Assembly (NCBI GenBank): GCA_964016885.1
Contig: OZ024743.1
Coordinates: 69,192,001 to 69,256,000, forward strand
DNA from: Eledone cirrhosa
Taxonomy: Eukaryota
DNA: 64,000 nucleotides
Direction of reading: 5' to 3'
Shown here: one piece after another, positions 1-64,000 of the stretch
Position numbering within the stretch: position 1 is the first letter of the stretch
Layout: each line of letters opens with the position of its first letter
Notes under the pieces: generated by a model
Told to the model about the DNA's origin: nothing
The model's input: the letters and a program-made list of their open reading frames with translations, nothing else
Database searches by the model: none
Position numbers and translations under genes: made by a program

Positions 1-190
1 TCAACGGAGTACTCACATGTCCATGGCATGAACAATGGTGAACGTGATAATTGATCATCAGTCGATCAGAAACAATATCACAATTGACTTCTTTTGAAAC
101 ATGGATTTATCGGTTTTAAAGTTGTCGTTTACAACTATCTGTGATGTACGTCGCTTAAATTTCCATGATATCTGTCTAACTTGGCACTGG

Positions 191-305
<115 letters not shown>

Positions 306-408
306 AACATAAATACAAATATAAATTAGCGAGAATCGCCCTTTCGGCTATTGGAAATTAGCGTAAAACAACTTCCGAGATGTGTGGCAAGCGCTCCATA
401 GAAACTAG

Positions 409-471
<63 letters not shown>

Positions 472-579
472 GGTTATAATATTATAGATGTAGCGAGATC
501 TAGGCAAATTGATGTCTATTGAAACGTACGTCAGAACCGAATAAATCTCTTTTACTGCATCTTTCTGTTCTTTTTAATT

Positions 580-655
<76 letters not shown>

Positions 656-724
656 ATCTGTGGTTGTGTTTGTGTGTGTATGTGTGTGTGTGTGTGTGCT
701 CGTGTGTGTGTGTGTGTGTTATAT

Positions 725-960
725 AGGTTGTCGGTTTGGGAGAGTCGTAAGAGCATTGGATAATTCTATCTTGTCTCAGCGCTCTATGTTCAAATCCCAC
801 CGAGGTTCAGTTCCTCATGTTCAGTTCTGGTGCAGCCCTCTGTCTTTCCAGCAGGCACATCAATGTTCCACTGGGTGATAGAAGGGGTGATTGAAAAGGT
901 GTCTGTGTCTGCTCACGATTGGATAGGCACAGAATAGTCTTTGCAAAAACATCGTAGAAA
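725..960 (+). mobile_element. Degenerate tRNA-derived SINE-like repeat
   Basis: B-box-like ATGTTCAAATCCCACCGAGGTT (~787-808), similar to the head of the abundant SINE but with a different body. Confidence 0.4.
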
Positions 961-1011
961 CAACTAAGTAATACTCCATTGCTAGTTTAGTGACAGATGT
1001 AGTGGTATATA

Positions 1012-1057
<46 letters not shown>

Positions 1058-1085
1058 GTTATATATATGTATATATATGTATATG

Positions 1086-1149
<64 letters not shown>

Positions 1150-1233
1150 GTTTCCTATTAAACAATGCTTCAAGCGAGCTACAAAGCTCTTTTATATATA
1201 CATACTTACACACACACATATATATATATATAC

Positions 1234-1295
<62 letters not shown>

Positions 1296-1452
1296 AAGGT
1301 AAACAAAAACCAACACATTGGAATGATACAGTTTAATGAACACATATTAGGTTTATGCTTGAAATAGTAGGACACATTTTTTGGACGTTCTTCCTTCGTC
1401 TGAAGAAGGAGTGAGAGATAAAATAAGGAAGAGTAACATAGCCTAAAATAAT

Positions 1453-1638
1453 GGTTCTTATATAGGCACAAGGCCAGCAATTTTTGGGGTGGGGAAAGTC
1501 GATTAAATCGATCCCAGTACGTTACTGGTACACTATTTTATCGACCCTGTAAGGATGAAAGGCAAACTTAACCTCGCCGGGATTTAAACTCAGATCGTAA
1601 CGAACCGTAAGACGATGCTGCCAATCAACTGCTCTTAG
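1453..1638 (-). mobile_element. tRNA-derived SINE (abundant family) with 15-bp TSD
   Basis: Minus strand has a B-box-like CTGAGTTTAAATCCC, CTTTCATCCTTACAGGGTCGATAAAATAGTGTACCAG and the TTGCTGGCCTTGTGCCTA tail. Flanked by direct repeat ATAGCCTAAAATAAT at 1438-1452 and 1639-1653. Confidence 0.9.
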
Positions 1639-1814
1639 ATAGCCTAAAATAATAATAAGTAGAAACGGAAAACACATTTTTTGTTGAGCAAACACGAGTG
1701 TCAGACATGTTTTCAGACTTTTCGGGACCTTCAGAAAGTTAGACATTCTTCAATCTCTAGACGTAGATATAGATATAAATATTTCAAAATGTAACGGGCA
1801 AACACAAAAATACA

Positions 1815-1851
<37 letters not shown>

Positions 1852-1930
1852 CTCTCTCTCGCTCTCGCTGTCTCCACCCCCCCCCCCCCATTCTCTCTCT
1901 CTCTATATATATATGTGTGTGTGTGTTTCA

Positions 1931-2237
1931 TTTGGTTGATGCAAAAAAATGCAGTTTTTGATATGTTAAAGTCTGATGAAATAAACTATACTCGAGCAGC
2001 ATACCATTTTCATGCGTAGCTTTCGGTCTATTGATTTCTGCTAATAGCTTTGCATTCACTCTTTATGTTTGTTTATTTCAAACTATCAAGTGCAATATAA
2101 AAAAAATAACATAAATAGTGCGATTTTGTTTTTGTATAACTCAAAAATAAAACGCAAAGCAGCGGAAATTGCTCGCAATATCAACCAAGCATTTGACTAG
2201 GCTGACCATCGACAATTGTACTATTCGACATTGATGT
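1931..2237 (+). mobile_element. Mariner (Hsmar1-like) 5' fragment: TIR remnant plus decayed transposase N-terminus
   Basis: TTTGGTTGATGCAAAAAAATGCAGTTTTTG resembles a mariner TIR. Downstream translates RKAAEIARNINQAF, like the mariner HTH motif KAAETTRNINNAF. Confidence 0.7.
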
Positions 2238-2589
2238 CAATACATTTGTAGTGAAAATGTGTGTATTAAGAAAGAGGAGGGTCTTGGACCAGTGGGTCGT
2301 TTTTGAGACGGGCTTGTGAAAAACAATGAGATTGGGTTCACTAGACGTGAACAAGTTGTTTGCAATTTACACCACATTGGAATACCAAAAGTTTTATGTA
2401 AATGGTGTATCATGAGAGAAGAAAAAGGGAATAAAAATATGAATATAGCCATTAGGGTCTCTGGTCTGTGACATGTGACCGAAAATGGGTTATATACGTC
2501 TAAATCGTTGTATGTATTGTCTGACTTAAGGTGTAGAACAAAGCATTTCCCCAAACTGTAGCTGCATTGAAAGGAACATATGGTTAGTG

Positions 2590-2797
2590 GATTAGCAGTA
2601 TCGGTAGAGCGTCAGACACATTGCTTTTCAGCATATAGTTATGGCCATTTACGTCCTGAGTACAAATCCGGCTCAAGTTAGCTTTGCCTTCCATCTTTAC
2701 GGGGTAAACAAAATAAAACACCAGTAATGCACTGGGGTCGATTTAATCGACTTTCCGATGCCCCAAAATTGCTGGTCTTGTGCCTAAATTAGAAATC
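2590..2797 (+). mobile_element. tRNA-derived SINE copy
   Basis: GCAGTATCGGTAGAGCGTC head, CTGAGTACAAATCC, CTTCCATCTTTACGGGGT and TTGCTGGTCTTGTGCCTAAATTAGAAA tail. Confidence 0.85.
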
Positions 2798-2843
2798 TTT
2801 ATGTATGCTTTAAAGCACACACACACACACACGCATACATTCA

Positions 2844-3082
<239 letters not shown>

Positions 3083-3302
3083 GAGATAGAGAGAGAGAGG
3101 AAGAGAGAGAGATAGAGAGAGAGGGAGAGGGGGAGAGAGAGAACGGGGGAGAGGGAGATTTATTAAAATAACATTAAAATTTAAGCAAAGAATGGCTGTT
3201 ATTTTAATAAATATTTGCTCTATGGTTTTTATATATTTGATATATAGTCATCGTTATCGAGCCCCCTTTAGATTTTGTCCTTCACATTTATTATTTTTAC
3301 TC

Positions 3303-3420
<118 letters not shown>

Positions 3421-3813
3421 AAATTAAGATAAATTAAATGAATTTAATCTAAATCGAAATTGTGGGTGTCATGCCATAACGGCGTGCGCCATATCTCCCG
3501 TAAAATAAGCTCAAAGATTTTGTAGGTCCGAGCATTTTATAATAACTAGAAATTGATTAACATATATATAAACATGTATAATCACAGGAGATAATTTTTA
3601 TATTCAATTTATGTTAATTTTGGATATAGATATATACGGCTCCTTAATTGTAGAGCTAACTCTGTTGAAAGGAATCGACTGCTGTTTCTAGTTGTCGAAT
3701 ACCTATTCACGCCACTAAGACGAAGCCGCTGTGATGTGTAAAAACAACACGTGGTAGCGGCCAGTTGAAAATTTGAACTCGCTGTGTAAACATGTATTGC
3801 TGGACAATTGTTC

Positions 3814-3907
3814 TTCCTTGTTGATAATCCAATAATATCCACTTTCCCTGACTTACCATCTGATTAATTGGTGAAATATATTTCTTTAATGGAATATATA
3901 CAGTGAA
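3814..3907 (+). ncRNA. Type I hammerhead ribozyme, U3-A8 core variant
   Basis: ttccttg-TTGATAA-tcca...tggt-GAAA-tatatttc(tttaat)ggaatata-TA-cagtgaa. Confidence 0.65.
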
Positions 3908-4383
3908 AATTAATCATATTAAAAGGTATCTATTTTTGAACTACTAGTCAACTTTATTTATTTGTTACCTACTAGCTATGCGTGGTTACACGCTTGTAAA
4001 CAATATCTCCTGTGATTATACATGTTTATATATATGTTAATCAATTTCTAGTTATTATAAAATGCTCGGACCTACAAAATCTTTGAGCTTATTTTCCGGG
4101 CGATATGGCGCACGGCGTTATGGCATGACACCCACAATTTCGATTTAAATTAAATTCATTTAATTTATCTTAATTTTGGATATATATATATATATATATA
4201 TAAATACGGCTCCTTAATTGTAGAGCTAACTCTGTTGAAAGGAATCGACTGCTGTTTCTAGTTGTCGAATACCTATTCACGCCACTAAGATGAAGCCGCT
4301 GTGATGTGTAAAAACAACACGTGGTAGCGGCCAGTTGAAGATTTGAACTCGCTGTGTAAGCATGGATTGCTGGACACTTGTTC

Positions 4384-4470
4384 TTCCTTGTTGATAATCC
4401 AATAATATCCACTTTCCGTGACTTACAATCTGATTAATTGGTGAAATATATTTCTTTAATGGAATATATA
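4384..4470 (+). ncRNA. U3-A8 hammerhead copy truncated at the predicted cleavage site
   Basis: Nearly identical to 3814-3900. Similarity stops immediately after ...ggaatata-TA (4470). Confidence 0.6.
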
Positions 4471-4508
4471 GGCATACCGCTATGGAAGCACCATAGCTAC
4501 CATTATAC

Positions 4509-4603
<95 letters not shown>

Positions 4604-4647
4604 AATAAACGAAGCTAATATCACCCTGTCGACTTACACTTCATATT

Positions 4648-4679
<32 letters not shown>

Positions 4680-4938
4680 CTTAAAAGAATAGAGGTGTAA
4701 CACACAAGTTATTATATATTGGTAAACGGAATAGAAAATGCTGACAAATTGTTCACAGTTGAAAAATGGTTTAATTAGGAATGAAAGAGTATTAGTGATT
4801 GTATGGGTTAGTATTCAGTTGTGGTTTTAAGTTTTTAAGTTTTTACCGGTTGCGCATTTCTAAATGCTTTTCAAAAATAATTTTGAGATAGAGTGTCCGT
4901 GCTGTTTGCTCTGATCTGATTAGTTTTGGGAATTCTAC

Positions 4939-5168
4939 CTGTTTTTATGTTAAAAAAGTGGCTCCAGCGTTACTTTGGTGTTGCAAAATTTCTTGTGGTC
5001 AAAACAAATTTGATTGGTCGGTAGAGGTCATGTGAGTGTAAAAAATTGATTTTGCGCCAAGACTGTTTTTATGTTAAAAAAGTGGCTCCAGCAACAATTC
5101 TTGTGGTCAAAACAATTTTGATTGGTCGGTAGAGGTCATGTGAATAAAAAATTGGTTTTGCGCCAAGA
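4939..5168. repeat. ~120-bp tandem duplication in the Penelope terminal region
   Basis: CTGTTTTTATGTTAAAAAAGTGGCTCCAGC...GATTGGTCGGTAGAGGTCATGTGA...TTTTGCGCCAAGA occurs twice. Confidence 0.85.
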
Positions 5169-5193
5169 TTGAGAAATGACTCTTTCACAACAA

Positions 5194-5281
<88 letters not shown>

Positions 5282-5743
5282 TAGTAGTAGTAAGGTGTTC
5301 GATGTTGTGATAATTGTTAGCAGCGATGTGTGTCAAATGGCTATTGAGATAAGTGTGTGTGTGTGTGTGTGTGTATAGCAGAGTAATTCGTGGTGGCAGG
5401 GATGGTCAGTAAGAATGTGTCTGAAAGCAATGGGGGGTATTTTAGCATGTCAAAAGATATTTTTCAGCTTTTGTCTTATACGGAGAAGTGCGTGTGTGTG
5501 TGTGTATATAAGTCTCTTTGTATGTTGATGTACGCATGTGTATGTGTGTGTGTATATATGTGTGTGTTGTGTGTGTGTGTGTGGGTGGACCAGTATTTTT
5601 TCCCCCTGGTAAAATGGTGTACATTATTCGATTTTTTCAGTAAAATCGGTTCTCTTAATAGAACATCAAAAATCTTAACAATAAAAGGTGTGAAATGATA
5701 TTCACTATATATATATACACACATACATATATTCACTATATAC

Positions 5744-5774
<31 letters not shown>

Positions 5775-5920
5775 TATATATACACATATATATGCACATA
5801 TATTTGTTTGTGTTGCACCATAGAGCATGTGTGTTTACGTATGTCATTGTGTTTATATGTGGGTAGAGATGTGTGCTGATGTAGGTATGTATGTTGACGT
5901 GTGTATGTTGTGGGTTCGTC

Positions 5921-8168
5921 TTAGGGAGAAGTGTTTAGACGGGGTCCGTATTTGTTAATGAAGTAAAATTCCTTGCTGATGCGCTGGGTGTGGGTGGCAT
6001 TATCTTTAAATTTGTAGCGGGGAAAGATTCTGAAATTGGGATGATTTTGGGCGGCACAGGTATCAGTGTATTCACTCAGTGGTATTTTCCTGTATTCCCG
6101 TATTTTAATTTGGGATCTATAGACAGTCATGCGTTGGCGGAGGCTGTTTTTGGTCTCGCCTATGTATTGTTCTCGACAACCTGAACAAGTTAATACATAT
6201 ATTAGATTTTCCGATGCACATGTGAAATTGTGTTTTACTATAAAACGTTGTCCATCTTTGAAATAGAATTCCGAACCCTCTATTAGGTTGATGCAAATGC
6301 CACAGTTGGGTCTATCGCATTTTTTTACTGTGGGTTTCGTTGTTGTGGTTGGCAGTACTTTGGCATGTGTTAAGATGTTTTTCATTGACTTGGATTGTCT
6401 TTTGCTCTTTATGATATCGTGTGTTCGTAGAATTTGGTTCATTCTATGGTCCTTTTTCAATACAGGGATGTTCTGGAGGATGGTGTCAAAGGCCTCATTG
6501 TTGAGGGGGTTGTGCGTGGAGATGTATGGAAGAGCTTTTAGTTTTGGTTGATTTACTTTAGGGTGTCTAAGGTCCTGGGTACTGAGTTTTAGGGCACGTT
6601 GAATTCCATTGTCAATTAGTGATGCAGGGTAGTCCCTGCCTATGAGTGTGTCCTTTAGTTCTTGTAGCCGTAAGTAGCAGATGTTTTTATTGGAGACTAT
6701 AGTACAGATTCTCTTGGCTAAGTTGTAGGGAATATTAATTTTAACGTGTCTATGGTGGCAAGAGTTGAAGGGGAGATATTGCATGGAGTCTGTGGGCTTG
6801 TAGTATATCTCTGTTTTTATTTTTTTGTTATGGATCTTAATGAGGATGTCGAGGAAGGGGAGTTTTGATGGCTGTATTCCATCGTGAAGTTAATATTTGT
6901 GTTGAGCCCATTTATAAGGGTGTGAAATTCTTTAAGTTTTTCGATGTTTTCGTGCCAAAGGATGAAGCAGTCATCTAGATATCGCTTCCAGTTCCTTTCA
7001 ATGTGTAAGTGGAGGGTGTTTCCAAATTTGTTTAGGACTTTAGTGTAGAGGGTGATTTCCAGGTATCCCATGACTAGGTTGGCATAAGTGGGGGCTGTTT
7101 TCGTTCCCATAGCGGTCCCAGATTTCTGCCTGTAGGGTTTGTTATTGAAAACGAAGTAATTGTTCTCCAAGATAAATTTGAGTCCCTCTATCACGAATTC
7201 TTTTTTGATGCGTTGTGGGAGTTCATTGTGGAAATTATCCAGCCAGAATTGGATAGCTTCTATTCCTAGGTTGTGGGGGATGTTGGAGTATAGGTTGACT
7301 ACATCGAACGTCACTAGTAGGGTTTGTTCAGGAAGTGGCATATTAGGGAGGTGATTGAGCATATCTAGGTCGTCCTTTATATAGCTTTTGATGTGCTTGA
7401 GGAAGGGTTTGAGAAGGGTATCAATGAAGTTGCTAAGACGGTGTGTTTCGGAAGCGGGGCCTGCTATTATAGGTCTTAATTTGAGATCATTGGGTGAGGG
7501 GACATTGGTGACTATGTCTGTGGCTTCCTTGCATGCCTTACTTATTGATTCGCTTTTATGTACTTTAGGGATACCGTAGAAAAGGCTGGATTTACTTGTG
7601 AAGTCTGTGATGAAGCTGAATTCCTTGTTAGTGAGTCCTTCTTTGTATTGGTTGATTAGAGTTTTTAGGTTTCTCATAATTTTCTGTTGATTGTAGTGTT
7701 CAGCCTTTTCGTAGTATGTTTCGTTTTCCAAAGTGGAGAGCGCTAAGTTGATATAGAATTCTGTCTCCATTAGGACTACTGTACTCCCTTCATCAGCCTC
7801 TTTAATTGTAATGGTTCTGTCGGTTTTTAATCTATTTAATTCTTCCCATTCTTTCTTGTTGAGGTTTGGCTTGTGTTTTTGTCTGTGCAAGTGTTGGTAA
7901 GGGAAGTTTGTGATGTGTTCACAGAATTCGTCCAGGATTTTATTTCTACCTTTTGAAGGGGTGTAATTGCTTCTATTTCTGGCTAATGATTCATCCTCAT
8001 TGTACTGGTCGAATAGTTGTTCACTAAGTCGTAACTTTCTACAGAAGTCTGTGATGTCTTCCTTCATTTCATAGTAGTGAGGACGTAGTGGGGTCGGTGT
8101 GAATTTAAGAACTTTGGAGAGTAAGTTGATAAGGTTGGGTGTTGGTTCTGCACTAGTAAGATCGATAA
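5921..8168 (-). pseudogene. Penelope-like RT-GIY-YIG polyprotein, single 1-nt frameshift near 6864
   Basis: LLSKVLKFTPTP, FYGIPKVHK, LRPII, FDVVNLYSNIP, QKSGTAMG, RYLDD, then LPFLDI...YYKPTD in the next frame. CDRPNCGIC linker and LIYVLTCSGCREQYIGET endonuclease motif. Confidence 0.93.
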
Positions 8169-8566
8169 TTTTTTAACATAAAAACAGTCTTGGCGCAAAA
8201 TCAATTTTTTACACTCACATGACCTCTACCGACCAATCAAAATTGTTTTGACCACAAGAAATTTTGCAACACCAAAGTAACGCTGGAGCCACTTTTTTAA
8301 CATAAAAACAGGTAGAATTCCCAAAACTAATCAAATCAGAGCAAACAGCACGGACACTCTATCTTAAAATTATTTTTGAAAAGCATTTAGAAATGCGCAA
8401 CCGGTAAAAACTTAAAAACTTAAAACCACAACTGAATACTAACCCATACAATCACTAATACTCTTTTATTCCTAATTAAACCATTTTTCAACTGTGAACA
8501 ATTTGTCAGCATTTTCTATTCCGTTTACCAATATATAATAACTTGTGTGCTACACCTCTATTCTTT

Positions 8567-8672
<106 letters not shown>

Positions 8673-8721
8673 AATATGAAGTGTAAGTCGACAGTGTGAT
8701 ATTAGCTTCGTTTATTCACAT

Positions 8722-8781
8722 CCGCTGATATATACATTTGAGTGATAGCCTTTAATCTACAGCTATGACCTCATCAGGCAG
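8722..8781 (-). ncRNA. Decayed hammerhead motif
   Basis: ctgc-CTGATGA-ggtcatagc...gctatcact-CAAA-tgtatata-TC-agcgg. GAAA is mutated. Confidence 0.4.
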
Positions 8782-8910
8782 TAAGTATTTAAACAGAAAA
8801 AAACAGGAAAACATGATGTTGTAATGGATTTTACCGTGTTAATTCATTGATATTCCCAGCTCCTGGATGTCTTGTTAGTCCTCTAAGGAACCGGAAGCAT
8901 ATGTTTAGGG

Positions 8911-8963
<53 letters not shown>

Positions 8964-9160
8964 ACATATATTTATATGTATATGTATATAATGTATGTAT
9001 GTATATATACATATATAATGGTGAAATTAGTGAGAGTAAATTTTACTCATTTACTCATTTACCAGGTTTTAGCTCAATGTAATGATAGGATCATGCAGAG
9101 TTTTTATATAGTTACAGTTTGTTAACAGACCAAATAATTTAAGTGTTCAAGGCAATTAAT

Positions 9161-9229
9161 AACTGACAATTGTTTCTATCCAGATTATGCTAGGTATAGT
9201 GAGTATATATCGTGGGTGTTATCAGAGTT
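9161..9229 (-). ncRNA. Minimal type I hammerhead (G8 to A in this copy)
   Basis: aact-CTGATAA-caccca...tggata-GAAA-CAATTG-TC-agtt. An inverted partial copy at ~9530-9568 retains CTGATGA. Confidence 0.65.
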
Positions 9230-10314
9230 TAATTTTAAACTAAAACACCTTTTAGTACTCATACAACCGTAGGATTGCTTCAGATGAATATGAATATTGA
9301 TTTGTTAAACTTTATGTATTAAAATTCATTTTAGGAAAATCTTTCAATAAAAAAACTCTATTTTTCTAATATAAACTACAATTCAATCAAACAAACACAA
9401 CTAACACTATAATTTTTCTCACAATGATATTTTTAAAACTATATTTCTAACTGTAAATTTTATTGTGATGCTTTGATGAGTGATATTATATGTTCTAAAA
9501 TTTATTTTTTCCCGAGTGACTTGTATCGGTATTTTAATTAACCTCTGATGACACCCACCGTATATATCAGTAATGGCAAATTGTTAAATAAAATAATTTG
9601 CTCTATGTAGCATAACTTGGTTACAAACAATGGTCAGTTATTAACTCATAAAAGGCATTAGGACGTGTTTTTTCCTGCCAGCGACATATCAAACATATCG
9701 ATTTTCATCTGAGGATACTGTTCTTATAATCAAATGCAAATGCATGAAGCACATCTCGAATGCATGGAGAACGGGGAAAATCATAACTATAATAAGGGGA
9801 GGAGTGCGGTACTGCGTCCCGAATTTTTTTTTTATCCTGTTAGTAACATAAGTTGGATTACTTTGAATAAATAATGAATGAATATTACATAATTTATCTA
9901 CTAAATGTCGTAGCTGTTGATTAAATATAGATATTCTTATATAATGATTGTTTATTTTAAGATTCACTTCTTTTAAAATTTTCAATTTCTACATTTCCGG
10001 TTAGTGCCCGTTATATCATAACACTTATTACATTGCTTATATAAACATCCATATATTTGCATCGTTATATAAGGTTTCATTACATTTCACCGTAATGCAG
10101 TTTATATATAGCGTCTTTTTTAAATGTATTAATATCATGGATTAATTTACTGGTTACAGAAGTCACTGTAACACAGTCTCTCTTCAATTTCTGTGTATAT
10201 TGTCAATTACGATTTTATTTGACGTATAACTACATGTATATTTGCATATAATATCAATATACACACTACACATGATAGCAGAAGGCCACGCAAAATGTGG
10301 TTTTGTGCTAGTAA

Positions 10315-10497
10315 TTATAATTGTTTCTACTTTAGGCACAAGGCCAGCAATTACCCAGTACATTACTGGTACTTTATTTTATCGACCCCGTAAGGATGAA
10401 AGGCAAAGTTAACCTCGGCTGGATTTGAACTCAGACTGTAAAGGGACGTAACTATGCTAGAAAGCATGGCGTCCACCCCTCTACCGATACTGCCAAT
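10315..10497 (-). mobile_element. tRNA-derived SINE copy
   Basis: Plus strand TTTCTACTTTAGGCACAAGGCCAGC...GGATGAAAGGCAAAG...GGATTTGAACTCAG...CTACCGATACTGCCA. Confidence 0.9.
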
Positions 10498-10951
10498 GAT
10501 TAAACGATATATGTAACCTCAGCATCATATTTTGTTATTTTATACACCCCCCCCCACACACACACACATATATATATATACTTGTGTGTGTTTGGGTTTG
10601 TGTGTGTGTGTCTGTGTGTCCGTGCGTGTGTGTGTGTGTACGTATACAAAACGAACTTCCAAAGACCATACAACGTTGGATAGAATGCTATGTCGTATAT
10701 GTTGCGGCTCTATGCGTTCTTTATTCAAAATCAGGCCTAGGATAACTTTCCTCCTTACGGGGTCGATAAAACAGGGTCAATTCATCCACTATATGCTTTT
10801 GCACACTCACTCTCATTTTCTAGAAGAAATCTGTTGTGCGGTAGGGTAGGGTCAACCAGGTTTACAGCTCAAAAGATAATGCATATTACGATGGCACTCC
10901 TACGACTCCATCAGGAGTTACACGCTTATCAAACAATACACATACGCACAA

Positions 10952-10994
<43 letters not shown>

Positions 10995-11019
10995 TATATA
11001 TATATATATATAATATAAA

Positions 11020-11182
11020 AAGAAAAATCAGTGATGCATCTGGACTCAATTTTTTGTGCGGTACAATTGTTTCGCCGGCAGACAGCTCGAGACAGGATCA
11101 TTGTATGGATCTGTCTGATTCTAGAACTGCAGGTTCGTCGGACACTGGCAATAATTTCGGAACAAATTTTCTCACTGGGGTG
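11020..11182 (-). mobile_element. Penelope pseudo-LTR fragment with mutated hammerhead (11058-11145)
   Basis: Reverse complement of ~14745-14910. Core reads CCGACGA...GAAA-CAATTG-TA. Confidence 0.75.
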
Positions 11183-11411
11183 ATAGCTTCATTTTGGAAC
11201 ACATATTATTTGTTCTGTGCACAGACCTAAGTGTGCATCTTATACTCCCTGTATGTACTATATCACGCGCATACACGTACCCTCTCCTTACCCCTCTCTT
11301 TTTTTTTATATATCTCTATGTGACGTTATATGCATATTTGAATATATTGTATATGTTTGTTATTGTTTTTATATGTGTGTATATGCGTAGACGTGTGAGC
11401 ATATATATGTA

Positions 11412-11477
<66 letters not shown>

Positions 11478-11478
<1 letters not shown>

Positions 11479-12146
11479 TATAAAGTATGTCCATAGAATC
11501 ATTTGATAATATATATACAAAATTTCCCCTCCCAATTAGCATAATCAACCACACGAAAAAACAATTAAACCAGGCTATAAGATTAAAAGGCACCTATGAA
11601 GAAATAGTAGATCAATAAACGACAGCCATCTATTCGCGATCAACCGCTATAGAATATTTACCCAACATTTCAATAGCACGTGGAAATCGATTAAATATAC
11701 CGTTAACCATACACAATTACGTATAAAATTAAAGTTGGAAGAAAAAATGCATATACACATACCAGGATTACGTTTCTAACCTTAGGGTTTCATTCGCTTT
11801 CTGAAATATCTTATCAAGGATACATTCTCGAGCTTCGAACTCATCAGGAAACAAACTCACTTGGACAAAGATTTTTCTTAAATGATCCATGCCAGAAACG
11901 AATTCAAAATGGCTAAGAACTGTGACATGGTAGTCGGCTGGTTGCTAGAAAGCGCAGCCCAATGTTGCCCAAATTGCATCTCAACCTTATGGGAGATTGT
12001 CAAATATATAGATTTACATATACTCAACCTAGACAAAGTCACAGATATATATGTTTTGGAAACCATTCACGATTTGGCTCAATGATGAATTAATAAATTA
12101 AATAATCAGAGCAATATACTATAAAGTATGTCCATAGAATCATTTG

Positions 12147-12155
<9 letters not shown>
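11478..12155 (-). mobile_element. Non-coding HHR-bearing unit, family D (~640-bp period)
   Basis: CTATAAAGTATGTCCATAGAATCATTTGATAAT at both ends. (TA)n flanks. Internal HHR. Confidence 0.7.
11772..11852 (-). ncRNA. Type I hammerhead ribozyme
   Basis: gtttc-CTGATGA-gttcg...cgaat-GAAA-ccc(taa)ggt-TA-gaaac. One stem III mismatch. Confidence 0.65.
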
Positions 12156-12211
<56 letters not shown>

Positions 12212-12564
12212 CTATATGTTACGTGAATGTTAATGGACGTATTGTATATCTATTTTATTGTTTTTATATGTGTGTATATGTGCAAACGTATGTGTGTATA
12301 TATATATATATTTATAATATATTTTAATGTAGTTAACTGCTCGGAAATGCCCCATTTCTTGGAGCTTAATTATTGTAAACGACTGAGAGTTTATTCTCAA
12401 GATATAATATAGTATATTGCTCCTTAACTGTAGAGCTGATCTTTAATCCCGCATAAACGGCTGTTATTTCTAGCACCGTGAATGTGGGACGGCTTGTTTG
12501 GCCTGTCTACACACGTGTAGTCAGACCTGCAACATTTTTGATGTGAGATGTACTAATTTTACTT

Positions 12565-12739
12565 GATTCCTGTTGATAAGCACAGGATATTTGGATATTT
12601 CACTTTTTATTTCAATTCCATTTCGATTCTCTTTATTTTTCAATTCACATACCACCGTTGCGAAACGGATTTAGGTTCGAGGTTCAAATTCGTCTACGGA
12701 ACAGGTTTGGATTTTGAAATTTAAATCTGTCCAGGAATC
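12565..12739 (+). ncRNA. Type I hammerhead, U3-A8 core, expanded stems II and III
   Basis: gattcctg-TTGATAA-gca...tgc-GAAA-cggattt...aaatctg-TC-caggaatc. Perfect 8-bp stem I, 7-bp stem III base, GUC site. Confidence 0.75.
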
Positions 12740-13118
12740 ATGGCCGTTGCCAATATAAGCTTGTCTTTATTGACTTATATCGAGACAGACAAATTGTATT
12801 CACTTTAATTAGTTTATTTCATTAATAGCTAACTTTGTCTGTTACAATGCAAACACGTTTCGTGTTTATCATATATTTTAATGTATTTAACTGCTCGGAA
12901 ATGCCCCATTTCTTGGAGCATAATTATTGTAAACGACTGAGAGTTTATTCTCAAAATATATTATAGTATATTGCTCCTTAACTGTAGAGCTGATCTTTAA
13001 TCCCGCATAAACGGCTGTTATTTCTAGCACCGTGAATGTGGGACGGCTAGTTTGGCCTGTCTACACACGTGTAGTCAGACCTGCAAAACTTTTGATGTGA
13101 GATGTACTAATTTTACTG

Positions 13119-13294
13119 GATTCCTGTTGATAAGCACAGACGATTTGGATATTTCACTTTTTATTTCAATTCCATTTCGATTCTCTTTATTTCTCAATTC
13201 ACATACCACCGTTGCGAAACGGATTTAGGTTTCGAGGTTCAAATTCGTCTACGGAACAGGTTTGGATTTTGAAATTTAAATCTTTCCAGGAATC
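13119..13294 (+). ncRNA. Second copy of the family B U3-A8 hammerhead
   Basis: Same motif 554 nt downstream. Cleavage triplet reads TTC instead of GTC. Confidence 0.7.
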
Positions 13295-13559
13295 ATGGCC
13301 GTTGCCAATATAAGCTTGTCTTTATTGACTTATATCGAGACAGACAAATTGTATTCACTTTAATTAGTTTATTTCATTAATAGCTAACTTTGTCTGTTAC
13401 AATGCAAACACGTTTCGTGTTTATCATATATTTTAATGTATTCAACTGCTCGGAAATGCCCCATTTCTTGGAGCTTAATTATTGTAAACGACTGAGAGTT
13501 TATTCTCAACATATAATATAGTATATATATATATATATATATATAGATATATATGTGTG

Positions 13560-13619
<60 letters not shown>

Positions 13620-13620
<1 letters not shown>

Positions 13621-14605
13621 GTGGAACATTGGAAGGTTATATCCGTAGTGGTAGAGCATTCAGTCAAGAGACGAGTTAGGTAGAAGTGGTTACACAACAG
13701 TTAGATCACCATACCGAGAACAATTGTTTCACCCTAGCGGATCTTCAGCACGGGATGTGCATGGTTATAGGAACAGGAATGACAACCGTACGAACGCGCA
13801 TGCGCAGAAACTCGGTCACTTCACACATGCAATACTAGACTGCGTGCGAGAGGTGTAAGGGAGATAACTGCGAAAGTCCGGAAAGTTTTTAGGTTGAAAA
13901 TAAAATGAAAATAAAAATAAAAATAAAATTACAAAGAATCAGTCCGGAGCCTTGTAGTTATGCAATAGATGTTTGGTGACGTGTGGACAACGTGTGAAAA
14001 ATTCACTTATCGTGTTTAGGCAATCACTATTGCGTAATTATAGTTGAATAGTTATTCGTTTGTCAATACATAAGCCACACGTCGGATTTCCCCTTACGTA
14101 TGGCTTGGACTTAGTGATGGCTTTCCATTGAATGGAGTAGCCTATACTTGAGTCCTTGAGGGATCATACGTGGCTCGCGAGTCTGGTGGATGAACGTCTG
14201 TCCGGTTATCTGAAGGTAGACGGGTGGTCCAGGAAACGCTCCTTGAAGCGGCCCTCCGCCACGCCCACGTAGGATTTGACCTCCCGTGGTAGGTTTGGTC
14301 GGTTGGAACTGACCACAGCTTCATAGATTACAGCTGGTGTGTTGCATTGCTTTTGAAGGGGGCAAGCTTCAGGCTTACGGCAAGAGTACCCTAGGGCTGC
14401 TGGTAATGTGGGCCTTCTTGTTCTTAGCGCAGGAGTATCCTAGTTTATCTTTGTGTCGGTTATTTATGACCTATGGGGAAGTGTCTATCTAAGAGTGCTA
14501 GAAATTTTTTTCCTACATTGGTTTTAAGGTTGAGTGAGAAGGGAAGAGAGAACCAGATAGTTTGTCTATTGTTGCGCTTACTTTTCTTAATGGTGTTGTT
14601 GCTAG
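13620..14605 (-). mobile_element. 3' fragment of a second Penelope-like lineage (thumb, GIY-YIG-type endonuclease, pLTR)
   Basis: Manual translation IWFSLPFSLNLKTNVGKKFLALLDRHFP, VIYEAVV...SYVGVAEGRFKERFLDH, IQWKAITKSKPY...CGLC...CLN...E...RCPH, with stops. HHR downstream. Confidence 0.8.
13714..13754 (-). ncRNA. Minimal type I hammerhead in Penelope pLTR
   Basis: ccgtg-CTGAAGA-tcc(gcta)gggt-GAAA-CAATTG-TT-ctcgg. Confidence 0.75.
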
Positions 14606-14609
14606 TGGG

Positions 14610-14940
14610 AGTATAGGCTACTCCATTCAATGGAAAGCCATCACTAAGTCCAAGCCATACGCAAAGAGAAATCCGACGTGTGGCTTATGTATTGACAAAC
14701 GAATAACTATTCTAAAGAGATTACACAATAATGATTGCCTAAACACCCCAGTTAGAAAATTTGTTCCGAAATTATTGCCAGTGTCTGACGAACCTGCAGT
14801 TTTAGAATCAGACAGATCCATACAATGATCGTGTCTCGAGCTGTCTACCGGCGAAACAATTGTAACACACAATAAATTTAGTCCAGATGCATCACTGATT
14901 TTTCGTTTCATATTATATCACAATCTGCTCTGTAAGAACA
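14610..14940 (+). mobile_element. Inverted Penelope tail fused to a different pLTR
   Basis: 14610-14746 is the reverse complement of ~14012-14148. The rest matches 11020-11182. Confidence 0.75.
14781..14868 (+). ncRNA. Type I hammerhead with long stem II
   Basis: gtgt-CTGACGA-acc...ggc-GAAA-CAATTG-TA-acac. Confidence 0.75.
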
Positions 14941-15068
14941 TAGAATGCTCTACTGGCATACCGCCTATGGAAGCATCATAGCTACCATTAAACACACACA
15001 CACACAGATATATATATATATATATATATAGATAGATAGATAGATATATATACAGATATATATAGAAG

Positions 15069-15119
15069 AGCTTCTACAGGAATAGAACTGTTTCATTCGG
15101 GAGAAATCATCAGGAAGCT
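15069..15119 (-). ncRNA. Canonical type I hammerhead (left arm of palindrome)
   Basis: agcttc-CTGATGA-tttc(tccc)gaat-GAAA-cag(ttctattc)ctg-TA-gaagct. Confidence 0.85.
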
Positions 15120-15165
15120 CCTGATGATTTCTCACGAATGAAACAGTTCTAGTCCTGTAGAAGCT
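15116..15165 (+). ncRNA. Canonical type I hammerhead (right arm of palindrome)
   Basis: agctc-CTGATGA-tttc(tcac)gaat-GAAA-cag(ttctagtc)ctg-TA-gaagct. Confidence 0.8.
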
Positions 15166-16619
15166 CTGCTATATTAAAACTTGTATACATTGCTATTACT
15201 TTACTTACTGTGGTTACCTCCGATTCAACCCGGAAAAACTTATATATATATCTATATATATATACACACACAAACATATATATAATATAAATATATATAA
15301 AGATATATACGTATTTATATATATACACATAATATATATATATATTTATATATATATATATATATATATGTGTATGTGTGTGTGCGTTGTATACGATAGC
15401 GTATATTCCATTAAATGACGGCGCACATCCCTTTGTGTGTGCTGTTGCGCATGTTTAAGATAACTACACTAAGCTTAGGACTTTGATAAGTTTAATTCAT
15501 TATCAACATAGTCTAATCTATTAAAGCTATATATGGAACATATGTCAATTGGCTCTGCTTACGTCAATGTACTCCATACTCTTAAATGCCAGATGTTGTT
15601 TATATTCAGTCTGAATATTTCAAGAATCTGAATAACAAAACATTCTTATACTTTTCAATATACTCTTTACACGTGTAACTCTTTCAGTCATTAGACTGTG
15701 ACCGTCCATGTTGGGAAACAACCTTACAGTGATTTAGTCGATAATTTCCACCACGGTATTTGTTTATTTTTCTAAGCCTCTTAGCTTATTATCACTATAT
15801 TTTTTCGAACATCTAATTTACAACATATAAACAAAAAGAGACAATTGTGAAATAAGACACATGCACGCACGCATACATACCACACATATACAATCATACA
15901 TACATGATGGCAGCAACTCGATTTCGAATAATGCCATCACTTGATACTTAAGCATGAGCATCATGGACGTGGATTCCTAGTCCTGTTAGTGACTTGAGTA
16001 TGACCAGCAATACCATGCATCGCAAGAAAATGTCAGATAGCAAGTGATGCCTGTTCTTGAAGGTTTTTTTAAAATGAGGAAAGGCTTTGCACGGGGCCAA
16101 TTCCACTCTCTGAACATGAAAGTTGCTAAAATTTATTTATAGATAATTTCACTCAACACAATCGAAATATTTGCGACTCGCATAAAATTAACAACTTGTT
16201 GAGACGATATTCTGAGCAGGTGAATGTTGTGAAGCTTCAACCTATAGAAAGGGACATCATATGTTGGTGGTATATTGTAACATCGTTATTCCTTCTTTGT
16301 TCTAATCCAGCCATGGTTTGCTTCACCGTTTATCTCTCCAGTTTCGATAAAATAATTACGAATGAAATAATTAGATGGATTAAAGCAAATATAAAATCCT
16401 CTAAAATGATGACCTTGTATCAAGGACACACATTTTAAAGTTTAATTCAGATCCATTTTCAACGCCAACTCAATACTAAATATATTGTAGATAAACATAC
16501 TCAATATTCACAGAATTGACCTGGCCTTATGGGATTTGGGGTGGGGTGGGGGTGGTATGTTGACATGATTGGCTGCGCTTTAAAAAAATCTGAAGATATT
16601 ACCGCACAATGTAAAAGTG

Positions 16620-16830
16620 TAATGATTTCTACTATAGGCATAAAGCTAGCAATTTGGGGGGAGGGGAAAGTCGATTAAATCGAAACCAGTGTACTACTGG
16701 TACTTTATTTGACCAACCCCGTAGGGATGAAAGGCAAAGCTAACCTGGGTGGGATTTGAACTCAGATAATAAAGGGGCGTAACCCTATGCTGCAAAGCAT
16801 GGCATCCGATCCTCTACCGATACTGCCAAT
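16620..16830 (-). mobile_element. tRNA-derived SINE copy
   Basis: Same diagnostic segments as the other copies. Confidence 0.9.
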
Positions 16831-17339
16831 CCAATGTGCCTCTGGTCGTAAAGATTCTGAGTGTCGCCCGGATGATCAAGCTGGAATTAAAATCCTGTAC
16901 ACTTCTGAAAGTGAGGTTAAATGTTGCGAAATTTTTAATCGTTTATTTACAAACCATTTGAAGTTTGACGATAATCCAACACGTGTACGAATCTACGAAA
17001 GAAATATATGAACAAAAAAAAACAAACAAACAAAAACACACACACACACACAAAAGTTGAAGATATCAGTTCTGCCAGATTAGGTTTTAATAATTACATA
17101 CTCCGAATATATTTTATTCTTTCCGAAGTTCATGAACTTCTTAAGTCTTCATTAATTCTCTCTCTCTTCGTTTTCAGTTTTTGATTATATATATATTTAT
17201 CTTTGTGGGCATGCTTATGCGTGCTTTTGTGTGTGTACCTGTATGTGTGTGTGACTATGTTTGTGTGAGTGAGTATGTACTATTATACCAAGGCAATATA
17301 TAAACAAGCTGCGATGTATATATCGATATATATATACAT

Positions 17340-18082
17340 GGGACCAGATTCGCTAAGGTGAAAAGAATACTAACTATAGACAATAGATAGTATTATTTTC
17401 ACCTTAGCGAATCTGGTCCCTTATAATTTGAACACATATATGTATATATCTATGTTCGTTTTTCTTTTATATTCAATATATGGCTTGGAAAAATCTCTTT
17501 CCTAGAGCTATTTTATTGTAAGAGACTATGTTGAGTTTCTAACTTAATATATACCTTTGATATATTCGGGTCCGTTAATTTGTTGGCTAATTCAAATGTC
17601 GAGTAAACCTAGCTGCTATTTTTAGTGGTGTGAGTGTGTGAGACACGCTAAGTTCAGATACCATGTGCGTTATTATATATACGCACACTATTCAGATTTT
17701 TAATATACTTAGCAGTGTCCAGGATACTAATTCTTCATCCGCTGATGAGCAATAATTGGTATTCCTCTTCACAATTAGTTTTGCGAAACAGCATTACCAT
17801 AGCTGTCTGGTGATTGGTAGTTACCACAATTCCGGTTTGTATTTATTTTCTTGATTTATTCTTAAATTGAGTCAGGCAAACCCTATTGTCTATAGTTAGT
17901 ATTCTTTTCACCTTAGCGAATCTGGTCCCTTACAATTTGAACACATATATGTATATATCTGTGTTTGTCTCTCTTATATTCAATTATAAGATACGGCTCG
18001 GATAAATCTCTTTCCTAGAGCTAGAGCTATTTTATTGTAAGAGACTATTTTGAGCTTATAACTCAATATATACCTTTGATAT
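17340..18082 (+). mobile_element. Non-coding HHR-bearing unit, family C (~510-bp period with 5' fold-back)
   Basis: 17340-17387 is inverted relative to 17883-17929 and 17396-17420. 17396-17562 is repeated at ~17905-18082. Confidence 0.8.
17735..17813 (+). ncRNA. Type I hammerhead ribozyme
   Basis: ccg-CTGATGA-gcaataattg...caattagttttgc-GAAA-cagc(attaccata)gctg-TC-tgg. Confidence 0.8.
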
Positions 18083-18171
18083 ATATACATGTATATATAT
18101 ATGTATACATACATATATATATATACATACATATATATATATATACATACACACACACATATATATATATA

Positions 18172-18373
18172 TATTGGTAAAAGGAAAAGAAAATGCTAAC
18201 AAATTGTTCCCAGTGAAAAATAATTTAATTAGGAATAAGTAAAAATTAGTAATAGTATTGGTTAGTATTCAGTTTTAGTTTTAATTTTTACCTGTTGCGC
18301 ATTTCTAATGCTTTTCAAAAATAATTTTGAGATAGAGCGCCCGTGATGTTTGCTCTGATCTGAGAGCAAACAT
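18172..18373 (-). mobile_element. Solo 3'-terminal fragment of the 4681-8570 Penelope family
   Basis: Similar to 4716-4918. Ends in the fold-back GATGTTTGCTCT-gatctg-AGAGCAAACATC. Confidence 0.8.
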
Positions 18374-18469
18374 CTTTCTTTATCTGGTGGGAGGAGAGGG
18401 TGGGGATCGGGATTGGTTTAGGTCATTGGTTGAAGGAATTATATATATATTTGTATATATATATATATA

Positions 18470-19266
18470 TATAAGTATATATACGTACATACATATATGT
18501 ATACAGACGTACAGTAGTATGTATATATATATATATACATACATGCACACACACATATATATATGTACGTATGGATTCACCGAAAATGTATTATAATGTT
18601 CGGTGTGTTTGTAAACAAACATCCCGAATTAAGCCGTACAGTGTCTAGCAACAATCGTTGCTCTTTTGTTCAACACTGACAATATATATATATGTGCATG
18701 TATGTATATATATATACATACTACTGTACGTCTGTATACATATATGTATGTACGTATATATACTTATACTTAAGTAACAGCCGTACTAAGAGTGAGAAAT
18801 GAAATTTCGTTTCATTTTTTCCGTTTATCGTTTTCGGTGCGCCCGGCCGATTAACTCACTCGATATGCAAATTAGGCTGCTCAGCCGTTAATATGCATAA
18901 GGAAAGTATATACTTTCAGACGTTCAATCATCTGGCAGGAAGGTATACGTTGCTGACGATAGCTAATAAGCTTGAAAGTAGTCAGCGTTCCTTTGTCAAT
19001 GTTGAACAAAAGAGCAACGATGGTTGCTAGACACTGTACGGCTTAATTCGGGATGTTTGTTTACAAACACACCGAGCATTATAATAAATGTTCGGTGAAT
19101 CCATACGTACATATATATATATATATGTGTGCATGTATGTATATATATATATATACATACTAATGTACGTCTGTATACATATATGTATGTACGTATACAT
19201 ACTTATATTTAAGTAAGAGCAGTTCTAAGAGTGAGAAATGAAATTTCGTTTCATTTTTTCCGTTTA
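18470..19266 (+). mobile_element. Non-coding HHR-bearing unit, family E (~440-500 bp; inverted plus partial tandem)
   Basis: 18470-18682 is inverted relative to ~18993-19206. AAGAGTGAGAAATGAAATTTCG occurs at ~18788 and ~19227. Second locus at 34412-35034. Confidence 0.8.
18948..18987 (+). ncRNA. Minimal type I hammerhead (imperfect copy)
   Basis: cgttg-CTGACGA-tagct(aata)agctt-GAAA-gtag-T-cagcg. Confidence 0.6.
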
Positions 19267-19344
19267 TATATACATATATATAATTAGTAGGAACCCTTGA
19301 AATATATATAATTAAATAAATATGGTTTTATAAATATTGTTTCC

Positions 19345-19663
<319 letters not shown>

Positions 19664-19710
19664 ATATATATATATATATAAAAGACGTAAAATAAGAAAA
19701 TCTTTTTCAA

Positions 19711-19770
<60 letters not shown>

Positions 19771-20739
19771 GTGTGTGGTGCTTGTGATTTATGTATGTAT
19801 ACTCATTCTACCCTAGTAAGTTATGTAGTTTAATCCTATTAGAGCTCGATTTCTAATACGGTTATAATATTGTTGCAAATATCCAATCAAAGCGAAATTT
19901 GATTTTACGGAAAATCTGTATCATATTACGTTTCGTTGATTATTGAAAAACTACAGCATCAGATATATAATCCAGTTAACAGATAAGATCTGGTCTAAAT
20001 AGTTTTGTTTGTAACTCAGCTCTGAGGTAAGCCAAAACAGCAGTTATTATATTTAGTACCCTTTTCAGGCTCTAGAACAGGCATCCCTTTTCCTAGATAT
20101 ATGCCCTAATTTTCTAAATCATATAATTCTAATTTTCAAGTTGGTAATATTACGAAACTAACTTTTTATGCCCTCAAAATATTTCTAAACTTGCATTACC
20201 TACAATACGGTACGCTAAATCTTGTACCCACACTAAATCTTGTGACAGCTCATTACACCATTCGACCATCTATAACACTTTGGATATTTTTCACAACACT
20301 GATACCCGGCAAAATAATTGGGTCGTGTATTTATTGACCGCAGGAAATTGTTATGGATTTAAATTACACAAAACTGTATAAAGAAATTCAAATCATTCAT
20401 TTAGGTTTTTTAATGTGAGCCCAAGCCGGCTGCCCAGGTGAGTTAATGTCACCGCTATCCCTAAGAGTAACTAACATAAAATTTGACTTCTCTTCCCGTC
20501 ACCTACAGGAAGCATTTGTCGTCACACCTATTATTGCAGCCTACATTCTCTCAGACATATCCCCAAATCCAGATGATTTCAAATCTCTACAAACTGGCAG
20601 CTGTACAACGAAATACAGACATCAATCAGTACAAAATGTCACAGAAACATTGATTCTGGCTGTAAAAAATAAAACATGCCAATATATAGTTGACAGTGAG
20701 ATGAAAGAATGGTATTTAACTAATGTAATGGTACGCGAT

Positions 20740-21470
20740 GGGGTCCACCCACAGACCCGGCGGACAGAATGGAGAAGGCGTTTCCCCGGAGGTCGGCAAG
20801 TGAGAGGCGCTGGAAAAGCCACTCCAACTCGCGGGGTTCACACCTACGGCTGGCCAGCTCAGCGCCTATGGCGGTGATTAAGGAGGTAGCCGTGGGGCCG
20901 AGGACACCAGACGTATCCACTGCCAGGGGAACGACGCAAACCTGTCGGATAGCGACCGGTACTTGAGGAGTTTGGCTCCCTCAGCCCGACGTGCAGCAGA
21001 ACCTGCGTCAGTCGCACACTGCACCAGGTTGCGGCTGCAGAAAGTGTCAGTGCAAGTGGCATCCCAGACGAGGGGTTTGCCACCGCGGAACGGGAAGATG
21101 GTCATTGCCGTCCCCTCAATCCAGCCCCACCGACTCGAGCTGGGAAGGGAAGCCTGCAGCGTCCAAGACACGCTTAATGACCTCGTTGAAGGCAGTATGG
21201 CGTGGAATGAGGCCGGCACTGTGGCGACAGGAAAGCGGATGGAGGCCGAAAGTGTCCACGGTGGAACCACAGCGACATTGATGTGACTGGCAGATCCGGA
21301 GGCCGAGCATCAGGGAAACGCCAATTCGCAGACTCTGGTTGTCTAGCTGCGTGCCAGTGGAGAAGGAGGGCAGAGCATGGAGCCAGACACCACTGTGGTG
21401 TTTGGAGGCCGCATGAAAACAAGCAAGCGGTGCTGGTCGAGCTGGCGCGTGAACCCGTCTGACAGTTACC
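20740..21470 (-). mobile_element. CRE-like non-LTR retrotransposon 3' fragment (CCHC finger plus restriction-like endonuclease), decayed
   Basis: SGVWLHALP, CRCGSTVDTFGLHPLSC, PRH, KPLVWDATCTDT, AEGAKLLKY, WLFQRLSLADLRGNAFSIL across frameshifted ORFs. Confidence 0.85.
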
Positions 21471-21524
21471 ATAAGCTTTCACAGATTACATCTATGCATA
21501 TAAACATACATATATCACATATAT

Positions 21525-21560
<36 letters not shown>

Positions 21561-21650
21561 CGTACATACGTAGGTATATATCGGTATAAGTATACATACA
21601 CATAAACGCATATGTATCTGTGTGTATATATATATATAAATATATCTAGT

Positions 21651-21745
<95 letters not shown>

Positions 21746-24700
21746 GTGTATGTGTCCACGCATGTATCTATATATAGTCACGTACACACAGTCACGCACA
21801 CACATATGTAAGCGTGAACTAATAAGACTGTATTTTTGCATCTCTGTGTTTGCTTATTTTTATTTGTTTAACTATATAAATATACAGATATGTATGTAAG
21901 TATATACAGACATATATATATATATATGACCTTAAGTAAATGCTCACACACATACACATACTAAAGAAAAGCAAAAATGCCACCCGGAGCCTTAATCTGG
22001 AAAGAAAATGGATTTATTATTTTAATCAAATGAATCTTCTAGTGAATCAATTGAATCCTGTTGAACTCCACTTCCACCATCACCGCAGGAATTTTACATA
22101 TGGTCTAACAGCCCATGGAATATGAGAACACACTTCTTAAATATTTGATAAGGTATATACACCAATTTAAATCCATTTAATGAAACACTTAATAAAATAT
22201 TCATTTTTTCGGATTAAAGAAAAAAATAATCTTTAAATATACCTTAAGGAGAGGGCAGCCACATAGTTTCGAGCCGATGCAGATTGGTGCGAAATTGCTT
22301 TTGATAGATATTTTCAGCGTTTTCAACGAATCTGACTTTTTAAAATGTTAGAAATTATTCCTTTTTTAGTGATCCGTACCTCATTACAAATGCTGGAATT
22401 TTCAGGCTCCACTCTGAGAGAACAAAAGGTAAAAATAATGGTGGCAATGAAAACCCTTGCAAATAACTTATGCAGTAGTAGGGCCTTCAACAATGAATGC
22501 TACATGAGGTTCTAACGGCTCAGCTAATTCAGTGTGTGTGGAAACTATTATTTATGTCACATATGTGCAGTTGAGTCGCTTGCAACTACGGTCAGAAGCA
22601 ATAATTTATAACTACAGTCATTATATCTCTAGAAGCTATTAAAAGCTACACAACATTCAACGGATCACCATGCTGTTAAAACATCTCTTTTGAGTTTAAT
22701 TCGACCATTAATCAACAGATAGATCCGTCAGCATGCTGCATTCTACATTGTGCGAAGGTTTTCATATAAGGAGCTGATATGATCAGTCGATAATAAATGC
22801 AATCTATACAGATGTTTGTTTTATTTTTAATACTATTTGGGGATTTAAACATTATTCAAGAGCACTGCTTAATAGTGATCTTACCACCAAAATCAGACAT
22901 ACAATGGGGAGATCTTTGAATAAAGTTTATCAAGCTGCACGTCATTTTTGTTTTGTGTTGCTAGCAATTTATTATTCTGACAAACATTGAAGTAAACACG
23001 ATTTTGCTGAGCTTCCCCTCTGCTAATTAACAATAAACTAGTGAAGTGTGATATTGGTTTTTGTTACTATACATTATAATTATCTTCTTATTTGTGAAAT
23101 TTTATTTTGACACCATTAATTACAGCCCAAATTACTAAACACTTAAAAAAAAACACAAATCGAAAATGTAAACAACGATGTGGCAAGCAACGAGAATCAA
23201 AATCCTGCAAGCCAGAATCATTAAGATGGTCTTAGCACGTAAAAAGCAAGACAAGGAAATTAACAAAATATAACAAACCTAAAAAGTAGAACACATAGTG
23301 ACAAACAAAAACGAACGCAAACAAAACACACGAAAATATAAATAAAGGGAATTTGAGAATGAAGTCAAAATTCTAAAGATGGAAATTCTAAATATAACAA
23401 TAATTTAAAGGTGGAAATATTCAAAGAATTAAAATCGATAATTTCTCCTATCAACCAGCGAACGAAAGTATCAATCAAGGCGAAAACTATATGATAAAAT
23501 ATCAACCATTATAAAAAGCGCAAATCAAGCTATTATAGAATGAATGAACACAGACATTTATATCAGGAGGTGAACTCAATGATAAATCCAGTAGATAAAG
23601 TAGGTATTAACTACAATCGGTAATTTCTTAGATCTAGTTCTACTGAAATATCAAAAGCAATGCAAACAATACCGCGAATAAGAATTATATAGAAAATAAA
23701 TGATATGATTGCTTAACACATTGAATAACAGAAAGGCATGAGTGAAGATCTTGTAGAGACAAATGGTAAGAAAATACAAGATTGAGCAAGAATGGACGTG
23801 CCTGTTATGAAAACAATTCAGCAAGAAGTGACCTTCGTTAATTCACAAAAACATGTTGTTGTGTACAGCCACAAAGTCTCCTTGAACAAAACAATTCAAC
23901 TCCAAATCTAAGGGATGTTAAAGTAAACCAGATAATACTACTATATAAATCAGTGTAGCACCAGTAGCAGAAAAACTATATAGTTTGAAGCGGAATATAT
24001 GGGCATGTTTCTTCCATTTGAGGTCGATAAACACGTACCAAACAGGTACAGGGGTAGATTCTTCCTCTATACCTCTTTCGAACTCCCCATTTTTCTCTGG
24101 AAGAAATCTACTCTATTCAGATCTGAAGAGGAGGTGGGCTCCACCAGATTTTAAAAAGTGCTCTAGTAATCCTGTATATCGATATGGCGACCCTACGAAT
24201 CCTTCAGAAGTTATGGGAGCATGCATACATATGAGCATGGGAAACATTATCACAGATGAGAATGTCAAAGCAACACGTGTGCAGCAGACCTCAGTCATAA
24301 CAGGCAATATCAATACAGGACATAGATCAGGCAATACACTGTAAAGCACCAAGATAATTCTAAGTCACAGACGTCGTGTTTAAATATGCTATAATCACAA
24401 ATATGACCTACTGGCAAATTTATTTACTAACTTATCGGAATAGCTGAAAACAACACCCGAATTTGTTTACTGGTGGAGAGGATCAACTCAATCAGATAGA
24501 CTAAAGACATAGGATACATTTCAAACTACCCATAAAAATCTAAACTGCAACAAATATGTTGATGGGGATATAAATAGCTGGGAAAAGAACAGAAGGTCTC
24601 CTGCAAAGATGTAAATGATTGAAAAGATCAGTTAATCATAAACTCGTGATGTAGAAACATGTTTACTTTTAAAGTAGTCCTCAGAGAGATTCCACAAGAC

Positions 24701-25110
24701 ACAGCATGTGACAAGGCTTCCCATTTAAATTAACTTCCAGCTGGATGGACTAGAAGGAAGTGTTTTGCTCAACAAATGTAATATCCCAGGTAGATTCAGT
24801 CATAAAATGGGGGGCAAGGCCGGAACATTTAACTAAGCATATATGTATTTTATTAATCCGACCTATATACAGTTTCCGCTTACTTAACTCTCCTCACAAA
24901 CATTATAACAATACTGAGTTATGGTAAACCTACTTAGCAGACTGCGTGACAATCTGAAGGCAAGGCGAACCACATAGCCAATCAGTCATACCATATTGCA
25001 GTATTATGTTATACAGTACTACATAACATAAACTATCAACAGATTTTAGCCAACAATGATATTAATTATTCTATATATAGACAAATGGCAAATTAGTAGA
25101 TTCTTTAGAC

Positions 25111-25441
25111 CAGCGTTTCTCAACCTTTTTACCCTTGTGGAACCCTTGAAATAGGTTCATGTCTCAGGGAACCCCTACATAAAAATTATTATATACTATT
25201 TTTAAAATATATCTCTTATATTGACCTAGTTTTAAATAATATAAGAGGTTGAAGCCTTTCTTAAAATAAACAAGGATTTTCCGACAATATGCCGTAAATG
25301 TATAGTAAAATTACGAATATAAAATTAAACAAAAATTACTTTCAAGAAATACATTAGTTTATTTATCAGTGGTTCTCGCGGACCCCTAGCGACCTCTTGC
25401 GGAATCCTAGGGTTCCGGGGAACACCGGTTGTGAAACGCTG
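25111..25441. mobile_element. hAT-superfamily MITE
   Basis: TIRs CAGCGTTTCTCAACC / GGTTGTGAAACGCTG. Perfect 8-bp TSD CTTTAGAC at 25103-25110 and 25442-25449. Confidence 0.92.
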
Positions 25442-25857
25442 CTTTAGACCGTCGGCTATAATGCATTGATGTATTCATTCCTGGAATCTACCCAGTCTCT
25501 GCACTGTGATTTCAATTACCGTTGACATCATCTCTGCCTATTATTCTTTCGAGGTTGATATAAAATGTACCAGTTAAGTTTTGGGGTCGATACTTCTACA
25601 CTAAAAGTCTCTCTCTCTCTGGAAGAAATTGACTATATCCAGCCCTGGAGAAAGATAGGCTCCACCAGGTTTTGAAAAAAGTACTACGTGTTGAATATCA
25701 CCACAGCGTCCCTAAGACTCCATTAGAAGTTACAGGACCTAACATACACATAAACACAATGTATTTATATCTGTCTATTCCATTCAGTCAAATTTTCAGT
25801 TCATCGAAAAACGGAATGCTTATCGTTGAATCCGATGCAGGATCCGTAATAATTATA

Positions 25858-26010
25858 ATAATGATTTCTACTATAGGCGCAAGGACAGCAGTTTTGGGGG
25901 TGAGGGGAAAGTCGATTAAATTGTCCCCAGTATGTTATGGTACTTTATTTTATCGACGTCGAAAGGATGAAATGCAAAGCTTACCTCGGCGGGATTTGAA
26001 CTTAGAACAT
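25858..26010 (-). mobile_element. tRNA-derived SINE copy (5'-truncated)
   Basis: ATTTCTACTATAGGCGCAAGG...GGATGAAATGCAAAG...GGGATTTGAACTTAG. Confidence 0.85.
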
Positions 26011-26034
26011 AACTCAAATGATAGTAATAAAACA

Positions 26035-27240
26035 ATTCCCCTGGCGTTAATAAAATGACAAATCTGTGATTATCTTCTCTAACTTGCACATAGGATAGGT
26101 TATAACGAAATTATGGCCAATCCTGAAAAAACTCCAGATTGGTTTGCACAAGGTATAACATATGTCTTGACAATATCGACAGAAATAAATATTGTAGGCA
26201 TGCCTTTTGAACTGTACTAAAAAAAAAGTGGTTTGACTGAAGGTATTTAGCCAACCTTGGAGAATCTTCGAAACAGTAATTAATGCTTCTGTGACGATGG
26301 GAATGACCTTGATCTCAGGACAATTATCATTCTATCTCTTGCTTTCCAATATCATACAAAATATCGAGCTCAATCTTGACTAAGAAAATCTACAACTTTA
26401 TGGATGAACATCATATATTCTATTGAGCAGAGAGATTGTCGCCATGTGTATTACGGGTGCAAAGACCAACTTCTGACTAACCGCATGCTTCTGGAAAACT
26501 GTCATAAAAATTATAGAAATCTGTGTACTGCTTGGATAAGAAAGCATTTCACTGTGATCCCCAAATATGAATTTTGAAATCTATGGATGTTGTGAACATA
26601 TGTCTAGTAATATCAACCATTTTTATTACAGCATACCTACATGGAATATAAATCTATGATTGTCACACAGGTATAGAACTATAAATTTCAGCAACTTAAG
26701 TATTTACTGTGATATTTTTTTAAGGGGATTCATTTTCTCCTTATATTTTGCATTGCACTCACACTGAAGTTTTCAGCGATCAACAAAACAGAATATGGCT
26801 ACAAAATAAACAGCAAAACCATAAATCACCTGTTTTATGTGGATGACTTGAAGCTGTATGCCAAAAGAGAGAACAAATTGTTATGCGATTTCAGGATTGA
26901 AACAGAAATAAAATTAGAATAAAATAGGCCTGACTTGGTGGTTTTTGACAAGAAAAAATTCTTGCGTGATTATAGATGTAGCTTGATCCTTAGACACTAG
27001 AGTGCAAGAAAAGAAGAGGGAGAAATTTAGCCGGTACCAGTATCTAAAGTGGAAACCGAAAAGGATTTAGTACTGTCTTCAGATCAAGGTCGTTCCCATC
27101 GTCACAGAAGCATTAATTACTGTTTCGAAGATTTTCCAAGGCTGGCTAAAGACTTTCAGTCCAGCCACTTTTTTTTTTAGTACAGTTCAAAAGGAAGGCC
27201 TACAGTGAACTGCAAGGACCCTCCGGTATGTCCTGAATAT
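26035..27240 (+). mobile_element. Heavily decayed R4/Dong-like non-LTR retrotransposon (RT plus REL endonuclease)
   Basis: Manual translation PEKTPDWFAQGITY, GCKDQLLTNRMLLENC, INHLFYVDDLKLYAK, NRPDLVVFDK, IIDVA. Many stops and deletions. Confidence 0.8.
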
Positions 27241-27864
27241 ATCCTGCGTTAATGTTCATCAGGGCAATTCTTCCGGTTAAGTAACATCAATGACTGAAAT
27301 ATCACATTCATAATATTTCACTCTGTCACAAGACTGGAGGAAGTGATTTTACGAATTCAATGATTGTTTTGTTTTGTTTAATTTAGTTTCAAGGACACCA
27401 TTTTTTTGAAGGGGGTGAGTTGATCCAATTAACGATGAAAGGTAAAGTTAACCTCGGTGGGCTTATTCGAAGCTATTATGATACTGCCGATCCATTGCTA
27501 TCAGTCCCAGGATAATGAAATACAGAAATTCTCTTGGATGGTTTTGAGCTCAGAATTTGACACGATCAATAATTCTACGTTGTAAAATAAGTTACTACAT
27601 AAGTGTAATGAGCTACAGGTGCCTTCTTTTAAAAACGGAGGTTTTATGTCTAACCAATCAAATAAGTCAAAGTGTATAAAAGAGGGGTGACATAAAAAAA
27701 TGTGTCACATGTTACATATATTGTTACACAGACTATTAACTACAAGTAAATAAGTTCTCTCTCTTTCACTCACTGCCTCCGTCTCTCTCGCTCTCCCCAT
27801 CTTTCACTATCATAAACAGAAATGGGAGGAGGGGGCACGCACTGGTTGCCCCGCGGCCTCTTCT

Positions 27865-28030
27865 GACATAATAGAGGAGGTGTTTCCCCGGGGGATGGTG
27901 TGGTAGACGCGTTGGCAGAGCCATTCCAGCTCGCGAGTTCACACCTATGTGTAGCCTACTCCGTGCCGATGTTGGTTAGTAGGAAGGTGGTCCTGCAGCC
28001 AAGGACACAAAAAGTCCCCATTGCTATGTG
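27865..28030 (-). mobile_element. Second, more diverged CRE-like 3' fragment
   Basis: Colinear similarity to 20765-20925 (TTTCCCCGG, AGCCA.TCCA.CTCGCG.GTTCACACCTA, AGGACAC). Confidence 0.7.
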
Positions 28031-28279
28031 CTTATCCCAGTTTCATCGGCACTCAGCCCCTGAAAGTAGAAGACTCCCACTTCGCTGGACATGACAGAAT
28101 TAACTAACCGCTACCACGGGTACACATGTTCAAAAAGAGTATTGAAACAGTATAAACTAAAGTGTTTTCGCTAGAAACACGATTCCCAAATCGGTCCAAG
28201 AATCAAACCCACAACATTATAATAGTTTATCCAACACCCCACCTCTCAACCACATAATTACATGCCTATAATTATAAAA

Positions 28280-28412
28280 TAATTGTTTCTACTTTTGGCA
28301 CACGGCCAGCAATTATCCCAGGGTATTACTGGTACTTTATTTTATCGACTCCGTAAGGATAAAAGGCAAAGTTAACCTCGGCGGAATTTGCCCTCATATC
28401 ATAAAGGACCGT
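28280..28412 (-). mobile_element. tRNA-derived SINE copy
   Basis: TTTCTACTTTTGGCACACGGCCAGC...TTTATCGACTCCGTAAGGAT...AACCTCGGCGG. Confidence 0.85.
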
Positions 28413-28727
28413 AATATATTATAAAATAATAAAATTAACAAGCCCCCAAATAAGGAAATATACAATCTCTTCTTGTTGGATTTGAGCTCAGAATTCAAAA
28501 GTAAGAAGAGAAGTAGATTGTTAATCGGTCAGGAACGAAGTTTAACGAACTACAGCTGGCTTTTGTGTTTCTCCATAAAAAGAGCGTTTGTGTATCTAAT
28601 CAATGGGAAGCATGATTACACTTTGAAGATTTTGTGTCCTGCAATAAAACTTAAACCACAATTGTTTGTTTTTGTATTTACAGAAATATTATTGCTACTG
28701 TCATTGTATTTGTTACTATTGGTTTTC

Positions 28728-29183
28728 ATGATGACGTTCATGACGGTCATGATGATGGTGATGATGATATTTATTACGATGATGATGGTGATGATGATGA
28801 TGGTGATGACGATGGCGATGATGATGATGAAGTTGATGATGATGGCGAAGATGATATATGATGAGGAAAAACATGATGGTGATAATGATGATGACGACGA
28901 TGACGATGATGACGGTGATGATGATGATGGTGATGACTATGGCGATGATGATGATGATGATGATGATGTCTATGACGAAGATAATGTTGATGCTGATAAT
29001 AGTGATTATGGTTATGATGTTGATGATAAGAATGTTGAAGTTGAGCTTGAGGATGATGATGATGATGATGATGAAGTTGATGTAGGTGATGTAGATGAAG
29101 ATGAAATTGATGATGATGTTTATTTTGTTGATGGTGATGATGATGATGATGATGATGGTGATGATGATGGTGGTGGTGGTGGT
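28728..29183. repeat. Degenerate (GAT)n microsatellite
   Basis: Visible trinucleotide run. Confidence 0.95.
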
Positions 29184-29288
29184 TTTCTTCTTTTTTATTG
29201 TTTGATTTTTATTTATTTAACGAAAAAGAAAATGTTTGCTTGTGCAATAAATCGGGTTAGTAATAATGATGGAGCTATCTCTATCTCT

Positions 29289-29289
<1 letters not shown>

Positions 29290-29335
<46 letters not shown>

Positions 29336-32300
29336 ATACACACACTCCAACACACACTCTCTCCCACCCACTCTCTCAACCACTCCCACTCTCACACACA
29401 CTCTCTCACACATTCTCTCTCTCATACACTCTTTCTCTCACATACTCTCTCTCTCACACATTCTCTCTCTCACACACTCTCTCTCACACACTCTCTCTCA
29501 CACACACTCTCTCACCCACTCTCTCTTTCACACACACTCTCTCTCACACACACTCTCTCACACATTCTCTCTCTCACACACTCTTTCGCTCACACACTCT
29601 CTCTCTCTCTCACACTCTCTCTTTCACACACTCTCTCTCACACACACACTCCCCCTCTCACACTCTCTCTTTCACACTCTCTCTAACACAGTAATACAGA
29701 CACTCTCTCACACACACTCTCTCTCTCACACACTCTCTTTCAGACAGACTTAAACAGACATCTTTTCTCTCATAAACATACAATCTCTTTCGCTCTCGCT
29801 TTATCTCTTTATATATATATATGTAGAGAGAGAGAGTGTGTGAGAGAGAGTTTGAGAGACAGAGAGAGTGTGTGTTAGAGAGAGTGTGTGTGAGAGAGAG
29901 AGTGTGTGTGAGAGAGAGTGTGAGAGAGAGTGTGTGTGAGAGAGAGACTGTGAGAGAGAGAGTGTGAGAGAGAGTGTGTGTGAGAGAGAGTGTGAGAGAG
30001 AGTGTGTGAGAGAGAGAGACTGTGAGAGAGAGAGTGTGAGAGAGAGAGTGTGTGTGAGAGAGTGTGTGTGAGAGAGAGACTGTGAGAGAGAGAGTGTGTG
30101 TGAGAGAGAGTGTGAGAGAGAGAGTGTGAGAGAGAGAGTGTTTGAGAGAGAGTGTGTGTGTGAGAGAGAGTGTGTGTGAGAGAGCGTGTGAGAGAGAGAG
30201 GGAGTGTGTGAGAGAGTGTGTGAGAGAGAGTGTTTGAGAGAGGGTGTGTGTGTGTGAGAGAGTGTGTTAGAGAGAGTGTGATAGAGAGTGTGTGTTAGAG
30301 AGAGTGTGAGAGAGAGTGTGTGAGAGAGAGAGTGTTTGAGAGAGAGAGAGAGAGTGTGTGTGAGAGAGAGTGTGTATGAGAGAGGGTGTGAGAGAGAGAG
30401 TGTGAGAGAGAGAGTTTGAGAGAGAGAGTGTGTGTGAGAGAGAGTGTGTGTGAGAGAGAGTGTAAGAGAGATAGTGTGTGTGAGAGAGAGTGTTTGAGAG
30501 AGAGAGTGTGTGTGAGAGAGTGAGAGAGAGTGTCATACATTTACGCAGACAGTCTCTCACACAATCAGAAACACACACAATATCTCCACCCATCTCACAC
30601 ATTCTCTCTCGCTCTCCTTTTATCTTTGACACACATCTTTCTCTCCCTTACACACACACACACACACACACTTTCTCTCCCTCTCACTCACACACACACT
30701 CACTTTCTCTCCCTCTCACTCACACACACACATGTCTCCCTCTCACTCACACACGCAATTTGTCTCCCTTTCACTCACACACACACATTTCTCCCTTTCA
30801 CTCACGCACACATTTTCTCTCCCTCTCACACACACACACATCTCTCCCTCACTCACACACACACACATCCATCCCTCTCACTCACATACACACATCTCTC
30901 CCTCTCACTCACACACACCCACATCTCTCCCTCTCACTCACACTCATACACACGGCTCCCCCTCTCACTCACACACACATCTCTCCCCCTCACTCACACA
31001 AACATCTCTCCCTCTCACTCACACACACACACACATCTCTCCCTCTCACTCACACACACACACGCATCTCTCCCTCTCACTCACACACACACACACAACT
31101 CTCCCTCTCACTCACCCACACATCTCTCCCTCTCACTCACACGCACACATCTCTTCCTCTCACTCATACACACACACACACTTTCTCTCCCTCCCTCTCA
31201 CACACACACTTCTCTTCCTCTCACTCATACACACACACATCTCTCCCTCTCACTCACATACACATCTCTCCCTCTCACTCACACACACACTTTCTCTCCC
31301 TCTCACTCACACACACATATCTCTCCCTCTCACTCACACACACACATCTCTCCCTCTCACTCACACACACACATCTCTCCCTCTCACTCACCCACACATC
31401 TCTCGCTCTCACTCACACACACACACACACTTTCTCTCCCTCCCTCCCCCACACACAGAGCTCTCCCTCTCACTCACACATCTCTCCCTCTCACTCACAA
31501 ACACACACATCTCTCCCTCTCACTCACATACACACATCTCTCCCTCTCACTCACACACACCCACCTCTCTCCCTCTCACTCACACTCATACACGCATCTC
31601 TCCCGCTCACTCACACACACACATCTCCCCCTCTCACTCACACACACATCTCTCCATCTCACTCACACACACACACACATCTCTCCCTCTCACTCACACA
31701 CATCTCTCCCTCTCACTCATACACACACACACACTTTCTCTCCCTCCCTCTCACACACACACTTCTCTCCCTCTCACTCATACACACACATCTCTCCCTC
31801 TCACTCACATACACATCTCTCCCTCTCACTCACACACACACTTTCTCTCCCTCTCACTCACACACTTATATCTCTCCCACTCACTCACACACATACATCT
31901 CTCCCTCTCACTCACCCACACATCTCTCCCTCTCACTCACACACACACACACACTCACACTTTCTCTCCCTCTCTCCCCCACACACACACAGCTCTCCCT
32001 CTCACACACACATATCTCTCCCTCTCACTCACCCACACGCATCTCCCCCTCTCACTCACCCTCACATCTCTTCCTCTCACTCACACACACACATTTCTCC
32101 CTCTCATGCACACACACACTTTCTCTCCCTCTCACTCACACACACACATCTTTCACTCACACACACACACACACTTTCTATCCCTCTCACTCATACACAC
32201 ACACACCTCACCCTCTCACTCACACACACATCTCTCCCTCTCACTCACCCACACACATCTCTCACTCACACACACACTTTCTCTCCCTCTCACTCACACA

Positions 32301-32400
32301 CACACATCTCTCCCTCTCACTCACACACACACTTACTCTCCCTTTCACTCACACACACACACATCTCTCCCTCTCACTCACACACACACTTACTCTCCAT
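29290..32400. repeat. Compound CT/CA and GA/GT low-complexity tract, including a ~25-bp minisatellite (ATCTCTCCCTCTCACTCACACACAC-like) at ~30650-32400
   Basis: Visible periodicity. The long H/T/L/S ORFs here are artefacts. Confidence 0.95.
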
Positions 32401-33199
32401 GCTCCTCTTCTCGCAAAATCTCTATTTCTATCGTTCTCTCGATGATCCTTTCTCCTCCTTAATCTCTCTTTTCTATTTATCTGGCTTTTCCTCTCTCTTC
32501 CTACTCTCAGTCACTCTCTCTCTCTTGCTTTCTCTATCTCTCTTTCTCGCTCTCTCTGTGGCACTCATCCTTCCCCTCGATCACTCATTATAGGGGATTC
32601 TCTCCCCACCAAACTCACTTCCTACTCTTTCTCTCTCTCTCATTGGGGCTCACCCTTCCCCTCAATCATTCATCATGAGGGATTCTCTCCCCACCATACT
32701 CTTTCCCCATCCCTCTGTCTTATTGCTGTCTAATTTAATCAGACGATCTGTTTGAGAAAGGTTTTGTTTGATTAAGAAGAGGAATTAAACAATTCCGGAT
32801 AACAATTAAAAAATTAAATAACCAAAAAGTAAAGTGCAAAGAAATAAAATTTTGTTTGGAAAACATGGAAACGGATGGTGTTTGTAGACAGCTTTGGCAA
32901 TATTCTAATCTAGTAATCGATCTCAAAGCTATCACGCATGCGTACACTTGCATGTCACTATGATAAGACACGATGACATAATAAATGAAGAAGTACGCCT
33001 ACAGTTGAAACTGAATTGGTTATTGTATCTCACATTTCGATATTCACTCCTATTATCTCCCTTTGCGTCCACCTCTCTACCACTGGCCACGAGTATACAA
33101 GCAGTTGAAATGGGGGTGCGTAGCTCTGAGAACAGAGAGTCACGCTAGGTAGAGCCGCTACTTCTCCGATTTGGAAGATCGCAGCTCCGATGCTATAGG

Positions 33200-33330
33200 C
33201 ATGTGGTTAGAATGTCTCAGGAAAGAGTTGTTGGACAAATTGTACCGGCAAAAGCAACAGGCAGAAGACTATGGCTTCTGACAGGAGAAGCTGGAAGGAG
33301 TGGTTGAGGATTGCCACCACGGCCCTCTCA
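33200..33330 (+). mobile_element. RTE-like LINE 3' fragment
   Basis: AGAATGTCTCAGGAAAG...GCTTCTGACAGGAGAAGCTGGAAGGAGTG shared with 40125-40300. Confidence 0.55.
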
Positions 33331-33435
33331 GGAATAAGTGGCAAAGAAGAAGAATAAGAAAAAGAAGAAGATGGACAACATAATAATAATAATAAAAACA
33401 AAAAGAAGAATACCCCCCCCCCCACACACACACAC

Positions 33436-33483
<48 letters not shown>

Positions 33484-33484
<1 letters not shown>

Positions 33485-34406
33485 TAGCAGTGGTACCGGC
33501 GTTGCACGGGATAAGGTATTTTGGAGCGTGGGCCGCCAACAGACCTAATCGGGAAAAACTGCATGCCTGGACAATATGTAAAGAAAATAAAACGAATACT
33601 CTGATGACTGGATAATCTTTAAGATTTTACTCGATGAAGCAGGAAATATGCAGGTTTTCACCTAATGCGGACCCTAGAGGATCAAGAAAATGAATTTTTT
33701 TAATGAGCATAATATGCCTTGAAATTTCGCGAATATCGGCTAGACGTATCGCAACAAGAAAGCCCTAAAAAGCTGAAGAAATAAAGATTTTCACCTAATG
33801 CGGGCCCTAGGCCATAACGAAGTTGGATTTTCTTTGCTCACGATATGATGAAGAGACTGACTAATACATAGTTACAATTTCAAGGAAATTGGTCTGACGT
33901 AGCGCCTCAAAAAACCCCTAAAAACCTGAAAAAACGTAATTTTTCACCTAAAGCGGGTCCTAGGGGATCAAAAAGTAGAATTTTTTATGTGCATCACACT
34001 TGTTGAAACATAAGTAATACACATGTAAAGTTTGAAAACGATCGGTTGGGTACTTCTAGAGTTTTAGGGATTCAAACTCACAGACACACACACATACACA
34101 CACAGACAGACAATCCTAAGGGAAGTGACGTACTGTAGACAGCCAGACATACAGACAGATATTATAAGGGGGCGAGGTTATATGTATGTATATATCTAAA
34201 AAGAGAAAGACTAAGAATTATAGAGAGAGATTGCTGAATCGCCTAATGCGGTCCCTAGGGCATTGAAAATTTGAAATTGTTTTGCTCAGAACACTCCCTG
34301 AAACATGTATTACATGTGTAAAGTTTGAAAACAGTCGGTTGGGTGTTTCTCAAGTTTTAGGGATTCAAACTCACCCACAAACAGACAGACATCCTCAGTT
34401 TTATAT
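33484..34406 (-). mobile_element. Non-autonomous Helitron
   Basis: Minus-strand 3' end CCCGTGCAACGCCGG...CTAG|T. 5' region matches the 44202-44715 copy. Internal CACCTAATGCGG.CCCTAG repeats. Confidence 0.85.
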
Positions 34407-34411
34407 TTCTC

Positions 34412-34482
34412 GTATAAGTATGTATACGTACATACATATATGTATACAGACGTACAGTATTATGTATATATATACATACATG

Positions 34483-34563
<81 letters not shown>

Positions 34564-35034
34564 GTATGGGTTTACCGAACATTTATTATAATGTTCGGTT
34601 TGTTTGTAAACAAACAGCCCGAATTACGCCGTACAGTGTTCGGCAACCATCGTTGCCCTTTTGTTCAACACTGACAAAGGAACGATGAACTAGTTTCAAG
34701 CTTATCATCTATCGTCAGCATCGTATACCTTCCTGTCAGATGATTGCATGTTTGAAAGTATATACTTTCCTTATGAATATTAACGGCTGAGCAGCCTAAT
34801 TTGCAGATCGAGTGAGTTAGTCAGCCGGGCGTACCGAAAACGATAAATGGAAAAGAATGAAACGAAATTTCATTTCTCACTCTTAGTTCGGCTGATACTT
34901 AAATATAAGTATGTACGTCTGTATACATATATGTATGTACGTATGCATACTTTTATTTAAGTATGTATATATATATACCTACATGCACACATATATATAT
35001 GTACGTATGGGTTTACCGAACATTTATTATAATA
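34412..35034 (-). mobile_element. Family E HHR-bearing unit, second locus
   Basis: Reverse complement similarity to 18760-19206, with partial tandem and small inversion. It interrupts the (TA)n 5' end of the Helitron. Confidence 0.8.
34683..34723 (-). ncRNA. Minimal type I hammerhead
   Basis: cgatg-CTGACGA-tagatgataagctt-GAAA-CTAG-TT-catcg. Perfect stem I, palindromic stem III. Confidence 0.75.
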
Positions 35035-35219
35035 TGTATTCATTAAACAGCGACAGAAGACCATATGAAATTTTACTTTAGAATTTTATTTCCGCACAAA
35101 CACTATATAGCTTGCCTTGGCCCAGCCTTATACTTTGATCATGATGGAAGATTGAGACGATATCATCAGGTGTTATTTGTGGAATTAGACTACAGGATTT
35201 CGCTGAACACAAACAACGC

Positions 35220-35265
<46 letters not shown>

Positions 35266-35351
35266 TGAGGCTACAACGTGAGCCTTGTTGCTCTGGAGTT
35301 TCGCCTGCGCATCACAGAGTCGTCAGACAACAATGTGTCTCTGTGTGTGGG

Positions 35352-35943
35352 TCTATATATATATATATATAATTTTTTGTCTATCTGTGTCTCTTCCTTG
35401 TGCACTCTCAAACGGCTTGACCAAATCAAATCAAATTTTACTAAATAATATTATTAGACAACGGGATTAATATGTAATTCTTATTTTCATTTGGATTAAA
35501 ACTATATAACATTTTAACTTTAAAATATTTTAATAGTTAACTATATATAAACGACATTTTACAAAAACACGACGACGTCACATTTTGTATATGATTGTGT
35601 ATGTGTGTGTGAGTGTGTGTGTGTTTCGGCGTTGGACACGTAGGTTAGGCCTTAGTAAGTTGCATACACATTATCTTCACGTAAATCAGATACACAGATA
35701 ATTAAACACGCACACACATCTACACATACATATACATATGTAGTGACTGCAAAGTATATGTGTGTGCGTGTATGTGCGAATGTATTTGTGTGTGGGTATA
35801 CATACATTTCTATGATAACTCACACGACGAACACAAGCGCTCACACACACACATCCAAAGAATGAGAGAGATATATACACAGAGGGAGAGGCACAGAAAG
35901 AGAGACCCGTTATACAGAGACAGCTACAATGAAAATGTTAGAT

Positions 35944-36021
<78 letters not shown>

Positions 36022-36990
36022 TGAGATTGAAAGAGAGAGTGTGTGTAAGAGAGAGACTGACGTCCCATAAAAGTCTAGAATCGGCTTAAACTATAGATCA
36101 AATATCAGTTGAATGTTTAACAATATTGTGTTAGCTTTTATGAAGTCATTTTAAACCAGTCTTTGATTTTGCAGGACACAGAAAAATGTGATGCTATATG
36201 ATACAATGATGTATATGAATTTAACTTTATGAGGATAGAGTCATGTTATTATTGACATAATTCGGAATATGAGACTGGAAACAGAAAGGTTAAGACAACA
36301 AGAAAGACGATTGCAACTTTCTGAAAGTGTACAGAACCTGAGACAGGAAACAGAAATATTAAGGCAAGAAGAAAGACTATCGCAACAAACAGAGGTTCAA
36401 TATGAAAATCACCAACAGACAATGACAGTTGCGATGCAAATTCGACGAGCACAAACGACTCTTCAAGGCAGAATAAACTGTCTAAGTGCTGCGTTTCCAT
36501 ATTATTCATCGAAGATCTGTAGAAATCATCCTATTAAAGTCATGATTGGATTACACTTGGCATGTCTTGCTTAAGAGGAAAGATCAGACTTCCACTGATA
36601 GAAGACCCTGCAGCTTTTATTCCTATACTGCTTACAGACCATAACAACGAAGCTAAACACTTCAGACACGATGTTATGCGGTATATTGCTGCGTTTCAGA
36701 TGACGTCCTTTGGAGCTGAAAAAGATCATACTGACTATGGTTATTTCACAACATTTAAAATCCAAGGCCAATGCTACCGTTTAATCGGCAGTTTATTCCT
36801 CCAGTCTAATAAGGAAGCTTTATGAATGTTTTTTTCATGTCTCACTCTCCCTTTCTCACTCTCCCCGCCACAAACATATTACGGTCTCACCTCATACTGT
36901 AAACCAGACGACACATCCAATACAGTCGTCTTCTCTTTTATCCGTCTCCTCTCAACTGTTCTCCCGGGCGAAGCCGGGTACCTCAGCTAG
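35352..36990 (+). mobile_element. Internally deleted Helitron with Rep/helicase N-terminal remnant (~36250-36825)
   Basis: CLRGKIRLPLI...AKHF...YIAAFQMTSFGA...TFKIQGQCYRLIGSL. 3' hairpin CCCGGGCGAAGCCGGG then CTAG|T. TCTATATATA 5' end is less certain. Confidence 0.88.
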
Positions 36991-37459
36991 TGTATATATA
37001 TATATATATATATATATGCACAAGTTTAGTAGTGAACCCATTTGTAACTAAGTGGAAACAACAAAGTCACCAAAGTGATGCTTATTATTGTTGTTGTTAT
37101 TGTTGTTGCCGCCATGTTGTCGTTCTTATTGTTGTTTTCTCGTCTTTCTTGATGTTTCTATCTGTTGTTGTTATTGTCGGTTTTTGTTTTGTTTCTCTGT
37201 TGATGTTTTATTTCTGTTGGGGGTGGCAGTGGTGTTGGTGGTGGTGTAATTTTTTGTGGTTGTCTTGTTTATGTTGTTGATGTTGTTGTTGTATGAAAAG
37301 ATTACCAAAAAGTCAATGCCTAATTCCCAATAAACTGTCAGGAATTTAAGCTGGTAGCGAATATGGTTTTACTAGATTGACGTCATTTAGTGTGTGTTGG
37401 TACTGCACTTATATCGGATGTACTTAACGTACTGAATCTGATGCAACGACTGTAAGAGA

Positions 37460-38885
37460 AACAACAACAACAACAACAACACTAGCAGTACTCTGTCCCC
37501 CGCCGCCAACAATAAGGCCGCCACCACTAACAACTCTACCACTTATCCCCACAACAACACCACCAACACAAACAACAACGACACTAGCAGTACTATCAGT
37601 CCCACCGCCAACAATAACATCACCACCACTATCAGCTCTACCACTTACCTTCGCAACAACAACAACAACAACAACAACAACAAAGTCAACTACAACAACA
37701 CTTCCACTATAACCGCCGCCACTAACAACAACAACAATAACGACAACTAAATCAACATTGCCACCATCACCGCCTCCACCAGCAATAACGCCGCCGTCAC
37801 TAACATCGCTACCACTTATCCCACCACCACCAACAACAACAACAACAACACATCTAGCAGTACTGTCTCCACCACCACTAACAGCTCTACCACTTATCCC
37901 CACGACAACAGAAGCAACAGCACTACCAACAACACCACCACCACCACCAATACCAATAACAACAACCACACTAACAGTACACCCTCCACCACCACCAAGA
38001 ATATCACCGCCACTAACAGGTATAAAACTTATGCACACAACAACAACAACAACAACAACGTTACCTAGAAACAGCAACAACTATAGCACTGCCACTAAGC
38101 ATTCACTACACCACCACCACCATCACAAACAATACCACCACGACCACCACCAACAACAACAACTATGGACACAACACCATCATAACCATCACACACATAA
38201 ACACCACCACCACAACCAACACAACCACCACCACCACCACCACCACCACCACAACCAACACCACTACAACCACCACAACCAACACCACCACCACCACCAC
38301 TGCAACCAACACCACCACCACCAGCACAATCAACACCACCACCACCACAATCAACACCACAACCACCACCACCACAACCACCACAACCAACACCACCACC
38401 ACCGCCACCGCAACCAACACCACCACCACCGTCACAATCAACACCACCACCACCGCAACCAATGCCACCACAACCACCACAACCAACACCACCACCACCG
38501 CATCCAACACCACCACCACCACCAAAATCAACACCACTACCACCACCACCGCAACCAACACCACCACCACCGCCACCACAATCAACGCCACCACCACCAC
38601 CACCATCCCAACCAACACCACCACAACCACCATAACCAACACCACCACCACCGCAACCAACACCACCACCACTACCACAATCAACACCACCACCACCACC
38701 ACCACAACCAACACCACTACAACCACCACCACAACCAACACCACCACCGACACCATAACCACTACCACCTCCACAGCCACCACCACCACCACCGCCGCCA
38801 CCACCACCACAAACAACACCACCGCCACCACAAACAACACCACCACCAACACCACCACCACCACCAACAACAACACCACCACTTT
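37460..38885. repeat. Degenerate (CAC/CAA)n low-complexity tract
   Basis: Visible repeats. Poly-H/G/V ORFs are artefacts. Confidence 0.9.
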
Positions 38886-38942
38886 CACAATCCTTCACAC
38901 CTTCTCTATATCCCAAACGCAATCACAACAACTACAACAACA

Positions 38943-39125
38943 ATAATTGTTTCTACGTTTGGCACAAGGCCAGCAATTCACCAGTACATTACTGGTACTT
39001 TATTTTATCGACCCCGTAAGGATGAAAGGCAACGATAACTTCGGCAGGATTTGAACTCAGAATGGCAAGGGCCGTAACTCTATGCGTCAAAGCATGGCGT
39101 CCGACCCTCTACCGATACTGCCAAT
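38943..39125 (-). mobile_element. tRNA-derived SINE copy
   Basis: Same diagnostic segments. Confidence 0.9.
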
Positions 39126-39162
39126 CCGATACAAGAAGCAACAATAACAATAACATAAACGA

Positions 39163-39428
39163 GTTGATGATGATGATGATGGTGTTAATGACGATGGTTA
39201 TGATGTTGATGATGGTGTTGGTGATGATGTTGGTGATGGTGATGGTGATGATGATGATGTTAATGGCGATGGTTATGATGTTGATGGTGATGGTAATGAT
39301 GTTAATGACGATGTTGATGGTGTTGATGTTGATGGTGATATTAATGACGATGGTTAGGATGTTGATGATGATGATGATGATGTTGATGATGATGATGATG
39401 GTTAGGATGTTGATGATGATGATGATGT

Positions 39429-39476
<48 letters not shown>

Positions 39477-39585
39477 CGATGACTAGGATGTTGATGGTGT
39501 TGATGGTTATGAGGATGATGGTGATGGTAATGTTGACGGTGTTAAGGATATTATTATTATTGTTGTTGATGTTGTTGCTGATGTG
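39163..39585. repeat. Degenerate (GAT)n microsatellite
   Basis: Visible run. Confidence 0.95.
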
Positions 39586-39752
39586 GATGGCAACTATTTG
39601 ATTAAGGGGATTTGTTCTGGGGGGGGGGGCTTCGTTCGAGGCTTTGTCCGATCAACACATACGTGTCTCTATCAGTGTGTGTGTGAGAGAGAGCGTGTAT
39701 GTGTATGTGTGTGTGTGCGTGCATATGTGTATATGTGTGTGTGTCTGCCTAT

Positions 39753-39787
<35 letters not shown>

Positions 39788-40121
39788 AGTGTGTGTGTGT
39801 GTGTGTGTGTACGCGTATATGTGTATATGTGTGTGAGTTTTGAAAGATTTGCCTCAAATATTTAATGCTATATAGAAATAGTTAACCCCATAAAGACCCA
39901 CCCATCCCAAATCGCCTCAGTTAACGTGTTTAAATAAACATTCAAATCCTAGACTGAAACCTCATTGGAAATGAAATCTATTATTGTCTTTCAAGAGTTA
40001 AATGTTTTCTTTTATTATTAAGTTGACAGTTATTTCACTAAACATCTCGTAACTCGTGATTGTTTGGATAATTAAAACGCAAAGGCAAAATATACTTTGT
40101 TAAAAATATGTTAGAAATACA

Positions 40122-40300
40122 ATGGTGGTCAGAATGTCTCAGGAAAGAATCGCTGGACAGAAAATAATCGCAATATCAACCGGCAGGAAACCCAGGAGTA
40201 GATCCCGAATGACATGGTTGGATAACATCCATGAGATTGGCTGGTCTTATCAGTTGGAGAGAGTTGCTTCTGATAGGAGCCGCTGGAAGGAGTGTTTAGA
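40122..40300 (+). mobile_element. RTE-like LINE C-terminal fragment
   Basis: VVRMSQERI...GRKPRSRSRMTWLDNI...ASDRSRWK resembles the RTE C-terminal GRP..RW.D...A.DR..W motif. Confidence 0.65.
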
Positions 40301-40689
40301 GACTTTTAATTCAGCAGAATTTGAACTCAATACCTAAATACCTCGATCAAATGTTATATAGAATTTTCTTGGATTATCTACTATTTTGCCAACAGAGAAA
40401 TCAGTAATTATTTGGTTGCATGAAAAGAAAAGCATTCATATTGGAATTAATAATATTTTGAAAGAGATATATGATTAACATCCACATATGACAGAACGAA
40501 TGGAGTGTGTATGTGTGTGGGTGCGTGGAGGAGACACTGAAATAATTTAAATTGGGATTGGTAAATAAGATGTTTATAATGACATAAATTAAAATCAGAG
40601 ATATTAATGAATCTAAAACATCCTGTCGTATATTTTAGGAAGGGCGACCGAAAGATATATTAGATGTAATAGGAGTGAAGAGGAGCTGT

Positions 40690-40860
40690 CTAGCAGTTTG
40701 AGTTGAGGGGAAAGTCGATTAAATTACTGCAGTGATTAACTGATACTTTATTTTACAAACCAGAAAAGGATGAAAGGCAAAGTTGAATTTGGCGGGATTT
40801 CAAATCGAAATATCAAGGGCTGTAACTAAATGCTTTAATGCATTTTGTTCGCAGCTCTTC
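40690..40860 (-). mobile_element. Old SINE copy
   Basis: GAGGGGAAAGTCGATTAAA...GGATGAAAGGCAAAGTT...GGCGGGATTT. Confidence 0.75.
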
Positions 40861-40926
40861 TAATAAATTAGATGATCTAAATGATTCGAGATGATAAAAA
40901 AGTACCAGTCCAGTATTGGAATACAT

Positions 40927-40964
<38 letters not shown>

Positions 40965-41636
40965 GTTGAAGAAGTCGGGTGTATTCAAACCAATAGTTGG
41001 TATAAAAACCACCTAGTTTTAAATGACCAACGCACAATTAATATAACCACGACTCCATTATAGTAATAGTATTCGGTATCGGATAGGATAATACAATATA
41101 TATATATATATATATATACACTTGTAATTCAAAGAAATAGTATAATTGAAGTAATATGGTAAGGGGTTAGAATGTTTGGTTGACAATCGTAAGATCATGA
41201 GTTCAATTACCGCTAAAGTGGTAATGTCCTTGGACAAGATACATTATTTCATACTGCATTAGTCCCGTCACAAGAACAAAATGTGTTGTCACACAACATT
41301 AAGCTGAAAATCTATCAGAACTAGGTTAAGTGTCCATGTATCAATCGAATGCTCAAACACTTGTAAATAAATGTCATTGAAGATTATTCCGTTTATCCAA
41401 AAATTGGAACACTCATCGTCGGACGCGAAGAAGATCCAACACCGAACTATTGAGATATGAGGATACTTTTAGAATGGTTAGAGCAGTTATAAATATATTC
41501 ATGATTCGAAGTAAATATTTATAGAGTATATATAAGGTAATATTAAATAGTATTAAAGTGGCTAACGTAATTTGAACTAATATTAAAATTTGAAATACAA
41601 TCATAGGAAAGTCTCTGAAAAGTGGTCAATAAAGAA

Positions 41637-42735
<1,099 letters not shown>

Positions 42736-42772
42736 TATTATAAGTTGAGCCAACATATGCAGCTTCATATAA

Positions 42773-42836
<64 letters not shown>

Positions 42837-42900
42837 TATTTCGTGGGCCGAGATTCTGATTCTCGATTATTTACTTATATATATATATATATAAGTAATT

Positions 42901-42985
<85 letters not shown>

Positions 42986-43322
42986 GAGAAAATTTCGTTT
43001 ATATGTATATGATATTTATTGAGTATCGAACTGTTACGCAAGATTAGCAGAGTATTGTCACCCATAGCACTAATTACAAAAAATATGCTTTTCTGTCACA
43101 TCGCCAATCTGAAGAGAAAATTGATAACGGAGTCTGTTCTGTAAATCCTATGAGTGAACTACTTTCAGCCAATCCTCTGCGAAACGCGCGTAACAGGTCG
43201 GTACACAATAAATATCTGATACATATAAACGAAACTTTCTCGTGTATTCTAATATATACACTCCGCCAGTGCGTAGAGTAGTTGTTTTGGTTCCACCCCA
43301 CCAACTCACTGAATCCCCTACA

Positions 43323-43381
<59 letters not shown>

Positions 43382-43384
<3 letters not shown>

Positions 43385-43558
43385 GCGGTGAAATGGCAGT
43401 ATCGGTTGTGGGTTGGACGCCATGCTTTGTAGCATAGTTACGTCCCTTTACAGTCTGAGTTCAAATGCCGCCGAGGTTAGCTTTGCCTTTCATCCGTACG
43501 GGGTCGATAAAATAAAGTACCAGTAATACACTGTGTAATTGCTGGCCTTGTGCCTATA
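43382..43558 (+). mobile_element. tRNA-derived SINE copy (full head)
   Basis: GGCGGTGAAATGGCAGTATCGG...CTGAGTTCAAATGCCGCCGAGG...GGGGTCGATAAAATAAAGTACCAG. Confidence 0.9.
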
Positions 43559-44201
43559 TATACATACATAACCACGTGTTATCTAGAATACGGCAGCGAA
43601 TATAAACTTTAGAAAATAGGATTAGAAGCTTTCACCATATTCTGACTACAGAAGATTGTCTAATAAGAGAGTATATGAACGCCCATAAATGAAGAAAAAT
43701 GTGTCAGTACGCGTGGGAAACGAACCTACATCTCTCATTGGCCGGATAAGTGTGCCCGAACGGCCTATACCAACATGCCCATATCCATACTCCTATTCAC
43801 ACACAGATATTCGCCACCTCCAGACAGGCCTTTGTACTCTCACTAAGACATTTATCAACCAAATATAATGTTTTCCATTGCCAACGTTCCAGGTATAACT
43901 TCACCATATCTGGGTTGTTGCATGACAGGAAGCGTTCTTTAGGCATATATCATTGAGGTAGCGAAAGTAAAGGTTGGTGTATTTATGCTTAAATACAATA
44001 TATACCTCTACCCGTCCCTCTCACGCATACACGCATTCACACACACACTATCATACACATACATACACTATCTATCTATCTATCTATCTATCTATCTCTC
44101 TCTTTCTCTCAACGGAGTACTCTATTTCTATGAACAATCAGAACTTACTTGAATCAGAATGAAATAGTTCACCGCAATATATAGTCCCAAAATATTACCA
44201 A

Positions 44202-44715
44202 CTAGCAGTGGTACCCAGCGTTGCACGGGATAAGGTATTGTGAAATATATAACCGCCTTAGTTAAGATTAGTATTGCCACAACCACCGTTGGCAAAGAAG
44301 TAATGGTCTGGTGGTACGTAAGTAAGCAACACTGTTGCTTAAAACGTGAGGAAGTAGTTGAGTGCACTTACCAACTGTTTGGCGACTGAGTGTGAGATTT
44401 GTCTTGAGCAAGGGTGGCTGAATAACTGGAGGTAGCAGACAGCCAGACATACAGATATTATAAGGGCGCGACGTTATAAGTATGTATCTATCTAAAAAGA
44501 GAAAGACTAAGAATTATAGAGAGAGATCGCTGAATCGCCTCATGCAGTCCCTAGGGCATTGAACATTTGAGATTCTATTATGCTCAGAACACTCACTGAA
44601 ACATAAGTATTACATGTGTAAAGTTTGAAAACGGTCGGTTGGGTGGTTCACTAGTTTTAGGGATTCAAACTCATACACACACACACACAGACATCCTCAG
44701 TTTTATATATATAGA
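44202..44715 (-). mobile_element. Complete non-autonomous Helitron
   Basis: Minus strand A|TCTATATATATAAAAC...CCCGTGCAACGCTGGG...CTAG|T. AT target, no TSD. Confidence 0.92.
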
Positions 44716-45429
44716 TAATGAAACACACAACAACGACAGTGTAGGTCATATGAATAGTTTACATGAAAGTGTCGAGAAATGTCGGCTTGAACGTAGCATT
44801 TTTGTCATTCTACCTCCTTCTTTCAGTAACCACAGTTCTATGAACATGCTTCAAACACCCCGTAACAAGGGGAGTAGTTTAGCTTTTCGAAAACAAAAAT
44901 CAAAACAAAACGACATAGGGCCTTGAATTTTATTATTATTTCCATGTTGAATCTTATTTTATAGCAGTTTATTCCTTGTCTCTCATTTCTAATGTGTTAG
45001 CCAAACGTGTGTTCTTGTAATTCAAAGGTCGAACCTGGCCACACGTACTGTCTCGCTGATTCTCCCTGGGAAACTTGAGAGTACACGTGTTTGTGGAATT
45101 CTCAGACACTTTAAGTTAATTTCTATAATAGGCTGTTCCGTTAGTCAAACAACTGGAACACATTCCGTAAAAATTGACGGAATTTCAACAATTCCTAGCA
45201 GTCTAAAGGTGCGAAAGACTTGATTGGCAATGTTTCAGGAATTGAACCGAATGATTGGTGTTTTGCTAATCAGTAAGCCTCGCAAACTTGATATATAAAC
45301 ACAAGAATTATGTCCTAACTTACACTCTACAATTTTTTATCTATTTGCACAATAGAATGTTTTGTGTATAATGGATTTATCTTCTTTCATAATATTTCTT
45401 AGAAAAACATAATCGTTCTTGCAGTCATT

Positions 45430-45610
45430 TTGGCAGTATCGGTAGAAGGTCGGACGCGATGCTTTGCAGCAAAGAGTTACGGCCCTTTATGGTCTGAGTT
45501 CAAATACTGCCGAGGCTAACTTTGCCTTTCATCCTTACGAGGTCGATAAAATAAAGTACCAGTAATGCACTGGCATAAGTGCCGGCCTTGTGCCAAAAGT
45601 AGAAATAATG
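45430..45610 (+). mobile_element. tRNA-derived SINE copy
   Basis: Same diagnostic segments. Confidence 0.9.
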
Positions 45611-45626
45611 ATAGCTTCCTTTATAA

Positions 45627-45760
45627 GGGTGTGGCTGAATGGTTAGAGAATTGGATTCACAATCTTGAGGTTGTGAGTTCGATTCATGGACCAGGCGATG
45701 CGTTATGTCCTTGAGCAAGACACTTTATTTCACGTTGCTCCTTCTACCTGGAGTTGCGAC
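45627..45760 (+). mobile_element. Second tRNA-derived SINE family (related decayed copy ~41150-41260)
   Basis: A box TGGCTGAATGG, B box GAGTTCGATTC, then TGTCCTTGAGCAAGACACTT. Confidence 0.75.
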
Positions 45761-45864
45761 CGGCAGATAGTATTAGCAGTTGGAAAGACCAACGGAAACA
45801 TTGTTTCCTCGGTCCGATTTGACGAAAGTCGATCGATCATTATAAGGGTGGTGGATAGGAAGTG

Positions 45865-46047
45865 TCGCTAGAGGATCGGGCAAAGACCTTGCCATATTAC
45901 GACTTTCTTCAAATCCCGCCGAGGGTGTCCATGCTGTTTAGCCTTACGGTGGTCGATAAAATAAAATACCAGTAACGCTCTTGGGTCAATTTATTTGACT
46001 TTCATCTTCTCGTTAAATTGCTGAACTTATGCCAAAAGTAGAAATCA
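45865..46047 (+). mobile_element. Old SINE copy
   Basis: TTCAAATCCCGCCGAGG...GTCGATAAAATAAAATACCAG...GCCAAAAGTAGAAA. Confidence 0.7.
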
Positions 46048-46097
46048 TTATTATTACCATCATCATTCTACTCCTCAACATCATCATTTATACTGTT

Positions 46098-46098
<1 letters not shown>

Positions 46099-46128
<30 letters not shown>

Positions 46129-46283
46129 ATGATGATGATGATGTCGATGATGATGAGGACGACGATGATGATGATGATGATTATGATGATGATGATGATG
46201 ACGATGTCGATGATGATGAGGACGACGACGACGATGATGATGATGATGATGATGATGAAGATGATGATGATGCCGATGATGGC

Positions 46284-46343
<60 letters not shown>

Positions 46344-46365
46344 GATGATGATGATGATGGTGATA
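46099..46365. repeat. (GAT)n microsatellite
   Basis: Visible run. Confidence 0.95.
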
Positions 46366-47804
46366 ATTATAAAATCATTTTTGTTGTTGTTATTGTACTT
46401 GAGTTATTAGATTGAATTTTATTTATTCACATGTCAAGTTCTGATTTGTAATAACACTGTCTCAGCCTACACTCCCGTTCTATCTACTATCTCTCTGCCT
46501 CTCTAGCACACACACTATCTTTCTTTAGCCTTCTTAATCTATCTCTTTCTTATTCTCCGTCTATATATCCAACTATTTATCTATCGTTCTGTCTATTAAA
46601 GAAATTCATCTATAGTTCTGTCTATTTATATATATATACTCTTTCTTTTTCTCTCTCTCTTTTTCTCTCGCCCTTTCTCTATTTCTCTCTCACTCTCTCT
46701 CTCTCTGTCTCTCTTTCACTCTCCCCCTTTCTCTATTTCCATCTCTCTTTCTTCTCCGTCCCCCCTTCTCTCTCTCTCTCTCTCCCTCCCCCCCTCTCTC
46801 TCTCTCTCTCACGCACGCTCTCTTTGTCTCTCACTATCTGTATATATTGCATGGTATATTCTGACGGATATATTGTTCTGTGTGGTTCAATCTTTATCGT
46901 TTCCGTCCAATAGTTTGCAAAGGAAAACACGATACTCTGACACAACAGGTTCACATTAAAACGTTAACATTAAAATTTCAAATTAGATTTTAAGTAAAAA
47001 AAAACAAAAAAAAAAACGTAGCAAAACAACAACAGCAAAATCACAAAGTTTAATAGAAATACAAAAAAAAAAACAAAAAAAAAAACGAAAATACAAGCAT
47101 AACAAACATACAAACGAACGGACTAATATAAACAAGACAAGACTAACAAAAGCAAGAATTCAATAACAAACAGACAATGTTCAATTTTAGAGAGAAAATT
47201 AATTGAAAAGCCAAAAAATACACAAGAAGACAAAGCGAAGAGCGAAATGGAATAAATGGAAGCAATATCACATATCACATAACAAAATGGAGTATGTCAC
47301 GCGACTTCGACCACAACGGAGATTTGAATAGCAACCATTTTGAACTGTTTGTACAGGCTAAACGGCCGACTGGCTTATGTCAATAATTACGGCCGTACAC
47401 ATGGCTCTGTGGTTAACAAGTTCCGTTCATAACCACTGGTGTGCTGTGGTCGGTTAGATAGATTTCCTCATGTGGTAGTTTCGGCCAATTACATTCTATC
47501 ATAACCCCGAATGGCTCAATAATAGAATAATATATGATATATGTCTTAAATATGATCAGACATAAAAATACTCAAATCTTAACCGTGTAAACAAGAGATT
47601 GATAGAGACATACGTATCTATCTGTCTATCTGCACCCTCGTGGCAAATAATGAAATATATCTATCTACATATATATCTATCTATCTATATTTATTTCTCC
47701 GTTTCTCTGTCAGTATATATATATATATATATATATATATACTGAAGTAAAAGTTAAGTGGAAATATCCAAGTGTAAAAACACACAGTCCATAGGACATC
47801 TCTA

Positions 47805-48135
<331 letters not shown>

Positions 48136-48586
48136 TTATGTATAGAATTCACAAGAATCAAAGCTATGTTCAAAGCATTTATTCACTCAATTGTTTCATC
48201 CAAACCTATGTATACAAAAAATACCTTACCACTACAACCTCCAATATACTCTTACTTACCCACGTAAAGTGCTTGTATTACATGTAACACCCTGCCACAC
48301 AATAATCATATATAAATGAGACACACGTAACTAACGCATGCAATAATTACTACATCTGACTAACAAACTATCCTCTTGCATTATCTATGTTAACTGCCGA
48401 ATGTATTTTAATTTTATTTTAATTTTATTTTAATTTTAATATTGATTTTGACTTTGAATTTGAATTGCTATACGGAAATAATATAATATAATATATGTGA
48501 CTCCGCTGTACATCAATATATACATATGTATCTGTATGTCTCTTGCGTTGGAAAGGAGGTCAATCATGTGTGCAAACATTGAAATA

Positions 48587-48630
48587 TGCTCCGAAGATCC
48601 AAGCCTAGGTTTGGATGAAACAATTGAGTG
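48587..48630 (+). ncRNA. Decayed minimal hammerhead
   Basis: CCGAAGA-tccaagcc(ta)ggtttggat-GAAA-CAATTG. UH is missing. Inverted partial copy at 48141-48208. Confidence 0.55.
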
Positions 48631-48854
48631 AATAAATGCTTTGAACATAGCTTTGATTCTTGTGAATTCTATATTACTGCTCTGTAGAACAATTGATGTT
48701 ATTACATTGAGCTATTTATCTTACTGGTAATAAGGTAGTAATAAATTACTGACCTTCACTGTTTAGGGATTAACATATATATAACAATAAAAAGTTTTAG
48801 TATATACATAACCATAAATAGTATCCTTAATATTATATATATGTATGTATGTTT

Positions 48855-49074
48855 TTAAAAAAATAGAGGTGTGACACACGAGTTGTGATATATTAATAAA
48901 AAGGAAAAGAAAATGCTGACACATTTTTCCCAGTGAATAATAGTTTAATTAGGAATAAGTACAAATTAGTAATAAGTATTAGTTAGTATTCAGTTTTAGT
49001 CTTAAGTTTTTACCGGTTGCATATTTCTTATGCTTTTCAAAAATAATTTTGAGATAGAGTGCTCGTGTATTTTG

Positions 49075-49078
<4 letters not shown>
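48855..49078 (-). mobile_element. Solo 3'-terminal fragment of the Penelope family
   Basis: Similar to 4681-4912. Confidence 0.8.
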
Positions 49079-49105
<27 letters not shown>

Positions 49106-49263
49106 CAACTAGAAATTGATTGATATATATTTATATCTAAAATAAACATATGAAACAATCACAGGGAATAATTTGTAAATGTGTGTAAGCACACATAGCC
49201 AGGTAGGTAACTAATTAAATTTTAACTAGAACCTTAAAAATAGATACCTTATCAATTGATTAA

Positions 49264-49357
49264 TCTTCCTTGTATATATTTCATTAAAGAAATATATTTC
49301 ACCATTAATCGATCGGTAAACCACAGTAGCCAAATCCCGCATTTTCAACAAGGGAGA
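49264..49357 (-). ncRNA. U3-A8 type I hammerhead
   Basis: ccttg-TTGAAAA-...tggt-GAAA-tatatttc(tttaat)gaaatata-TA-caagg. Perfect 8-bp stem III and 5-bp stem I. Confidence 0.7.
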
Positions 49358-49690
49358 AGATCAAACTATCTGTGTTTATACAGCAAATTCAAATCTGCGA
49401 ATGACTTGCAGCACGTGTTGCATTTTTCAAAAATACACACATGGTACCAGTGGATATGGCGTATGTCTCTCTGACATGACACCCTTAATTTAATTTTGGA
49501 TATATCCACGGCCCTTTAATTGTAGAGCTAACTCAGTTGAAAGAATCGGCTGCTATTTCTAGTTGTCGATAACCGTATTCACGCCACTGGGATGAAGCTG
49601 GTACGATGTGTGTATGTTTGAAAATTGCAACACGTGCTGCTAGTCATTTGCAGATCTGAATTTGGTGTGTAAACATACATTGTTAGATCT

Positions 49691-49784
49691 TCTCCCTTGT
49701 TGAAAATCCGTAATTTGGCTACTGTGGTTTACTGATCGATTAATGATGAAAAGAATTTCTTGAATGAAATATATACAAGGAAGA
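49691..49784 (+). ncRNA. U3-A8 type I hammerhead (stem III partly decayed)
   Basis: ccttg-TTGAAAA-tccg...-GAAA-agaatttc(ttgaat)gaaatata-TA-caagg. Confidence 0.6.
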
Positions 49785-50038
49785 TTAATCGATTTATATG
49801 GTATCTATTTTTAAGGTTCTAGTTAAACTTTAATTAATTACCTACCTGGCTATGTGTGCTTACACACTTTTACGAAATATTCCCTGTGATTGTTTCATAT
49901 GTTTATTTTAGATACATATATATGTCAATGAATTTCTAGTTGATATAAAATGCTCGGATCTATTCATTGGAATTCTGGAGCATATTCTGCAGTGGATATG
50001 GCGCGTGTCTCTCTGACATGACACCCTTAATTTAATTT

Positions 50039-50080
<42 letters not shown>

Positions 50081-50134
50081 CATTCATATATATATACATA
50101 TATACTGTCGATCAATTGGTTATTGATTAGGCGA

Positions 50135-50340
50135 TAACCGCTGATGAGGCCACATACGCCAATTATGCATCGTTGCATAATATATGCAGACAGAGGGTGC
50201 ACCCTACTGCTGCACTAAGTGTGGCCGAAACTCCAGTGCAGGAACTATTATAGGCTCCCGTTCTACGTGTGTTGTATTGAAGCGAATAACTATGTGTATA
50301 CTCTGGGAATGTATCTTACATTGCCTATTGAGTACGCTGA
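50135..50340 (+). ncRNA. Hammerhead with large stem II/III insertions
   Basis: CTGATGA-ggccacat...gtgtggcc-GAAA-ctc...gag-TA-cg. Stem II is strong, stems I and III tentative. Confidence 0.6.
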
Positions 50341-50390
50341 GATACAACCGGTCCTGGCATTGATAAATATGCTGGGTCCGTTAACTCCTT

Positions 50391-50457
<67 letters not shown>

Positions 50458-50812
50458 CTAGGCGTCTGCATTTTGCATCTGCCGAATTTCCCTGATAAGT
50501 CATTAAGCAATTCGAGGGTATAATAAGGCAGGAAAAGTAAAATGCTTGCCGAGGATGCTAAGCCGGCAGTGCATGTGGTCCTGAAAACATAAGGTGGCGA
50601 ATCTAACATCTTCACCTCCTAGCCATGCTTCCGCCATATTACAATACAATAGATATTGAACAGAAACCAATAGAGCACTCATAAGTTCTATTGGCTGGCA
50701 TGTCTGCACTTCAGCTTCCTTTCAAGTTGGTTCATTTCATTTACTATAAATATTCAATATTACTTTATTTTTTTACTTAATATTAATAATCTTGTTTAAT
50801 ATAATGTTTATA

Positions 50813-51117
50813 GATCATCATCATCGACATCGTCATCATCATCATCATCATCGTCATCATCATCGTCATCGTCATCATCATCATCATCATTGTTATCATC
50901 ATCACCATCATCATCAACATCATTTTCATTATTATGATGATGATCATCATCATAAACATCATCATCATAAACAGCATCATCATTATCATGATCATCATCA
51001 TCATCATCATAAACATCATCATCATCAACAGCATCATCATCATTATCATGGTCATCATCATCATAATCATTATTATCATCATTATCATCACTATCATTAT
51101 TATCATATTACCATTAG

Positions 51118-51150
<33 letters not shown>

Positions 51151-51252
51151 TATCATTATCATCATCATGGCCATCATCATTATTATCATTATTCTCATAT
51201 TATCATTATCAACATCATCATTATGTTCATTATTATTATTATTATTATTATT
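50813..51252. repeat. (CAT)n/(TAT)n microsatellite
   Basis: Visible run. Confidence 0.95.
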
Positions 51253-51365
51253 ACATTTTTCCATGCGCAATTGTCTTTTTATTTATATAGTTATCTATTA
51301 TGTTATTTATATATATTTTTTGGTAATAGAATTGCGTTAGTTTCAATCATATTAATTTTATACAC

Positions 51366-51800
51366 ATTTATACTAAGCAAGACAATTTTACGTGTATATA
51401 GGTAGCTAGGTATGCATGTATGTGTGTATGTATGTATGTATGTATGTATATATGTATGTATGTATCTATGTATGTATGTATATATGTATTATGAATGTAT
51501 GTATGTACGTACGTATGTATGTATACAAATTTATACTAAACAAGACAATTTTACGTGTATATAGGTAGCTAGGTATGCATGCATGTATGTGTGTATGTAT
51601 GTATGTATATATGTATGTATGTATCTATGTATGTATGTATATATGTATATATGTATTATTAATGTATGTATGTACATATGTATGTATGTATATATGTATT
51701 ATGAATGTATGTATGTACGTACGTATGTATGTATACAAATTTATACTAAACAAGGCAATTTTACGTGTATATAGGTAGGTAGGTATGCCTGTATGTATGT
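51366..51800. repeat. Three tandem 160-210-bp units rich in (TATG)n
   Basis: ATTTATACTAA.CAAG.CAATTTTACGTGTATATAGGTAG at ~51366, ~51529 and ~51739. Confidence 0.9.
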
Positions 51801-52065
51801 ATGTATGTATGTATGTATGTATGTATGTATGTATGTATGTGTGTATGTATGAATGTACGTATGTATGTGTGTGTGTGTGTATGTATCTAAGTAAGTATGT
51901 ATATATGTAGGTACCTACGTATGTGTGAATGGATGTAAGAATGTTTGTATGTATGAAAATGTGTATGTTTGTATGTATATTTGTAGTTTTGTCTGAATGC
52001 AAGTTTCTATATGGCTACGTATATATGTATGTTTGCATGTAAGTATGTATGTATAAATGTATATT

Positions 52066-52196
<131 letters not shown>

Positions 52197-52252
52197 ACAT
52201 GAATATATATATATATATATATACATGTATACATAGATACTTACATGCAAAC

Positions 52253-52329
<77 letters not shown>

Positions 52330-52452
52330 TACATACATACTTACATGCAAACATACATACATATATATATATACATACATATATACGTAGCCATATACAG
52401 ACTTGCATTCAGACATGACTACAATTATACATACAAACATATATATATACAA

Positions 52453-52524
<72 letters not shown>

Positions 52525-53087
52525 ATGTTTGCATTTAAGTATGTATGTAAACATATATATATAAGTGTGAGTGTATATATGTAGCTATGTACGAATGTAT
52601 ACATGTATGTAAGTGTGTGTGTATATATATGTAGTTATGTAAGTGTAGTGTATATATGTAAGATTGATATAGTTAGTTATGTATATGCGTTTGTTACGTA
52701 AGTGTGTATGTATGGAAGTAAGTATGTGTGTATACATGTTTATATGTATGTGTGTATATAGGTACTTACGTATGTATGTATGTATGTATATACGTATGTA
52801 CGTAAGTGTGTGTGTATGCATGTATATTACTACATATCAATATAGATATGTATGTTATTGTATATGGCTTAATAGATATGTATCAATGTATGTATGAATG
52901 AATGTTTGTTGGTATGTATGTATTATTATAAATAGCTATCTTGTATGACTGGATGTATGTAATTATGTTCTTAGTTATGTATTTATGCATGCAAGTGTGC
53001 ATGTATGTGTATTTACATATAAGCTATATACGATTATATATGTGTAAGCATTATACATATATAAATATTACACACACACATACACAC

Positions 53088-53129
<42 letters not shown>

Positions 53130-53635
53130 GGGTGTGTAGCTGTCTATACCTATTCAGTATTTATCGATATTGATTTATACTGGACGCATTATATATATTT
53201 ATGAATACATATATAGATATATGCATATATATGTGCGGGGGTTGTATGCATGTGTGTTTTGTCTGTGTGTATATTTGTGTATATGTATGCATCTATATTC
53301 TCAACCTATTGCCAATATACAAAGCTTTGTCTAGAGCTAGAGAGTGTGTATGCACTATATTTACTGTTTTTTCCTTTCGTATGTATTTCTTTATGTATTA
53401 TTATGTAATAAATTTTATTATCTCCGAGATGTTCTTCTCGTAAACATCGACGCTTTGTAAGTTTAAACCGTTCTTCATAAATTCATAAATTTCTTCGATG
53501 GATAATGGTATTTTTATCTTTATAATAATATGATTTAAAATATGTACCAGGTAGGGCCTAACCGTTTACTTTTGTGTTGGTCGCCATCGAGTCGTCCGAT
53601 CTTCTCGTTTACTTTATGCCCTTTTCCAAGGCCAG

Positions 53636-53810
53636 CAGTATCGGCAGAGGGTCGGATGCCATGCTTTGCAGCAAAGAGTTACGGCCCATTATGGTCTGAG
53701 TTCAAATCCCGCCGAGGTTAACTTTGCCTTTCATCCTTACTGGGTCGATAAAATAAAGTACCAGTAATACACTGGAATAATTGCTGACCTTGTGTCAAAG
53801 TAAATACAAT
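53636..53810 (+). mobile_element. tRNA-derived SINE copy
   Basis: Same diagnostic segments. Confidence 0.9.
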
Positions 53811-54079
53811 TATTAGGAGAGCTTCTTGCCCGAAAAAGGATTCCTGTGATATAGAATGACTAATGTTATCGATATCGCTGGGTGTTGTCCACGGCAATAC
53901 TTTCGTCATCTTGTTCTTGGGGTGTCGCCGATATAGATCGGCTAGCAAACGGTTAGAATTTGCTCCCTTCTCATTCCTCTCCTCTAATTTCTTTCTTTGT
54001 TCTTTGTTCTTTCTTTCCCTCTTATTCTTCTCATCTACAATCAGTTGTCTTTTGTCTTGAAAGTAGTGATGTTACTAAC

Positions 54080-54129
<50 letters not shown>

Positions 54130-54169
54130 TAGTAGTAGTCGTAGTTCTTGTTGAAACATCGAGGTGTTG

Positions 54170-54420
54170 TAAATGCAACAGCGAGGAGATAGGTCCGTAA
54201 TCACCATTTCTTTAGCCAGCCTGATGAGCTTTTAAACAGTCTCTTAACTAACACATATGTTTCCCTCGATTTAAGGTGATCGCCTTCAGAGAGGAACCCA
54301 GCTTGACAATCAGCGCGACAATTTAAGGTGGCTGAACAAATCATGAACGCATACAGAGTCATTCTAATTGCTGCCAATGAACGCAACTGAAGTCCTTTTT
54401 GCGGCCGTTGGAGAATGCAG
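54170..54420 (-). pseudogene. Possible pogo/Tigger (CENP-B HTH) transposase remnant
   Basis: WQQLE and, in another frame, FKSSSGWLKKW*LR, resembling FKASxGWLxxFxxR. Confidence 0.45.
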
Positions 54421-54917
54421 TCAAATATCCTTTCAAAGGCTGCAATTGAACGATCAAACGGCCCTTTTTAGGGCCGAAATTGTTGACCCCTCATTTTTAT
54501 GGCTGTCAGTGAACGCACACACCACCCTATTTAAGCGGCCCTACTTGAATTTGTTTGACGGCTACCACAATGGTAAATTCAAATCGTCCAGCATCCACTA
54601 AAACAGTGTTATAAGCGCTACATTGGACAGACAGGTACTTTATCGCTCTTCTTAACAAGCCCGGTTTACCTTTACTTATTTTTCCTAACAACATTTCCTT
54701 CCTTTGGTTAAAGGTGAACACACACACGACTCTTTCTTAGCCAATCCCCTCCTCCATGAAATTGGAAATTTATTTTGCTCACAACAATTTTTTTTTTTAT
54801 GGACTCAGAATTGATTTCATCGAGGGTTCCAATTGAAGAATAAATTGAATTTAGAATAACACATTTCTATACAACATATTTTGCTCTTTTCTTCTAATAT
54901 GTAACGCACAATTTCAT

Positions 54918-54946
54918 TCCCGGTTAACGCCGGGTGCCTATGCTAG
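54918..54946 (+). mobile_element. Helitron 3' terminus
   Basis: CCCGG(TTAACG)CCGGG hairpin followed by CTAG|T. Confidence 0.7.
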
Positions 54947-55193
54947 TATTCTATAAAATCGACGACAGCAATGTCTGGTGTGATAGCGGTAAGACTCCAG
55001 CCGACATCTACTTGGATTATATCACTTGATATTTGTCCAAGGAAAAATGGAGAAGTTGTAAGATATATGTAATTATTACATTCGGAAAAACATCTCTGTT
55101 GTTGTGAGGAAATATTTCAGTGATTTCAACATTGATATTGGAGGAAAGAAATCGCAACTATGAAAACAGAACTACAATCGTAACCAGCATTAG

Positions 55194-55549
55194 CACCAGC
55201 ACCACTACTACCACCACCACCACCACCACCACCACCACCACCATCATCACCACCACCACTACCACCACCACGACCACCACCACCACGACGACCACCATCA
55301 CGACCACCACCACCACCACCACCACCACCACTACCACCACTACCACCATCACCACCACCACCATCACCACCACCACTACCACCACCACCACCACCACTAC
55401 CACCACCACCATCACCACCAGCACTACCACCACCACCACTACCACCACTACCACCACCACTACCACCACCGCCACCACCACTACCACCACCACTACCGCC
55501 ACCACCACCACCATCACCACCACCAATACCACCACCACCACCACCACCC
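55194..55549. repeat. (ACC)n microsatellite
   Basis: Visible run. Confidence 0.95.
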
Positions 55550-56199
55550 CCTGGCATGTCTACATATTTATATACTCAATTTGTGTGTGTGTGTGTGTGT
55601 GTGTTTATGCACTTTCGGTTTTTGCTGCAGATAAATTCACACAAACACACGTAGACACTCACACTCATATATAGTTATAGATAAATTGATATATGTTTCT
55701 GTGTACCTTTGTAAGTTGGTGGGTGGATGGTTGTATGTGAGTACACAATTTTAATCTTCAACATTTCACTTTTCCGATAAAACTAACTTATTTTAGGAAT
55801 TAAATTTCCTACAATTTTTAAAAACATGTTAATCTTATTTATTGGGACTCTAGTAAAACAAAAGACTATCACATCAACGAGATTAGTTACATTAGTAACA
55901 ATAATATCAAGGGCGCTGCAGTAAAAACAGCAACTACACCCTCTATATAAAAACCATACCAAATACTACAGAAAAAAATACAGCTGCGATAGCAACAAGA
56001 GCAACAAATATATCAAATCCTAGAGCACCAGCGGCAATCCGAACAGAACAAAACGTGGAAATACATGTTATAAACCTCAACCGAATCAGCAAAAATAACG
56101 GCAACAAGAATGACGAAGACATCAACAAAATATACAGCAATAATGGCTCCTTTATTGGCCATACAGAACTGACATTAACTATACAATAAAGGCAAACAA

Positions 56200-56415
56200 C
56201 AATAATGATTTCTAATTTACTTTCAAGGTCAGTAAATTTTAGGGAAAGTTAACAACGATTATAACTACTCCAACACATGTGTGGAACATTATTTTATTGT
56301 TATTGGAAGAATGAGCGGCAAATTTAACTTCGACAGTGTTTGAACTCAGAATTTATATAACCAAAACTAAATGCCGCAAAATATATTGTTCCACACCTTA
56401 AATATTCTGCCAATA
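56200..56415 (-). mobile_element. Old SINE copy
   Basis: ATGATTTCTAA...CAAGGTCAG...GGCAAATTTAACTTCG...TTTGAACTCAG...CTGCCAA. Confidence 0.65.
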
Positions 56416-56857
56416 CATCACCCTCCATATACGGATAAACTCGGTTTGAGGTAACTTAGGCTTCTGGCAGATTTTAAGTTTTAAAAGAAAAGTTTAGCAT
56501 TGTTTTATTCTCATTTAAATCTCATCCGCCAAAAATATAATCAAACGCAATCCAGGTGTAACCCTTACGTTTTTGGATATTCTATATATACGGACCCGTA
56601 ACACCTCATGGATTCGTATGAGCAGTGTAGTGATACACGGCGTACCTTAGTAATTTAAAACCTAGTAGTACTTATCCTTTCTCCAAATCTGAACATAGTC
56701 GACTTTTTCCAGAGGAGAAAGAGTGTGATAGAAAGGAAATGAGAGAATGGAAGAACTGACACCAATACTGGACTGGTAATTTTTTTATCAACCTCGAAAT
56801 GATGAGAGGTAAATGTTACCTCGGTGGGTTTTGAATTCAGAGCGGAGAGAGCCGGAA

Positions 56858-57040
56858 ATAATTGTTTCTACTTTTGGCGCAAGGCCAGCAATTACCCAGT
56901 GCATTACTGGTACTTTATTTTATCGACCCCGTAAGGATGAAAGGCAAAGTTAACCTCGGCAAGATTTGAACTCAGAACGTAAAGGGCCATAACTCAATGC
57001 TGCAAAGCTAGGTGTCCGACGCTCTACCGATATTGCCAAA
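56858..57040 (-). mobile_element. Young SINE copy nested in an older copy (~56755-57095)
   Basis: Full diagnostic segments. Older SINE sequence continues on both sides. Confidence 0.85.
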
Positions 57041-58017
57041 TATCGGAAAGCACTATATTCAACATTCTATTGAATCTGCCAATTCAACGCCTCTTTGGTT
57101 AGGTATATTGAATTATATTCTATATGTCTGTCCATTGTATCAACGTATCATGTGATTTTATAAAGATATGGTTGTAATATAACGCCGGAGAAACGGCTGC
57201 CTCGAGTAACCCCCTCGGTTGTTTGGAATGTCCTTATATTATGTATGTACTGAGTCGGTCACGGCTTTGTGATTTGTGCTTTAGGAAGCATTGCTTCTCC
57301 AACGTTGTTTGTGTTATTGGCGTTTAGTCACAATTTCTTCTGTAATCGAATAGCAAGTCTGTGACCACCATAAATACATATTTAGTCAACCTATCTAGAA
57401 CTATATTAGCTAACAATTATTCCACACTGAAAATAGTAAAGTGCAATTTTCTGCTGCTATTTTTTTTTAATGTCCAGCTCATATTTCAACACGTCAGTGT
57501 CTGGCTGTGACACAGATATCTAACCTTTCTGATTATATCCCGAATTACACTTATTTAAGGGGTTCTTTGAACGAGAACAATGCCTTATATACTTTGGAAA
57601 CCATTCACAGCTTGAAGGTTATAAACACGGTTAAAATTGATATTGCTGCATATTGCGACAAACTAGACTTTGGAAGTGAAAATTTATACTAGTTAGAAGC
57701 AAAGGTTTTAGTGCGTTATGCTACATCATTCGTAATCCAATTATGGATTTTTTTCTAACAGACATAAAGAAAGGCTTACACATATGTTGTTTGTATTTGT
57801 GTACATGCGTATTTTATGCAATAATACACACACATACGTACATACATATATACATACGTACATACATGCATGAATACTTGTATATATACATCTGTATATG
57901 TGTATGAATATGTCTATGTATGCAATATGCTTACGTTAAACAAATATATAAGCACACATATATATATATGCGTGTGTATGTGTTTTTGCGTGCCTTTTTG
58001 TATAATCGCTCCATTCT

Positions 58018-58073
<56 letters not shown>

Positions 58074-59029
58074 GCATATATATATATGTATGGATGTATA
58101 ACTACATGTGTGTATGTAGGCAAGTTTCATTGTAAATGTGTGTAATGGAACGTAGAGAATTTCGTTTCTATCACTATTTACTTCAACCATCAGTTGAATG
58201 TATCAGTATGTAACCATGCAGAACGATATATATAAAAGTCTTTATATGTGTGTATCAGGGTCTATGTGCATAGGTGTATAGAGGTATATATTGGGATATG
58301 TGTATATATTTAATATGTTTATATATCTATATGTGTATATGTATATATCTGTAATTTGCCTATCTGTAAATATATTATTGTGTATGTATATTTGTATATG
58401 TGTATATGTGTATATTGGTATATGTGTATATGTGCTTATGGGTGTATGCGTATTTGTGGATTTGTGTATATGTATCATTGTGTATGCATATTTGTGTATG
58501 TGTATATATCTTTACGTGTATATGTGTATATAAGTATACACATACATATGTGTCAGTGTACATGTGTCTATTTGTATGTCTTGTTTATATTTGTATATAT
58601 ATATATATATACACCCATATATATATGCATGTGTATATTTGCGTATGTTTGTATATATATATATATATATTTATGTGTATATGTGTGTGTGTGTATGCAT
58701 ATCTGTTTTTTTTTTTTATCTTTTTATATATGAGTATATGTATATGTGTTTGTGTGTATATATGTTTTTGTGAATACTTATATATTATGTGTATGTGTAT
58801 TTATGTCTGTGTGTATATAAGTGTTGGGGAATATTTGTATATATGTTTTTTGTGTATATGTGTATGTGTATATGTGTATGTGTATATGTGTATGTGCATA
58901 TGTGTATGTGTATATGTGTATGTGTACATAGGTGGTTTCACTGGGAGAAAGACAAGGGAGGAGGGACTGTACCATTATGTATATTCACGGTGGCGTGTTG
59001 GTGACTGGTAATGGAATGGTGGTGGTCAT

Positions 59030-60200
59030 GGTGGTAATAGTAGTGGTGGTAGGGTGGTGTTGGTGGTAGTATTGGTTTTAGTGGTAATCTTATTACTAAT
59101 GGTGGTAATAGTAGTGGTGGTAGGGTGGTGTTGGTGGTAGTATTGGTGTTAGTGGTAATCTTATTACTAATGGTGGTAATAGTAGTGGTGGTAGGGTGGT
59201 GTTGGTGGTAGTATTGGTGTTAGTGGTAGTCTTATTACTAATGGTGGTAATAGTAGTGGTGGTAGGGTGGTGTTGGTGGTAGTATTGGTGTTAGTGGTAA
59301 TCTTATTACTAATGGTGGTAATAGTAGTGGTGGTAGGGTGGTGTTGGTGGTAGTATTGGTGTTAGTGGTAATCTTATTACTAATGGTGGTAATAGTAGTG
59401 GTGGTAGGGTGGTGTTGGTGGTAGTATTGGTGTTAGTGGTAATCTTATTACTAATGGTGGTAATAGTAGTGGTGGTAGGGTGGTGTTGGTGGTAGTATTG
59501 GTGTTAGTGGTAATCTTATTACTAATGGTGGTAATAGTAGTGGTGGTAGGGTGGTGTTGGTGGTAGTATTGGTGTTAGTGGTAATCTTATTACTAATGGT
59601 GGTAATAGTAGTGGTGGTAGGGTGGTGTTGGTGGTAGTATTGGTGTTAGTGGTAATCTTATTACTAATGGTGGTAATAGTAGTGGTGGTAGGGTGGTGTT
59701 GGTGGTAGTATTGGTGTTAGTGGTAATCTTATTACTAATGGTGGTAATAGTAGTGGTGGTAGGGTGGTGTTGGTGGTAGTATTGGCGTTAGTGGTAATCT
59801 TATTACTAATGGTGGTAATAGTAGTGGTGGTAGGGTGGTGTTGGTGGTAGTATTGGTGTTAGTGGTAATCTTATTACTAATGGTGGTAATAGTAGTGGTG
59901 GTAGGGTGGTATTGGTGGTAGTACTGGTGGTTGTATCGGTGTTAGTGGTAATCTTATTACTAATGGTGGTAATAGTAGTGGTGGTATTGGTGGTATTGGT
60001 GGTAGTATTGGTGGTAGTATTGGTGTTAGTGGTAATCGTATTACTAATGGTTGTAATAGTAGTGGTGGTAGGGTGGTATTGGTGGTAGTATTGGTGGTTG
60101 TATTTGTGTTAGTGGTAATCTTATTACTAATGGTGGTAATAGTAGTGGTGGTAGGGTGGTATTGGTGGTAGTATTGGTGGTTGTGGTAATCTTATTACTA
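59030..60200. repeat. 71-bp minisatellite, ~12 near-identical copies then degenerate
   Basis: GGTGGTAATAGTAGTGGTGGTAGGGTGGTGTTGGTGGTAGTATTGGTGTTAGTGGTAATCTTATTACTAAT starting at 59030, 59101, 59172 and onward. Confidence 0.95.
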
Positions 60201-60399
60201 AGTGAGTTAGTAGTGGTGGCATTAGAAATGCGATGTTAATCCTAATTGAGTTAGTGGTCATGGTAGTTGTGCTACTGGTATTGGAAGTAGTAGTAATTGT
60301 GGTGGTGACTGTAGTAGTAGTAGCTCAATTATAGTTGTGATGGCGGCGAGGGTGTTGCTGGTTATAATGGTAGTTAGTGTTGCTAGTCATGAGGATAGT

Positions 60400-60663
60400 G
60401 TTGATGGTGGAGACAGGAGTGGTGCTGGTAGTGGTGGTGGTGGTGGTGGTGGTGGTGGCTTCAGAAACGATGGTGATGGTGTTGGTAGTGGCGGTGTTGG
60501 TGTTGTTGGTGGTGGTGTCTTGGTTTTGTTGGTGGTGTTGTTGGCAGTGGTGGTGTGTTTGATGGTAGTGGAGGTGGTGGTTCTGATTGAGTTGGTATTG
60601 TTGGTGGCATATGTGACGACGAGTGTCGTGGCGGCGACGGTGGTGGTGGCGGATTGTTTGTTG

Positions 60664-60695
<32 letters not shown>

Positions 60696-61630
60696 GGCGG
60701 TGCTGATCAAATTATTGATGAAGGTAGTAGTGGTAGTGGTGATATTATTGAATTTGATAATGGTGATGTTGGTGTCGGCGGCTATATTATTGAAATTGAT
60801 GGTGGTGTTGGTGGTGACATTTGTAATGATGGTGATGATGGTGGTGTTGGTGATTTTGGTGGTGGTGGTGGTTGTATGTGGTGGTCGTGGTGGAGGTGGT
60901 GGTGGTTGTGGTGCTGGTATGTAGTGGTGGTGGTTGTCGTGCTGGTATGTGGTGGTGGTGCTGGTGGTATGTGGTGGTGCTGGTGGTGGTGGTTGTGGCG
61001 GTAGAATGTGGTGGTGGTTGAGGTGGTATGTGGTGGTGGTAGTGGTGGTTGTGGTGGTGGTATGTGGTGGTGGTGGTTGTGGTGGTTGTATGTGGTGGTG
61101 GTGGTTGTGGTGGTTGTATGTGGTGGTGGTACTGGTGGTGGTCGTGATGGTGGTGGTACTGGTGGTATGTGGTGGTAGTTGTGGTATGTGGTGGTGGTGG
61201 TGGTGGTGGTATGTGGTGGTGGTATGTGGTGGTGTTTGGTGGTATGTAGTGGTGGTGATGGTGGTGGTGTTGGTGGTGGCGGTGATGGTGGTGGTTTTGG
61301 TGGTGATATGTGATGGTGGGGTTGGTTGTGATGATGATGGGGGTTTGATGGTGGTGGGATGTGATGCTATGATGGTGGGGATTGGTTGTGGTCGTGATGG
61401 TGGGGTGTGATGGTGTGATGGTGGGGGTTGGTTGTGGTGGTGAAGGGGGTGTGATTGTGGTGGAGTGTGATGGTGTGATGCTGGGGGTTTGATGGTGGTG
61501 GGGTGTGATGGTGTGATGGTGGGGGTTTGATGGTGGTGGGGTGTGATGATGGTGAGGTGTGATAGTGGTGGGTTGGCTGTGGTGGTGGCGTGATTAACCT
61601 TGTTCGTGACGGTGCCATTGGTGGTAGTGG
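60400..61630. repeat. Degenerate (GGT)n low-complexity tract
   Basis: Visible repeats. Confidence 0.9.
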
Positions 61631-62159
61631 GGAATGATGTTGTAGATAGTAGATAGTGATATTCAAAAATATTATTATGTTCGTGAGTGCGTGTAGGGAG
61701 CTGACGAAAAATGTGTGTATCGGAGGGTGGGGCTATTGAATTGCCCCCTTTATATTATTCCATATAGGTTTTATATGTTGTGCTTTTATTTACTAAGGTC
61801 TCATTTATTGGGTTTTTATTTTAGACTGTTTTTTTTACTGTAAGGTAAGGCAATTTGTAACATGATTCCCAGCAGAGTTGATGGAATGGAACTAGGTAAA
61901 TAGGTAAATATGTAGTAGCCGGTGTTATATGTAGATAGATAGGTTTATAGGTGCTAGGTAGAGTGGTAGTGAGAGTATTGGGACGTGTTAAAAAGTACCT
62001 ATTATCTTCCTGTACACATACAAGAAAGCTGTAATCTTGCGAAATTGGAAAGTAAGAGGGTTAGGAACACGTAAAAGGAAGGAAAAAAAACTGGGTTAAA
62101 GAGACGTAACACGAAACAGAGATAACACACGAAGGTTGATGTTTAGCCCCGGGTCTCTT

Positions 62160-63531
<1,372 letters not shown>

Positions 63532-64000
63532 GGCACACGTACACAATATTAAAAAAATGGTCGTAGCTTTTAGTTTAATAGTTTTAAGATTTGAAAATCA
63601 TCCTACTGACTGATACATTATTACTAATTGAAGCTTCCATAATATAGTTGTAGTCGTCTTTCTTAATATAGTATATAGTTAGAATTAAAATTGCTCTTAA
63701 CTATAATTAATAAGCTATATTAAATGTATAAGCCTTAATTTTACTCCTATAATGTTTATTCGTGTCAAAATACGAGAATATAAGATAATAGTCAAACTAA
63801 CCACAACATACTATATGTATTGGTAATACATTTTAGTTTGTGTCACTAGTCATCCATGAATTTTAAAGTTTTCCCAATTAAATGTGGTTGGTAAAAAAAT
63901 TATCTTTTTAAAAATGTTATTTAATGATTCTGATGAATTCGATGCAGAGGAATAGAATGATACCACCTTCTGTATTTGAATGAATATATGTAAAGCAATT

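What the first reader, a model, noticed from the sequence alone, without database searches (positions are those of the whole stretch)
3814..3907. Second U3-A8 hammerhead family (four copies) varying at the free N7 position
Seen: copies at 3814 and 4384 have TTGATAA, and diverged copies at 49264 (-) and 49691 (+) have TTGAAAA. U3, A8, GAAA and the AUA site are retained and only N7 changes in the core. One copy has a perfect TATATTTC/GAAATATA stem III and CCTTG/CAAGG stem I. Inference: the pattern fits selection on a ribozyme core. The same variant in families A and B suggests a whole U3-A8 clade.
Basis: partly seen in the sequence, partly recalled or inferred. Interest (0 to 1): 0.75.

Follow-up and report, generated by a model that had tools for sequence, protein, structure and literature searches.

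The report
Core-swapping hammerhead in Penelope-type repeat
A short protein-free repeat with thousands of copies in this animal genome carries a hammerhead (self-cutting RNA) motif whose key active-site base pair occurs as U-A, C-G or G-C in different branches of the family, which suggests the RNA likely has to cut itself for the repeat to be spread, probably by Penelope-type enzymes; cutting is untested.

Summary
The four motifs are real, but they are two insertions of one ~540-560-bp non-coding repeat with Penelope-type anatomy, and all four copies are damaged. U3-A8 is already published for Penelope hammerheads, and the 'U3-A8 clade' idea fails: inside this one family the 3-8 pair is U-A in 1,894 exact genome matches, G-C in 495 and C-G in roughly 290, with few mismatches. 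A tree built without the core box needs at least three switches between paired states. Stem I and a long extra helix (5' flank with loop II) also covary; stem II starts with U·U and is short; a second pseudoknot is only sequence-conserved. Best reading: a type I hammerhead kept under selection in the master copies of a Penelope-dependent retrozyme-like element. No RNA data, no partner protein found, and an excess of copies starting at the cut site was not shown. I found G3-C8 in print only as a lab mutant; this scan noted G3-C8 hammerheads in other genomes and pseudoknot-braced ones in other families of this genome.

The parts
3415..3600 (-). Inverted, 5'-truncated arm of the repeat (3' part and tail only), next to (TA)n
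   Evidence: Reverse match to 3997-4182
3622..4180 (+). Full ~560-bp unit (subfamily B1): conserved 5' head, hammerhead, 3' region, inner end near 4059, tail to about 4180
   Evidence: no ORF of 120 aa or more overlaps it
3790..3915 (+). Hammerhead copy 1: extra-helix 5' strand about 3790-3811, stem I 3812-3820/3901-3909 (broken after 3 bp here), box U3-A9 3821-3827, stem II from U·U 3828/3872, GAAA 3873-3876, stem III 3876-3899, predicted cut after 3900
   Evidence: extra helix weak in this copy
4181..4470 (+). Second, head-to-tail unit with hammerhead copy 2 (N3 4391, G12 4443); ends exactly at A17 (4470) and is followed by a piece of another repeat
49101..49450 (-). Inverted, 5'-truncated arm (subfamily B2) ending at the inner 3' end in (TA)n
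   Evidence: 91% reverse match to 49598-49947
49258..49378 (-). Hammerhead copy 3: N3 49348, G12 49300, predicted cut after 49273; stems I and III good, stem II broken by a C-to-G change
49448..50040 (+). Tail fragment (49448-49505, a pseudo-LTR-like partial tandem) plus full ~540-bp unit ending in (TA)n; inner end 49947
49670..49790 (+). Hammerhead copy 4: N3 49700, G12 49748, predicted cut after 49775; stems II and III damaged

Best explanation
This is a type I hammerhead motif in a ~540-560-bp protein-free repeat with Penelope-type insertion anatomy, whose 3-8 active-site pair is U-A, C-G or G-C in different branches, and it likely self-cleaves in the master copies that spread, probably using a Penelope-like reverse transcriptase/endonuclease in trans. 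Shown here: the motif, the copy anatomy, the covariation. Inferred steps: (1) head-to-tail units are transcribed; (2) the RNA first forms a long helix (about 13-20 bp) between the 5' flank of stem I and loop II, which would cover the strand of a rival hairpin that could bury G12-A14, and a second pairing of loop II with the 3' flank of stem I may add to it, so that stems I and II are held side by side despite a U·U-based stem II of usually 3-5 bp; (3) cleavage after AUA cuts multimers to unit length and the units are probably circularised; (4) a Penelope-like protein nicks (TA)n and starts cDNA at one of two fixed internal sites, reads through the re-joined cut site and on into the previous unit, which gives the partial tandems and inverted arms.
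For: 3-8 pair, whole-genome exact counts: U-A 1,894; U with non-A 58; non-U with A 83; non-U with non-A 903, of which G-C 495. The first 100 of the 903 rows, by eye: 56 G-C, 31 C-G, 6 mismatch or wobble, 7 not of the family. Independence would give about 640-660 in each off-diagonal cell (copies are related, so no p-value is claimed). Tree of 61 copies without the 7-nt box: C-G on two separate branches, G-C on a third, U-A elsewhere. In a Penelope hammerhead, single C3G or G8C abolish cleavage and the double change partly restores it (PMC11167929). On a structure-blind alignment of 65 copies: two-sided changes in 4 of 9 stem I pairs, 8 of 13 pairs of the extra helix, 1 of 3 stem II pairs; 90.5% of cells paired against 39-44% for slid controls. 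The extra helix was matched by at most 18 of 300 shuffles in 16 of 17 copies. Head-picked sample. Anatomy: two 3' ends in (TA)n (66 end at the inner site, 110 continue, 13 other of 189; at the outer site 69 end and 60 join the next head, 2 other of 131), partial tandems and inverted arms, as described for Penelope-like elements. U10.1·U11.1, 2-bp stem II, U3-A8 and stem I-II pseudoknots occur in natural hammerheads (PMC3088659; axolotl HHR_Amex2).
Against: No cleavage or expression data. Two small amplified sub-lineages lack a Watson-Crick 3-8 pair: C3·A8 (about 14 rows at about 8 sites) and U3·G8 (8 rows at 7 sites), so the pair is not strictly needed for some spread. No clear excess of copies beginning at the cut site: 16 junctions in 40 rows against 12 in 26 and 3-4 in 34 at two control sites. 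Only 2 of 191 copies end there. The second pseudoknot has 0 of 6 two-sided changes and is partly lost in one C-G subfamily; stem III is almost invariant (1 of 9 two-sided), so it adds little. MFE folding of the four window copies does not give stem II, and RNAalifold returns only stems I and III. No Rfam hammerhead model matched eight copies at E<=10. No autonomous partner was found. In vitro, hammerhead cleavage was not needed for insertion by the anole Penelope protein.
Confidence: 0.7

Rival explanations
1. It is an ordinary slow type I hammerhead with a short stem II; the long 5'-flank/loop II helix is real but serves folding or protection of the whole (circular) RNA, or switches the ribozyme off, and the second pseudoknot does not form.
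For: The second pairing has no compensatory change. Retrozyme circles are highly self-paired and their hammerheads must be kept from re-cutting. The inner end of the long helix reaches the outer pairs of stem I in some subfamilies.
Against: The long helix is compatible with stems I-III, does not overlap the core, and covers the rival hairpin strand. Pseudoknots between stems I and II raise rates in other hammerheads.
Confidence: 0.3
2. The active-like fold is selected as a binding or priming signal for the Penelope protein, not for cutting.
For: The anole Penelope hammerhead cleaves only with its protein and cleavage is not needed for insertion in vitro. Most cDNAs run through the site and no clear excess of ends at the site was seen.
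Against: A protein-binding role would be expected to fix base identity, yet three different Watson-Crick pairs each reached hundreds to thousands of copies; the 3-8 pair is a feature of the catalytic conformation.
Confidence: 0.13
3. The repeat is spread by something other than a Penelope-like protein (a LINE, or DNA-level rolling-circle or satellite amplification).
For: No coding partner sharing the 3' end was found in 230 loci or by three short motifs in the Naiad/Chlamys supplement.
Against: Two fixed 3' ends with a tail, partial tandems, inverted 5'-truncated arms and (TA)n targets are the Penelope signature; no poly(A) tail in the 3' flanks shown.
Confidence: 0.07
4. The motif is a dead relic or chance match and the paired changes are founder effects of a few master copies.
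For: Only three or so independent switches underlie thousands of copies; the unbiased column test is modest (p about 0.03).
Against: Each switch needs two changes ending in a complementary pair, and the same lineages show compensations in stem I, stem II and the long helix.
Confidence: 0.04

Closest known systems
Penelope-associated type I hammerheads, including the U3-A8 variant of Schistosoma mansoni Cercyon elements (Cervera and de la Pena 2014, PMC4209133; parts 1-2 of 4 read)
   Same: Type I order, U3-A8 core (about 1,300 hits there), location in Penelope-type repeats, opposite-strand pairs 100-700 bp apart.
   Different: Metazoan motifs there are minimal (no or palindromic stem III, dimer-dependent, G10.1-C11.1, long stem II). 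Here stem III is 9 bp, stem I is 9 bp, stem II is short with U·U, loop II is 30-40 nt and pairs with the 5' flank, and three 3-8 pairs occur in one family. The long stem III resembles the fungal and protist variants of that paper.
Metazoan non-LTR retrozymes (Cervera and de la Pena 2020, PMC7229834, passages and section 15; Li, Clavereau and Pollet 2026, bioRxiv 10.64898/2026.07.22.740005, part 1 of 5)
   Same: Non-coding, AT-rich unit with one type I hammerhead, head-to-tail copies, proposed Penelope dependence; axolotl HHR_Amex2 also has U·U at the base of stem II.
   Different: Unit is larger (540-560 against about 170-400 nt), mostly single or partial-tandem insertions with inverted arms; non-canonical core and flank-pairing helix; RNA and circles not shown here.
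Pseudoknotted hammerheads and natural core variants (Perreault et al. 2011, PMC3088659; passages and part 3 of 8)
   Same: Stem I-II pseudoknot (about 40% of their set), 2-bp stem II, U10.1·U11.1, U3-A8.
   Different: The passages read describe one 4-6-bp pseudoknot and C3-G8 to U3-A8 only; here a 13-20-bp helix plus a possible second one, and G3-C8.
Type-SGC non-circularly permuted hammerheads (Eckert et al. 2023, PMC10085705; part 3 of 8)
   Same: An extra helix joins the far sides of stems I and II.
   Different: Block order here is C-G-S (ordinary type I), not S-G-C.

Membership tests
Hammerhead ribozyme, type I | Core boxes N3-UGA-N7-N8-A9 and G12-AAA, with U16.1-H17, in C-G-S order | tested here: met
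   AUA in 161 of 183 copies, AUU in 15
Hammerhead ribozyme, type I | Watson-Crick pair between positions 3 and 8 | tested here: met
   U-A, G-C and C-G dominate; off-diagonal classes 58 and 83 of 2,938 matches
Hammerhead ribozyme, type I | Stems I and III | tested here: met
   Stem I 8-9 of 9 pairs in 158 of 183 and covarying; stem III 9 of 9 in 160 of 183 but nearly invariant (the 183 were filtered for at least 14 of 18 pairs)
Hammerhead ribozyme, type I | Stem II, usually closed by G10.1-C11.1 | tested here: inconclusive
   U·U at 10.1/11.1 then 2 or more pairs in 165 of 183; one compensatory change; U·U is a published natural variant; not recovered by MFE
Hammerhead ribozyme, type I | [quoted passage not shown] | tested here: inconclusive
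   Long 5'-flank/loop II helix covaries (8 of 13 pairs); second pairing does not (0 of 6); role untested
Hammerhead ribozyme, type I | Site-specific self-cleavage | not testable with these tools
   Genomic proxy inconclusive
Hammerhead ribozyme, type I | Match to an Rfam hammerhead model | tested here: not met
   No hammerhead family among 31 hits at E<=10 in 8 copies or among the 150 listed of 194 window hits; expected for a long loop II and variant core
Non-autonomous Penelope-like element | Partial tandems, inverted 5'-truncated arms, two 3' ends (tail), microsatellite targets | tested here: met
   tail here is about 95-125 bp, longer than the 30-40 bp in PMC8557442
Non-autonomous Penelope-like element | 3' end shared with an autonomous RT/GIY-YIG element | tested here: inconclusive
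   None found in fetched loci, in the neighbouring Neptune-type family, or by three motifs in the Naiad supplement; no exhaustive search possible
Metazoan non-LTR retrozyme | Non-coding unit with one type I hammerhead in head-to-tail copies | tested here: met
   60 of 131 outer ends join the next unit's head; no ORF
Metazoan non-LTR retrozyme | Abundant unit-length linear and circular RNA | not testable with these tools
   No RNA holder listed
Minimal dimer-type Penelope hammerhead | Absent or short palindromic stem III | tested here: not met
   9-bp stem III with a 6-10-nt loop
Type-SGC permuted hammerhead | Block order S-G-C | tested here: not met
   Order is C-G-S

The most novel reading that the evidence does not exclude
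A monomeric animal hammerhead in which both flanks of stem I clamp loop II through two helices, making the core so tolerant that the active-site 3-8 pair has flipped among U-A, C-G and G-C at least three times in one family; each restored pair re-amplified to hundreds or thousands of copies, which would be a natural experiment showing that self-cleavage is required for Penelope-driven spread in living germ lines although it is dispensable in vitro.
Probability: 0.35. Interest if true: 0.75.

Novelty: new variant of a known kind. Interest (0 to 1): 0.55.

Why it matters
Why Penelope-like elements keep hammerheads is open: the one reconstituted system inserts without cleavage (PMC11167929). A single family in which only complementary 3-8 pairs reach high copy number is evolutionary evidence that the catalytic conformation matters for spread, and it supplies matched natural U-A, C-G and G-C ribozymes for a direct test. 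It also shows a class that descriptor and Rfam searches miss (variant core, U·U, long loop II), and a natural G3-C8 core that my searches found in print only as a laboratory rescue mutant.

Tried and rejected
Rfam: only microsatellite-driven miRNA hits, no hammerhead. Alternative stem II (ACC/GGT directly before GAAA, leaving an insert after A9): rejected because subfamilies break it while keeping or compensating the U·U-CC/GG register. SGC order: rejected. Link to the neighbouring Neptune-type element: no shared sequence beyond (TA)n; the protein search returned only that family. Three short motifs of this unit were absent from the Naiad/Chlamys supplement of PMC8557442, which lists two cephalopod Naiads as 'HHR_half_core'; this neither links nor excludes Naiads. 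Excess of 5' ends at the cut site: first control suggested it, second did not. No RNA holder listed; laying two contig sets of unknown kind showed the repeat but nothing on ends or expression. One search had a register error for stem III and was replaced; the tree held only 2 C-G rows and was replaced. Invariance of core columns in alignment A1 is circular (rows were picked by the core pattern) and was not used as evidence. Lunse et al. 2017 and Przybilski and Hammann 2007 were not held, so a natural G3-C8 there cannot be excluded; figure-only supplements of PMC4209133 and PMC3088659 were not seen.

Full report
Observation. The four boxes, GAAA and AUA are at the stated places; predicted cuts fall after 3900, 4470, 49273 (-) and 49775. 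A motif with stem I of 5 or more and stem III of 8 or more pairs arose in 0 of 30 window shuffles. The copies are two insertions, a tandem pair and an inverted pair, and each has a defect in stem I, II or III.

The element. The window lies in a 3.0-Gb genome; DNA searches with the two subfamilies gave 1,645 and 2,394 first-look candidates, an exact 18-nt head motif has 1,137 matches with 0 for the control, and the hammerhead pattern has 2,938 matches over four searches, a few percent of them not of the family. The unit is 540-560 bp without an ORF. Copies end in (TA)n at two fixed places: of 189 inner sites 66 end there, 110 run on into a tail and 13 were unclassified; of 131 outer sites 69 end in (TA)n-like sequence, 60 join the next unit's head and 2 were other. 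Partial tandems and inverted 5'-truncated arms are common. This is the anatomy described for Penelope-like elements (PMC8557442, passages), and two internal starts of reverse transcription explain such tails (PMC11167929, part 1 of 4 and passages). No partner ORF was found.

The 3-8 pair. With N3, N7 and N8 left free, exact genome counts are U3-A8 1,894, U3 with another base 58, another base with A8 83, and neither 903. Of these 903, G3-C8 is 495. My count by eye of the first 100 listed rows gave 56 G-C, 31 C-G, 6 mismatched or wobble and 7 unrelated, so C3-G8 is roughly 290 (an estimate). Independence would put about 640-660 in each off-diagonal cell, but copies share ancestry, so the real unit is the switch. 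A maximum-likelihood tree of 61 copies (thinned from 112) built without the box places C-G on two separate branches and G-C on a third (16 rows, two of them single C·C copies), with U-A elsewhere; it is midpoint-rooted, so direction is not known. At least three switches between paired states follow, each needing two substitutions. Against strict need: a C3·A8 sub-lineage (about 14 rows, about 8 sites) and a U3·G8 one (8 rows, 7 sites) did spread a little.

Core against flanks. In 82 of 90 copies picked only by the 5' head (8 dropped as rearranged), six subfamilies of 4-17 copies (50 copies) showed no change among their majorities at the nine invariant core positions, against 92 of 274 flank columns (p about 0.03); within subfamilies 5 of 446 core cells deviated against 466 of 13,422 flank cells. 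The within-subfamily figure probably reflects unresolved master lineages and alignment noise in flanks, so I weigh it lightly.

The fold. On a MAFFT alignment of 65 copies I counted a 41-pair structure: 90.5% of cells paired, against 39-44% for slid partners (the structure was drawn from these sequences, which favours it). Stem I is 9 bp with two-sided changes at 4 pairs. Stem II begins with U·U and then has 2 or more pairs in 165 of 183 copies, with one compensatory C-G to U-A change. Stem III is 9 bp and nearly invariant. It covers the 5' strand of a rival hairpin that could bury G12-A14. A second pairing, of the end of loop II with the bases just 3' of stem I, is 92% paired but has no two-sided change, so it stays a guess. 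MFE and RNAalifold, which cannot model pseudoknots, return only stems I and III or parts of them, and no Rfam hammerhead matches.

Does it cut? Not shown. Only 2 of 191 copies end at the site, and 173 of 183 copies with the 3' strand of stem I also have stem III upstream, so most cDNAs cross the site, as expected from a re-joined circle or an uncut multimer. Earlier scan notes on other families reported an excess of copies starting at the cut; here I found 16 junctions among 40 rows at the site, against 12 among 26 and 3-4 among 34 at two control positions (classed by eye; site against both controls p about 0.06). That is inconclusive. No RNA holder was listed.

Mechanism. Shown: motif, anatomy, covariation. 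Inferred: transcription of tandem units, folding with the flank helix as a brace for the weak stem II, cleavage after AUA, probable circularisation, and Penelope-type target-primed insertion into (TA)n from two internal starts. The circle route is the published model for animal retrozymes (PMC7229834, passages and section 15; bioRxiv 10.64898/2026.07.22.740005, part 1 of 5).

Comparison with what is known. U3-A8 is published for natural hammerheads (PMC3088659, passages and part 3 of 8) and for about 1,300 Schistosoma Penelope motifs (PMC4209133, parts 1-2 of 4). U·U at the base of stem II, 2-bp stems II and stem I-II pseudoknots are also published. G3-C8 I found only as a laboratory variant with partial rescue (PMC3884650, PMC11167929, PMC8495972; passages) in searches; two relevant papers were not held. 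The block order is ordinary type I, not SGC (PMC10085705, part 3 of 8). The motif I take to be 'family A' is a minimal U3-A8 hammerhead with C at position 13 in the pLTR of a young Neptune-type element next door, identical in 30 of 34 matches in its loci (the clade label rests on the CxxxxCxxC linker described) and unrelated in sequence, so U3-A8 is recurrent, not a clade.

Verdict. A new variant of a known kind: a braced, probably monomeric type I hammerhead whose active-site pair has been swapped repeatedly within one Penelope-type family. Interest 0.55.

Noticed in passing
window 4535-8677 (ORF 5921-8172, minus strand): Penelope-like element with RT and C-terminal GIY-YIG and a Neptune-type cysteine linker, frameshifted here; many near-identical copies elsewhere have open frames of 784 aa, so the family is young. 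Its pLTR carries a minimal hammerhead with U3-A8 and an unusual C at position 13 (N3 at 4874 -, 8376 +; related at 18318 -, 49040 -).
   Followed up: partly
window 4470/4471: The second tandem copy stops exactly at A17 and is joined without clear microhomology to a 41-bp piece matching 14955-14996 of another repeat; L074 also stops at A17. Could be ligation of a cleaved RNA end, or insertion or deletion at the TA-rich stem.
   Followed up: partly
window 15065-15170: Head-to-head pair of type I hammerheads of another family with a canonical C3-G8 core, 9-bp stem I and, again, U·U at the base of a 3-bp stem II.
   Followed up: no
window 17742-17807 (+): A canonical-core hammerhead-like motif with a G-C-closed stem II and long loop II, weak stem I.
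   Followed up: no
window 3634-3730 and 49505-49600: The 5' head of the unit is conserved across all subfamilies and holds a recurring hairpin; no Rfam match. Candidate promoter or protein-binding site.
   Followed up: partly
L032-L060 and L115 (subfamily B1 branch): A sub-lineage has AUU instead of AUA at the cut triplet (15 of 183 copies), which departs from the usual not-G, preferably C or A, position 17 only mildly; activity unknown.
   Followed up: no
window 62248-63326 (+): Decayed LINE-type reverse transcriptase fragments (Pfam RVT_1).
   Followed up: no
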